Source: Felis catus (lineage: Eukaryota). From it: DNA of 64,000 nt. The stretch is taken from contig NC_058368.1 of assembly GCF_018350175.1 (NCBI RefSeq), forward strand, positions 76,014,001 to 76,078,000, written 5' to 3'. A model generated the notes under the pieces. It ran no database searches and was not told where the DNA came from. It saw only the letters and a list, made by a program, of their open reading frames with translations. This document shows, in pieces, positions 1 to 64,000 of the stretch (the first letter of the stretch is position 1; every line of letters starts with the position of its first letter). The position numbers and the translations under genes are program-made.

Positions 1-147
1 GTGATATGAAAATATTTGTCAACATCTGAACAAATTGTAATGGAATATCAAACTCTTGTCTTATGCTAAGACATAATCAGTTCAAGAGGAGACATGTTGA
101 AACCCTCATATTGATCATCCCATATTCCAATACAAATCTGGTTTCAG

Positions 148-278
148 GGTGCCTGGGTGGCTCAGTCGGTTAACTATCTGACTTTTGGTTTCGGCTCAGG
201 TCATGATCTCGTGGTTCCTGAGTTGGAGCCCTGCATCAGGCTCTGTGCTGACAGCACAGAGGCTGCTTGGGATTCTCC

Positions 279-310
<32 letters not shown>

Positions 311-388
311 CCTCCCCTCTGCCCCCATGCACTTGCTCTCTCCCTCTCTCAAACTAAATAAATAAACTTAATTTTTTTTTTTTTAAAT
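148..388 (+). mobile_element. CAN-SINE (SINEC, tRNA-derived)
   Basis: GGGTGCCTGGGTGGCTCAGTCGGTT head, (CT)n, AATAAA/A-T tail; TSD TCTGGTTTCAG at 137-147 and 389-399. Confidence 0.95.
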
Positions 389-497
389 TCTGGTTTCAGT
401 GAAGAAAGTATCCATCTTATCAGATACAGTAAAAACTATGTTAGGTTAAAAAAAAAGGCAGAGGTGTTTACTGAATTTTGTATTATTGAAATGTCAC

Positions 498-888
498 TGT
501 TATAGACTGAATTGTGTCCCACCGAGATTCATAAATTGAAGCCCTAATTCCCAGTGCAATTGTATTTGAAAACAGAGCCTTCAGGGAGGTAATTAAGGTT
601 AAATTAGGTCATAAGAATGGGACCCTAATCCGATAGGACTGGTGTCCTCATAAGCAGGGGCAGCAAAGATCCCTCTGTCCTTCCCACAGGCACAGGGAAA
701 GGCCACATAACAGCATAGTGAGAAGGTGACGGTCTATAGGCCAAGGAGAGACACAGCGCGGGTAGCCAAGCCTGAGGGCATCCTGATCCCAGACTTACAG
801 CCTCCAGAAGTGACAGGAAATAAATTTCTGTCATTTCACCCACCCAGGCTGAGGTATTCTGTTACGGCAGCCCTAGGTGACTAACACA
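498..888 (+). mobile_element. MaLR solo LTR, MLT1B-like
   Basis: TG...CA termini, TGTTATAGACTGAATTGTGTCCC start, GGTAATTAAGGTTAAAT core, perfect 5-bp TSD GTCAC (493-497, 889-893). Confidence 0.9.
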
Positions 889-1020
889 GTCACTGATGAA
901 ATATTTTACCCCTTGGCTAAGGCTGACTAGTCATGTGATTAAGCCCCATGGTCACCCCAGGGCACTCCTTTCCAGGAAGTTAGTTTCACGCCAGTTTCTC
1001 ATTCGTTCAAAAAGATTGGA

Positions 1021-1215
1021 ATAATAGCTCATATTTATTAACGCTTTCCTAGGGTGGACATTTTAACTCAACCCCATAATCCTGAGAGGTAAACACTATT
1101 ATTATCCCCATCTTCCAGATGAGAAAGTTGAAGCACAGAGATGTTACTAACTGGCACGAGGTTGCACAAAACGTAATTAATGGAGCTAACCGGTAAACCT
1201 GGCAGTGTGACGACA
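1021..1215 (-). mobile_element. MIR SINE relic
   Basis: TATTATTATCCCCATCTTCCAGATGAGAAAGTTGAAGCACAGAGA matches the MIR core in antisense. Confidence 0.8.
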
Positions 1216-3529
1216 GAGGTGGTCTTGTTTCGTTTCATTTTATTAACCCAGAAAATTACAGGACCTGTTAATGGGTGCGGATGATCAGAAGACACTGAAC
1301 ATCACTTTTCCAATGCAGAGATCTGAATAGGATTATCTGTGGTTTCTCAGATCGTGGAGTATGATGGGGAGGGGAAGTATGCGCCCCTCTGTCCAGCAAC
1401 ATAGTTGCAGGATGCGTGTCCTCAACAGGCACAAAAACGTAATAAAATCACCAAATCCAGAGACTCACATCTGCTTCGGTGCTAGGAGGGTCTTTCCAGC
1501 ACTTCTGAACAGCCCTCGCCTCTCACTCCTGGAAAGGGGCTCTTAGAGACATGGAAGGACACCCCCCGGCAGCACCTATTTGCAAACAGGTCTGACCTCT
1601 GGTTGTACAGCCCAGCTCTCGATGCAGGACACCCCGTGCTCTTAGAACTTCTTTCTGAATTCATCCTTGTGCCTCCCGGGAGGAAAAGTAGTCCTCATCA
1701 TGCTGAGACAGGAGAGGTATTTTGCCTACCGCAGCACACTTGGTAAGAACCCTATTCTTCAACCAAAGAGGGTGTTTTGCAGATGGTAGGACAATTCAGG
1801 TTCTTCCTCACATTATGGTCCAAATCCTGCTCTGGCTTCCGGGATACTTCGAAGCTACTCTCGCACTATTTCATAACTAGGCATGACCTATACAACGTAG
1901 CTCATAAGGAATCCTGGGGAGATGAACGACAAACCCCTTGAAATATGAATACTTCCACTGGGAATGATGCACTCACCTAAGATTATTTATTGTAGAACAC
2001 TGGAGATGCTTCAGCACCAGATTTCCTCATGTTGGGGAAATCTGGTAAGATCATTAACTAAATACTCATTACTGCTGCAGTGATTTTTAATAAAAAGAGC
2101 TTCTCCTCTGAATGTCAAAACAAAACAGCATCTTCCATATGTGTCAAAATAAAAGAAATAAGATGGGGTGGGGGGAGGGTGTAAATTCCTATGATCACAT
2201 TGGATATTTTCAAACATAAACTCATTTATTAAATAATCACTGCAAATCACTGAAGCTATGATAACAGACCTCAGTTTCCATAACAATATTTTTGCTCACA
2301 GCGCTGAAGCAGTCCTCCCGCACATTTTAATGAAGTATTTGAAAGAGTTGTGGGCATCTAAGCAGAAATCCCACATTCTGCTACCCTGACATGCACTGTT
2401 TATTTTTAATAAAACTCCCGGTACGACAACAGACAAGGTTAACTGGGTAGTTTCCTATTTATAGGACAATCAACACCAGGGTGAATATGGAGACTGTTTT
2501 CTTTCATCTTTAGCACTGATGCAACAAGTCAGCAAAAAGCTTCTGCCCCAGCTCTGTTAGGTGTTCTGAGATCAAAAGCACACAAGAAAACAAATATCAG
2601 ATACTCACAGGGAACATGTTATTTGCCACTTCAGTGAAACTTGCAATCACTCACATTTCACGCTTCTGCTTTAAAATTCTGTTGCTCATTTTCCCTAAAA
2701 ATAGATTCTGAAATCCTGTAGTTCCTTCCCCTACGTGTGGCTGAAATGTCTACTAGCTGTGAGGAGAAACGTTCAAAGCTCTCGGCGTAACGGAGAACAT
2801 GTGGTTCGTTATCATTTCTTTTTAATTTATGGCCCGGGCGCTCTGTGTACATGACAACCAAGAAGCAATTTGAAAATGAAAAGGTAAATTGTTGATGGGG
2901 GTGGCACTAAAGACAGCTAACCATTAACGTGTCTTCATTAAATGCACTGGCTCTCCTTTTTTTCTCTAGGTTGTTTACATCTAAACGAAAGACTCAAGCC
3001 CACGATAAGGTGGGAAAACTGGTCGGACAAATGTTTTTCCACTCAGATTTCCAGAAGTGTCTGCTCAGCTCCTGGATAGAGCAGACCTACCACTCTACCT
3101 TCAATGTGGCCTGCCTAATCCAACCAGGGTCACTCCTCCTCTGAAGAGTCTTGTTTTCCATAAAACCATGGGATTGACCTACAGCATTCAACAGCCAATT
3201 GACATAATGACCCAGATGGACAACCAACCACCAAACCAACCATTCTGAAGGTATGTTTGAGATCACATCCCAAAGTCTGCAATTCATTTCTGGGGAGGGG
3301 GCAGGGATGGCTAACATGATGCAGAGTCAAAATGAGAGAAAAATGAGAGAATGAGAAGAACATGTTGATTATAACCTGCGGTTCAGTTATATTCATATGG
3401 ACACGCCTCGACTGCTCTCAGAAATAGAACGTATCCAGTGAAATTAAGTTATACCAGTACTGGCCTATAAAAAAAGGATTTTTAGCAATACGTTGTAGCT
3501 CCTTGTGTTTGACTTCTGTCATGAAGTTT

Positions 3530-4050
3530 CTATTCAGTTGATGAAGACATAACAATAAATATACACCATACTACGTCAATAGTGACAAGTACATCAAGCC
3601 CCAACAGAGCATGGGGTCCAACTGTATTTAGGATAAGCTGCTTGGGGCGCCTGGGTGGCTCAGTCGGTTGAGCGTCCGACTTCAGCCAGGTCACGATCTC
3701 GCGGTCTGTGAGTTCGAGCCCCGCGTCAGGCTCTGGGCTGATGGCTCAGAGCCTGGAGCCTGCTTCCGATTCTGTGTCTCCCTCTCTCTCTGCCCCTCCC
3801 CCGTTCATGCTCTGTCTCTCTCTGTCTCAAAAATAAATAAACATTAAAAAAAAATTTTTTTTTAAAAATTAAAAAAAAAGGATAAGCTGCTCAAAAATGT
3901 CCTCTCAGATGAGATGATTCTTGAGTAGAAATCTGAATAAAAGAGAAAGAGATTTGATACTGAAAAGAAGAGAATTTCTTCCAGAGAAAACAGTACATGC
4001 AAAGTCCATTGATTGCTCCCTATGTAACAGAAATGACGTATTTTAAGAGA
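3530..4050 (-). mobile_element. L2 relic, interrupted by a SINE
   Basis: Degenerate L2-like tracts (CCTCTCAGATGAGATGATTCTTGAG, TTCCAGAGAAAACAGTACATGCAAAGTCC). Confidence 0.5.
3644..3878 (+). mobile_element. young felid CAN-SINE (SINEC_Fc-like)
   Basis: CpG-rich head with CAGCCAGGTCACGATCTCGCGG; perfect TSD AGGATAAGCTGCT (3630-3642, 3879-3891). Confidence 0.97.
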
Positions 4051-4469
4051 AGGTGGAGACACAAGTCTAATTTGTGGGCAGACATAATTAGAACTCTAAG
4101 ATCCACCAGGGGAATCTTACAGACCATTCTCAGAAAAGGTAGTACCAAAAAGAATTTTATTAAATTTGAGACATAATAGAAGTACTCATACGGGGTAAAG
4201 GAATGTCAGCTTGAGGATGGGATCCCAATTCAGAATAATGAATAATGAAAACTGGGACCAGAAACAAAATTAATTTCAATAGGAACAAATTAATAAGAAG
4301 TGTAAATAACAACTTAAAGCAATTTCATGAAGTTTATTCAATTCTCATAACAACTCTAGGAGGCTGGCATGTACTATTTCACTCTCATTGAAGAAATCGT
4401 GAAAATGAGATTAGACAAAAAACGTACACCAGGCAAAAATGACCCAGGAGACTGGAGATGATACAGATT

Positions 4470-4920
4470 TCTTTGCTTTGAGAAGTGACTCTAACTGGCC
4501 CCAGTGGCCTGTTTATCCAATGGAATCTACCAGAAGTTACTTTCTGGGACTTCCAGGACTAGTCATAAGCCGTTTGGCATCTGCTGCCTTGGAAAATCCC
4601 CACTGAGTGCGCTAAGCTAAGCTGCCATGTAGAATAGCCTGAGTCCGCCATGCTGGAGAGGGCTCATAGAGGTAGAGCAGTTACTAGTCCTAGGTGAGCC
4701 CAACCTTCTGGCGCCCATGCCACACCCTCCAGACAAGCTTATCCACCACTTACGCATCTCTGCGTGGCGTTCCATGAATACACATAGAACAGAAGAGGCA
4801 CGCAGCTGAGTCCTGCCCCATTCCTGACCCACAGGTATAAGATGTGTAATAAAAATCGTTGTTGGTTGTTTAGAGCCACTCTGTTTGGGGGATGGTTTGT
4901 TGAACGATAACATAGAACTG
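4470..4920 (+). mobile_element. old MaLR LTR (MLT1G/H-like)
   Basis: CAGCTGAGTCCTGCCCCATTCCTGACCCACAG, AATAAA, and a TTGTTTAGAGCCACTCTGTTTGGGG 3' end typical of MLT1. Confidence 0.7.
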
Positions 4921-6849
4921 GTTCATCAGTTGAACAGTGGACTCCTTTCCCCTGCTTCTGATACAGACACGCCAAATTAAAAATAAAACATGGAACAATG
5001 TGGTTTGAAGGCTTTAGGAATCACTTCAGATGAGTTGGTCACAAGAAGATAATCCTAGTAGAAAGAAGTTACGAAATAGGGATGTCTGAAGTACAGCATA
5101 GTGTGTCAGTGTAGATTTAGAAACTGAAGAACGAGGCCAAAGAACACAGAGTCACCAAGAAAGAAATCTGTCAATGTTGATGGCACTAACCATGGAGACA
5201 CATATTCCCCTCGTGGGGAATGATTCTGAGGAAGTTTCCCAATGCCAGGGTGAGTCATAAATTGAATTTCCTGTAACTGCTGTAAAATCCTTTAAAGACC
5301 ATTTATTTCATTAGCAGCTTTGAAATCTTAGGTTGGTCTTCAAGACCAATCATTATTAGCAATCGGGTCTTGCTAAACGGCTCTTCAGAGTTCCTTGAAT
5401 GTGATTTTTTGTGAATCAGTGTGCCTGACTCAAGTAAGCTGGAAGATACGGAAAAGGTAAGTAAACATCTTCGAACTCATAAAATTGAAAGGCAGGACTC
5501 CTGAGAAACACAGGGTTCACTATACAGGATTATAACGACGTTGCATTACGGAACCAAATTATTTAGCCAATAATTCATCTAACAGCAAATAAATAATTTT
5601 TCATAAAATAACTCCTATTCATTAAAAGGTCAAAGAGGAGTTATAACATTTCAGCGTCTGGAAAGTCTGGTCTAGTTGTTTGCTTTTGCTTTTTTCAATT
5701 TGGTTGACATCACAGAACATTTCTAGAAGACCATCTCCAGAACATCAGAGGCACAGGGAGAACTTGATGATAAATCAAAGGGGACCCACAAATACGCTTA
5801 ATCCATTTAGGACTGTGAAGTAAAACCCAGGCTAGGAGGAAAGGTAGTTTTCATTATTAAAAAGCGCGAAGGAATTAGAAGTACAGACAGGCATAAGGAA
5901 AAAAGTTATCCACTATCCTATAATGCCCTACCATTTCTTCTGTGCCCAAGACAAAACCCAGGGTGCAGCTCCCTCAGGGCCGCAGATAAGGGTCAGCCAT
6001 GTGTCTGCAGCCATGAGTCAGCTGAGGCATGTCCCCTTTGGAATCCTGCAATGCATATGCCAGGGAGAGCTGCAGGAGGCAGATTCTGTAGGTACTTGAA
6101 GCCCCACCCACTTCATATCACCCCACCCTATTTGGGATCATACCCTTGGCAAGGTGTATAGAGGATTTACCAGGCAATGGAAGGGCACAGTACCCTGTAG
6201 TAAGATAACTGGGTTGAGTACACGCCACAGGAAGACACCAGCTCCCACCCATCATCAGCCGGCAACTGCGTAGAGCTGTTTCTACGACGGCAGCTGTAGA
6301 TTACAGGGACACACTTATTATTTCCCTCAAGCGGCCCCTCTGGACTGTGACTTTGGGAGCCTTCCTATCTCGGCTCTTTAGTACACGTAGTGACAGCTGG
6401 GAAACAGCCTTGGCCATGCTTCACACTCTCTGCCCCTCTGGTCTCAGACAGCGCCTCTGCCGGCTCAGGGCTTTCTGTCTCTAGCCTTTCATTGTCCTCA
6501 GTTTTCATCTGTGTCCAACCCTCCGTCCCTTCAGGCATGACAACCCCTCGCTGTGCGGGCCAGAAACAAATTAACTGGGAATCTATCAAAGACAACGCTA
6601 ATATCTGCCAGATAAATCATTTAAATTGAGCCAGTGATGTGTTCAATAGTTTCAAAACGCAAAGGGGGTTTTTGTTGTGTGTGTTTTTTTATTTTTAATT
6701 GTTGAAACCAGCTTGCATAGGGACAACCCATAGTATAATAGCTTTCTGCTTTTATCTTTGGTATTTAAAAATCCTAGTTTTCTGAGGTAGCAGCTCCTTT
6801 GCTGAATTTTCATATGGTTAATTTCACTTGGATACATTCTATCAAAGTG

Positions 6850-7572
6850 AGATGTCCACATTTTAACTGCCCAGAGTATTAGTCCCTCACGGTCTTCCCA
6901 CATCATCACTGCTGTCCAGTTGGCCAATGAATCCTGCCCAGGCTCTCTCCTGCCTGTCTTCCCCAGTTCCTTGATGACAGGTCACCTTTCACAAAGACCA
7001 CTGAAACTGATGTCACCTTGACGCTCTCTGTTACAATCTACCGGTTCACTAACCGCAGATTTAGCTTCCTAAACCAAAAGGGAATTTGTCACGCCTCCAA
7101 CTAACTTCGACTATCTCCCTTCAGCTCAAAAGCAAAGCCTCGATTTCTCAGCACAAAGGTGGAAAACCTTCAAGGTCTGCTGCTAAGCACTCCTTTTCCA
7201 TTCATCGTTGGCCATTCTTTTCCACACAACAGACTCCGACCACACCAAAGTTCTTCCATTTCCCAAATAATCAGAATAGGTCAAACTCTAATAAACCTCC
7301 ATGGCTGTTGCTCAAGGTATTTCTTTGCTTAGAAAGAATTTCAAGACTCACATTCAAAAGTCTTCCCTGAACCTTTTCCTAGCTCCTCTACGTAAGCATC
7401 ACTCGTGTCCCTACGGCACTCTATTTGCACAACCCCAAGCATGTGCGACATTCTGTTGAAATTATTTCGTTGTGTATCTCCTGTCCTCACAAGACTGCGA
7501 GTACCTTAACAGCACTTAGCATTCTTCATAGTGTAACACAGGAAGCTTCAATACTGTAGGTGCTCAATAAAA
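6850..7572 (+). mobile_element. L2 3' region relic
   Basis: Pyrimidine-rich L2-like body ending in GTAGGTGCTCAATAAA. Confidence 0.6.
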
Positions 7573-7779
7573 ACTCGGTGGTGATGTTTTTTATTTTATT
7601 TTTTTTAAGTTTGATATATTCAATTACTTGTGGGCTTTCTTTCTTTTAATATAACGAACTTGATGACTAGGATTTCAATGCTATTTGTATTGAATGACTC
7701 TGAACCATATCATCTTTATTTATTTTTTAATCTCCTGTGCATAATACAGAACTACACATGTTTACAGTTAACTCTATTA

Positions 7780-8188
7780 TTTTTTAAGTTTATTGCTTTA
7801 TTCAGAGACAGAGAGAGAGAGAATAGTGGAAGGATAGAGAAAGAGGGAGAGAGAGAATCCCAATAAGGCTTTGCAATGACAGTGTGTAGCCTAGTGCTGA
7901 GCTTGAACTCACAAACCTGTGAGATCATGACCTGAGCTGAGATCGAGTCAGATGCTTCTAACTTCGGCTCAGGTCATGATCTCACAGTTTGTGAGTTTGA
8001 GCCCTGCATCGGGCTCTGTGCTGATAGCTCAGAACCCGGACCCTGCTTTGAATTGTGTCTCCCTCTCTCTCTCACCCTCCCCTGCTCGCACTCTGTCTCT
8101 CTCTCTCTCAAAATTAAATGAACATTTAAAAAAACAAAACAAAACGAGTCAGATGCTTAACAGACTGAACCACTCAGCTGGCCATGGC
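7780..8188 (-). mobile_element. CAN-SINE split by a nested SINE
   Basis: Antisense SINE body 7780-7957 resumes at 8145-8188. Confidence 0.9.
7958..8144 (+). mobile_element. 5'-truncated CAN-SINE nested antisense in another SINE
   Basis: TSD CGAGTCAGATGCTT at 7944-7957 and 8145-8158. Confidence 0.9.
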
Positions 8189-8590
8189 GTCAACTCTATT
8201 TTCAAGTGAAAGAATTAGAAAGTTTTTCATTATTATTTTCTAAATTAGATATTAATTTAAAATTTAAAAAAATATATGAAAAACACATTTGTCCGTTAAA
8301 TAGGTACTTCCAAAACAACTTTGAGAATATATTTATCCTCCTAAGAAATTCCAGGAAAATTCATGAATGTTCTTATGAACAAATGATAAACTGATTTCAA
8401 TCTTCTCTGTTTGGAATATCAGATAATGAATATTATTTTCAAGTGAATTTTTCAGAATTTCATGCCAAAATAATTTCTTGCCTCCTGAAAATTAATCTAA
8501 TTATGTTAAAAATTATAATTTTATTTTTCTACTATGAAAGCATGTAATCTAAAATACTATGTGATTGCCATGTTTAAAATGTATTTTCTA

Positions 8591-8758
8591 GTGGTGCCTG
8601 GATGGCTCAGTCAGTTAAGGGTCAAACTGCGGCTCAGGGCATGATCTCATAGTTCATGGGTTCAAGCCCCGCATCAGGCTCTCTGCTGACAGCTCGGAGC
8701 CTGGAGCCTCCTTCAGACTCTGTGTCTCCCTCTCTCTCTCTGCCCCTCCCCCACTCAT

Positions 8759-8805
<47 letters not shown>

Positions 8806-8826
8806 AATAAATAAATTTAAAAAAAT
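8591..8826 (+). mobile_element. CAN-SINE
   Basis: Head, long (CT)n, A tail; TSD AAAATGTA(T/G)TTTCTAG. Confidence 0.95.
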
Positions 8827-8979
8827 AAAATGTAGTTTCTAGGTAGCATGCAGACATATAAAATATTCTTAAAGGTTAACATGTGTTTAAATCAACACAG
8901 TCATAAACAAACAAACAAATAAATAAGGCTGCAAAAATACCAAGGAGATAATAGTTCATTTTCCCTGAAAATTTTAATT

Positions 8980-9194
8980 TTGTTTAAGTTTATTTATTCA
9001 TTTTGAGAGACACAAAGAGTGCAGTCGGGGGAGAGAGAGAGAGAGAGAGAGGAAGACAGAGAGAGAATCCCAGGCGGGCTCCACACTGTCAGCGCGGAGC
9101 CCGATGCAGGGCTCGAACTCACGAACCGTGAGATCATGACCAGAGCTGAAACCAGGAGGCGGGCGCTTAACCGACTGAACCCCCCAGGCACCCT
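8980..9194 (-). mobile_element. CAN-SINE
   Basis: Antisense SINE; AAATTTTAATTTT duplicated on both flanks. Confidence 0.95.
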
Positions 9195-10587
9195 GGCAAA
9201 TTTTAATTTTAGCAACAGCACAAATTATTAATTTTGCGATCTCAATGCACATTTGAGAGGGGGTGGTGGGTTGTTTTTATACATCTCAGGGACTTGCATC
9301 GGAGACCCACTTAACAAAATGCACTCGGCGATCGCGTTATCTGTTTACCAACTTGAAACCTGGGTACACAGTGCCTTGTTTGTATTTTACTTAGGGAAAC
9401 AGTCCTCTAAAAGAAGGCACGTATTTCAGAAAATTCTTTCAATTCCCCTGGCCTTTACCCCAGCCCACCTACAGACATTGCAACAAAGTCAACTTGGCAT
9501 GCAAACTCCATTAGGAGGAAAAATATTCTTCCTGACGTTTATGGGTTTATTTTTTAAGGAGAAATTATAAAACTTTCCAAATATGTAGAAATCCATTAAA
9601 AGTGATGGTGTGCCGGCGTAGGGCTCGCTTTTATGGTCCTACATGTCACGGCTCCACTGGTCTCACCACGTAAACCTTATTTCCAATTAGACAGAGCACC
9701 GCAAGAATCAGGGAACACATAAACATCCTGAACACATACTGAATATGCCACTTCGAATTTGCCACCAGCCTCTTACGATATATCCGTCAAATGCTGCAAG
9801 GACGCAAGCCACGTTGCACTGCAGAGACATTTAGTAATGTTTCACTCAAACTTCAAGTGCTTTAAAAACATCGCACACCCCTAAATGCGGTAGATAAACA
9901 TTTTATCTTTCTACTTTTGATGGCGTATTATTTTCGGCCTTTGATCTGATAGAATTTAAGGTGTGTCGAGATGGATTTTGTCAGAGCCGTCTCGTGAAAA
10001 GCAAGGTTTAGCACCACGGTTCCTGGAGATGCACAGCCCAGACACGGTTTTGGCAAGAGTGGGGACTATACAGCCAGTTTGACTACAGGAAATAAAAGAG
10101 GTGCTATTTAAGGGAAAGAACTTAGGTTAGAATGGAATTACTGCTGTAAAAGATGTTCAACTCACATTGCCATATGGCTCTTTTGGAACAATTCCCACGT
10201 ATATTAGCTATATTCTTGGCACTGGGATTTGTGACATGCTTTTGCCGCTTTGAAGCTCTCTGAAGGTAATGTTGCATTGCCACACCTTCACAGCAAAAAT
10301 CATTGACAATTTCAACAGGAAGATCTGGGTAAAGAGCTCAAGTAACCCACCTTGTTCCTTGGTGTCTGCATCGATAAATACACTAATACAATTTTACATC
10401 ACAATTTGAGATTATGTATTCTATTAATTTATATGGACGGTGAGAGAAAGAGACTTTTCTATTGGGAGAATTTACGTAAAATAAATACGGTATATCCAAT
10501 TTCAGGTGATTTGAAAAAATACGCCTGTGTCATGGAATGCTTCCATGAAACTCCATAAAATTTTTATTTTTATAAATAAAATAACCT

Positions 10588-10790
10588 GGGTGGCACCTGG
10601 GTGGCTCAGTCGGTTAAGCATCCACCTTCGGCTCCGGTCACGATCTCGTGGTTCGTGAGTTTGAGCCCCATGTCAGCGCACAGCCTGTTTGGGAGTTTCT
10701 CTTTCTCCCTCTCTCTCTCTCTGCCCCTCCCCCACTCACGCATGTGCACATGCACACACTCTCTCAAAATAAACTTAAAACTCGTTTTTA
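10588..10790 (+). mobile_element. CAN-SINE with internal deletion
   Basis: GGCACCTGGGTGGCTCAGTCGGTT head, (CT)n, AATAAA. Confidence 0.93.
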
Positions 10791-10851
10791 AATACATCAA
10801 TAAATCGCAAGTGAATTCCATCTCAGACTGCACCCTTCAAAGGCAACATGA

Positions 10852-10960
10852 GTCATTCATTCATTCATTAATTCACTCATTCATTCTATTTGTCATTTAT
10901 TAATTCAATAAATACTGAGCACATATCATGGACCAGGCTCTGTATTTCGATTCTGGGATT
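10852..10960 (-). mobile_element. L2 3' end with (CATT)n tail
   Basis: TCATTCATTCATT...TTCAATAAATACTGAGCAC...CCAGGCTCTGT. Confidence 0.7.
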
Positions 10961-10971
10961 CATGTTAAAAT

Positions 10972-11065
10972 TTCTTCTTAAGTAGGCTGTATGCCCAATT
11001 GGGGCTTAAACTCACGATCCTGAGATCGAGTCACATGCTCTACTGACTGGGCCAGCCAGCCGCCC
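10972..11065 (-). mobile_element. short older carnivore SINE
   Basis: GGGCTTAAACTCACGATCCTGAGATCGAGTCACATGCTCTACTGACTGGGCCAGCCAG; TSD TCATGTTAAA. Confidence 0.85.
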
Positions 11066-11389
11066 TCATGTTAAATTTTATTAAAACAATTTTATATCCA
11101 AGTCTTTTTTCGTTGGATTCTGTTATTGTCACATTTCAGAGACCCAAATACATGGAAATTTAAAAATATGTATGTAGTATATAAAAATATGAAACAATAG
11201 AAGAGGCTGGCTTTTGTAGAGAGACATGGATATAAATTCTCACCCACTCAGTCAATATTTGATAGTGCGGGAAGGTAGGTAATTAGGCCTTCAGAACGTG
11301 AATATAGCCACCTATAAAATCAAGAAACTTCCCAGTAGCATTCTCTATGGAGGTATTTTTATTTTAACTGTGGTTTCAACTCAAAAATA

Positions 11390-13320
11390 GTACTGTATCA
11401 ACTTTTTAAAAAATATATTTATTTTCTGAAGACTAATACACATAAGGCAAGATTTAAAAGGTGCAACACGATAGAATAAATATCAATTCTCGCTGCCTTG
11501 GCTACTATTCCCAAGCACCTGGTTTCCCTCCATATAGACATTTTCCTGAGTATCTCTCCAGAGGTAATCACAAAACTTTACACATAGGTCTGTGCATCTG
11601 GTATACACACATTTTTCTCCACATAAATGGCAATGCACACACTAAAATCATATCGGGAAGGCAACACCATATGGGAAAAGAAGAGCTGCCTTATTCTTTT
11701 TAAGAGATGTCTAATATTTCATTGAACGCATGTCTCTTAATTATTATCCAATCACCTATATTTATATGTGATTACTTCTATTCTGTTAGTAATACAAATA
11801 AGGTTGCAGTTTTCATATTCCTGTCTGATTTTGTACATGTGGGGGCCTATTTGTGGACGACATACTAAATAGTAGAATCAGCAGGTAAGCAGTTATTGTT
11901 AAGTTTTGCTGGCTATTGTCCAAGAGTCCTGCAGAGAGATTATGAATATTTACACTCATGTGTAAGGATCTGTTTCCCTACAACCCGAGCACAGGGTATT
12001 TCACTGAAGGCTTCACTTTTTACCAAACTAATATGTAAGCTACTTTTGCCTTAATTTTCTCGCTTCTCTTAACATGAGAAAGCTTGAGCACCCTTTTACA
12101 GATTTGAAAGACTTCTCTGGAAAGTTTTTGTTCACATCATTTGCTTATGATTCCAGTGAGTTGTTTTTCTGTGGCTAGATTTTTAGAATCTCTTTAATAT
12201 GGTAAAGTATTAAGGAGACAGCCACTTGTTGAGTGCATGTCTCAGTTTTTCCTAGTTGGCACTTTAAGATTTTCTATTTATTTCACTATGGTCATTGTTA
12301 ATTTCATGAGGGCCAATATATATCGATCTTCAACGATTTTCGTGTGTTATATTATACTCAAACTGGCTTTCCTCACCACATCATCACTAAAAACCAAGCT
12401 TTTTATTTGAAGAGAGAGAGGGTGTGTGCAAGCAGGGGAGAGGCAGAGGGAGAAGAGAAAACCTGAGGCAGGCTCCACGCTCAGCACGGAGCCCAACATG
12501 GGGCTCGATCCCACGACCCCGGGATGGTGACCTGAGCCAAAATCAAGAGTTGAACACTTCACTCACTGAGTTACGCAGGTGCCCCTATATTGATACTTTG
12601 ATGTTTGGGGAAAGTATTAGATGTAAGGAGTAAAGTAGAAGCTCATTTTATTTTTTAAAGAGCTATGCAGTATTCCCTTAACCATTTATTAAATAATTTT
12701 TCCTACTCTGTGAAATGCCACATTTAGCTTTTAAGAAATTGCTCTGTGTATTTAATACATATCTAGATTTTATACAGAGATCTCATTTTTCATATATCTA
12801 TGTACTTGAACTTCATTGTTTTACTTATTATATAGCCTTATAAAAATTCAAAACCTATTAAGTTTACTTCAGTGTTATTTACCCTCTATTTTTCATAATT
12901 TTTGAGTTATTTTCCTTTTTCTTTTTTCTCTTAACATCATTGTGAAAATCTTTGTGAACAAGGGCAATTTTATTTCTTCTTATTCCTTATACTTTTTCTT
13001 TTTCCCCCCTTCCCTTATTATATGAGGTAGCACATTATAATGTTGAATATAAAAGGGAGAAACAGAGATCTTCCCTTTTCTTGAACTCAAAGAAAACTTC
13101 CACTCTTTTATAGTTGTGATGCTTACTGTAGATTTTTTTGTATTTCCTCTTTATCTACACAATATAAATTACCTTCTATTTCCTGTTTGGTAAACGTCTT
13201 CTTAAAAAAATCATAAGTGGATAAGGAAATTTTATTAATTTTATTGCATCTGTTAAGGTATGTATAATCGCTATCATTAATATTTTAATGAAATGAAGTA
13301 CAGTGATTAAATTTTGCTTT
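11390..13320 (-). mobile_element. old L1 (L1M-class) 3' UTR and ORF2 remnant
   Basis: T-rich antisense L1 motifs (TACAAATAAGGTTGCAGT; GGCAATTTTATTTCTTCTTATTCC; TGTTGAATATAAAAGGGAGA). Confidence 0.7.
12401..12585 (-). mobile_element. CAN-SINE
   Basis: Antisense SINE ending CAGGTGCCCC. Confidence 0.93.
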
Positions 13321-13403
13321 TGTCTATTTTCTTGTCTTTATTTTGCTTTTATAATTTCTTAAAATGGGTTGTTATGGTGCTTTTATAATTTCTTAAAGTG
13401 GGA

Positions 13404-13940
13404 TGTTATGATGCATTTGATATGGGCCAAACTGACTCTGCCAAACTACGGCCCCCAGAATTCCATGGGCCAAACTGACTCTGCCGAACTACGGCCCCCA
13501 GAATTCCATCTGTTGTAAGTTTCCATCCAGGGGGGAGATCCTCCCAGGGAGATTCTCTCGAAGAGAATCAGGGAAAGAAGGACAACAGCTGCCATTTGGT
13601 AGTGTGCATGTACCTTTTCTTGCTCTTCCATCAAATGCTATTCCAGGTGCTGCTGTAGAGATCCAGAGAGAGGACTGAGGTCCCAAATCAGTTGATTTTG
13701 ATTGATTAAGTGGAATATTGTGCTTCCTGGGCCTGACTTAATCAGGTGGAGACTCCAGGAAGAAAGACCAAGTCCTCCCTGAAAGTCAGAGACTCTGAGT
13801 AGCAGCTGTGCTGGCAATTACTCTCTCTTCTCCTCCTTGATGCCCACCTGCAGACGTCAAGTTCAAGTCCATGTTCCTGGGATTTCAGCCTGCTCACTGG
13901 TATGCCCTCCTCTACTGGCCCTACTTCTCTGATTGAATAA
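13404..13940 (+). mobile_element. ERVL solo LTR, MLT2-like
   Basis: CATCAAATGCTATTCCAGGTGCTGCTGT, AATCAGTTGATTTTG and GGGCCTGACTTAATCAGGTG resemble MLT2 blocks. Confidence 0.7.
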
Positions 13941-13949
13941 TATCATTCA

Positions 13950-15820
13950 AGAATATTTTCAAAATTTGTGAATTATGTGCTGTATTTACATTCCTTATTT
14001 AGAAAATTGATCACATATACTTAATTTATTTTAATCTACAGTGAATTGGGATCTTTATACTCCTCCCAAATAATATAAATGGCATCACAACTCTTTTTCT
14101 TTAAATACTTATTTATTTTTGAAAGAGAGAGAAAGAGTGCAAGTGGGGAAGGGCAGAGAGAGAGGGAGACAGAGAATCCCAAGCAGGCTCTGCAATGACA
14201 GTAGAGAGCCCGATGCAGGGCTCGAACCCACAAATGGCAAGATCATGACCTGAGCCTGAGTCGGACCCTTAACCGACTGAGCCACCCAGGTGCCCCACAA
14301 CCCTTTTATTTCTATGCCTCACTTGAATAATATGCGGAGGGGGAGAATATTTTAATTCTACATTGTGGTTTTTTTTTTTTACTTATTCCATGAGGAAATA
14401 ATTTGGTTTTACAATGAACGTTTACTTAGATTCATCTCTACATGTTTACCGCCATGTTTTTGTTGTTGTTCTTTTTCCTTCCATGGCAGACCTTCCATCA
14501 GGGTCAACTTTCCTTCTGCTTGAAGTTCATAATATAAAATTACTTGTTATGCGTAATGAGGTCCTGCTGGTAACAAATGCTTTTAGTGTCATTCTAGCTT
14601 TTGTCCTAATGCTTGAAAATATCTTCGACTTAGTAGAGAATTCTGAGGTTGGCTGTTATTTTATCCTTCCACTTGCCACTTTCATTGCTGTTGTTCAGAA
14701 ATCAACTGCTGATTTAACTGTTTGTCCTTTCAGATCAGTTTCTTTTCATCTCTTTTGCTTACTGGTTACATCTATATGTTTCACCTGATTTTGGTATGCC
14801 CCAGTTTTACCCTTCATGTGTCTATATCTAAATATCTTTGTGTTTATACACTGGGAATTTGTTGCAATTCTTGAAACCGATTTTTGGTGTCTTTCCTTTG
14901 GTGCAATTTGGTGCGATTCTTGAAACCAATTCTTGGTGTCTCTCCTCAGTCCTGGAAAATGCTCTGTCATTATTTCCTCGAAGATGATCTCAACCCATCC
15001 TCTTTTCCTTCAAGGATGCTGATCCAACATCCATCCTTCTACGTCTCTGTTTACCACATTTCTTAGTTTCTCTGCTGTGTTCTTGTAATTTCTTCTGATT
15101 TTTTTCTGACTCGCTAATTCTCCCTTCACGTATTTTTAATGATGGTTGATTTTGTCTATGGACTCTTTTTAATGGTTTATATTTCACTTATACAAGTTCC
15201 CTTTGGTCTCTTTCAGGCATTTTAGATTCACCCCTACATGTAGATGTTTCCTTTCATATGCTTACCTTTTTCCCTTCGAACATAGTAAACACGGTTGTTT
15301 TCCAGGTCTGGTCGTTCCAGTATTTATACACTTTGTGGGCTGGTCTTGTTGGTTCTCCTTCACAGAGAATTCTCCACATGTGCTTGGTCAACGTGAACTC
15401 TGTGCTGCATGTCATGTCTGGAAACTGATTTGAAAAAAGTGAAGCCTGCGATAAAAGTGCCTCATTTCAGACATTAACGGCCTCTGCCTCTGTCACACCC
15501 AGGGTGGAGGCATGATCACCCTGAGACCACCTTAAACAAATTTATAGTTTGAGGGTCACTGAACTACCAAAGGCAATGTGCCTCTGGGTTGCAAATTTCT
15601 CGTTCACTTTTGATGCGGGCTTAGCTGAGGGAAGAGCTTTAAGTTTTCTGCTGCATTTGAGTAAGGTCTTCTACTAGAATCTCCAGCTTTTGAGAGATGG
15701 TGCTTTTAATTTCTGTCCCTCCAATCCCATGAATCCCTCAATGCAAAAACACAACTGTCTCCACGTTCACAACTACCACCATGGCAACAGCAGTTTCTAT
15801 GTTCAGCTTCCCTTCAGCTT
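13950..15820 (-). mobile_element. old L1 ORF1/5' remnant
   Basis: Antisense L1M-like motifs (GTCCTGCTGGTAACAAATGCTTTTAGT; GAAATCAACTGCTGATTTAACTGTT; GGAAAATGCTCTGTCATTATTTC). Confidence 0.65.
14095..14296 (-). mobile_element. CAN-SINE
   Basis: Antisense SINE; TSD CACAAC(T/C)CTTTT. Confidence 0.95.
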
Positions 15821-16265
15821 TGGCCCAGTAATTCCTCAAAATCCTTCTAGCCTAGACTCTCCCCATTCTTCCTCTGTCATGACACAAAAACTTCTGAGCG
15901 TGTGAATAAACGGAAACAGACTTACAGGTGGTGTGTGAAGGGAAGGGGCATGGTGGTAAGAGGCACTGGTCACGTCTGTGCTCCAGTGGAACCAGCCCCA
16001 AACACCCAAGGCTCCATGGTAGGGGCTGTGCAGGGTGTGAGAAAGAGAGATGACTGGGTAAATAAGCATGAATGCTATTCTTCTGATTATTTTCTCAGTC
16101 TGGATTATAACTTTGGGTAGTTTCAGTTTGGACCTGGATAACTTTCTGATTTTTATGATCCCTCCATTGACTGTCCAACCACCCCCATGCCTTTGACGTT
16201 TTATTATAATTAGCAGAGAAGGATGTACTTCATTCTTTATCTTTCACGTATGCTTTTTACCCTCT

Positions 16266-16466
16266 TTTATTTTTTAATGTTTACTTATTTTTGAGAGAAA
16301 GAGAGAGAGAGAGCAGATGACAGGTAGAGAGAGAGGGGACAGAGGATCCACAGTGGATTCTGTGCTGACCGCATAGAGCCTCATGCAGGGCTGGAACTCA
16401 CAAACCATGAGATCATGATCTGAGCTGAAGTCAGACACTTAACTGACTGGGCCACCCAGGTGCCCC
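16266..16466 (-). mobile_element. CAN-SINE
   Basis: Antisense SINE ending CACCCAGGTGCCCC. Confidence 0.93.
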
Positions 16467-16834
16467 TCCTCTTTACTCTCTTTTAAATGGATGAACCAAA
16501 CACACAAGACAAGAATGTCTTCCATTGCATCCATTATATCGTAAACACCATTGATCAGAGATTATGTTTGTTTTCTTTACCGCTTTGTTCTCCGCTGTCA
16601 ACACGTATTTTTTAGTAAACCTGAGAAAGCTGGGAATAGGGACACTTAATATCTATGCAATAAGAGAAAAGTGGATAGTAAAGGTAGGATAACAAAGTGT
16701 TGTGTGCACTTTATTTCCAGACCATGTTACAAAATCACAGATGTCTACCTACTTGGTAATGGTACACATATTAGAATTCTCAGAGCACCACATTTTAAAA
16801 CTCCCTGGCAACATATCAGCGATAATAAAAATAC

Positions 16835-17050
16835 AACGATGATAATCATCCTCTCATTTTTGAATTTGTTACAGTTCCTGTGTCAAGTCCTGGGCATGAG
16901 TAATATTTTATATTATCATCTTTATTCCTCACTAGAACATGACAACAGAGGATCTATTCTTTCAATTTTATATAGATAAACAGGATCAGAAATAAGTTGC
17001 CCTACAGACTCCAACCGAAAGCCAGGATTTGAACTCAGATCTGTCGGCTT
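16835..17050 (-). mobile_element. MIR relic
   Basis: CAATTTTATATAGATAAAC...AAGTTGCCC...GCCAGGATTTGAACTCAGATCTGTC. Confidence 0.7.
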
Positions 17051-18585
17051 AATTATATCTATATTGAAACTCAGAGTTTGAAAGTAAAAAACAAACTTGA
17101 GGATATCTGCTCAGGAAAAAAATTCACACTGCCAAGCGGACCCATATCTCCGCTGCTTCTAGACTTTGCTGGGTGGTTGGAGCAGGCTGCTGCAAGTAAT
17201 AACCTTGTGGAGAGTTTGGTTGGTTTAGTAATTTATCAGGCTTTTTCATGTGTTCAAGTTCTGTGGGCAATAATGCATATATTTATCAAATAAATAAATG
17301 GCCACACAACCCTCTGTATCCCTGAAAATGGCTGCCGTCACTGCCATTCTCAAGTTTCCCAGCCTACAAATACCTAAGTGCAGCGTCATGAACTATTTAT
17401 CTTAGATAGCCTTCCGGAACACATACATATTCTTTCATCATTTTGGCAAAACATTTCAGGTGTGGATAGTCAGACATTTATCTAGGAATGATGTTTTTCC
17501 ACCAAAGGCAAGTTCCACCCTGGTTCACATAGAGCTCCTCAGTGACTATGAAAACAGCTCTGTGTGTCTGTCTACATAGTGGGCATTACCAACTGTGCTA
17601 GTTAACATAGCTGTCAGAACTTGAACTCCTGGACTGTTTTGCTTTCCTGTGTTTAAATTGGCAACCTTCATGTTGCTTTACTACACTTTTGCATCTAATT
17701 GCCTAGAATTTTATATTAAGCAAAAGCGTAATTTCTGTGGAAATATGCATTCAAAAATATATAGAGAATGACATCATGCAGAAAGAATTTGCAAAGGGCA
17801 GAAAGAAACTTCAGCAGTTAATGTTTAGTTTTTCTGAATTTTATTTTCCACCAAAATGATTTTCCCCTTATGACTAATTATGATTCTGGTTTAAAAATGT
17901 ATTGCTAAAGGGATTTCTGCATATTTTACTCTAATCTCTTTCAAGAATCCAATGACTGCATTCAAAAATATTTGGGGGAAAATATTTAAATTAAAATGTA
18001 ACAAAATGTGAGCATATAAAAATTGTCTGTTATTAGGAGGTTTTAAACTATGCGTTCTATGCTAATTCATTCAAAGACAATAATTCTGGTTTAAATGATT
18101 TCTCAGAGTTCCCATTTATAAATTAGTTTTATTGGAAGTCACATGAGTTCTTTTCATTTCTTTGGGTACCACTTAAACTTAGTTCACTAAGTGGGTCTCC
18201 CAATGGCCTGAAAGAGCTGATGCAGCTACCAAAGTCATTTACCCAAAATTGGGGGAAAACCAGACAGAGGGTGCACTGGCCTCATTAATCAAAACTGACT
18301 CGAAATAGATATTATTTAAATGTATTTACATCAGTAAGGAATGGAGTGTCTATTAAAATCAATGTTATGCCAACATACTAAAATACACTAGAAAACTTAC
18401 AAATTTTAATTAATGCCAAATATTTAGATTTTTCCAAACCAAGTTTTTCTTTACTAAATACCATCGAACAAAGCTTTCATCTGTATTCTGTGTGCGTGAC
18501 AAAACTTATGAGCCACCCTGAGGATTATTCCACAGATTTTACATTTTATAAGAAATCATCTAAACTTAACATTGCTCTTTTGCAG

Positions 18586-18730
18586 CTGTTTGATTCAGAT
18601 GCCAGTTCTAAGGGCTTATATAATTAATGGCAGCCCATTGAATTTAATTTGCTAAGTACAGTAATCACAGTTAGTGTATTATATTTACAACAAAAGGCTA
18701 TACAAAAAATCATCAAAGTCTTGACTCCAG
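18586..18730 (+). other. candidate non-coding exon (145 nt)
   Basis: CTTAAC branch-like motif, attgctcttttgcag| acceptor, CAG|gtaagg donor; stops in all three frames. Confidence 0.3.
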
Positions 18731-19217
18731 GTAAGGAAATCTGTTGCTTCTTTCAACCCTTTTTGATAAACAAACCAGGTGTGTGTGTTTATTTATTTTT
18801 GTATACAATCATTAATTGAGCAGGGACTTTGAAGATCATCTTGCTTTAGGCTCCCATTCAATATAGTAATCTCCTCACTGATATCAGTGACCCACGGCCA
18901 CTGGGTCATTACGTGTTTCCAGTGATGAGAAACTCAACATTTTAAAAAAATGTTTCATTATTGCAGTTCATTAGTAGACTGATCTATTTTTATGAATCCC
19001 TTTATATTATTCCACGAAAATAAAAATCGTGTCATTCTTTTGGATGTATTATGCCTGTACAATTTTCAACAATCTCTAGCTCAGTAATTTCTACCGACAT
19101 AAGGAAACTTTTAAGTGATCCTTATTCAAATACAGGCAGAATGAGAAAAAAAATTAGGAGAAAGTATACTGTTCCCTACAGATGTAAAGTCTGCCTTCAG
19201 AATTAAGAATATACATC

Positions 19218-19479
19218 TTTGCTTTTGTTTCCCTTGCCTCTGGACCTTCTTTGTCTAGTAAGAAGGTGCTGCGGCCAAGGTCAAGAGGTTGCTGCCTGTG
19301 TTCTCCTGTTGGATTCTGATGGTTTCCTGTCTCACATTCAGGTCTTTCATCCATTTTGAGTTTATTTTTTTGTGTGGTGTAAGAAAGTGGTTCAGGTTCA
19401 TTCCTCTAAATGTTGTCCATCGTAGATGAATGGATAAAGATGGCGTGGTGACTGTGTATAATTATATGCATACAGATGT

Positions 19480-19519
<40 letters not shown>

Positions 19520-19959
19520 ATAATGGGGTATTATTCAGAGATGAAAAAGAATGCAATCTTGCCCTTTGCAACAATGTGGATGGAACTAGAGTGTATTACG
19601 CTAAGTGAAATAAGTCAGTCAGAGAAAGACAAATATCACATGATTTCTCTTATGTGGAATTTAAGAAACAAAACAGATGAACATAGGTGAAGGGAAAGAA
19701 GAACAAGACAAAAACAGAGAGGGAGACAAACCATAAGAGACTCTTAAATACAGAGAAGAAACTGAGGGTTGCTGGAGGGGAGCTGGGTGGGGGGATGGGC
19801 TAAATGGGTGATGGGCGTTGAGGATGGCACTTGTTGGCATGAGCACTTGGTGGCATATGTAAGTGTTGAATCATTGGGTTCTACTCCTGAAACCAATATT
19901 ACACTGTATGTTAACCAACTTGAATTTAAATAAAAGCAAAACAAACAAAAAAATAAACT
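19218..19959 (+). mobile_element. 5'-truncated, 5'-inverted carnivore L1
   Basis: Antisense ORF2 piece 19218-~19407 joined to sense ORF2 C-terminus (KKNAILPFATMWMELECITLSEISQSEKDKYHMISL), 3' UTR and A tail; TSD AAGAATATACATC (19205-19217, 19960-19972). Confidence 0.93.
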
Positions 19960-20011
19960 AAGAATATACATCCTCACTTCTACCAATCTTATAACCAAAA
20001 GTCAACATTTT

Positions 20012-20274
20012 AACATTTATTCATTTTTGAGAGACAGAGAGACAGAATACTAGCAGTGGTGGGGCGGAGAGAGAGGGAGACAGTATCTGAAGCAGGCTCC
20101 AGGCTCTGAGCTGTCAGCACAGAGCCCAACACTGGGCCGGAACTCACGAGCCATGAGATCATGACCTGAGCCAATGTCAGACGCTTAACCAACTGAGCCA
20201 CTCAGGCGCCTCCCACCTTTTTAAAAAAAAAAAAATTTTAATGTTTATTTATTTTTGAGACACAGAGTGCAAAG
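20012..20274 (-). mobile_element. CAN-SINE plus an extra SINE 3' fragment inside one TSD
   Basis: Full SINE 20012-20213 and tail fragment 20219-20274; TSD GTCAACATTTT (20001-20011, 20275-20285). Confidence 0.88.
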
Positions 20275-21126
20275 GTCAACATTTTGAAGGAAGGACCATC
20301 AATTTTGTTCTTAAGCATCTGAATATCCATGAGATGCAGGAAAATTACTGAAGCAAAAAGGCTTAATCATTGACACGTTGTTTTGTTTTCTTTTGTTTAA
20401 ATGAGGACACAGAGAAAAATCTGTCCTCCCCCCATGGTCTCCATGTCAGGAACGCGAGCCCAGATTATAGCAGGCTGAGTTCAGTTCAGTGTTTACTATA
20501 TCCAGCTCATCTCCGGAAAGCGCCCACAGCAGAACGAGGCCCAGAACCTTCCAAAGACTCAGAGCGCTGATTTAGAGACCACCCTCCAGTACTTTCAGTA
20601 GGTAGGGGAGAAGGCAGTTGGACGGATCATTTTCTCTGTACATTCCCACTTGGGAGTTAAATCTCTGCATCTGGAAAGAGGCTGATGAGGTGGGTCCAGG
20701 CACCAGCTACCCTCTTCCCATACTTCAACTAGGAAAGCTGCCTTTTATGCTTTCGTTTATAGGTTAGGTTAGATTTCCAAGAAAATTGTGATTTGAAAGA
20801 ATTATGCTGCTCCCATAAACTTGTGGAGCGGCTCCTATATTTCCCTGTGAAGAGTTTCCGCCTTTCCAGATAGCACGTTCTCTGTTACCATTTAAATCGA
20901 GAAGCGTGAGTCAGAAATGGCATGTATTTGTTTCCTAGTGGTTTACTTGTACAAACATATGCAGACGAATCAATCTCACTGATCACTTTACATCAGGTAT
21001 ACCAATAATTTATTTCAGTTCTTATACTCCTAGATAATGTCATAAAGATCCTTTTTCATGCAAAAATATTTTGTGCATTCTTCTTTCCTCCCAGCAAAAC
21101 CACAAATGGTTAAGAAAACGCAGAGA

Positions 21127-21347
21127 GGGGCGCCTGGGTGGCGCAGTCGGTTAAGCGTCCGACTTCAGCCAGGTCACGATCTCGCGGTCTGTGAGTTCGA
21201 GCCCCGCGTCGGGCTCTGGGCTGATGGCTCAGAGCCTGGAGCCTGCTTCCGATTCTGTGTCTCCCTCTCTCTCTGCCCCTCCCCCATTCATGCTCTATCT
21301 CTCTCTGTCCCAAAAATAAATGTTGAAAAAAAAATTTTTTTAAAAAA
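21127..21347 (+). mobile_element. young felid CAN-SINE (SINEC_Fc-like)
   Basis: CpG-intact head GGGGCGCCTGGGTGGCGCAGTCGG; perfect TSD AAGAAAACGCAGAGA (21112-21126, 21348-21362). Confidence 0.97.
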
Positions 21348-21402
21348 AAGAAAACGCAGAGAAAGTAAAAACTGATCATTTACTTTAGAAACAAAACATC
21401 CC

Positions 21403-21624
21403 GGGGCGCCTGAATGGCTCAGTCGGTTGGGCATCCGAGTTGGCTCAGGTCATGATCTCACGGTTCGTGGGTTCGAGCCCCATGTCGGGCTCTATGCTGA
21501 CAGCCTGAAGCCTGCTTCGGATTCTGTGTCTCTGTCTGTCTACCCCTTCCCCACTCAACTCTGTCTATCTCTTTCAATAATAAATAGACATTAAAAAAAA
21601 ATACAGGAAAACAATTTTTAAAAA
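21403..21624 (+). mobile_element. CAN-SINE
   Basis: TSD AGAAACAAAACATCC (21387-21401, 21625-21639). Confidence 0.95.
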
Positions 21625-21707
21625 AGAAACAAAACATCCAAAGCCTTAGAATTTAAAATACAGGAAATGATAAAAGCAAATAAACTAAAAAAAAAACTAA
21701 ACCAAAG

Positions 21708-21755
21708 TAAAATAAAATAAAATAAAATAAAATAAAATAAAATAAAATAAAATAA
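21708..21755. repeat. (AAAAT)n microsatellite
   Basis: Read directly from sequence. Confidence 0.95.
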
Positions 21756-23094
21756 AAAAGAAGTACCAGAAATAAAAACTTCACTACTAGGGGACCGGGA
21801 CAGAGGCCACAAAAAATAATTCTGTGAGAATACTTGGCTTCAGATTAAATGTAAGGTGGATATTCAGGGTGGCCGAACATCGTCTTATCTGAGCCCATAC
21901 TTTTATCCCTAGCTGTTACCTTCTATTGTTCAGAGACGATGTTGTGTAGGATAGATTGGCCACGGAGACACAGTGCAGACCCAGCGTAAGAATTTATTTG
22001 CTGCAACCCTGCATTCTTGTAATGTTCCTGTGGGTGCCCTTCAGAATAAAGTGGAAAGGAAACAGCAAAGTGACTCACTGTGTGATAAATGAATGTACCC
22101 AAAAACATGAGCCTGTAATTCCAGCCAGAATTACTGATTCAGACTTGTCAAGAAAAACATGAAAGAAAATAGAAAAGGTTTCTCACAATGCCAACTTAAT
22201 CAAAAGCCTTGAACACGATAATAAAAACATTGGACGGGGGAAAAAATGAAGATACCCAGCTGGTTTCCTGAGCGCAAGGAGATAAAGTTTGGAGGCAATA
22301 TGGATTCTGTAAGTAAAGGGGATAGATGTGGAGTCCAAATTGCTTTGCACCTCAAAATCAAGTCTTTAAAGTGAATTATCATCCAAGTACTTATCTCTCA
22401 GTTTACCTGGCATTTCTAAAATAAATAGAATCATAATTTTTAAAAGTGCATCAACTGAGCTCGGCTAGATTTTGAGCTCGGTTATGGGGAATTTGGGGTC
22501 ATTCATCTCTAAAGTTATTTGCACGCGCTGATGGACTCACAGGAAGAATTATGCCTTATGAGGGTTTTTTTGTTGGGAAGGAGAGGATTATTTGAGAGCA
22601 GATAAAGGAGTCGAGGCACCAAGGGAGATCAGAAAGTAATGGAGGGGACTGGTAAAGCTTTTCCTGTTGTTTTGAGCCCCGTGAAGAGAAAATGACCCAT
22701 TGGAAGTGGGCATGGCCACTTTCCTGCTAGAGTTTTGAGCCTCTGGCAAATAAGGGCTATTTTCAGGCACCACTGATGGAGGAGGGCGGGAGGAATGGCA
22801 GAGAGGAGTTTTCCCTGCTCGTGTAGGGTGTCACGTGTCACTTGCCATATTGGTGTGGTGGCTGTGGGACATCGGGAGCCAGCAGCAGCCTGGCCTAAAC
22901 AGCGCTCTTCCAATGGAATCATCTAAGAAACAACAGGAGGAGACACAGTAAGAGCCCACAGGAGACACTATCCAAGCAACTTCCAGGAAGGAGAGAATGT
23001 GCAGGGGACTGAGGCTCTCCAGCCAGACCTCAGGACCTGCAATAAGAATTCTACACAGTTTTTACAAAGTAGGTAGCTCTCAATGCAGACCTAC

Positions 23095-23439
23095 TACGAG
23101 GGTCTATTTTACATGTCAATTTGGAGCACAGTGCCCAGAAAGTTGATCAAACATAGCACTTCAGATATTGCTATAGAAGTATTTTGAAGATGAGATAACA
23201 TTTAAACCAACAGATGCTGAATAAAAGAGCTCACCCTCCACAACCCAGGTGGGCCTCTTCCAGTCTGCTGTAGACCATAAGAGAAAAAGATTCACATCTC
23301 CCACGACAGCCTTCAGACTCAGGCTTCAGCATGAAGTCTTCTGGGGTCTACACTCTGCTAGGCTTCCCTGCAGACTTCAGTCCTGCCAGCCCCACATACC
23401 CTATTTGTTCCGTTTCTCCGAAGAACCCTGACTAATACA
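23095..23439 (+). mobile_element. ERVL solo LTR, MLT2-like
   Basis: ATTTTACATGTCAATTTGG near start, TTTCTCCGAAGAACCCTGACTAATACA end; TSD CCTAC (23090-23094, 23440-23444). Confidence 0.88.
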
Positions 23440-23519
23440 CCTACCACGATCAGGCTCTTTTGGCATATCATTTCTAGCTTTAAACAGCCTGTCAAAATAT
23501 TTGTTAATGCACCACCACC

Positions 23520-23650
23520 CCCTCTTTATGGATGAGAAAACTGAAATTCAGAGAAATTAAGCAACTTGTCCAAATCGCAGAGCTAATACATTGTGGAGAG
23601 AAAATTAAGGCCATGTGTCTCTCACTCCAGAATCTCCACCTGCTACACTT
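23520..23650 (-). mobile_element. MIR relic
   Basis: TTTATGGATGAGAAAACTGAAATTCAGAGAAATTAAGCAACTTGTCCAA core. Confidence 0.85.
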
Positions 23651-23724
23651 GCTAAGTATTTTACTAAACAAGTGTGTGTATCACTGTAAAAGTCCCAAAA
23701 TGTATATCGTTCTTATTACATAGG

Positions 23725-23766
<42 letters not shown>

Positions 23767-23781
23767 CTATATCTATCTATC
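23725..23781. repeat. (TATC)n tetranucleotide microsatellite
   Basis: Read directly from sequence. Confidence 0.95.
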
Positions 23782-24149
23782 TTATTAGATTAGGTTATGT
23801 AAATTCTTATAACTCATTCAAGAGATTCACCAAAAAAATGCCAAAATATTAAGCAAAATATTAAGATAATCAAATAAGGAGATGATATTTTTCTCCTGTA
23901 TTTATAATGTCATTTTAAGGAAATCCTACCACGTAAGTCCAATGGAAAGAAGACACTAGACTGCAGAATGGGCCAGTACCTCTACATTCCATTGTTTAAA
24001 CCTTCATTTGAACTTTGATTGGAAAGAAACTTTTTTAAAGGAAATGATGAATTCTCAACGAAAAAAAAAATCAACCTTTTGGATGTATGATGTACTATCT
24101 TCCAACACATGGATCTTCATGGAAATTTTTGATCTTAAGACTCCATTTA

Positions 24150-24374
24150 GGGGCACCTGGGTGGCGCAGTCGGTTAAGCGTCCGACTTCAGCCAGGTCAC
24201 GATCTCGCGGTCCGTGAGTTCGAGCCCCGCGTCAGGCTCTGGGCTGATGGCTCAGAGCCTGGAGCCTGTTTCCGATTCTGTGTCTCCCTCTCTCTCTGCC
24301 CCTCCCCCGTTCATGCTCTGTCTCTCTCTGTCCCAAAAATAAATAAACGTTGAAAAAAAAAATTAAAAAAAAAA
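24150..24374 (+). mobile_element. young felid CAN-SINE (SINEC_Fc-like)
   Basis: CpG-intact; perfect TSD AAGACTCCATTTA (24137-24149, 24375-24387). Confidence 0.97.
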
Positions 24375-24989
24375 AAGACTCCATTTAACATCCATCAATA
24401 AAAAAATGTATTATAATAAATACAAGTGACATGGTCACCCGCGACCAAGAGAATTGTGTGTTTTTTGGCCTTCATCCCATATGATTGCTTGGAGAAAGGC
24501 ACATACATATGTGTGTGCATATATGTACATATGTATGTATATATAATCACATATCATAAATTATATATATGTATACATAGGCCATATGTGTGAATATATA
24601 CAACATATATTTTCTGTATTTTAAGTTCCTATTTAATGAGTAAAGGTAAAATCACAAGTTTTGTCAGATCTATAGTAAAATCGTGCCTTGATGATAGGCC
24701 CTCAGGAAAGGTTGAATGAATAATCCATTTCTGTAGACGTCTATTTCTTAGTGTGAAGAGAAAATTGAAACTCAAGGCACAGATTTTACTTCTTTCAACT
24801 TTTAACAAAACTTATTTTGAAAAAAAATTACATTTTTGTAAATTGAAAATATTTTTGTATGATTTCATGTAATATGCAATTATCTATGTTTACCAAAACA
24901 TATGTTCATAGAAGTTACATAAAATATCCCACTTTAGTATATCTCTTTAAAATTTTCAAGATACCGTAAAATATTTAAATACTTCAGCT

Positions 24990-26120
24990 ATATAATTAAA
25001 AAGTTAAAAAGAAAAAAAATTAAAGAGAAAGGAAAATTTTACAGGAGAATACCAGCTAATAAATATGAAGGGTATGACAAAATTAGAGATATCGCCATTT
25101 GGCAATCCACAATAATAACTTTTCAGGGGCAAGGACCAACCATTAGATGCTAAAAACCATCGGGCGAAAGTTCTTGGGATAAAGAACCTTCACGCTGCCA
25201 CAAGGCACCAACATTTCACTTGTTATTTGCCTCCCCCCGCCACCAAAACATGTACTTTCACAATGAAGACACCTGACAGTCACCATTGAAACCACATCAC
25301 CAAACTTAGAGTCACCAATCAAATTTAACAATCCCACCAACAGCGGGCAACATGAAATGAACCTCCTGTTACAATGCCCAAAGCATTCACTATCTCCTAT
25401 GTGATAGTGTACTAAAAACGTTTTGACTGTAAACACAGGGACACAATGAGACAGATCTAGAATGCAGGGCGTTCTATAAACAACTCTTACAGACTTCAAA
25501 CAGTCAGTTTTGGAAACCAAACCAAAGCAAGTCACTACACAAACAAATAAAAAGCCATCCTCCGCTGAAAGAGACTTAGAAAAAGAGAAAAATCGAACAA
25601 GTAAACACAAAAATGCAATGTATAGACCTTGATTTTCATCCTGGATCCAAACACAAACAAACAAAACAAATAAAACTCTGAGTAATTTGTATGTTAGATG
25701 GTATTATTAAATTATTATTGACTGTCTTATATGTGATTAAAAGCACTTTGGGGGCGCCTGGGTGGCTCAGTCGGTTGAGCGTCCGACTTCAGCTCAGGTC
25801 ACAATCTCACGTGAGTGCGAGCCCCGCGTCAGGCTCTGGGCTGATGGCTCAGAGCCTGGAGCCTGCTTCCGATTCTGTGTCTCCCTCTCTCTCTGCCCCT
25901 CCCCCATTCATGCTCTGTCTCTCTCTGTCTCAAAAATAAATAAACATTAAAAAAAATAAAAAAAAAGCACTTTGGTTATCAAACGGCATATTATTATTCT
26001 TAGGAGATGAGTGAATATCAAAGTATTTAGGGGAAAAGTGTCATGATCTCTATAGTGAACATTTAAAGAGTTAAGAAAAATACATGTGACCCTGTGTCAC
26101 ATGCGTGTGATATACAGATA
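24990..26120 (+). mobile_element. old L1 (L1MC-like) 3' UTR remnant
   Basis: GACCTTGATTTTCATCCTGG, TGTATGTTAGATGGTATTATTAAATTATT, AAGTATTTAGGGGAAAAGTGTCATGATCTCT. Confidence 0.7.
25751..25962 (+). mobile_element. felid CAN-SINE
   Basis: TSD AAAAGCACTTTGG. Confidence 0.96.
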
Positions 26121-29100
26121 AAGAATCTAAAAGCAGTAAGAAAGGCATTGTGCCTAGAATGAAACAAGGAAGGAATACCCTTCATTTTGCTTGGTGATTT
26201 CACAAATATCTCTAGGGCAAAGCGGCTGAAGAGTATCCAAAATATTACACTGAAAGTCCCCCACACGTGTGGATGAAAACGTCAGCACCTGTGTTGGTGA
26301 GTTTGGTCAAGCCTCAGGGTACGGCCCTCACTGAATAGTCCTGCTGTGCCCTCCCCTCCCCTCCCCTACAGCACGCTAGTGTGACGGCAGAAGTCATTAC
26401 CATATGGGAGCCTGTAGCTTCATGGACAGTGGAGCTCTGTCCTCAGCTTCCATTTGTACCAACGTAAAAACACTCTGTTCCCACTGTGGTTTGGTTATGT
26501 ATGGAATACCAACTTTGAATGGTCATAAAGGCCATCAAACAGCACTGAGCGTAGAGCCCTATGACCATTATTATAGCTGGAAAAAGAGAACTCACTCAAG
26601 TGGTACATCTACTGAGAAAGTTCATTATCTTATGCAAACAGAATCTAGAGAAGAAAAAGCTTGGTAGCAGCCAGAAGTAGCAAAGAATCCCTTTAGAACT
26701 ACGTAGCCCTCCAATTCAGCACCATCCATCAACATACCCCTCAAAATCAAAAATATACTCAAGCTCATGAAAGCCAGAATCAACGTATCAAAGGCCATTT
26801 GGACAGGATGTTATTACTCGGAATTATGTCAGCATTTCCACTGATCTAGCAAAGAGCTTACCTTGTTAGCTATATAAGAGGAAAATTTACAACTTTAATG
26901 GTCATTTTGAGTCAGATCCAAACACTAAGACCTCTTTTTGGTTTTCCTTTGTTTTGCTTTGTTTGTACTATTTGCGTTTTCGTTTATACGAGTTGATGTA
27001 CAAAGGTTATTTAAAACTAGTACAAATTTTCTATTCCTGAAAACTCATTATAAGCGTAAGCATTCATCAGTTCAGGACTGACAAAGTAGGTAGGTGATCC
27101 AGACAAATGACAAGTGAAAAAATCGAAGACAACCTCAGTTTTTTTAAGAAAGTATTATATTCTCTGAAATGCCCTTTCATCTACATATCAGGACCTTGTG
27201 TCTCAGGGTCACAGATACATGGTGGCCAACAATGCTGTAGCTCTCAGACCACAATGCTGTTTCCACCGCCATCTCACACACCAGGCCAAGACACTACTTC
27301 CTGATTTAATGCCATATATAAAGGGAGCATTTAAGACACCATATATTTCAGGCTTACAGAAACAAAACAGATATAGATTATACCGTCTGGTAACTTGCCC
27401 AGTACCTTCAATGACTTCAGACACCTACCTGAACTTCCCAGAAGTATCGATTAAACGGGGTCATTTTTCATTCTTGATTTTATTTAGTTGTTTCACATCA
27501 CTGATGATCATTAACAACTGCCAATATGGACAGTTCTTCTTCACTGTGTTTGAGAAGTATTGTCCAGCTCTGACAATATGGCCCAGGGATGTGTTTTTAT
27601 AGGAGAATTCATTCTGGAAAGACATCAATCATTACAATTAGGATTCTTTTTCCAGACACCTTAGGCAACCATGTAGCCATAAATGACAACATTCTACCTT
27701 TAGAATAGAGAGAATATATATTCCTACGGTAGTCAGATTTGCCTATCAAAAATGTTAATGTCATTCCAAATATATAAAAATAAATTAATATATTAAAAAT
27801 AGTAGAGGCATTTAATTAAACCAACTTGATCTATGAAAGCTTGAAGAAGTTCACATAGAACTCCATGAAAGAATGAGATAAATAGATGAGAGAAGGGGGT
27901 AGAAGTTTAAAAGAAGTCAGCAAAACATCATTCATGGTTTTATTCCTTTAATTTTATTAAGAAAAACATTAATTGATTAATTTCTCCCCACCTGATATCA
28001 TTACCACTTCTCCTCAAACAACCAAGCAACAAACCAAATAAACGAACAAAGACCCACAATGTACAAGAACCCCATGGTCAACTCATTCCATGGCAATCAT
28101 TCAGCTTTAAGACAGAGAAGGTAGTGGAATTTTTTTTTTTATCTTTGCCTACGTTGACAGTGTCTTCTGCTCCTACCTACCATTGTTGCCACTGAGCAAG
28201 GCAATCCACACAGTCTGAAGGCCACTTGGCTTTTCTGCTCCCCCAGATTAACAGTTGCTATATACTTGGGTTCCACGATTAAAACTTTAAGAAGGTACAC
28301 TCAAGTGCTTACGGATTTATCTTTCAAAGAAAGGTATCATGTCATAGTGGCTGGTGCTCAGACTCTCCAGGGTCAGCAATGCCATGGCCCAGAATTAGTC
28401 CCTCCCAATGAAAGTCTGATGTTGAAAACAAGTGTCAAGCTGGATTCTTGTTACGCTCTTGGTGAGTTCTCCTGAAGCTCCCGGGTGGTACTCCTGGAAT
28501 TACTTTGCCAAATGTAGTTTCAGTCCATTCCATCAATTCCCCAAACCGTGCACAGATCAAAATCATCTTGCTTGCTGGAGATGCCTGAGACCTTTGTGCA
28601 AATGAGTTATCTCATAACCCAGCACCCCAAGAAAAAAGATAAAAGATCTTACGATCTTGATACAGGGCAGACAGAGAAGTAAGACCACTAAAGCGATTCT
28701 TTTTCCCCCATTAACAATAAAAATCTGTGATATGTGAACCTTTTAAAAGGTTGCCATATTTATTTAATTCTATTTCCCCAGATGTCCAATTCTTTAAAAG
28801 TAGAAAAATAATAAATCTTTGGTAAGATTAACACCAAACATTATTACCAAATGAGACAATGCGGCTGCTAGAGGTTGAGTAAAAAGGAAGCTTTCATTTC
28901 CTAAAAGATGTAGCAAGGATGAAATGCATTGAGTCAGATTTTTGTGATGTCCATGAGATGAAATTAAACCTTTGTTTAGACAAAGAACAGCCTCTCCTTT
29001 ATAATGACAACATGGTTAATAAAAAGGAAAATGTAGATGTTACAGGGGACTTTCTTAAGAATGTCCACCCAATAGGTGCAAAAAGAAATTGCAGGTGATA

Positions 29101-29406
29101 CAATCAATACAGGCAGAAGTTAACATTTTGAGGGATAAAGTCTTTAATTGTCCATTCATGTCGACAGATTGTCAAGAAACGTTGAGAAGTTTCAAATTTT
29201 GCCTTGCTTGCAAGATAGAAGTTTGGGGATGCCACAGCAGTGTGGATGCTGGTGGGAGACAGCGAGACTCCTGGGTGTAGACAGAGGACAGCTTATTACT
29301 TACTACCAACAATAGAAGTTGCCACAGTATGAATATTCTGTGTTGGTTCCCCACATCTCATCCGCAGAGAATGACATGAAAAGGATCAGATGGAACCAGT
29401 ACTCAC

Positions 29407-29633
29407 AGGAGGTCATGTTGTGGGACAGTAGCTGAGCTCAGGAAATCTGAACTTCTGCAATGTGGGTGAAGCACGTCCACCTTTGGCTCCACAGGTAGAC
29501 ATAATCTCTCTTTTCTCAAGCTGTCTGCTACACAAACATCCTTGCAAAGGTAATCCAGAACAAAAGGGCAGTCAATGCTGACTTGAAAGACGTCCAAAAA
29601 TGTGAAGGATAAATCATCTCCCCGTGGGATATT
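29407..29633 (-). other. candidate exon (227 nt, one open frame, product unrecognised)
   Basis: Acceptor ttgttctgctttctccaag|, donor CCT|gtgagt, 75 stop-free codons NIPRGDDLSF...VPQHDL. Confidence 0.3.
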
Positions 29634-29887
29634 CTTGGAGAAAGCAGAACAAGTTCAAAGTCCTCACTTCGACGAAGAGTGAGCAAGATTAGAAGAGATG
29701 TCTAGAACTGTGTTAGTTCAGCTAACTGCACAGACAGAATTAGATTAGAAAATTATGCAGCATACGATGTATTCACTGTAACATTATTAAAAGATTAATG
29801 CCACTGCTAATTTGTGACAAATCTTTCCAATTGTCCAATGTAATATTAATAGAGAACACCTGTCCTGGCGGTTCCACTGAGGTAGAC

Positions 29888-30072
29888 CAATGATTCTCAA
29901 CTCAGGGGGAGTTGGCAATATCTCAAGGTATTTGGGGCTGTCAGAACTAGGAGTGCTATCAGCATCTAGCAAGTAGAGGGCAGGAACGCACAAATCCTCC
30001 AATGCATAGGATAGCCTCTTACAACGAAGGTTTATTCAGCCTAAAGTCAATAGTGCAAAGATTGAAAACCAT
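29888..30072 (+). mobile_element. MER20 (hAT-Charlie non-autonomous DNA element)
   Basis: CAATGATTCTCAAC...GCATCTAGCAAGTAGAGGGCAGG...CAATAGTGCAAAGATTGAAAACC. Confidence 0.85.
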
Positions 30073-30384
30073 AATGCACACTCACCTCAGCTCAGTAATT
30101 ATACCGAATCTCAAATAAGCTGGAATAATACTATCATTTAAACTACATGATCATTAGTAAAGTATTGACCCAGAGAGCTCGTATTTGTCTCCAGTGAGCA
30201 AATAAAAATATATATTTTACTCTTCTTTTTACACAGATAAAATAGTATTTACAAACCATTTTAGAAACTCTTTAGATATATTCTGAATGCAGTAATTTAA
30301 ACAAAGATTATTGCCCAGTTCATAATTAGACGTCACGTTAGACACACATTGCAATGGGAAGGAAAAAGAGATTTGACTCTCAAT

Positions 30385-30590
30385 CTTTCAGAGATGGGAT
30401 CCTAGAATAATCACGTATCAGCTGCATGTCCTTGGGAAGATAACATATATTCTTTGACCCTGAATTTCTCAGCTTTCAAATGGGTCAATCACAGTATGCA
30501 ATATTAATACTGACTGCAAAGACATTGTGAGAATTAAATGAAATACGTTATGGGAAAGTGCTTTGTAAATTCTAAAGCTGCTAATATCAG
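30385..30590 (+). mobile_element. MIR relic
   Basis: GTCCTTGGGAAGATAAC...CCTGAATTTCTCAGCTTTCAAATGGG...TTGTGAGAATTAAATGAAATA. Confidence 0.75.
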
Positions 30591-31714
30591 CTGAGATTTT
30601 AAGAGCAATTATTTTTCCCTTGTCATCAAAGAGACAGAGTAATGACAAATGGCCTATTCTCCTTCTGCAGGATCATTGATTTTTGAAATCCTCAAAGATC
30701 GTAATAATAGTCTTTTTATTCTTCTCCAGTGGGTTTTAGTTTACCCTATTGTGAAGGCCAGGTATGCGCAACTGTATAGAGTAACCTGTCAAAAATCAGA
30801 ATTTCGATGTCACTTCACGGCAACATATTCCGTGAAATGTCTGAGAGCGTCTCAAAGGGCGAAAATTCGAGACTAAGCACGTATCAGAGCCCACTCAGCG
30901 ATACAGGGTCACATATGTTATTTTCATCTACTTGTGATACCATCCTTTCCCTTTTCATTGTGAGAGAAGCGATGTCTTGACTGCTTCGTGCATTTGGTTA
31001 ATTAAACGTATCTTGCTCAAATTCCGTTTTTACAAGAACGCAGCGATGGCAAAAGGGACAAAAGGCTTTCAAAATCATGACTGAAGCAACCTAAGTGGAC
31101 TGTGGACTACGGCACTGAAGTGCTGTAAAACCTACCGGACGCTCTTCCCAGGTAACGTATCCCCTCGTCCAGGTGCAGTTTTGTTGGGAGGGGTGCAAAC
31201 AACGGAGAGCACTGCCTGCAAAGGAATATTACACTGGCTGACCACAAATTCTCTGTGTTGCTAACAGAGACTGACCACAAATAAATATTTAAGAAATGTC
31301 CAAGGAGACCATAGGGGTCTATTTTCAGAATTACATGTAAAAGACGCCAATCACCCAATCTGCTCTGTGGATGCTTTCGGCCCCAGGTGCTGATTCAACT
31401 AAGGACCAGGGTAAATCTACGTAACAATAAAACTAGAGAGACTGTCTTTTCCGCTCAGGAGACCTGTAGTACCCTGCTGATGAACTTGATTGACATGGAC
31501 TGAGGGAAGTTCCTTAATACCCTTCCACCATCCGTTGGGGAGGCCACCTGAATTCACAATGACCTATTTTTCTCTTTATGTTTACACTTTGGGGGCCACT
31601 TACAATCATTAACAGGATGGGAGAAAATGACAAAAAATAGATGAAGTTTAAAATCATCTCACACGCCTAGGTACACTGATGTAAAAAGAAGATAAGTTTG
31701 GTTAAATTCTTTAA

Positions 31715-31747
31715 TTGTTTTTTTTTAATCTCTTAATATTTATTTTT

Positions 31748-31795
<48 letters not shown>

Positions 31796-31952
31796 AAGTG
31801 GGGGAAGGGCAGAGGGAGAGGAAGAGAGAGAGAATCCCAAGCAGTCTCCGTGCCGTCAGGGCAGAGCCCAATGTGTGGCTCAAACCCGCAACCGCAAGAT
31901 CATGACCTGAGCCGAAGTCTGATGCTCAACCGACAGAGCCACAAGATGCCCC
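31715..31952 (-). mobile_element. CAN-SINE
   Basis: Antisense SINE with (GA)n. Confidence 0.94.
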
Positions 31953-32142
31953 TAAAGTTTTTTAATTTGTGAAACTGTTTCAGATAGCATATCCACTGCT
32001 TTTCTTTGCACATAACCAAACTGATAAACAAACTGAATAATATAGATAATTGGATTCATTCAACCCATTCTCAAAGATGAGAATTCCCTGTATTTTCTAC
32101 AGATTATACAATTCAGTGGGACAACTGTACCCATGAACTTAC

Positions 32143-32280
32143 CTGTTCCTTTAGAAGAGACCAGTTCATATATCCTATAATCTTTTCCAAGTTGCTGTGA
32201 CAGAACCTGAACTGATTTGAATTAACTCTGTGCTTCCGAATTAGTCAGTGTACTTCAGATTTATGGGACCAATACCTGAT
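32143..32280 (-). other. candidate non-coding or decayed exon
   Basis: Perfect donor CAG|gtaagt; TACTAAT branch-like motif before tandem AG acceptors (32280 or 32275); stops in all frames. Confidence 0.25.
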
Positions 32281-32396
32281 CTAAACAGCAATTAGTAATT
32301 ATCAACCATATGAAAAATATGTGGGATAAATACCACACCATTTTCATGAAATTCCCTTACCTGAGGGATATGCTTTTGAAAATTTCAAGTGGGTCT

Positions 32397-32615
32397 TTTT
32401 TTTTATTTTTTTAACGTTTATTTATTTTTGAGACAGAGAGAGACAGAGCATGAACAGGGGAGGAGCAGAGAGAGAGGGAGACACAGAATCTGAAACAGGC
32501 TCCAGGCTCTGAGCTGTCGGCACAGAGCCCAACGCGGGGCTCGAACTCACGGACAGTGAGATCATGACCTGAGCCGAAGTCAGACGCTTAACCGACCGAG
32601 CCACCCAGGCGCCCC
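32397..32615 (-). mobile_element. felid CAN-SINE
   Basis: TSD TCAAGTGGGTCTT. Confidence 0.96.
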
Positions 32616-33215
32616 TCAAGTGGGTCTTAAGCCCCATATCTCCGCAATGATTCTTTCTCACAGAGGTTGATGCCAACAGCTAAGAACGATATTTATTGTA
32701 TGGAAAACGGACTATACAAGGAAGAATGAATTCCTTTGGCCGATATCTTTTTATGTAAGTTTCTTCCTAGATATTTATAAATTTAACCTTCAGTATCCTA
32801 AATAGGTTAAAAAGAATTTGTCATTTAATTTTACCCCAGGTCTATGATTTCCACCTACAGAACAAAAGAAAACAAACATTTGAGCACCCCCTTTGTCATC
32901 TGAAACAGACAGTGACAATCCCTAGTAGGGCTTGGTCACCGTGAAGGTTTGTTTACTTCTTCACTTCCAGTACCCATGCTTTACGGTACTGGTACCATGA
33001 GCAACACCAGCCCTGAGGCTCCGGTCCAGCTGAATATGTGAAAATTCCTGGCTCTCCACCAAGCACTCTAAGCAGTACTCACAATGTCTGCATGCTGCCG
33101 GGGAATCGCAATCAAGGCATCCAAGTTCAGCCAACAGCACAGAGGGAAGTAACAGTGACACACAGGACTTCATATGCTACTAATACAACAGCCACTGGTA
33201 AGCCCAGCTATTAAA

Positions 33216-33434
33216 GGGGGGGGGGGGGGGCTGGGTGGCTCAGTCGGTTGAGCATGACTTCGGCTCAGGTCATGATCTCACGGTTCATGGGATCAAGCCC
33301 CGCGTCGGGCTCTGTGCTGACAGCTCGGAGCTTGGAGCCTGCTTTGGATTCTATGTCTCTCTCTCTCTGCCCTTCCCCTGCTCACACGTTGTCTCTTTCT
33401 TCTCTTTCTCAAATTAAATAAACATTAAAAAAAA
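33216..33434 (+). mobile_element. CAN-SINE with a G15 run at its 5' end
   Basis: G run 33216-33230 followed by CTGGGTGGCTCAGTCGGTT. Confidence 0.93.
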
Positions 33435-34060
33435 TTACAGAGAGAGAGAGAGTGACCAAGACTGAGAAAGCGCACTGATGAACAGAGGGAAGCATTTAAA
33501 GGCCAAAGTGAAGAATTTAAGGAGGTTTAATGACAGATATACGTCTATTAAAAAAAAAACAAAACTATCAAAAAGACAATGCACTAATTTCATGTTGAGA
33601 TGAAAACATCTATCCTGCATATTGCAATGGGAAATAAACAATAAATAGTCAATCCTCAGGGTTTACTTGTTTGTGTTTGACAAGTTCTAGAAATCTAACA
33701 TTTATTTAGTTGATTTTTAGACCTAATTAATCACATGATTGTACATATACACACTTCAGGACCAGAGATGCCTGTATTTGATTTCAGTATTCCACATAGG
33801 AATCCTCTCTTAGACTTAGTTCCTTGGGGGAAAAATCACAGCAATAAATATTCTTGCCTTGAAATTCAATTAGAAGGTTTAAATGTAATAACATATGAAA
33901 GCATCCAGTATTAATTTATTTTCTTTCAAATATAAGAATATGAATGGGTAAGTTTACCATTTCTCAAAAAGATTGAGGCATTCTCTTCATTGGTAGCAAA
34001 AATGTTAAGCTCTGAATAAGTCTGGGAAGAGAATGGACATATCTATTACAAAACAAAATA

Positions 34061-34250
34061 GGGGACACCTGGGTGGCTCAGTCAGCTCAGGTCATGATCC
34101 TAGAGTCGTGGGATCAAGCCTCGTGTTGACCTCAGTGCTGAGAGTGGAGCCTGCTTAAGATTCTCTCCCTCTCTCCCCCCGCCCCTCCATGCTTACATGG
34201 GCACTCCCTCTCTCTCTCTCTAAAAATTTTAATTAATTAGTTAATTAATT
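34061..34250 (+). mobile_element. CAN-SINE with internal deletion
   Basis: GGGGACACCTGGGTGGCTCAGTC head; TSD AAAACAA(A/G)AATAG-like. Confidence 0.9.
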
Positions 34251-34558
34251 AAAACAAGAATAGCCATATGCCAACACCATCGTATGTTCTATAAACATAT
34301 TTTCTATTTCTGGTAGCCTTGCTACTTAGTACGACCTACTCACGGCACAGAGATTGTACAATGATACACTGAATCGACTGCTGCACGTTGGGGCACAAAT
34401 CTAAACGAATCACAACTGTAATCAAAACAACCCCTTGTGCTTGTATACCAAACATCCTGAAGCTCGTTGGGGTGCAAGGCACATCCTACTAGGGCCCCTT
34501 CAAGGGTCTGCAGCCGCTTTGCCAGCTCCTGAACTCTGAGCACTGTGATTAATTTCAC

Positions 34559-34613
34559 AAGGTAACCGCAAGGTAACCGTAAGGTAACCGCAAAGGTAAC
34601 CGCAAAGGTAACC
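34559..34613. repeat. 11-12 bp tandem repeat, 5 copies of AAGGTAACC(GCA)
   Basis: Copies start at 34559, 34570, 34581, 34593, 34605. Confidence 0.95.
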
Positions 34614-35502
34614 ACCGGGGTATAGTTGAGAAAGCCAGGGAGGCGAGAAGAACACAGATGATGTGCGATTCTAGGCAATGAGCTTCACTCCCTGGCAGAA
34701 TGCTTAAAAGTGGGGTGGGGACAAACTGAAAGACACCCCGGTTAAAAACCTTTCCACCCAAATAGTTGGCCCATTTGACTGGTAAATAAGGAGCCAACAA
34801 TGTTTCCTTTAAACACGGGTTTGTATGTCAAGAGAAGGCTCCCCACCAAGTAAATTGTTCTATTCAGTTAAAACCTCGTAATTCTCCAAGAATGGGAATT
34901 GCTTGACCGGAAAAGAAGATGAAGGACAAACAGACATTCCAGCCTTGGACGTGGCTGAACGCCCAGATCAAGAGTCGCATCCTCTACCTAAGCCCCAAAA
35001 GTTGGCTTAGGATTTATTAATTGAAAGTAGACTCTACACCCAGCATGGAGCTTGAACCCAGGACAGGGAGTTTAGAAACTCTGAGGGCCGCCTTTGAGCT
35101 TTGGCTCTCAGGAGCATGAAAGCAGCTCCAGAAAAGGGAAGAAGAGAATTGACAGTTTGAAAGACAGCTTTTTTCCCTTTACTTTATACTAGAGGCAATC
35201 GATTCAGTATTATGTGTGCAGGACACGTTCTGACTTTAAATTAATGCATATTTGTTTCAGATTTAATACACTGCATTTTTATGTTTCCCATTTTTAAGTT
35301 AATAGACATGAGTTTGACAGTAACTAGTAAGTCCTAATATTTAAACAGAAGGGAATTAAATGGCTATATTCTTTAAATACAAGGCACTTTTCCTAAGTAA
35401 AAAAAAAAAAAAAAACACAAACAAAAAAACAAACAAACAAACAAAAAACCCAAAAGAAAACCCCCTGGGGTTTCTGGAATGGCTCTTAAAAATAATTTGC
35501 TT

Positions 35503-35731
35503 TTCTTTTTTTAAATTTTTTTTCTTAATGTTTTTATTTATTTTTGAGACAGAGAGAGACAGAGCATGAGCAGGGAAGGGGCAGAGAGAGAGGGAGATAC
35601 AGAATCGGAAGCAGGCTCCAGGCTCTGCACCATCAGCACAGAGCCCGATGCGGGGCTTGAACTCACAGACTGTGAGATCATGACCTGAGCCGAAGCCAGA
35701 CGCTCTACCGACTGAGCCACCCAGGCGCCCC
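35503..35731 (-). mobile_element. felid CAN-SINE
   Basis: TSD AAAAATAATTTGCTTTT. Confidence 0.96.
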
Positions 35732-36682
35732 AAAAATAATTTGCTTTTGAGGAGTTTGCTGGTAGGTCTGTTTGTGCCGTGAGCTGGACTCCCTTGGTGC
35801 CTGGAGCACAGCCCACTGTGATCCGAGTACTGGCGCTGTTTCCTTCCCTCTTCCTTCTGGGCCTCGTGGGTCCTCGTTGGGGTCTGAATAGACACACATA
35901 CTTTGCACATGTGGGTGTTTAGAAAATGCCATTTGATGATAGTGATGATGATTCCCCGAAAGTGAGGGTTTTTCATCAGAAGAATGTGTGACTGTTGGGA
36001 GTCTTCCGATTAGATCCTCCTGATCTCTTAAAAATAGGATGGATTCGTTCCTCTATTTGGGATGGTTACAGGGGAGTCTTGTCTAAAGGCAGAGAAAGGA
36101 TGGGATGACTGCAAGGTCCCTTCCAATTTTCTGAGTCTATGAAGTAGGATCATTGCTTCTGAGGAAAAGGCCTGAAGGTTCAGCATGTAGAAGATGGTGG
36201 CCAGCTGTGCTCTCTCCTCACTGATGACAGAGGAGGAAATATGTTTAAACTTGAATGTGAGTGATAGCAGCTTCGAGGGGAGAAATTCTTGACACCAAGG
36301 GAATATCAAAACGAAGCATAAAAGAAGTCAAGAAATGCAGGCAGCTCACCTTCCCCAGTGGCAGGCTATTCATGGTGGAGGAGAATCTTTCATAAGCAGG
36401 GGACAGTGCGCCTGAATTTCTTTTTGCTTTAGGTCTTTCTCAACATTAGTTTCGGATTTCTTATGACAAGTTAACGGTTCGGGGTTGATATTCATTACTT
36501 CGCATTGGTGAAAAGTTACCCAAGGGTTTATGGGTGTGGCTAGGACCCACTAGAAATGACTTTGATGTGTTCTGGGAAGTTCTAGGAAGATGTGGCACAT
36601 AAGACCGATCATGTGTTATGAACTGCACTGATTTTTATTAATTTCAGATGTATAAACTTAGACGTTAAAATACTGTATTAAA

Positions 36683-36869
36683 GGGGCACCTGAGTGGCTC
36701 AGTCAGTTAGGCGTCTGACTCTTGACTTTGGCACAGGTCATGATCTCATGAGATTGAGCCCTAAGTTGGGCCGACAGCATGGAGCCTGCTTGGAATTTTC
36801 TCTCTTCCTCTGTCTCTCTGCTCCTTCCCTGCACATTCTCTCTCTCTTAAAATAAATAAACATTTAAAA
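36683..36869 (+). mobile_element. CAN-SINE
   Basis: GGGGCACCTGAGTGGCTCAGTCAG head, AATAAA tail. Confidence 0.92.
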
Positions 36870-37294
36870 GCATATGTTGTATTAAAGTCATTCTCTCCTA
36901 CTCTTCTACATTAGGTAAAATTACATTAATTCATATTTTTAAAAGGTCCTTTGGCTTGAGGTTTTTAGAAGTTTTATTTTAGAAATATTGGAGAGTAAGA
37001 GTCAATTATCCAGTAACTATGAATATATTGGTAGAGAATGCCCTATTAGCCCTCTGGAAAAATAGAGTCAGTCGTTGCTAAAAATGATTAACAATTAGTT
37101 ATTATGAGATATGAAACAACATGACAATAACCAAATCAAGAAAATCTATAAAGCCTACAGGAAGCCGATTATTTATATAATACTATTTTCTTTATGTTTA
37201 ACAACCCAAAAAACATCTTTTACAAAATATTAATACAAAAGAACTATATACTTTAACATGTATACCTTATAGACAAAGTAAGGTCCATATTTCC

Positions 37295-37520
37295 ATATAT
37301 TATAATATATATATAATAATTATATATGGACAAATTATATACATATATATATACATATACATATATATGTATATATACATATGTATATGTATATATACAT
37401 GTATATATATACATGTATATATATATATGTATATAATTTGTCCATATATATATTTTTCCATTATATATATTATATAATTATATATAATTACATATATATA
37501 ATTATATAAGATATATAATT
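37295..37520. repeat. (TA)-rich compound microsatellite containing an inverted repeat
   Basis: 37321-37353 is the exact reverse complement of 37418-37450. Confidence 0.93.
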
Positions 37521-39199
37521 CTAGTGACCACTAGAATGCAGAGTAAAATTCTTCCAAGTATTATTTAAGAATATAACACCCAAACAAATACTGACTACAT
37601 ACCCTTACATACAGTATTGCTTAAGACACTTTTTAAATCCCTGAACAACAAAAAAAAACCTACATTCCCCTTGAATGGATATGGATTTCAGAATATTTGA
37701 ATATAACCAAATTGTATGGTCAGGATGCACCGAGCTACAAATACTAGAAAACAATTTAACAATGAGGAAAATGTGTCCCATGTTATCACAAAAACCACCT
37801 AAGCAGGGTGGGTCAAAAGGGTTGCCTGTTTGCACCGCCATCTGCAGACGCTGGCTCCCCTCATGCTCTCAGTGGGTTCCAGAACTTCAAGGCAATCCAT
37901 GCACACATGACTGTTTGGTAGAAGAAACAGAACTGTTCCCTCCCCCATCCTTCTCTTAGCCAAAAGGAATCTTTTCTGAGAAGTCCGCCAGAAGAGAGGG
38001 TTATCCCGAATGGCTTTAGGTAGTTACATTTATCCATGGACTGGGAATAACATCACCTTCCATAAGTGCATGGTTACACGGACAAGGGTGCCAAGAAGAA
38101 AAAGGGAGTCTGTAGAGTAGGTAACAACAGTAAGTCCAGAATGTACGTATTTTCTATGTTATCGTTAAGCCATAATAGGATAGAAAGGTCACCTTTCATG
38201 CGCATCCACACAGATACAGCATACCAAAAAAAAAAGTAAAAACAGTAACAAAAGCAAATCAAAGAAATCATACTAATCATAATCATTCAGATCAAGAAAC
38301 AGACACCAAATTCCTTCTAATTCCATTTGTCTACTGTATCACCCAGATTGAAAGTCACTTTTAAATTATGCCAGACATTTCAAACTATTAAACCAAGATG
38401 TAGCTCCCATTTTATGCTTTGCATACAGAAGTAAAAAACTTAAAGTTCATCTTAATAAAACCCAATTCTTTATATTTACATTTATTCAGTGAACTGTAAA
38501 ATAACTTTTTTTTAATAAAGAAAACACTGGTGTCTGTGGATACTTTGTCTAAAGAATGTGATTATAAACTTTAATATTCCATCTATATAATTATGTGTTA
38601 CTACTATACGATTATAATATGATCCTGATTAAAGAACATTTTGTTCTTAATGCAATATGTTATTTGGTAATTTTTCTACAAGCCAAAGAAAACAGATTGT
38701 TTAAAATTCACATAAATTTGAAACGTGTTTATATTTTAGACATGATTGGCATTGGTATTCACTCTAAGTTCCATGGATGTCAACACTATTCCCATTCCTG
38801 AATATGCATGCGGGCAGGGAGAGGGGAGTTGGATGAAGAAAGGAACATTAATGATTTTACTACAATCTGACATTTCTATTTGTGGTCAGGAAATAAATAG
38901 ACCCTTACTTTCTCCTAAATTGATAAAAATACAACAAAATTAATAGAAGACGCATAGGATAGACAATGTTACGATCAAACATAGAAAAAAAGATTGCTAT
39001 AGATACTAAATTGATTTTTATCCCTTTAAACAGCAACACACATATAAACTGGATTGAATTACCAGTACAACTACTGAATATCAAATAACTTTTCATAGTA
39101 AATTTCCAGAACCGGGGAATACAATTCAGAGCACCTAGGCGGAGTGACAATGAATGCTTATTTTCGACTCGATATCACACCCCCCACGCACCTAACAGA

Positions 39200-39627
39200 T
39201 GGAAGATGATTGGCCCAGCCACAGATGATCGTCTTGCTCCCACTTTCCAAGCCTCTGTCACTTAGGTATGGCCACATGACCCAGGTTCTGCCAACAAGGT
39301 ATAAACAGGGTATCAATGGAAAACTGTTAAGAGGGTTTCTGGGAAGGTGTTTTGTTTTCCTGATGAAGCAGAATCAATGACCCTTTCTCCTGTTCTCTTT
39401 CTTCTTGTTTTGGATTTGGGCATGAAGTCTAAAGTGGCAGACACCATCACGTTTCAGTCCTGTGGAAAAGGACAGGAAATTAAGCGATGATAGTGTTGAC
39501 TTCATTGTTACTAATTTAATGTCAAAATCTGCCTGCATCCCAGAAAAAAATAAACCTCCATTTGTTTAAAACACTGTGAATCGGGTTTTCTTTTCCTTGT
39601 AGCTGAACGCTTTCCAAACTGATACAG
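39200..39627 (+). mobile_element. old ERVL/MaLR-class LTR (LTR33/LTR16/MLT1J-like)
   Basis: GGCCACATGACCCAGGTTCTGCCAAC block; 3' end AAATAAACC...TTTGTTTAAAACACTGT...AACTGATACA. Confidence 0.7.
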
Positions 39628-39813
39628 ATAGTTTTGATTGCATGGCTATAAGACTATAAGAAGTACTGCACATTCGTCTATTTATAAAAATGCAGTTATA
39701 TCAATCCAGTCATCACAGATCAAATCAGAATCGATATTTGTTTTAAGTATACTGACATGCAAACTACCTCATGAAACACGGAAAAGCTAATTATTTAGAA
39801 ATTAGTAGATTTA

Positions 39814-40062
39814 GGGGCGCCTGGGTGGCTCAGTCGGTTGAGCATCCGACTTTGGCTCAGGTCATGATCTCGCGGTCCGTGAGTTCGAGCCCGGCGTCCG
39901 GCTCTGTGCCGACAGCTCAGATCCTGGAGCCTGTTTCAGATTCTGTGTCTCCCTCTCTCTGCCCCTCCCCCGCTCATGCTCTATCTCTCTCTGTCTCTCT
40001 GTCTCTCTGTCTCTCTCTCTCTCTCTCTGTCAAAAATAAATAAACATTAAAAAAATTAAAAA
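39814..40062 (+). mobile_element. felid CAN-SINE
   Basis: TSD AAATTAGTAGATTTA. Confidence 0.96.
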
Positions 40063-40441
40063 AAATTAGTAGATTTAATTCCCTTACCAAATTCTATGGC
40101 AAAATTGTAATTTCATATGTGGCCATTATTCTATCATTTTGATTGTTTCCTGAAAACACGGACCATGGGGGGAGTTCCATTACTGGATGGTGCAGTTTTT
40201 TGAGGGGAGCATTTTTATGTTCAATCGAAGTTTAAGAAGTTGTAAGACTGCCAAAATGGTGTAAAACACATCAAGTTTCTCTTAGGCTAACATGCTTGTC
40301 TCTGGCATGTACAATAGTCAATATTTAGGGGAAAGCATAAGGTGTGGTCCCGCATGAAATAGCTATCTGCCATTTCTTGAGAAGAACCGTACCTTACTGC
40401 TTGCTTAATGATTCACTCATGATTAAGAGGTGACATCGGAT

Positions 40442-40586
40442 GGGGTGCCTGGGTGGTTCAGTTGGCTAAACATCTGACTCTAGATTTCTGCTTAGGTCAT
40501 GATCTCACTCTGCCCTGACAGTGTGGAGCCTGCTTGGGATTCTCTCTTTCCCTCTCTTTCTGCCCCTCCCTGGCTTGTGTGCATGT

Positions 40587-40629
<43 letters not shown>

Positions 40630-40650
40630 ATAAATACACTTTTTTAAAAC
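40442..40650 (+). mobile_element. CAN-SINE with internal deletion
   Basis: Head, (CT)n; degenerate TSD AAGAGGT(G/A)ACA. Confidence 0.92.
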
Positions 40651-40669
40651 AAGAGGTAACACAGGAATG

Positions 40670-40855
40670 GGTCAAGAGTTGAGGCTCAGGAGTCAGACTC
40701 TCAGTTACACACATGACCTTGGGCAAGCTATTTGCCTTTCCAGTTCCCTTTTCGCTCATCTCTAAGCACAGAAAAAAAAGTATAAGTACCTGTTTTACGT
40801 GGTATTTGGGGGGATTAAACGTGTTAATAAATATGCAGCATTTAAGACAGTGACT
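40670..40855 (+). mobile_element. MIR relic
   Basis: GGCTCAGGAGTCAGAC...TGACCTTGGGCAAGCTATTT...GGATTAAACGTGTTAATAAAT. Confidence 0.8.
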
Positions 40856-42658
40856 ATTTTATTGCAGTATTAGAAAGACATTAGAAAGACAAGAAAAAGC
40901 TATTTTAAAAAGCGGGTAGTCGTGTGAACTGATCAACTTAAAGGAAGACTGGATTCCTTTTAGAAACGCAGTGTCTCCTTTCGTTAGACAACACAGACTT
41001 GTAGGCACACTCATTCATGGTGAAGAGTCAGTCTGTGTAAAGCCTGGATGAATTAATGGACTTGTTGGAGGAATGGTATTGCAAAAACAGACAGCTAGTC
41101 AGATTCTCTAAGGGTTAAGTGAGCACAGACAATATAATGAGGAAAAAAAAAGTTGCAAGAGATAAGGCAGGTATCTGAGAAGCAGGAACACGAAGTGCCA
41201 TGAGAACACGTGGGGGTGCGGTGGTACAGATTTGGGAAGCGACACAGGCTTCCTGCAGGGCCTGGTGTTGGAATGTAAGCAACTGTTGTATCTCTGGGTT
41301 ACAGAAAGGGAAAGATTACTATCGCTGGTTTGAAATAGAGCTTTCTAGGCTTGAAATATACACATTTATTCATAGTTTTTCCATATTCGCTTATTTTTAT
41401 GACAAATGTTGCTCAGTGGTTTCCCACTGGGGTTGTACCATGATTGTACAGACCTCGCCCAAATAGTTATTCCTAGTCACCCCCATTCAATACGACCAAT
41501 AGTCATTATTTTGACCTCCATTCATATTGGGATGTCTCCTTTATCACTCTTTCCTTTGGACCTTTTCTTGTTTCATCAGTCATGGGTTTGCCTGTATTCT
41601 TTGTGAAACGTCTAAAATGGCCAGTAAAGATCCTCCTGGAGAAAACCAAGTAAGATTTGGAATTTCATCCCAATATAAATTCCCTGATAACTCAACAGCT
41701 TGATCTACAGATTCTTTAAACAACACAGCCTGGGTGGGACAGTGCGAAGAGTAGGTGCATGGAGATTCCCAGTGGGATCTTAAACTGAAATTCAGACATA
41801 CCTTGAGATAACTGATAAACTTACTCCAGAAGCTTAGTTATGTGGATGACCCTCCAGAAAGACTGAGCACTCTCACATGATGAGAAAGGACAGGCACAGT
41901 GAGACTGAATGAACAGCACAGCTTAGGTGGGAAAGGTGAGGCCTGTTTTACAACGGTATGATATCTACAATTAACTTTTTTTTTCCTGGCCCCTTCCACA
42001 CTGGATTCATATATGACTCCTCTAAACAGAAGCAGACAGCAATATAAATAATAATTAGCAGCTTTCACTTCTGTTTAGGAATTAGAAAGCCATAAAGAGC
42101 TAAAGATGAGAGCAAGATAGATGACCTAAAAACAAATAAACAAAACCTAAGTGAACAAAAGTGCAGAGAGTAATGAATCCCTCTTATAAGAGAGGCACTG
42201 GCTTCTTGCTTCCTACTAGGTTGAGTGATAGAAGAAGCAATTTGCCAAGGAACAGTGTGTGAGGAAACAGGCCAAAGTTTCAACATAGTTTTAGAAGCCC
42301 ATAAACGTTTCGGGTGGTGGTTTCAATGTCCGCAGAAGCCCAGGGAAAGAAAGCTCTGCACCCTGCACCATACCTCTCTTCCCATATGTCCTTCACTGAG
42401 TACATGCAAGTAATATACCTACATTTGGGAGCAAGACAGGAGTTCTAAAACAAATCCTCACTGAGGCTTACAGAGTCCACTTGAGGCCAGGAACAGGTCA
42501 GGATAACAGTGAGAAATCCCTCTGAACAGTTCTGAGTCTTCACCCACTGCAAGGCTGCTGCCAAGAGGTTAGGGCTGGGGAACAGCAAGAAATACCTACA
42601 AGTTTCCCCAGGACATTACTGTGTACAGTTGGCCTTCTGAAGACTCAAAACAGAGAAC

Positions 42659-42762
42659 GGAGCACCTGGCTGGCTCAATTGGTGGAGTGTGTGACTCTTG
42701 ATGTCAGGGCTGTGAGTTCAAGTCCCGTGTTGGGTGTAGAGATTACTTAAAAATAAAATCTT
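42659..42762 (+). mobile_element. short older carnivore SINE
   Basis: GCACCTGGCTGGCTCAATTGG...GGGTGTAGAGATTACTTAAAAATAAAATCTTT. Confidence 0.88.
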
Positions 42763-42942
42763 TAGAGAGAGAGAGACAGAGAATATGAATCAGGGCAGAG
42801 GAATCTCCTGAATGTAAAAAGCTGACTGTGGAAATGGAGAACAAAGAAAACTTACCAGAAGCCCCAAATCTGGAAAAAAAGGGAAGTACAAAAGAGAGAG
42901 AGAGATGCCCTTCTATTTAGGAAAACAGTAGCTGGGTTATAA

Positions 42943-43041
42943 TGTTTTTTTAAGTTTATTTATTTTGAGAGAGAGAGAGAGCGAGAGAGAGAGCAAGAGA
43001 GAGAGCAAGTGGAGGAGGGGGAGAGAGAGAGAGAAAGAGAA

Positions 43042-43072
<31 letters not shown>

Positions 43073-43211
43073 GAGAGAGAGAGAATCCCAAGCAGGCTCA
43101 GCACTGTCAGCAGGGACCCTGATGCAGGGTTCAAACTCACGAACCATGAATTCATGACCTGAGCTGAAATCAAGAGTCAGACACTCAACAACTGAGCCAC
43201 CCAGGAGCCCC
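42943..43211 (-). mobile_element. CAN-SINE with expanded (GA)-rich tract
   Basis: Antisense SINE; GTTATAA on both flanks. Confidence 0.94.
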
Positions 43212-43229
43212 ACCAATAGCCAGTTATAA

Positions 43230-45060
43230 AGCATAAAGAGATATCTGGAGTCTTACTAGTGTGTAGATCACAAGATTTGCTAAATCTGGAGCCAGTAACA
43301 AACTGAATATAATGGAAACTAAAATAAAGCCCAGAGGTCAAATGCATATTAAATGGAGTAACCCCTCCCCAACACTAGTGGTCAAATGAAGAAGGGTTGT
43401 GCCTTTTTCTGGAGCTAAATACTATTGATTTCCATCTATAATGTTCTTTTGTTCAAAATACTCATCCTAGAATAAAAGTTATATGTGAAGGATACATAAA
43501 AAAATTTAAGATATCTGAATAAAAATGTGAGGCATGGTCAAGAGAAGATAGAGAAATAAAAACAGACCCACATATAATATACATGTTCAGACTATTAGAC
43601 AGGAGATTTAAAGTAAATATGATAGATATGTTAAATAACATAACATAATTGATTTCTAGACAATTTGTGTGGGAAAAAAAGGGAAATAGTAAAGAGATGA
43701 GCACAATGAAAAAGCCAAAAGTAAATGAAAGAAATAAAAATACAATACTAAGATGAAGAATTAATGTCACTAGCCTATCAACAGACTGGCCATACTAGAA
43801 GAAAGAATCAGTGAACTTGAAGACAGATCAACAGAAATAATCCACATTGAAATTCAGAGAAAACCAAGAGTAAAAAAGAAAGAGATAGTGAAAAATAGAA
43901 GAGGAAAATAAGCATATGACATCTGCGGAAAATTCTATGTAGCCAAACATATTTGTATTCAGGTTCCAGGAAAAAGAAGGCAGATAATGGAGTAGAAGAA
44001 ATGTCTGAAGAGATCATGGCTGACAATTTTCCAAAATAGATGAAATATTTCAACCCACATATCCAAGAAGCTCAGCACACAAATTCAAATATGACATCAG
44101 GTAGGCAAATGATAATCAAATTGATGATGAAGACCAAATATAATTTTAAAATCCCAAGGGGACCTAGAAAAACAAAGAAACATTATACATGTAAAAAGAA
44201 TGTCAACTTCTCATCTGAACAGTGGGGGACAGAGAAGGCTACAGAACCTTTGTACAGTATTGAAAGACAGTAAAACAAAACAAATGTGTTGAAATCAAAT
44301 TCTATATCCTAAGAAACTATCTTAGAAATAAGCACCAAATTTATAACTTTTTTATCAGAAGAAAAAGCTGACAGAAGTTATGTACCAGATCTGTTCTACA
44401 AGAAATGCTAAAAAAAAAAAAAAAAAAGATGAAAACAAACAAACAAACAAAAAACCCCAAAAGCAAAATACAAACCACATTCTTTTAGGTTCAAAGGAAA
44501 AATACCAATTGGAAGAGAAGGAAAAATCCCAGAAAGGCAAAATCTGGATGAATTAAAAAGAAGTGTTAAACAAACAAAAAGTAATTAAGTATGTGAGTAA
44601 GCATGATAGCAAACTTTCAAAACACATATATCAACAAGGAAAGAACAATTGAAATCATACAGAGTATATTTTCTGATTACAATGGCATTGTATTAGAAAT
44701 CAATAACAATAGTATGCTTAAAAAGTTCTCAAGTTTTGGGAAAGTAAACAACATAACTTTTAATAACTGTATGCAAAAGTGGAAACCACAAGGGAAAATA
44801 GAAAATATTTCAAGTTGACCGAAAATAAATGAAACGTATTGAAATTTGGGGGATGCACCTAGTCAGTCTTAAGAGGGAAATTTGAATCCTTAAATGTCTA
44901 TATTAGATAATGAACATCTAAAATTAATTATTTCTGGTTGTAGCACAGGTAGGAATAAAAAGCACAAATTAAGCCCAGCATAAGTAAAAAGAAGGCAATT
45001 ATAATGGCGGACATCAGTAAAGCTGAACGGACAAATAATAAGGGAATATTATGACAAACT
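43230..45060 (+). mobile_element. old L1 ORF1 and ORF2 5' remnant (may extend upstream to ~42.1 kb)
   Basis: GAAGAAAGAATCAGTGAACTTGAAGACAGATCAACAGAAAT (ORF1); translated IEIIQSIFSDYNGIVLEINN resembles the end of the L1 endonuclease domain. Confidence 0.85.
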
Positions 45061-47432
45061 GAAGGCAGTACATTCAGAAATCACCATGGGGGTGCATGGA
45101 GAGTACTACTCGTCATATTTCCATAGACGGGACAGAACTTCCACCCCCAGGGAAACAGAGGTTCTTAGACCAGACTTAAAAGGTCCCATGCTAAGTAAAC
45201 TTCCGTTCACAGACGAAATAGAGTCTGCCTGACTCACCGCTGGGTTTCACTCTTTTTTGGAGCCACCCTGTTGTCCACTGGACATCCACATTCCTTGCTG
45301 TTCAATGCCATGCTCTTTCAAAAGGCCAGAATTTCACAGTCATTAAGAAGAAGCCTGCCAATTTAGTTTTATGGTTAATTGAAGGGGAAAGATTGGAAAG
45401 CCAATTATATGACCATAGTGGTAGGCTGCCTTCTCAAATTCAGCTTCATCAGTAACAAAATGTGTTTAAATCTCCATTAGTGTGTTTTCTCCGTAGGTTC
45501 CAAATTCATAAGAGGGGGAAAAGGCTTAATTAAATCCCCAACACTACATCGGTCATGCGCTGCTCCATACTTCTTATCCTGAGTCTTCTACCCTTCTTTG
45601 ACATTGGTTCTCTATCCTTACTCCATTGATACCACCTCCATAGAGCCCTCTGCTTCTTCTCTCCTCCATATTGTCTGTTTTAGCCAGATAGCAAAGTCCC
45701 TCAGTACATAAGGTGCAGAGAAGCAGGGAGTCAGAGAAATCTGAAGGAAACAGAAATTTACCCTGGGGTGAGGCCGAGGGCTTTATTGGCACCTGCACGG
45801 CTTCCAGCCAGTGACAAACACCAAAACATGCGCTGCGGGAAAGAGCGTAGATGCAATCAGTGATGCTGATTTGGGACCAGTTCAGTGATTGTAAGAGAAC
45901 GCAGATGCCATGCCTTCGTATTTATTGATGGAAGGTTGATTTTTGAGGTGGTTACTTCAAAAATGATTTCCAGAGACAAGTGGTAGACGGGAGACTGAAC
46001 TGGGCTTAGAAAATGTATGGGGATTTAGATGGTAACTCGGAGGGTGAAACACGGAATTTTCAAAGTAAAGCATCCTCCAAGACTGAAATAAGAGAACATT
46101 CTTTGGTGACTTCTGAAGTACCAGTCAGCATTCCGGAGCCCCAAAGAGTAAATGCAGCTCAAACAGGACAGCATTTGCATGCCATTATTGAGAGTAACTT
46201 TCAAGGATCACAATTTCAGATCATGCATTAATGACTCGAGGGCAAACTGAGGTATGTCAGGAAAGATGAATCTCAAAGTATCCTGCAAACGGCTGCCCAG
46301 TGACCCTGGAGATGACTAACACCAAATCCATCACAAAACCGAAGACATTGTCCTTTAAGAGAAGATTGGTTAGGGAATTGAGATTTCACCAATATTCATT
46401 GATTAATTTCTTAGTAATCTCCTATTTAATAGAACTGGTAAAGGGGCAGTACAATGCTTCTGGACAACTACTAAAATGATATTTAGGCATTACCAACATA
46501 TTACATGCAAAGCTAGTCAAGTTGTCGAGAGTTGCATGCATGTATTTAACCACCTGTTTCTTGTTTAAAACTTAGAAGCATGGCAGTGTTCAGAACTGCA
46601 TCGCAAAGATCTGGATTAAACTGACAAAAACAGGGCAATTCGGAGTTAAGGCTGTCATGTCATATTTGGGATCTCTCTGATACAAAAATGAAATAAAACC
46701 ACTAACGGATAATGTCATATTTGTAAATAATATTGAAATCCGAAATCACTATGAAATGTGAGTGCTACTATTTCGCCACAAATCTGCTGTCCACTTCTTA
46801 CTTACAACTTAGAGTACTCTGAAAATAAAAAGCAATTTTTACAAGCCACAGTCAGCCAGTCAATTGAAGAGTTGAAATGTTTGATGTCATCGTATTATCT
46901 AAGGCAGAATGGGGCTGAATTGCAAAACACATGGAAATCATTTCCATCAAATGGTAGGACAAGAAAGGTGTCCTTGGATAGCCCAGCATGATGAATTTAA
47001 GCTGAAAATCAGGAAATTGATCTCTAATGCAGGTGTCTTTTAATTTTTCTCCAACGTAAGGTCACTTATGACCCATTGTACAAGACCACTAGGGAATTAG
47101 GCTATTAAATGTTTCTTCTTCACAATAAATCCTACTGGAACACACTACTCGTATGTATAAATGGAACAAAGGTCATGTTATAATTATAGTACGAGTATGG
47201 TAGAGTAAATTGAAGCTAATTATTCTCTTAAACACTTGTGAATAATGTTAACACTTGAGGGCACAATTGTCAATGGGAAAAATATTTCTATTCTACTCTC
47301 ACCTCCAAGAAGAAAATGTAGTACCTTTAAAATATATTAAAACCGACTTAAAAAATTCTCAACATGAATGAGAGACAAACTTATAATAAATACACAGTGG
47401 TATAGCAATAATAGATACATGCTTGCACGTGT

Positions 47433-47433
<1 letters not shown>

Positions 47434-47466
<33 letters not shown>
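47434..47466. repeat. (CA)n microsatellite
   Basis: Read directly from sequence. Confidence 0.95.
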
Positions 47467-47468
<2 letters not shown>

Positions 47469-47699
47469 TACACTTATTGTGTGTACATGTAATACAATGT
47501 TCCCTTTTCTGTTCTCTAAGACACATTTTAAGCTCTGAATGAAAGGGAGAGTTTGGCTTTAGAAATACAGTAGTATCAGCTCCAGGAAAGATGAAAATAT
47601 AATGCTACTTCGAATTTCACCTCCAGGTTTACATTTTTCTCATGGCAAATATCTCTTATGTCTTAAATTTTTTTTTTGTCCTGGTAAATACTTCTGTGT

Positions 47700-47925
47700 C
47701 TTTTTCTTTTAATGTTTATTTATGTAATTATTTTTGAGAGAGAGAGAGAGAGAGAGAGCGAGCAAGCAGGGGAGGAGCAGAGAGAGAGGGAGACAGAATC
47801 CCAAACAGCTTCCATGCTGTCAGCGCAGAGCCTGACGTGGAGAGCTCACACTCACAAACTGAAATCATGACCTGAGCCGAAACCAAGAGTCAGATGCTTA
47901 ACCAATGGAGCCACCCAGGTACCGC
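47700..47925 (-). mobile_element. CAN-SINE
   Basis: Antisense SINE with (GA)n. Confidence 0.93.
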
Positions 47926-47985
47926 CCCCCCCCCGACCCCGCCTTTGGGTCTTACATGGCAACAATCTGCCACTTTCTTTTTTGT

Positions 47986-48380
47986 CACAGTAGACAATAT
48001 TAGTGCTCACCAATATTTGTGGATCTCCTTTATTTCATGGACAGAAAGCAGAATCTACTTCCATACCTTCCCAAGGTTGGACCTACATGTAACCGTGTAC
48101 TGTTTTGGCCAATAAAATGTCAATGGAAGTGATGTGTGTCATCTCTAAGAGGAGGTATTTCAGAGCCAATTCTTGATTATTTAGGCTCCCTGTCCTTTAA
48201 CTCAGTCCTCTGAACCGAGATAAAGGACAATCAGTTCCCTCTGTAGGTTCTGGAACCCAAAGTGGACAATGTGTGAACCAGAGTCATTTTTGTGGTGTTA
48301 AGTCTCTGATATCTTGGTGGTGGTTTTTTTTTTGTTGTTGTTGTTGCCACATAATTGATCTTTTTCTTGTCCTACTGATC
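47986..48380 (+). mobile_element. old MaLR LTR (MLT1I/J-like)
   Basis: GTAGACAATATTAGTGCTCACCAATAT start; TTTTGGCCAATAAAATGTCAATGGAAGTGATGTGTGTCA core. Confidence 0.75.
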
Positions 48381-48806
48381 CAATCCCTTTCTAGCTGTGT
48401 ACGTGTGCAGTAAATCTAAACCAGCTTTAAAATATGCTTTCTTTATCAATGTTATTGTCTTTGTTACTCTAAGTCTTAGAAATATATGATTTGTATATAT
48501 TTGGAAAGGAGCAGCAATCATAAAGTTACAAATGCCCATATTTTTATACATGGATAAATTCATCTTCTTCCTTAAAAATTAGTTATTGACATATAAACAC
48601 TGGATGAAAGGACGCATGGAAAGAAAACAGGATGGGTGAACGGACAGATGGATGGACGGATGGATGGGGTACTGGCTATTTCATTACATTAAATAAATAA
48701 AACTGAATCCCTGAAACTCTTTAGCTTACAAAGGATATCTTTCTATCTTTTGAATTCTAAGAACCCATTTATTTTCATTACCAGTTATTTATTTTTAATC
48801 ATATTT

Positions 48807-48979
48807 TATTTTATTGATTTTAGACAGAGAGAGCACAAGCAAGGGAGAGAGAGAATCTTAAGCAGGTTTCACACCCAGTGTGGAGCCTGATGCGGGGCTT
48901 GATCCCTTGACCCTGGGATCATGACCTGAGTGGAAATCAAGAGTCAGATGCTCAACTGACTAAGCTACCCAGGTGCCCC
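48807..48979 (-). mobile_element. CAN-SINE
   Basis: TSD TAA(T/C)CATATTTTA. Confidence 0.93.
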
Positions 48980-49109
48980 ATAACCATATTTTAAATCAAA
49001 TACCTTGTTTCTAAGCAATACTGGTAATCAGATGTGTCTTTGTCCTCCATCCAGACTAAAATTTTTTTACAACAAGACCTATGCAGTGTTTTCATGTTAT
49101 ACTTTTCTT

Positions 49110-49340
49110 CAGGAAGCTACGTGGAATCAGAGAAAGTAAAGATTTTGAAGCCACTAAGAGTTGGATTCAGATTGTTACTACTCCACACTTAAATTCTGTG
49201 ACACAGTTAATAAAAGAACTATTTAAGCTTCAGTTTCCTCAACTGAAAAAGACAGGTGATAAGTGTCCTAACTATGTGTTTAAATGTAACAGTACAAAGC
49301 ACAGAGCCCAAAACACCATCAAATGCTAGTGTTATTTCTC
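49110..49340 (+). mobile_element. MIR relic
   Basis: TTTAAGCTTCAGTTTCCTCAACTGAAAAA core. Confidence 0.7.
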
Positions 49341-51329
49341 GGTATATCCCTCACACAAATGCTTCATTCAAATAGTGCCCTTAAAAAGAGGTGGATTAAT
49401 AAATTAATTAATAAATAATTAATCCAATCACTTAGTTCATCATCATTTGTTAACTAAATTTATTATCTGAGACAAAATGTTTTAAGTTGACAGATATTTG
49501 CCTGTTCAACCTAGTTTGTGAACTATAAATTTTATTTTTCTCGCTAAGGATTTTACTAAACATTTAAGGAGTCCAGGCTATTCCAAAATTTCGGGAAAAA
49601 GAAACAAGACTTGAGACGTTTTATATAAGCTCAAATATCTTTTTTCACAGAAAATAATATCTGCATTTTTAAGAAAGGGATTCAGGGCAATTACGCCTAA
49701 GAATGCAGAAACACAAGAATTTTAATGCCAATCATACTTGGTAACCTCTTGGAAATGATCTAATCTTCAGAAAGATTAGACTAACAGAAACATGTGCAGA
49801 ATGTATTCAGTCTTACATTTATAACATCATGGACTGACTTAACAATGCCACCTCCCCTCCCCCCCCAAGAAACACAGTTTAAAGTAGAATGTCAATTGAG
49901 GGAAAATTGTCAGACGGTTCCTAAGTTTTTATACATCTGGCCAACAATTCTCTACCTGTTTATTTCAACTTTAGTAAGAACATAACACAATCTTACAGAG
50001 AGTAGCTTAAACCGGGCCAGTGATTTCAGGGAGAGGGCTAGGGAAAATTCGAGAGAACTTCTGGAACTAGAATTCATACAACAGCATGATGGATTTCATG
50101 CCAGGGAGTGGGAAGGGTCAGTTAGCAATGAATTCCTAGTTTGGGTGACTGGGTAAAGGAGCTCCTGCCTCATCATATTTCAAACTCTGTTCAGCTATTG
50201 GCCTCAAAAATTTCCTCCTTGGACCTTCCCTGACTTTTCTAATTCTCCATATACTGCAAAGGGCTAGAAGGATTTAAAGTGCAAAAACTGGATAAGCCAA
50301 CAACAAATCAAAAAAAAAAAAAAGCTTATCTTCGAAAAAAAATTTTTTTTTTCTGAAAATGCATAATTACTGAGTAGGAAAGGGGAGTGTTTCAGACTAT
50401 GTCTATCTGGATTTGATCATTAGGGATGGAAAGCAACTGGAAACCATACTCTATAAAAAACTCCATAAACACAAAGATCTTGAAATCACCATTCAGCTGT
50501 CTCCTCTCGGGATAAAGCACATGCCTTCTTCGACCACTCTTCATAATCTCAATTATGCAAGACATGAACCATTTCCATTATTTTCTTTAAACTATATAAA
50601 CTGTTACCTAAATCCAGGCTCTTCTCATCTCAGTATTGAGACATTGCTGTTAAATGTTTAGTAGTCATCTACTGCACAGGCCACAGATGCAGGACACCCC
50701 AGGCCATGCCTGCCATTCTACTTGGTTGATCAGGTGTCTATACTTGATTCCCAACTCCATGGGACTTTGCCTTGTGATTGTGCATGACAGTCTTTCTGAA
50801 ACCAAGGCTCCAATTTGCCACTAATAAGTGATTAGAGTTTAATGTACCTACAATATTTATAAGAGACTCTAACTTGGATAAATAACATTTAGATAGCCAG
50901 TAGAAGATAGAAAGTGCCTTGATCCTGATCCAAAGGAAACTTCTCTATTGTTATGTCCATAATAACATTCAAAGTGTTTTAATTCAATGAAGAACCATAC
51001 GGTCTTCAGTAGGACTTTTTCAAGTTAAAGAAATCAAGCTGTTTATTTATGTATTTTTTTAGCCTATCTGATGATGACTTTACTCTAAAAACAGCTACAT
51101 AATAAACTCATTCCAGTAAAATGGAAGTTCTTGGGACCATGACCTTCACCAAGACCATGACTAGTTTTTTAATGCTGCATACTTCCTTCGATTCATGTAA
51201 ATTCAGCCTCATTGGTCAAGAGGTATTTCAGGATCTCATAAGCCCTGGTCAACTCAAGACCTCCATGACACAGGAAGGAGAGGTCACTCTCCTCTCCTCA
51301 TGGCCTGATTTCTATCATTAATGTTTTCC

Positions 51330-52175
51330 TTCCTGCTGTACCTCAGATTAGTTACCAGAAATATGTATATTCAGATGTACAAAAAAGTAGAATGTTACTG
51401 AAAGAAATACTACACAATATGCTTTTGCAAAAGAAAAGCGAACCTGGATGGGAAAATTTGGCTGTAAGACACATTATACTTGATTCTGTCCTCTACCTTA
51501 ATCAATTTTTGTCTGAGTATAAAACTCTGGGATCACATGTGTTTTCCCCTTCTTTTTTTTTCTTCCTCTTCCTCCTCCTCCTCCTTCTTCTTTTGCAAAA
51601 CATTTTGAAATTGTTTCTTCATTATCTCTTTATTTTCTGAATTCAAGTACACAAGAGAAGTCCAATTGTTATTTCTTTGGGGGCAATCTTTTTTCTCACT
51701 TTTAGCTTTCTAAAACATGTATTTGGATGTTCTACGATTTATTACTCTGTGCCTTGGTGTGGATTTCTTTTCAATTATTTTTCTCAGTACCAGTCCCACA
51801 CATCTGATCTGAAATTTCATGTTTTTCTTCACATGTGGCAAATTCCCCACTCTTTTTTCAAATCCTGCTTCCCTTTTATTTTCTTTCTCCTCAGACTTTG
51901 GGCACATTCTAGAGGCGCTCCATCACACTCTATCTCTTCACTGTTGCTCTATACAGTATGTGTTTGTGCACACAGGTATGCAGTTCCTTAGTATAGCTTC
52001 AGTATATTCTCTATACTACATTCTGGGTGAATTCTTTCCTGGATCCAGTGTAGAAACCACCTCTCCAATATTTTTGTGACAATGGCATATCTTCCATTTC
52101 TAATATATCTACTTTGTGTTTTGCTGTAGCCACGGATTTATTTCTGCATATGTTTCCTAACTTTTTTAAAAAGTC
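51330..52175 (-). mobile_element. old L1/HAL1-like remnant
   Basis: TTTTGTCTGAGTATAAAACTCTGGGATCACA and similar antisense ORF1-region motifs. Confidence 0.55.
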
Positions 52176-52185
52176 ATTTACAGTT

Positions 52186-52410
52186 GGGGCCGCCTGGGTG
52201 GCTTGGTGGGTCAAGGTCTGACTTTTGATTTCAGCTCAGGTCATGATCTCATGGTTTGTGAGTTCAAGTTACACATCTGGCTCTGTGTGGACAGGGCAGA
52301 GCCTGCTTGGGATTCTCCATCTCCCTCTCTCTCTGCCCCTCCCCCAGCTCTCTCTGCCCCTCCCCCAGCTCTCTCTCTAAATAAATAAACTTAAAAGAAA
52401 AAGAACTTCA
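52186..52410 (+). mobile_element. CAN-SINE with internal 21-bp tandem duplication
   Basis: CTCTCTCTGCCCCTCCCCCAG present twice. Confidence 0.93.
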
Positions 52411-52424
52411 AAAATAAAATATTT

Positions 52425-52765
52425 TTTTTTACCTTTAATATAGCTGACACAAAATGTTAAGTTAGTTTCAGCTACAACATAGTGATTCCACTTCTCATGC
52501 TATGCTCAAGGCAAGTGTTGCTGCCATCTCTCACCATGCGACACTATTACAATCTCACTGACTATATTCCCCATGTGGTACCTTTTATCCCTGTGACTTA
52601 TTCATTCCATAACCGGAAGCCGTATCTCCTATTCTCCTTCTCCCATTTTGCCCATTGCCCCACCCCCAGATTGTTCTTTGTATTTAGAGGTCTGATTCTG
52701 CGTTCTGTTTGTTTATTCATTTGTTTTGTGTTTTTGGATTCCATGGATGAGGGAAATCATATGCT
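52425..52765 (-). mobile_element. carnivore L1 3' UTR fragment
   Basis: TAATATAGCTGACACAAAATGTTA...ACAACATAGTGATTC...CCCATTTTGCCCATTGCCCCACCCCC. Confidence 0.85.
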
Positions 52766-52800
52766 TGCCATCGTAACCTTTTTGTTCTCTATATGGATGC

Positions 52801-53301
52801 TGTGGTAGACAAATCAATACACATGTTGTTTCCCCATGGCCTGACCTTACTCAGTATCTAGTCCCAGGACCTGTAAATGTATTACATCGTATGGGAAAAG
52901 GGACACTAGAAATGTGGTTAAGTTCAAAATCTTGACATGGGAAGATCATCTTGGATTATTTAGGTGGGTCCAAAGTAATTCCAAGAACTCCTACACTGCT
53001 GAATAGCAGGAGTGTGAGAGGAAGCTGTGAGGAGGTGACTGCAGCAGGGGTCAGAGAGATGGGTTTTGAAGACAGAGGGAGAAGCCAAAGCCAAGGAATG
53101 CAGGCGACTCCAGGAGAAGAAGGAAAGGAAACAAATTCTCCCCTAGGGGCTCCAGACGGAAGTATCCCTGCTAACACCTTGAATTTACCGTGGAGACACC
53201 CATATCTGGATTTCTAACCAGCTGTAAGAAAACAAATGTGTGTTGTTTTAAGCCACTAAGTTTGTGACGATCTGTTACAGAAGCAACATGAAACTAATAC
53301 T
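52801..53301 (+). mobile_element. MaLR solo LTR, MLT1D-like
   Basis: TGTGGTAGAC start, GGATTATTTAGGTGGGTCCAA, TTTTAAGCCACTAAGTTTGTG...GAAACTAATAC end; TSD GATG(C/T). Confidence 0.88.
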
Positions 53302-54077
53302 GATGTTACATCTTTTTAAAACATATATTAACATATCTTCGTATTGAGCATCTTTCATATTCTATTTGTTTTATTATACTCATTTTATCTGAAGTGTATT
53401 CATCTCTCTCCTTTACCCACTTTTGCTCTGTCTCATTAGAGATAGGGGTCTTACTGTTTTGCTTCTGCCTCCATCCTGCCTGCCCCGAGGCCTCTATTCC
53501 AGAACTATGTATTAGAACAGCACCAACCTTTCCACCATGATGTTAGGCTATCTCAGGTCCAGTAGTATATCCGACAGACACCCTGGCCTTATCCCAGTTA
53601 CGGTCGTCAGCTTCCTCATTTTTCCTACAAAAGTCTCACTTACCTAAGCCTTAGCCCCAGTGATGATCAGCACTACGTATCCTTCCGGCAACATCTCTCA
53701 AGTCGGGTAGCCCAACCCCAGTATCTTATTTTCAGCAGCGGACCTGTTTCCGGTTACTCGCCTTGTATGCGGTATCCTCCCCGGTGCCCCAGAGGGGACA
53801 CGCATAGCACTACTCACGCCTGCCTCTAGACCCGAGACTGGGAAGCCTGCAGCCTTAGCTCCATTTATCATTGCCCTGTCTTCCTTATTTCTGGCACAGT
53901 GATATGCTTATTTTGCTCTGGTTATTTAAATGCTCTCTTTATATTCCATATCTTACTTTTTTTTTTTTTTTTCTGTAGCTGGGGTTGGGGGGAAGGCAAC
54001 GTCTCAAAACTGGAACTTAAAAAAAGGTCACCACAAATGAGCACCTGTACTCATTGGCTGACAACAGTTTCATTTTG

Positions 54078-54292
54078 TTTTTTTTTAAATATTTATTTAT
54101 TTATTTTGAGAGAAAGAAAGAGAATGTGTGGGGGAGGGACAGAGAGACAGGGAGAGAAAGAGAAAACCCAAGCAGGCCCTGCACTGTCAGCGCAGAGCCC
54201 GACCCAGGGCTCGATCCCACGAACTGTGAGATAATGACCTGAGCCGAAGTCAAGAGTCAGATGCTTTACCGACTGAGCCACCCAGGTGCCCC
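54078..54292 (-). mobile_element. CAN-SINE
   Basis: TSD AACAGTTTCATTTT. Confidence 0.96.
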
Positions 54293-57200
54293 AACAGTTT
54301 CATTTTAAAAAGAACCCATGGTAAGAGACGAAAGAAAATAAGTACTATAAGGTAGCCAGGCAAAACTGTTCTCTCTTCCCACGCCAATGCAGATTAACGA
54401 GTAATGCTTCCCGGAGCACTGTGCTGAGAACGATCCCTGGCTTACACCTGTTCCCCTATGGCAAATGTGTCATGTTCGGCTAATGATTCCTGCCGTGCGT
54501 GCTGAGGTAGCATGTGCCCCTCCCTCATGTGATATATTTGTCATGACGCAGACAGAACCCTGTTGTGGAAGTTACGATTACTCAGCTTCATACAACACAG
54601 TTGACCCTGAATTAACTAGGAACTCAAAGGTTCAAAAGGAGCTAGGGAAACATTCTTTGGATGAGTCAGGGTAGACCACCTCCCGGCACCCCTCAGCATT
54701 TCAGTGAAGAGTCACGTTGATAGCGTGTCAGTAGAACCTTCTAGAAACAGTGTTGGCACAAGAGTTATCATATTGTCTCCTATAAGGCAGCAAACTTCAA
54801 GTACAGTCTGAGAGTCAATGGAGAATACACCATTACAAGTTTAAGGTTCCTCAAACTTCTGTAGAGATCCAAGATCAATATTTTCATGCTTTCCATCGTG
54901 TTCCAAATGGATCCTAAAAAGGATGCTCTAAATACTTTACATTTCCTTTTAGTCTTGTTAAACAAATCACAGCAACAAGATGTGGAAGTTTGGCAGACCC
55001 AGAACCATAAGTAGGTCTGTAAATATAGGATATCTTTTGTGGTCTGGCAGTTTTAATGTGCTTTACACATATGGGATGTATATATTTCTACAGGTCTTTG
55101 GGGATGGATTTATTTTTTCAATACGCATGTATCTATACGCGGATTTATCTATATCTGCATATGTTGTTCAAGTTAAAACTCATATCTATAAAGACACGAA
55201 GATAACTTAGGTGACAGTAAAATTACAGATTGTTCATTGCTATTTCAGGAATAGAACACTTTTAGCTATCAAAAATCATGTGGACATTGATCTCAAAGAA
55301 GTAAAGAAAAAATAAATTTATTCCCTAACTGAAATGAGCATTGATTTAAAAACTTAGCCTAGGTTGAAAATTTGCTTAACAAAATTTCATGAGTATATTA
55401 TTCCCACTATGACAAATAATTTACAGATAACTAAAATATATAGCAAAATGCCAATATGCTTTTAATAATCCACAGCATGGTGATGGCAAAGTTGTAATTG
55501 TAGTTATAAATAAAGACTTTTAGAAAGCCACTCGACTCATTTATTGCCAAGCTCTCCTGCTTTGCCAAGACCCTTGAAAATAAAAATAAAAATAAAACTT
55601 GTTTATACCTTAGATTTGCCTAATATTTAAGTGATGGCCCGTGATAAGCCTGACTGCAAACGTTTCAATTAGTTAGAAATATCATTTCTGATGATATATT
55701 TTTCCTTCTTACATATTCTTTCACATTTGACTGGGTCTTTTTTGCATGAAGCCTTGATTTAATATCTCCAACTTGAAATATTACACTTCCCTTTCGGTTC
55801 ATTTGGTTCCACAGCACAAATGTAATCTCAAGTTTATCACTGGCTCTTGGACAATATACATTCTACTCACAAAGCAAGCAAACTCGGACCTCTGCTTTTC
55901 CACATACACCCACAGGATTTCTTTCTTACTTTCTCTCCTCAAGGCTATGAGCACTGAACAATCCAAATTAAAATACAAGGTCTGACTCTGTTCTTTTCAA
56001 AGATTGTTAAAGCCAAGAAAGTAAAAGGGACATGGATTTAAAACAAACAAACAAACAAATAGTTCTCTGGTTCCTGACAAACACTCCCTCCTAGTTTCAT
56101 GTTGTTAACTTTTCTTTTCACGCCCTTTGGGAGGAAAAGAGTTACCGGTTAACACTGGCAAATGTGGGCATCATTCAAGCTATTTTAATGCACACACGTG
56201 AATATAAACAGAATTCCAAACAAAACATCAGAGCAACTACGCAGGCAGGAAAGAGGCTTGTCACTTACTGACTTAATGGAAATAAGCATACATGTTCACC
56301 TGTGTGTCTGCATGTCCTTACAGAAGTAGGGCGTCTACTCTGGAGAACGGCAGCCATGCAAACGGATATGTTTGCAAGAGCTGAGTGTCCAGAGTTCCAG
56401 ATCAAAGTCAAGAGCAACATAGTTATAACTTCTTTGTGATGCCGAATCATCAAATGATCTCTTCTTGAGGAAAAATTCTTTCTTTCTTCTGTTTTTTTTT
56501 TCTTTCTACTCTTACTGAGATTGCATGTGTAGCGAAAGAAAAAGAATTGCAAACTTGGACACCTGCTTCCATTACTAAAAAGTCAAACTGGGGTATTGCA
56601 GGTCCTATCTTAGTGTCTCTGCTTATCCCTTTAGGTCTTTTATACTAATGAATTCTCAGCCTCATTCAGTCCCAAGAGGTCTAATACTAATACAGCAAAG
56701 AATTACCTGGTATCATTAGTTTGTATTATCTACATTTCCGTAACTTTCCATTTTAGTAGCCCTCTAAATTAATACCACTTGCTTCTATTATATTTTAAAA
56801 CTCTATTTCCACCAAGAAAAGGTGATTCAATTGAGAAGAAGCAAAGAACAAGAGTCAGCCTTTCTAAAGATACGGTTGTACATGCACAATCCCTGGAAGA
56901 AGATAGAAAAAAGAAAAAAAAACCCACTAAACTAGGTACCAAAAACAGAAATAAGCCCGAGTACTTTTCAGGGTGTACCTCACAATGTTTAGCTTCACAG
57001 AAATCAAGCCCTGGACTTGGTGTCACCACTCAGCCATTTATCAGGGACTTTGTGCTCTTCTCCAGCATAAAGATTAAAGAGATATTTTATATACTTGAAA
57101 CTTTGATACCTTTGAATGACTTGAGGATATTTTTTGGCACGTTCGAGCTCATATTCATTACTATCCAAATTCCATTTCATTATACATAGCTCTAAAACAA

Positions 57201-58049
57201 AAGGCTAAGTTTCTACAAAAGAAATGTTTGAATCTGTGCTCATTCATTTTCACGGCCATGTCGGCATGGAAGTAATCTCTTTTATCAGCGTGGAAAATGT
57301 CAAGCTTCACTTTCTGTTTGGGAGAGCTTTGGGAACCAGCAGGTGCTACGACTGCAGGGAACATACTAGAACTCACAGGTTAAGTGACCAGCCCAAGAGC
57401 ACACAGAAAGGAACGACTACTTTGCAGTAGATCCCATATCTCCTTGCTACCATTCTCAAAGTGTAAGTACAAAGACATGCTATCATCAGGGAACATGAGC
57501 TTTAAGACGTATCCTGAAAAACTAATTTTAGGATTTTTTTTGCAATTAAATCTCTCCAGTTAAAATTTTGCAGAAGTAGCCAAAAGCTACATTTAAACAA
57601 AACAAACATAACCAAATGGAAAGTAAAACATAGACATCCCTGACATTACATTGATAAAGCAAATGTTCTGGGTGGCAGCCAGAAATTTGTAACGTTCGTG
57701 CAGGTGCCGTCTGTTGTCAGACACACATTTTTCTTTTTCTTTCATGTTAGTGCACGTATGTCTTCTTATATTTGTCCAGTGCAGTCTCTTTTCTACTATC
57801 TGTGAAACACGACATAAGTAGCAAGGGCAAGCAAATGAAATTTTAGCATTTAATTAGCCAAAATATAAAAGCTTCGTATCTACTGATAAATTTTCACAAA
57901 TCAAGAAAAAGTGATTTTAAAATACCCCAGTGCACAATAATGAAGAACTCACGTCCGAGCATAGGACAGTGAGGGAAGACTGTGAACTCAGTTCCTCTTG
58001 CACAGAAGACAAGGACCCACCAGCTTTTGGTAAAGTGGTAAAGTGGCTT

Positions 58050-58885
58050 TGAAGGCGGGTTCCATAAAGCGGCCTAGAACTCAGGTTCTGGTAAGGCATC
58101 CTAAAATGCGGGTTCCAGTAGAGCGTCCTGGAATGGTTGCTCTGGTAAAGGACCTAGAATGCCAATTCCAGTAGAGCTTCCTGAACTCGGGTTCCGGTAG
58201 ATTGGCCTGGAACGCTGGTTCCAGTAAAGCAACCTAGAACGCGGGTTCCAGTGAAGTGACCTAGAACACGGGTTCCAGTAACCTGACCTAGAATGCAGGT
58301 TCTGGTCAAGGTTCTAGAATGCCAATTCCAGTAGAGCGTCCTGAACACGGGTTCCAGCAGATCAGCCTGGAACACCGGTTCTGGTAAAGCGACCTAGAAT
58401 GTGGGTTCCGGCAAAGCGGCCCAGAACACCGGTTCCAGTAACCTGACCTAGAATGAGGGTTCTGGTAAAGCGGCCTGGAACATGGGTTCTGGCAAAGTGC
58501 CCTAGAACATGTTTTCCAGTAAAGCAGCCTAGGATGTGGGTTCCGGTAAAGTGACCTAGAATGCAGGTTCCAGTAACCTGACCTAGAATGCAGGTTCTGG
58601 TAAAGAACCTATAATGCTGATTCCAGGAAAGCGTCCTGAACACATCTTCCAGTAAGTGGCCTAGAACACAGGTTCTGGTAAAGCAACCTAGAACGCGGGT
58701 TCTGGTAAAGTGCCCTAGAATGTGTCTTCCAGTAAAGCAGCCTAGAAGACGGGTTCTGGTAAAGCGGCCTAGAACACGGGTTCCAGTAAAGCGACCTAGA
58801 ACCCGGGTTGTGCTAATGTGACCTAGAACGCGGGTTCTAGTAACGTCAGGTTCTAGCACGCAGGTTCTGGTAACCTGACCCAGAG
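58050..58885. repeat. 27-bp minisatellite, about 31 diverged copies
   Basis: Consensus approx. GGGTTCYRGTAAAGCGRCCTAGAACRC; 9-aa periodicity (TGTRVLGRF) in the minus-strand ORFs. Confidence 0.95.
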
Positions 58886-58902
58886 CACTTTCTCGGGACC
58901 AT

Positions 58903-59781
58903 ACTTTCTGCAGAAGAGTGACTGAATTGAGTTGTCTGCTAAATTGAATTGAAAGCTAAAGTGGCTTTCCCTTTGAAAAGGAATCGGATGTTATAGTGAC
59001 TCTTGTCGCAGAGCATTAAACAGCTCGCCCCAAATAAAGCACTTCAGGGGATGGCGTGACATCTGTAAAGTGTGAGGAGAAAATATTCACTTTCGCCTCA
59101 GCAAAAAGCACCACCTTGATGCTGAGCTCCTATGTGGGCCATTGAACAGGACTCAGTCAGATGCAGCCTGCAGGCCGGCAAGGGAGTTCTCAGCCCATCG
59201 CGTAAAGAGAAATCGAGAAAGGAAAGCAGACATAGCCTAAAAATTAAAAAGGCTATCGTAGACACGGCATGCAAAAACACATATTTTAGGCAAGAATATG
59301 CTAATGGCTGAGGGAAAAAATAATATACCAAAGTTTACATAAAATCGAGGCTAAGAGTGACAACATGTATTTGATAGCAAATCTATTGGAGGGTATTGGT
59401 GAATACAAAGCTGAATCCAAACAGAACAGTCATATTTCACAAAGCTCCGATTATGCTTATCTATGACTGTTTACGTTGTTTGGCTAATTCAATCCATAAC
59501 AAGAGTCCAGTGACCCAGGAACATAACTGTACTTCCCCTGCTGAGGCACGGTTGGGTATCTGTTGTCATTCCTTTGCAAGTTCTTGCAGTACCCACGTTT
59601 TCCAAGAGTAAATGTTTCCTCCATAAACTTTATAGCTGTCACGCCATCCCTGACGTGCTTCACGTAGGGCGAGCTGTTTAATGCTCTTCTACAAGAATCG
59701 CTATAACATCCTAATTTTTTCCAAATGGAAAGCCATTTAGCTTTCAATTCAATCCAGACTGGTTACTCTTCTGCAGAAAGT
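58903..59781. repeat. diverged inverted duplication (arms 58903-59091 and 59607-59781)
   Basis: Collinear exact reverse-complement blocks of 17 nt (58903-58919/59765-59781), 18 nt (58943-58960/59736-59753) and 21 nt (59010-59030/59667-59687). Confidence 0.93.
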
Positions 59782-59798
59782 TTTCAAAATTCCATGTT

Positions 59799-59801
<3 letters not shown>

Positions 59802-59839
<38 letters not shown>
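59802..59839. repeat. (CA)n microsatellite
   Basis: Read directly from sequence. Confidence 0.95.
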
Positions 59840-59841
<2 letters not shown>

Positions 59842-60779
59842 GTGCGCGCCCGCAGACACACCCATCCCACGGAGCAACTGTAGTAACCGCCCTTTATTAG
59901 AAGCAAAGTTGACAGAAGAATTATAGAAACTTAGAAAATGTTATTTGGGTATGTGCTGATGTGGAATCTGAGACGTTCTGAAAATAATAACATGGATTCT
60001 AACCCACACGAGAGATCAGGCCCATATATAACAGTATGGCACAAGGACAGTGAGGGGTCCCTGGAAGAGACCTGTCAGAACTGAGATCCTATAGGAAGGC
60101 ATGACACTCTGGATGAGACATTTCGCCAGCCCGCCAGGGACGAGGAATTAGAAGTTAGTACCTGAAGCCCTCTAGATATTATATGCATTGAATATATAAA
60201 ACAAAATAGTAATGACTTTGTAACTCATATGATACGATATGGATTCTATACACCTAAAGTTATTCTCTTTTGTGATCTCTATAAAATCCATAGCAAATAT
60301 TGGATTCTTTAGATTATTACATAAAACACTTGGGCTTTGTGGATGTTAATTCTCTAAGAAAGTCAGGTTTTGACAAAAATTGGACAGAAACATATTAGCG
60401 ACATCCCTTAAAAGAAATTTCCCAGAGTGCGATTTGATCTAAGCGCCCCTCGTATGACTGCCTTAGACAGTCCCACGACACAACTCTTATAATAGAAGAA
60501 TTATTGGTAACAACTTCTTTTACTTTCAGTTTTGTTCTGGTTTCGAAAATAAATGATGTGGTGACTGCTTCCATAGCCAACCACTCTTCGGTGCCTTCAT
60601 TGTACACTGCAGATAGAGCACTTAGCTGGGTAATCCTGGACTGCAAACTTAAAGCAGGCAAAAAGTCACCTAGAGGAAACATTTAAACATAGATGATTGG
60701 GCTACAACCACAGATATGATGTTATAAAAAGCTTGAGGTGAGAGGATTTGGGGAAGACAAGGCATAGGAAGTACCAGAG

Positions 60780-62185
60780 ATCTGTTTTCCCACACAAACA
60801 TTGCACTGGCTGCATCTGATCCAACTATTTTGAAACTCTGGAGTCTCCTGGAGGCTGGCAGCATCGGGAAGAAGTCTTGGACAGTAAATCGTGGTTGATC
60901 TCGGTCACTATAAGCTCTTAGCACAGCGACAGCTACCCACCCTCCACCGCTCAGCTCCACAGCAAGCAGCTGTGCACGTATCCCTAAAGCAGCTTTGCAC
61001 ACAGCTTACAAAAGCCAGGGCAGGCCACAAAAGGACTCCAAACCTTGGGGACCCGTGGCCTGATCACTGACTGCTGCTTCTGATCACAGAAGTGAACACA
61101 AAGGGGCAGTAGCCATCTCCATTGTACTTCCCTCCACGGCAGCAAAGCCCTCCCCTCTGGCGGAGGTCACTTCCAAGGGATTTAAAGGGCAACATCTTTA
61201 CCTCCCACCTTCATTCTTAGATTTTTTCCCCCTTTGGGGAGCCAGGCATACAAGAGCAGAACACTCAAAGGCAACAGGATATATGGGGAAATTAGAAAGT
61301 CAGCATTCACACACAGGGGAACACAGAGGCTGCAGGGAAGACCCAAGAGCTTACGTTTACACTCAGGCTGCTACTCACCATAGAGAGAGTAGACAGCAAT
61401 CAGAACAATAAAAACAGAAAAGGTAAACCCTGGAGAATGGAGACAAATGATATCTAGCGTTGCCATCTTATTAGATTGGAGCATCCAACGTTCAATGAAG
61501 AAATCACAAGTCATACGAAGAAACAGAAAAAGTGTGGCCCATTCAAAGGAAACAAAAACAACAACAGAAACTGTCCCTTAAAAAAAAAATCTGATCGTGC
61601 ATCTACTAGACAAACATTAATTTAAAAAAAAACTGTCTTAAAGATGTTTTAAAAACTAAAAGAAGATGGGGAGAAAGTCAAGAAGATGATGTATAACCAA
61701 AATGCAAATACCAATAAAGAGAAAAATCTAAAGAGGGGTACCTGGGTGGCTCAGCGGGTTACGCGTCAGACTCTTGGTTTTGGCTCAGGTCACAATCTGA
61801 CGGTTCATGAGTTCGAGCCCCGAGTCAGGTTCTAAGGTGACAGCACAGATCCTGCTTGGGATTCTCTCTCTCCCACTTTTTCTGCCCCTCCCCTGCTCAC
61901 TCTCTTTCTCTCAAAATAAATAAACTTAATTAAAAAAAAAAAAAAAGAGAAATCAAACAGAAATTCTGGAGCACAACGGTGCAATGACCCAAGTAAAATA
62001 CCGTCTAGAACAATACAAAGGCAGACGCGGGTAAGCAGAAGGAAGACCCCACAATTCTGGGCACAAAATGACAGGGCTTGCTGGGTCTAGGAAACAGAAA
62101 TAAAAACACTAAACAAGAGTGAACAGAGCCCAAGGGACCTGTGGGGCACAGGTGAGCAGACGACCACATGCTCTAGTACTCCCAG
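60780..62185 (+). mobile_element. old L1 5' region/ORF1 remnant
   Basis: GAAACAGAAAAAGTGTGGCCCATTCAAAGGAA; AAACAGAAATTCTGGAGC; GAACAGAGCCCAAGGGACCTGTGGGGCAC; 5' boundary uncertain. Confidence 0.75.
61735..61946 (+). mobile_element. CAN-SINE
   Basis: GGGGTACCTGGGTGGCTCAG head, A tail. Confidence 0.94.
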
Positions 62186-63715
62186 TTTGAACACTGAAAG
62201 TAACCTTAGTCTTTAAGACTCTCCCCTTCCAGAAGAGTCCCATACACTTTAAGCAAAGCATTGCAGTAGATCTTTGATGTGACCATTCATATTTGAGGCA
62301 CTATCATGGTATAGATGGCAACTAATAGATTCTAAGCAAGGATTTATCATTTCTCTGCTACGACCCTCCCAGTATTTCTTATTCTTTACTCCTTCTCTCT
62401 ACATCTTATAAGCTCTAGCTAGCACTAACGTATTTGGTTTCTGTCTCTGTAGATGTCTCCAGGTCTGTCCCTCTCTATCTCACACATCCACATTATTTGT
62501 CTCTTTCACCTGTCTTTAAGTGCAGAGACCACTGTTCTGCTAATGGTTGACACAGTTTTCCATCTAAAACCTTGAAGAAGAAATAGGAGGCTGCAAAGAT
62601 TCTAGTTTCATACTGTAAGTGTCTTTACAGCATGTGATCTCAAAAACGGGCTTTGGAAGTGGGGGTGGCGGGAACTGGGGAGGACATTGCTAAGCATTCT
62701 GGGTTTATTACTAAGCTGTCACACAGCAATTGGAGGAGGGAGGAGCTGGGGGAGGGCACAGGAGGAAGTTGAAGAGAAGAATCAAGGGCAATGAAGAGTT
62801 GCAATTACAAATTAGGTAATTGGGCATGGAAACATTTGCTTTAATTTCAACACTCTACTCTGCATTCTGAATTCACCACTGTCTATTTGTGTCAATGCAT
62901 CCCTATTTTTTGTTCCTCAGTTGCTTTAAAAAATAATTACATTCAGCTGGAAATAAGATACTGCATGTGATACATCACATAGATGAAAACTGCATCACAT
63001 ATTGCCATATAAGGATAACCCTTTGTGTGTTGGTTATCACACATTTTAGAAAACCTAAAAACGGAAAAATAATTCTCATCTCCTGATAACGGGATTGATT
63101 CTGGAAATTATGGAATAATTTGTTATGTTATACTGCAGTTGTAATATAAGAACCACTAAATACGCTGAAAATGGAATAATCTTTTGATTATAGCTGTATT
63201 TTTAAACATGATTCCACGAAAACATTGGGAAAAAATGTTTTACCCACTGAGACTGGAGGAGGAAAAGTACATAAACTAGCGGGCTAAAATAACTATCGTA
63301 ACAATCATAAGTCCTGTATTCGCAACTGTAACATAAAATCCCTTGGACTTTTAATAGTAGGATGATTCTCAGCTAAATTCCGAGACGTTGTTCGATAAAA
63401 ACTATTTTCTGACATCTTAATTAAAGAGTGTGAGGGAGGCCGATGACTTCCCATAAAATCTTTCACACATAAAGTCAAAAAGGACATTTTAGGCAACTGT
63501 AATCAGTAGGCTGGCTTTTTATCTTCCTCTCTTAGGAGAGGCACCACTACCCAGATCTCTGATGAGCTAATTGCTCTGATAAGGCTATGGCCACAACATA
63601 ATGAGAAATTGTCAAAGAAGCCACCAGAACTGTGGCAGTTCCTACCCATACTGAAATCCACCTGCTAACACACCTGTAAGAAAAACTACCAAGTCACAGT
63701 AATTCTCTTATGCTG

Positions 63716-63832
63716 GTGTGTGTGTGTGCATGTGTATGTGCGTGCACGTGTATGCATGCATGTGTGCATGTGTTTGTGCGTGCGCGCGTGTGTGTGCGTG
63801 TGTGTGTGTGTGTGTGTGCGCGCGTGTATGTG
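63716..63832. repeat. compound (TG)n/(CG)/(CA) alternating purine-pyrimidine tract
   Basis: Read directly from sequence. Confidence 0.95.
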
Positions 63833-64000
63833 TTGGAAGGTCTCTGAGGAGGCTTTTTCCTAATGTGATCGATACAAACCATTATACCAAATAATTAGGC
63901 AAACAAGTACCAGTCCACTGAAACCTGAGCTATCTGATTTTGTTACACTCTGATTAAAGTAAGTGGAATTTAGGACATTGATTTTGAAAATAAAGAGAAA

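What the first reader, a model, noticed from the sequence alone, without database searches (positions are those of the whole stretch)
58903..59781. Old ~190-bp inverted duplication of non-SINE sequence with a ~515-bp spacer
Seen: 58903-59091 aligns collinearly with the reverse complement of 59607-59781, roughly 75-80% identical by eye, with exact blocks of 17, 18 and 21 nt. Weaker similarity may extend inward (GCCTCAGCA and TGGG(C/T)CA(T/C)TG(A/G)AC at ~59095-59152 vs ~59505-59548). I do not recognise the arm as a SINE, LINE or LTR, and I see no TSD. It lies between the 27-bp minisatellite and a (CA)n tract. Inference: it could be (a) long terminal inverted repeats of an ancient DNA transposon, (b) a duplicated regulatory element, or (c) a long-range RNA duplex that loops out the spacer and could be an ADAR substrate or affect splicing.
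Basis: partly seen in the sequence, partly recalled or inferred. Interest (0 to 1): 0.7.

Follow-up and report, generated by a model that had tools for sequence, protein, structure and literature searches.

The report
Old decaying inverted duplication, cat genome
A stretch of about 180 bases in apparently non-coding cat DNA has a backwards copy about 500 bases away, probably made by one old DNA-copying accident, and the two copies appear to be drifting apart like neutral DNA, so it looks ordinary.

Summary
The inverted pair is real: 58903-59091 matches the reverse complement of 59607-59781 at 149 of 189 columns (E 2e-38; 0 of 200 shuffles as good). The suggested inward extension is chance.

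Chance ORFs from unnamed public assemblies gave five homologous clusters, probably from other mammals. One (P0007) runs from the left flank through arm 1 into the spacer, lacks the 27-bp minisatellite and the cat's 12-nt arm insertion, and is no more conserved in the arm (44/63 residues) than in flank and spacer (55/80). It is as close to cat arm 2 (40/58) as to cat arm 1, so the copy arose shortly before that split.

There is no element-wide target-site duplication, no transposase signal, no Rfam hit and no strand bias in G-U pairs (7 vs 8). No read-level test was obtained, so transcription and editing are open. No repeat library or cat genome could be searched, so copy number is inferred.

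Best reading: a local inverted duplication by replication template switching, roughly 55-75 million years old (inferred), decaying neutrally in a probable gene desert. Two cat changes that re-match the arms hint weakly at occasional conversion.

The parts
58903..59091 (+). Arm 1 (189 nt); probably the original copy (inferred). Carries about 12 extra nt near 58922-58942 that the homologue P0007 lacks
   Evidence: P0007 is contiguous from left flank through arm 1 into the spacer
59607..59781 (-). Arm 2 (175 nt), inverted copy of arm 1; probably the inserted copy (inferred, weak)
   Evidence: arm 2-spacer junction also in P0001, P0002-4, P0005/8/9
59092..59606 (.). Unique spacer, 515 nt; its two halves are not homologous
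   Evidence: 87 of 200 shuffles as good; conserved like the arms in homologues
59597..59602 (+). Left copy of a 6-bp direct repeat bracketing arm 2 (possible small target duplication; borderline)
   Evidence: 81 of 1500 random edge pairs as good
59780..59785 (+). Right copy of the same 6-bp direct repeat, overlapping the last 2 nt of arm 2
58020..58887 (+). 27-bp minisatellite (about 30 copies); later insertion or expansion, absent from the P0007 homologue; not part of the duplication
   Evidence: 58051-58843, period 27, 29.7 copies; 868-nt jump
59417..59483 (+). Small imperfect hairpin inside the spacer (18 pairs); picked post hoc
   Evidence: 5 of 200; z -3.87, 1 of 200
59487..59762 (-). 92-codon stop-to-stop frame over arm 2 and spacer; chance ORF, used only as a probe for homologues
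   Evidence: codon phase 11/6/9, p 0.48
59802..59839 (+). (CA)19 tract just outside arm 2; unrelated neighbour

Best explanation
A one-off, local inverted duplication of unique DNA, with no function of its own. During germ-line replication or repair the growing strand left its template, copied about 180 nt lying about 500 nt behind it from the opposite strand, and returned, leaving arm - spacer - inverted arm (template switch; mechanism inferred, not shown). Arm 1 is probably the original and arm 2 the copy (weak inference). The event happened shortly before the cat lineage split from the species that gave P0007, roughly 55-75 million years ago (inferred from K2P 0.167 +/- 0.034 and a recalled cat-dog neutral distance near 0.2). 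The arms have since drifted mostly independently, and a minisatellite later grew beside arm 1. Shown: the pair, its sharp edges, homologues with the same junctions, equal divergence of arm, spacer and flank. Inferred: mechanism, age, species, single copy, intergenic position.
For: Both ends sharp, no inward or outward extension. P0007 aligns across left flank (20/30), arm 1 (44/63) and spacer (35/50), Fisher p 1.0 for arm vs rest; arm 2-side homologues show arm vs spacer 12/14 vs 31/40, 9/12 vs 31/40, 7/12 vs 32/49. P0007's arm matches cat arm 2 at 40/58, about as well as cat arm 1. Of 23 arm differences it covers, 9 have the arm 1 state, 6 the arm 2 state, 8 are uninformative, as expected if the copy is slightly older than the split and cat arm 1 then moved away. 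Only 5 homologous clusters in four protein searches. G-U-compatible changes 7 on plus, 8 on minus; fold -359.5 vs -358.5 kcal/mol. No Pfam hit above cut-off in 290 of 307 unmasked ORFs of 55 aa or more. Local template switches make reverse-complement copies within tens to hundreds of bp (PMC9435742, passages).
Against: All cross-species evidence comes from short translated chance ORFs of unnamed species, not DNA alignments, and the counts are small. Only P0007 shows a flank, so the other four clusters could be paralogues. Low copy number had no positive control and only about two of six frames were probed. Two cat-lineage changes make the arms match each other (arm 1 at 59086; the arm 2 partner of 59060) and site 59065 is homoplastic, which strict independent drift does not predict. 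Length (175-189 nt) and spacing (515 nt) are at or above the upper end of reported short-range switches (longest 97-180 bp outside repeats, 318 bp overall; PMC9435742). The 6-bp repeat around arm 2 is only borderline (81 of 1500). CpG o/e is somewhat higher here (0.51-0.74) than in the window (0.37), on 4-12 CpGs per part.
Confidence: 0.62

Rival explanations
1. Relic of a low-copy non-autonomous DNA transposon with long terminal inverted repeats (Mutator-like or foldback type), or two opposite insertions of one small low-copy repeat.
For: Two co-terminal arms of about 180 nt around a 515-nt interior fit the shape; MULE TIRs are commonly hundreds of bp (PMC6446971, passages). Arms of one element are identical at insertion, which also fits P0010 carrying arm 2-type states on the arm 1 side. 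Dfam could not be searched.
Against: No direct repeat around the whole unit (1025 of 1500 random edge pairs as good) where MULEs have 8-11 bp. No transposase or Pfam hit in the frames scanned. Only 5 homologous clusters. Arms have no inverted ends of their own (6 and 5 matches in 20) and no poly-A run.
Confidence: 0.15
2. A selected RNA duplex: a long non-coding transcript crosses both arms, forms about 150 bp of double strand and is edited by ADAR or steers processing; pairing is partly maintained.
For: Arms would pair at 152-154 bp, -217 to -222 kcal/mol, close to the medians of edited non-repetitive human dsRNAs (144 bp, -184.8 kcal/mol, loop 509 nt; PMC11838218 Table 1). Two cat changes re-match the arms.
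Against: No strand preference. Arms no better conserved than spacer. At least 6 substitutions and a 12-nt insertion in cat arm 1 break pairing. No Rfam match. Base rates are low: 4,597 edited vs 492,832 unedited non-repetitive human dsRNAs, and over 99% of all predicted dsRNAs have phastCons below 0.5 (PMC11838218).
Confidence: 0.1
3. A duplicated cis-regulatory element: arm 1 was an enhancer in a developmental gene desert and both copies are kept for their binding sites.
For: Probable position in the desert upstream of EFNB2 (inferred from earlier notes, and recalled human gene order); CpG somewhat retained.
Against: Arms diverge like flanks and spacer; identical blocks are not clustered beyond chance.
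Confidence: 0.1

Closest known systems
Short-range template-switch mutations (Loytynoja 2022, PMC9435742, passages read; Monttinen et al. 2023, PMC10710096, passages read)
   Same: [quoted passage not shown]
   Different: Here the copy (175-189 nt) and distance (515 nt) are at or above the reported upper range, the event is old, and the pre-event allele is not in hand.
Non-repetitive predicted dsRNAs / inverted duplicated sequences (PMC11838218 and PMC7006430, passages read)
   Same: Two unique-sequence arms within a kilobase, about 85% paired; size, energy and loop resemble the edited non-repetitive class.
   Different: No evidence here of transcription or editing; probably intergenic. Such pairs are common and mostly unedited and unconserved.
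Non-autonomous Mutator-like elements (PMC6446971, passages read; the mammalian family Ricksha appeared there only in the reference list, details recalled)
   Same: Long inverted ends around a short interior.
   Different: No 8-11 bp TSD, no transposase remnant found, no sign of many copies.

Membership tests
Mutator-like DNA transposon (non-autonomous) | Long terminal inverted repeats | tested here: met
   175-189 nt arms; shape only
Mutator-like DNA transposon (non-autonomous) | 8-11 bp target-site duplication outside the TIRs | tested here: not met
   (1025 of 1500 random pairs as good); age could have eroded one
Mutator-like DNA transposon (non-autonomous) | DDE transposase or remnant inside | tested here: not met
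   not every spacer frame was scanned, and non-autonomous copies can lack it
Mutator-like DNA transposon (non-autonomous) | Many dispersed copies | tested here: inconclusive
   2 copies in window; 5 homologous clusters; no genome held, no Dfam
Pair of SINE or MITE insertions | Pol III boxes and poly-A tail, or own TIRs, on each arm | tested here: not met
   no A7 run, no self-TIR; only scattered one-mismatch hits to recalled box motifs; no similarity to the window's 29 SINE-like intervals
Short-range template-switch duplication | [quoted passage not shown] | tested here: met
Short-range template-switch duplication | Switch points within tens to hundreds of bp | tested here: inconclusive
   515-nt spacer and 175-189 nt copy lie at or above the upper range in PMC9435742
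Short-range template-switch duplication | Ancestral one-arm allele explains the junctions | not testable with these tools
   no homologue spans the outer edge of arm 2
Conserved ADAR-edited dsRNA | Arms can form a long stable duplex | tested here: met
   follows from the repeat itself
Conserved ADAR-edited dsRNA | Both arms in one transcript | not tested
   no reads or contigs were laid
Conserved ADAR-edited dsRNA | A-to-I edits in the arms | not tested
   no reads or contigs were laid
Conserved ADAR-edited dsRNA | Arms more conserved than spacer and flanks | tested here: not met
   (protein-level proxy, small counts)
Conserved ADAR-edited dsRNA | Covariation or strand-biased G-U retention | tested here: inconclusive
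   G-U 7 vs 8; two re-matching changes vs at least 6 breaking ones plus an insertion; no DNA alignment

The most novel reading that the evidence does not exclude
The arms still exchange information tens of millions of years after the duplication: occasional conversion or template switching across the 515-nt loop, or weak selection on pairing in a rare nuclear non-coding transcript edited by ADAR, re-matches sites. It would be a datable case of a functional or self-repairing long duplex born from unique desert DNA.
Probability: 0.1. Interest if true: 0.45.

Novelty: new member of a known kind. Interest (0 to 1): 0.15.

Why it matters
Little, on the best reading: mammalian genomes hold very many such unique-sequence inverted pairs (about 497,000 predicted in human, PMC11838218). 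It is a clean, datable example that could serve in a survey of how long such pairs last and whether arms convert each other. It would matter more only if editing or covariation were shown.

Tried and rejected
Own-genome search: no genome held. Rfam: 1 gathering hit in the window, a tRNA-like match inside a SINE at 35642-35726; 0 matches at E up to 1 in 58885-59486. Coding origin of the arms: 92-aa frame has no PDB relative (1 hit, E 1.8), codon phase 11/6/9 is not significant, and the homologues sit in two different frames; rejected. P0006 (3072 aa, bacterial cadherin-like domain) is a chance hit and was dropped from the cluster count. Metagenome scan by protein patterns: 318 pattern matches, 0 confirmed. 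Metagenome scan by a 20-mer: 4 loci, 0 of 4 extend beyond 21 nt, all with microbial CpG content. Viral contigs: 0 matches. Sequencing-run search: 4 rows on record as RNA (share 0.24-0.51, metatranscriptomes) and 2 guessed RNA rows (0.32-0.35) hold part of the stretch; none was laid, so they are not evidence of transcription. The bacterial promoter scan is irrelevant to a mammal. Inward extension, outward extension and arm-spacer homology rejected. Literature: seven searches; only aimed at this locus, and none of its 3 listed papers appeared by title and abstract start to describe this element. The dsRNA tables S2 and S7 of PMC11838218, which might list a human orthologue, were not seen: only one supplementary PDF is held and I did not read it.

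Full report
Observation. It far exceeds chance (0 of 200 shuffles). The proposed inward extension does not (87 of 200 and 59 of 200), and the outer flanks beyond the minisatellite and the CA tract are not homologous (23 of 100). The 26 substitutions are 15 transitions and 11 transversions, K2P 0.167 with SE 0.034. Fourteen of 24 listed runs, from 6 studies of one organism, hold every sampled word, so an assembly artefact is unlikely.

Setting. No genome is held for this window. The window has 29 SINE-like self-repeat intervals. Earlier, unchecked notes call this genome cat and place ABHD13 2.25 Mb and MYO16 2.93 Mb beyond the window, LMO7 25.8 Mb before it. With human gene order recalled from memory, this puts the window in the desert between SLC10A2 and EFNB2; that is inference. 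In agreement, 290 of the 307 unmasked stop-to-stop ORFs of 55 aa or more gave no Pfam hit above cut-off (3 sub-threshold hits). Left out were ORFs in self-repeats, those at the terminal GT tract, a few overlapping the right half of the spacer, and the shortest at the length cut. Short exons and non-coding transcripts would be missed.

Homologues. A 92-codon chance frame over arm 2 and the spacer was used as a probe. Four protein searches returned five unnamed homologous clusters: P0001 and P0002-4, P0005/8/9 and P0007, P0010; one search returned only its query. A sixth hit, P0006, is a bacterial repeat protein and was dropped. These are translations of non-coding DNA: they lie in two different frames and cross cat stops and frameshifts. 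Their species are unknown. By simulation 70% residue identity is about 15% and 62% about 20% nucleotide difference, which for P0005, P0007 and P0010 fits dog-level or somewhat deeper relatives under neutrality (calibration recalled).

What P0007 shows. It aligns to the left flank (57930-58019), jumps 868 nt over the minisatellite, and continues through arm 1 into the spacer. So the minisatellite is younger than the duplication and unrelated to it, and the left flank, arm 1 and spacer have the same order in both species. Identity is 20/30 in flank, 44/63 in arm, 35/50 in spacer (Fisher p 1.0). The three arm 2-side clusters give 12/14 vs 31/40, 9/12 vs 31/40 and 7/12 vs 32/49 for arm vs spacer. 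No excess conservation of the arms is seen, on small counts. P0007's arm lacks the cat's 12-nt insertion, keeps both single-base insertions of arm 1, and matches cat arm 2 at 40/58. Of 23 of the 26 arm differences that could be read, 9 have the arm 1 state, 6 the arm 2 state and 8 are uninformative. This is the pattern of a duplication a little older than the split, followed by separate drift. P0010 joins the inner arm to the left spacer but has 6 arm 2 states, 3 arm 1 states and 2 uninformative of 11, so it branches earlier and many arm 2 states are ancestral.

Results against this reading. At 59086 both arm 1 homologues imply a different base from cat, and cat now matches arm 2. At the arm 2 partner of 59060 all three arm 2-side clusters imply a different base from cat, and cat now matches arm 1. 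Site 59065 varies in both arms. Two re-matching changes among a handful is a weak hint of conversion or of pairing selection; template switching can repair stems (PMC8794818, abstract and opening paragraphs). Against that, at least 6 substitutions and a 12-nt insertion in cat arm 1 break the match. Only P0007 shows a flank, so the other clusters could be paralogues, and the low-copy inference had no positive control.

Transposon reading. MULEs have long TIRs and 8-11 bp TSDs (PMC6446971, passages). The whole unit has no flanking direct repeat (1025 of 1500 random edge pairs as good), the arms have no own TIRs or poly-A, and no transposase-like protein was found in the frames scanned. It works like a local duplication and is not filed as a MULE. 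A low-copy family cannot be excluded without Dfam.

RNA reading. If transcribed, the arms would pair at 152-154 bp and -217 to -222 kcal/mol, close to the medians of edited non-repetitive human dsRNAs (144 bp, -184.8 kcal/mol, 509-nt loop; PMC11838218, passages with Table 1). That follows from the repeat and is not evidence of use. Both strands fold alike (-359.5 and -358.5), G-U-compatible differences are 7 and 8, Rfam has no match, and only 4,597 of 497,429 such human pairs are edited. Inverted duplicated sequences are abundant in pre-mRNA and depleted mainly when long, near-perfect and in mRNA (PMC7006430, passages). No reads were laid, so transcription, strand and editing remain open.

Mechanism. 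The simplest route is a replication or repair template switch: the nascent strand copies about 180 nt from the opposite strand about 500 nt back, then returns (PMC9435742 and PMC10710096, passages). Length and distance are at or above the reported upper range, so a microhomology-mediated templated insertion is equally possible. Arm 2 is bracketed by a 6-bp direct repeat (81 of 1500 random pairs as good; arm 1, 210 of 1500), a weak hint that arm 2 is the inserted copy.

Verdict. A real, old, probably single-locus inverted duplication that looks neutral; a new member of a common kind. Confidence 0.62; low-copy transposon 0.15; selected RNA duplex 0.10; duplicated enhancer 0.10. Interest 0.15. 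Other papers named in the searches were seen only as listings.

Noticed in passing
window 58020-58887: The 27-bp minisatellite is absent from the P0007 homologue (868-nt jump). Its first units share an exact 12-mer (58039-58050) with arm 1 (13 of 1941 random window pieces score as well), so it may have been seeded by a short local copy of arm 1 sequence.
   Followed up: partly
window 59417-59483: Small 18-pair hairpin of pre-miRNA size inside the spacer (z -3.87, 1 of 200 shuffles; no Rfam match); chosen post hoc.
   Followed up: partly
window 59799-59861 and 63716-63833: A CA tract and a GT-rich tract form a second, simple-repeat inverted pair 3.9 kb apart.
   Followed up: no
window about 60700-61730: Reads like an old L1 5' end and ORF1 start, interrupted by a SINE at 61726-61963; resemblance recalled from memory, not tested, no Pfam hit.
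   Followed up: no
window 13344-13509: Two adjacent short tandem duplications, periods 34 and 43, at 90% and 97% match.
   Followed up: no
window 34558-34613: 11-12 bp tandem array of about 5 copies, 91-93% match.
   Followed up: no
L001-L003: Three microbial metagenome contigs share the same chance 21-mer context and look like copies of one locus; unrelated to the finding.
   Followed up: no
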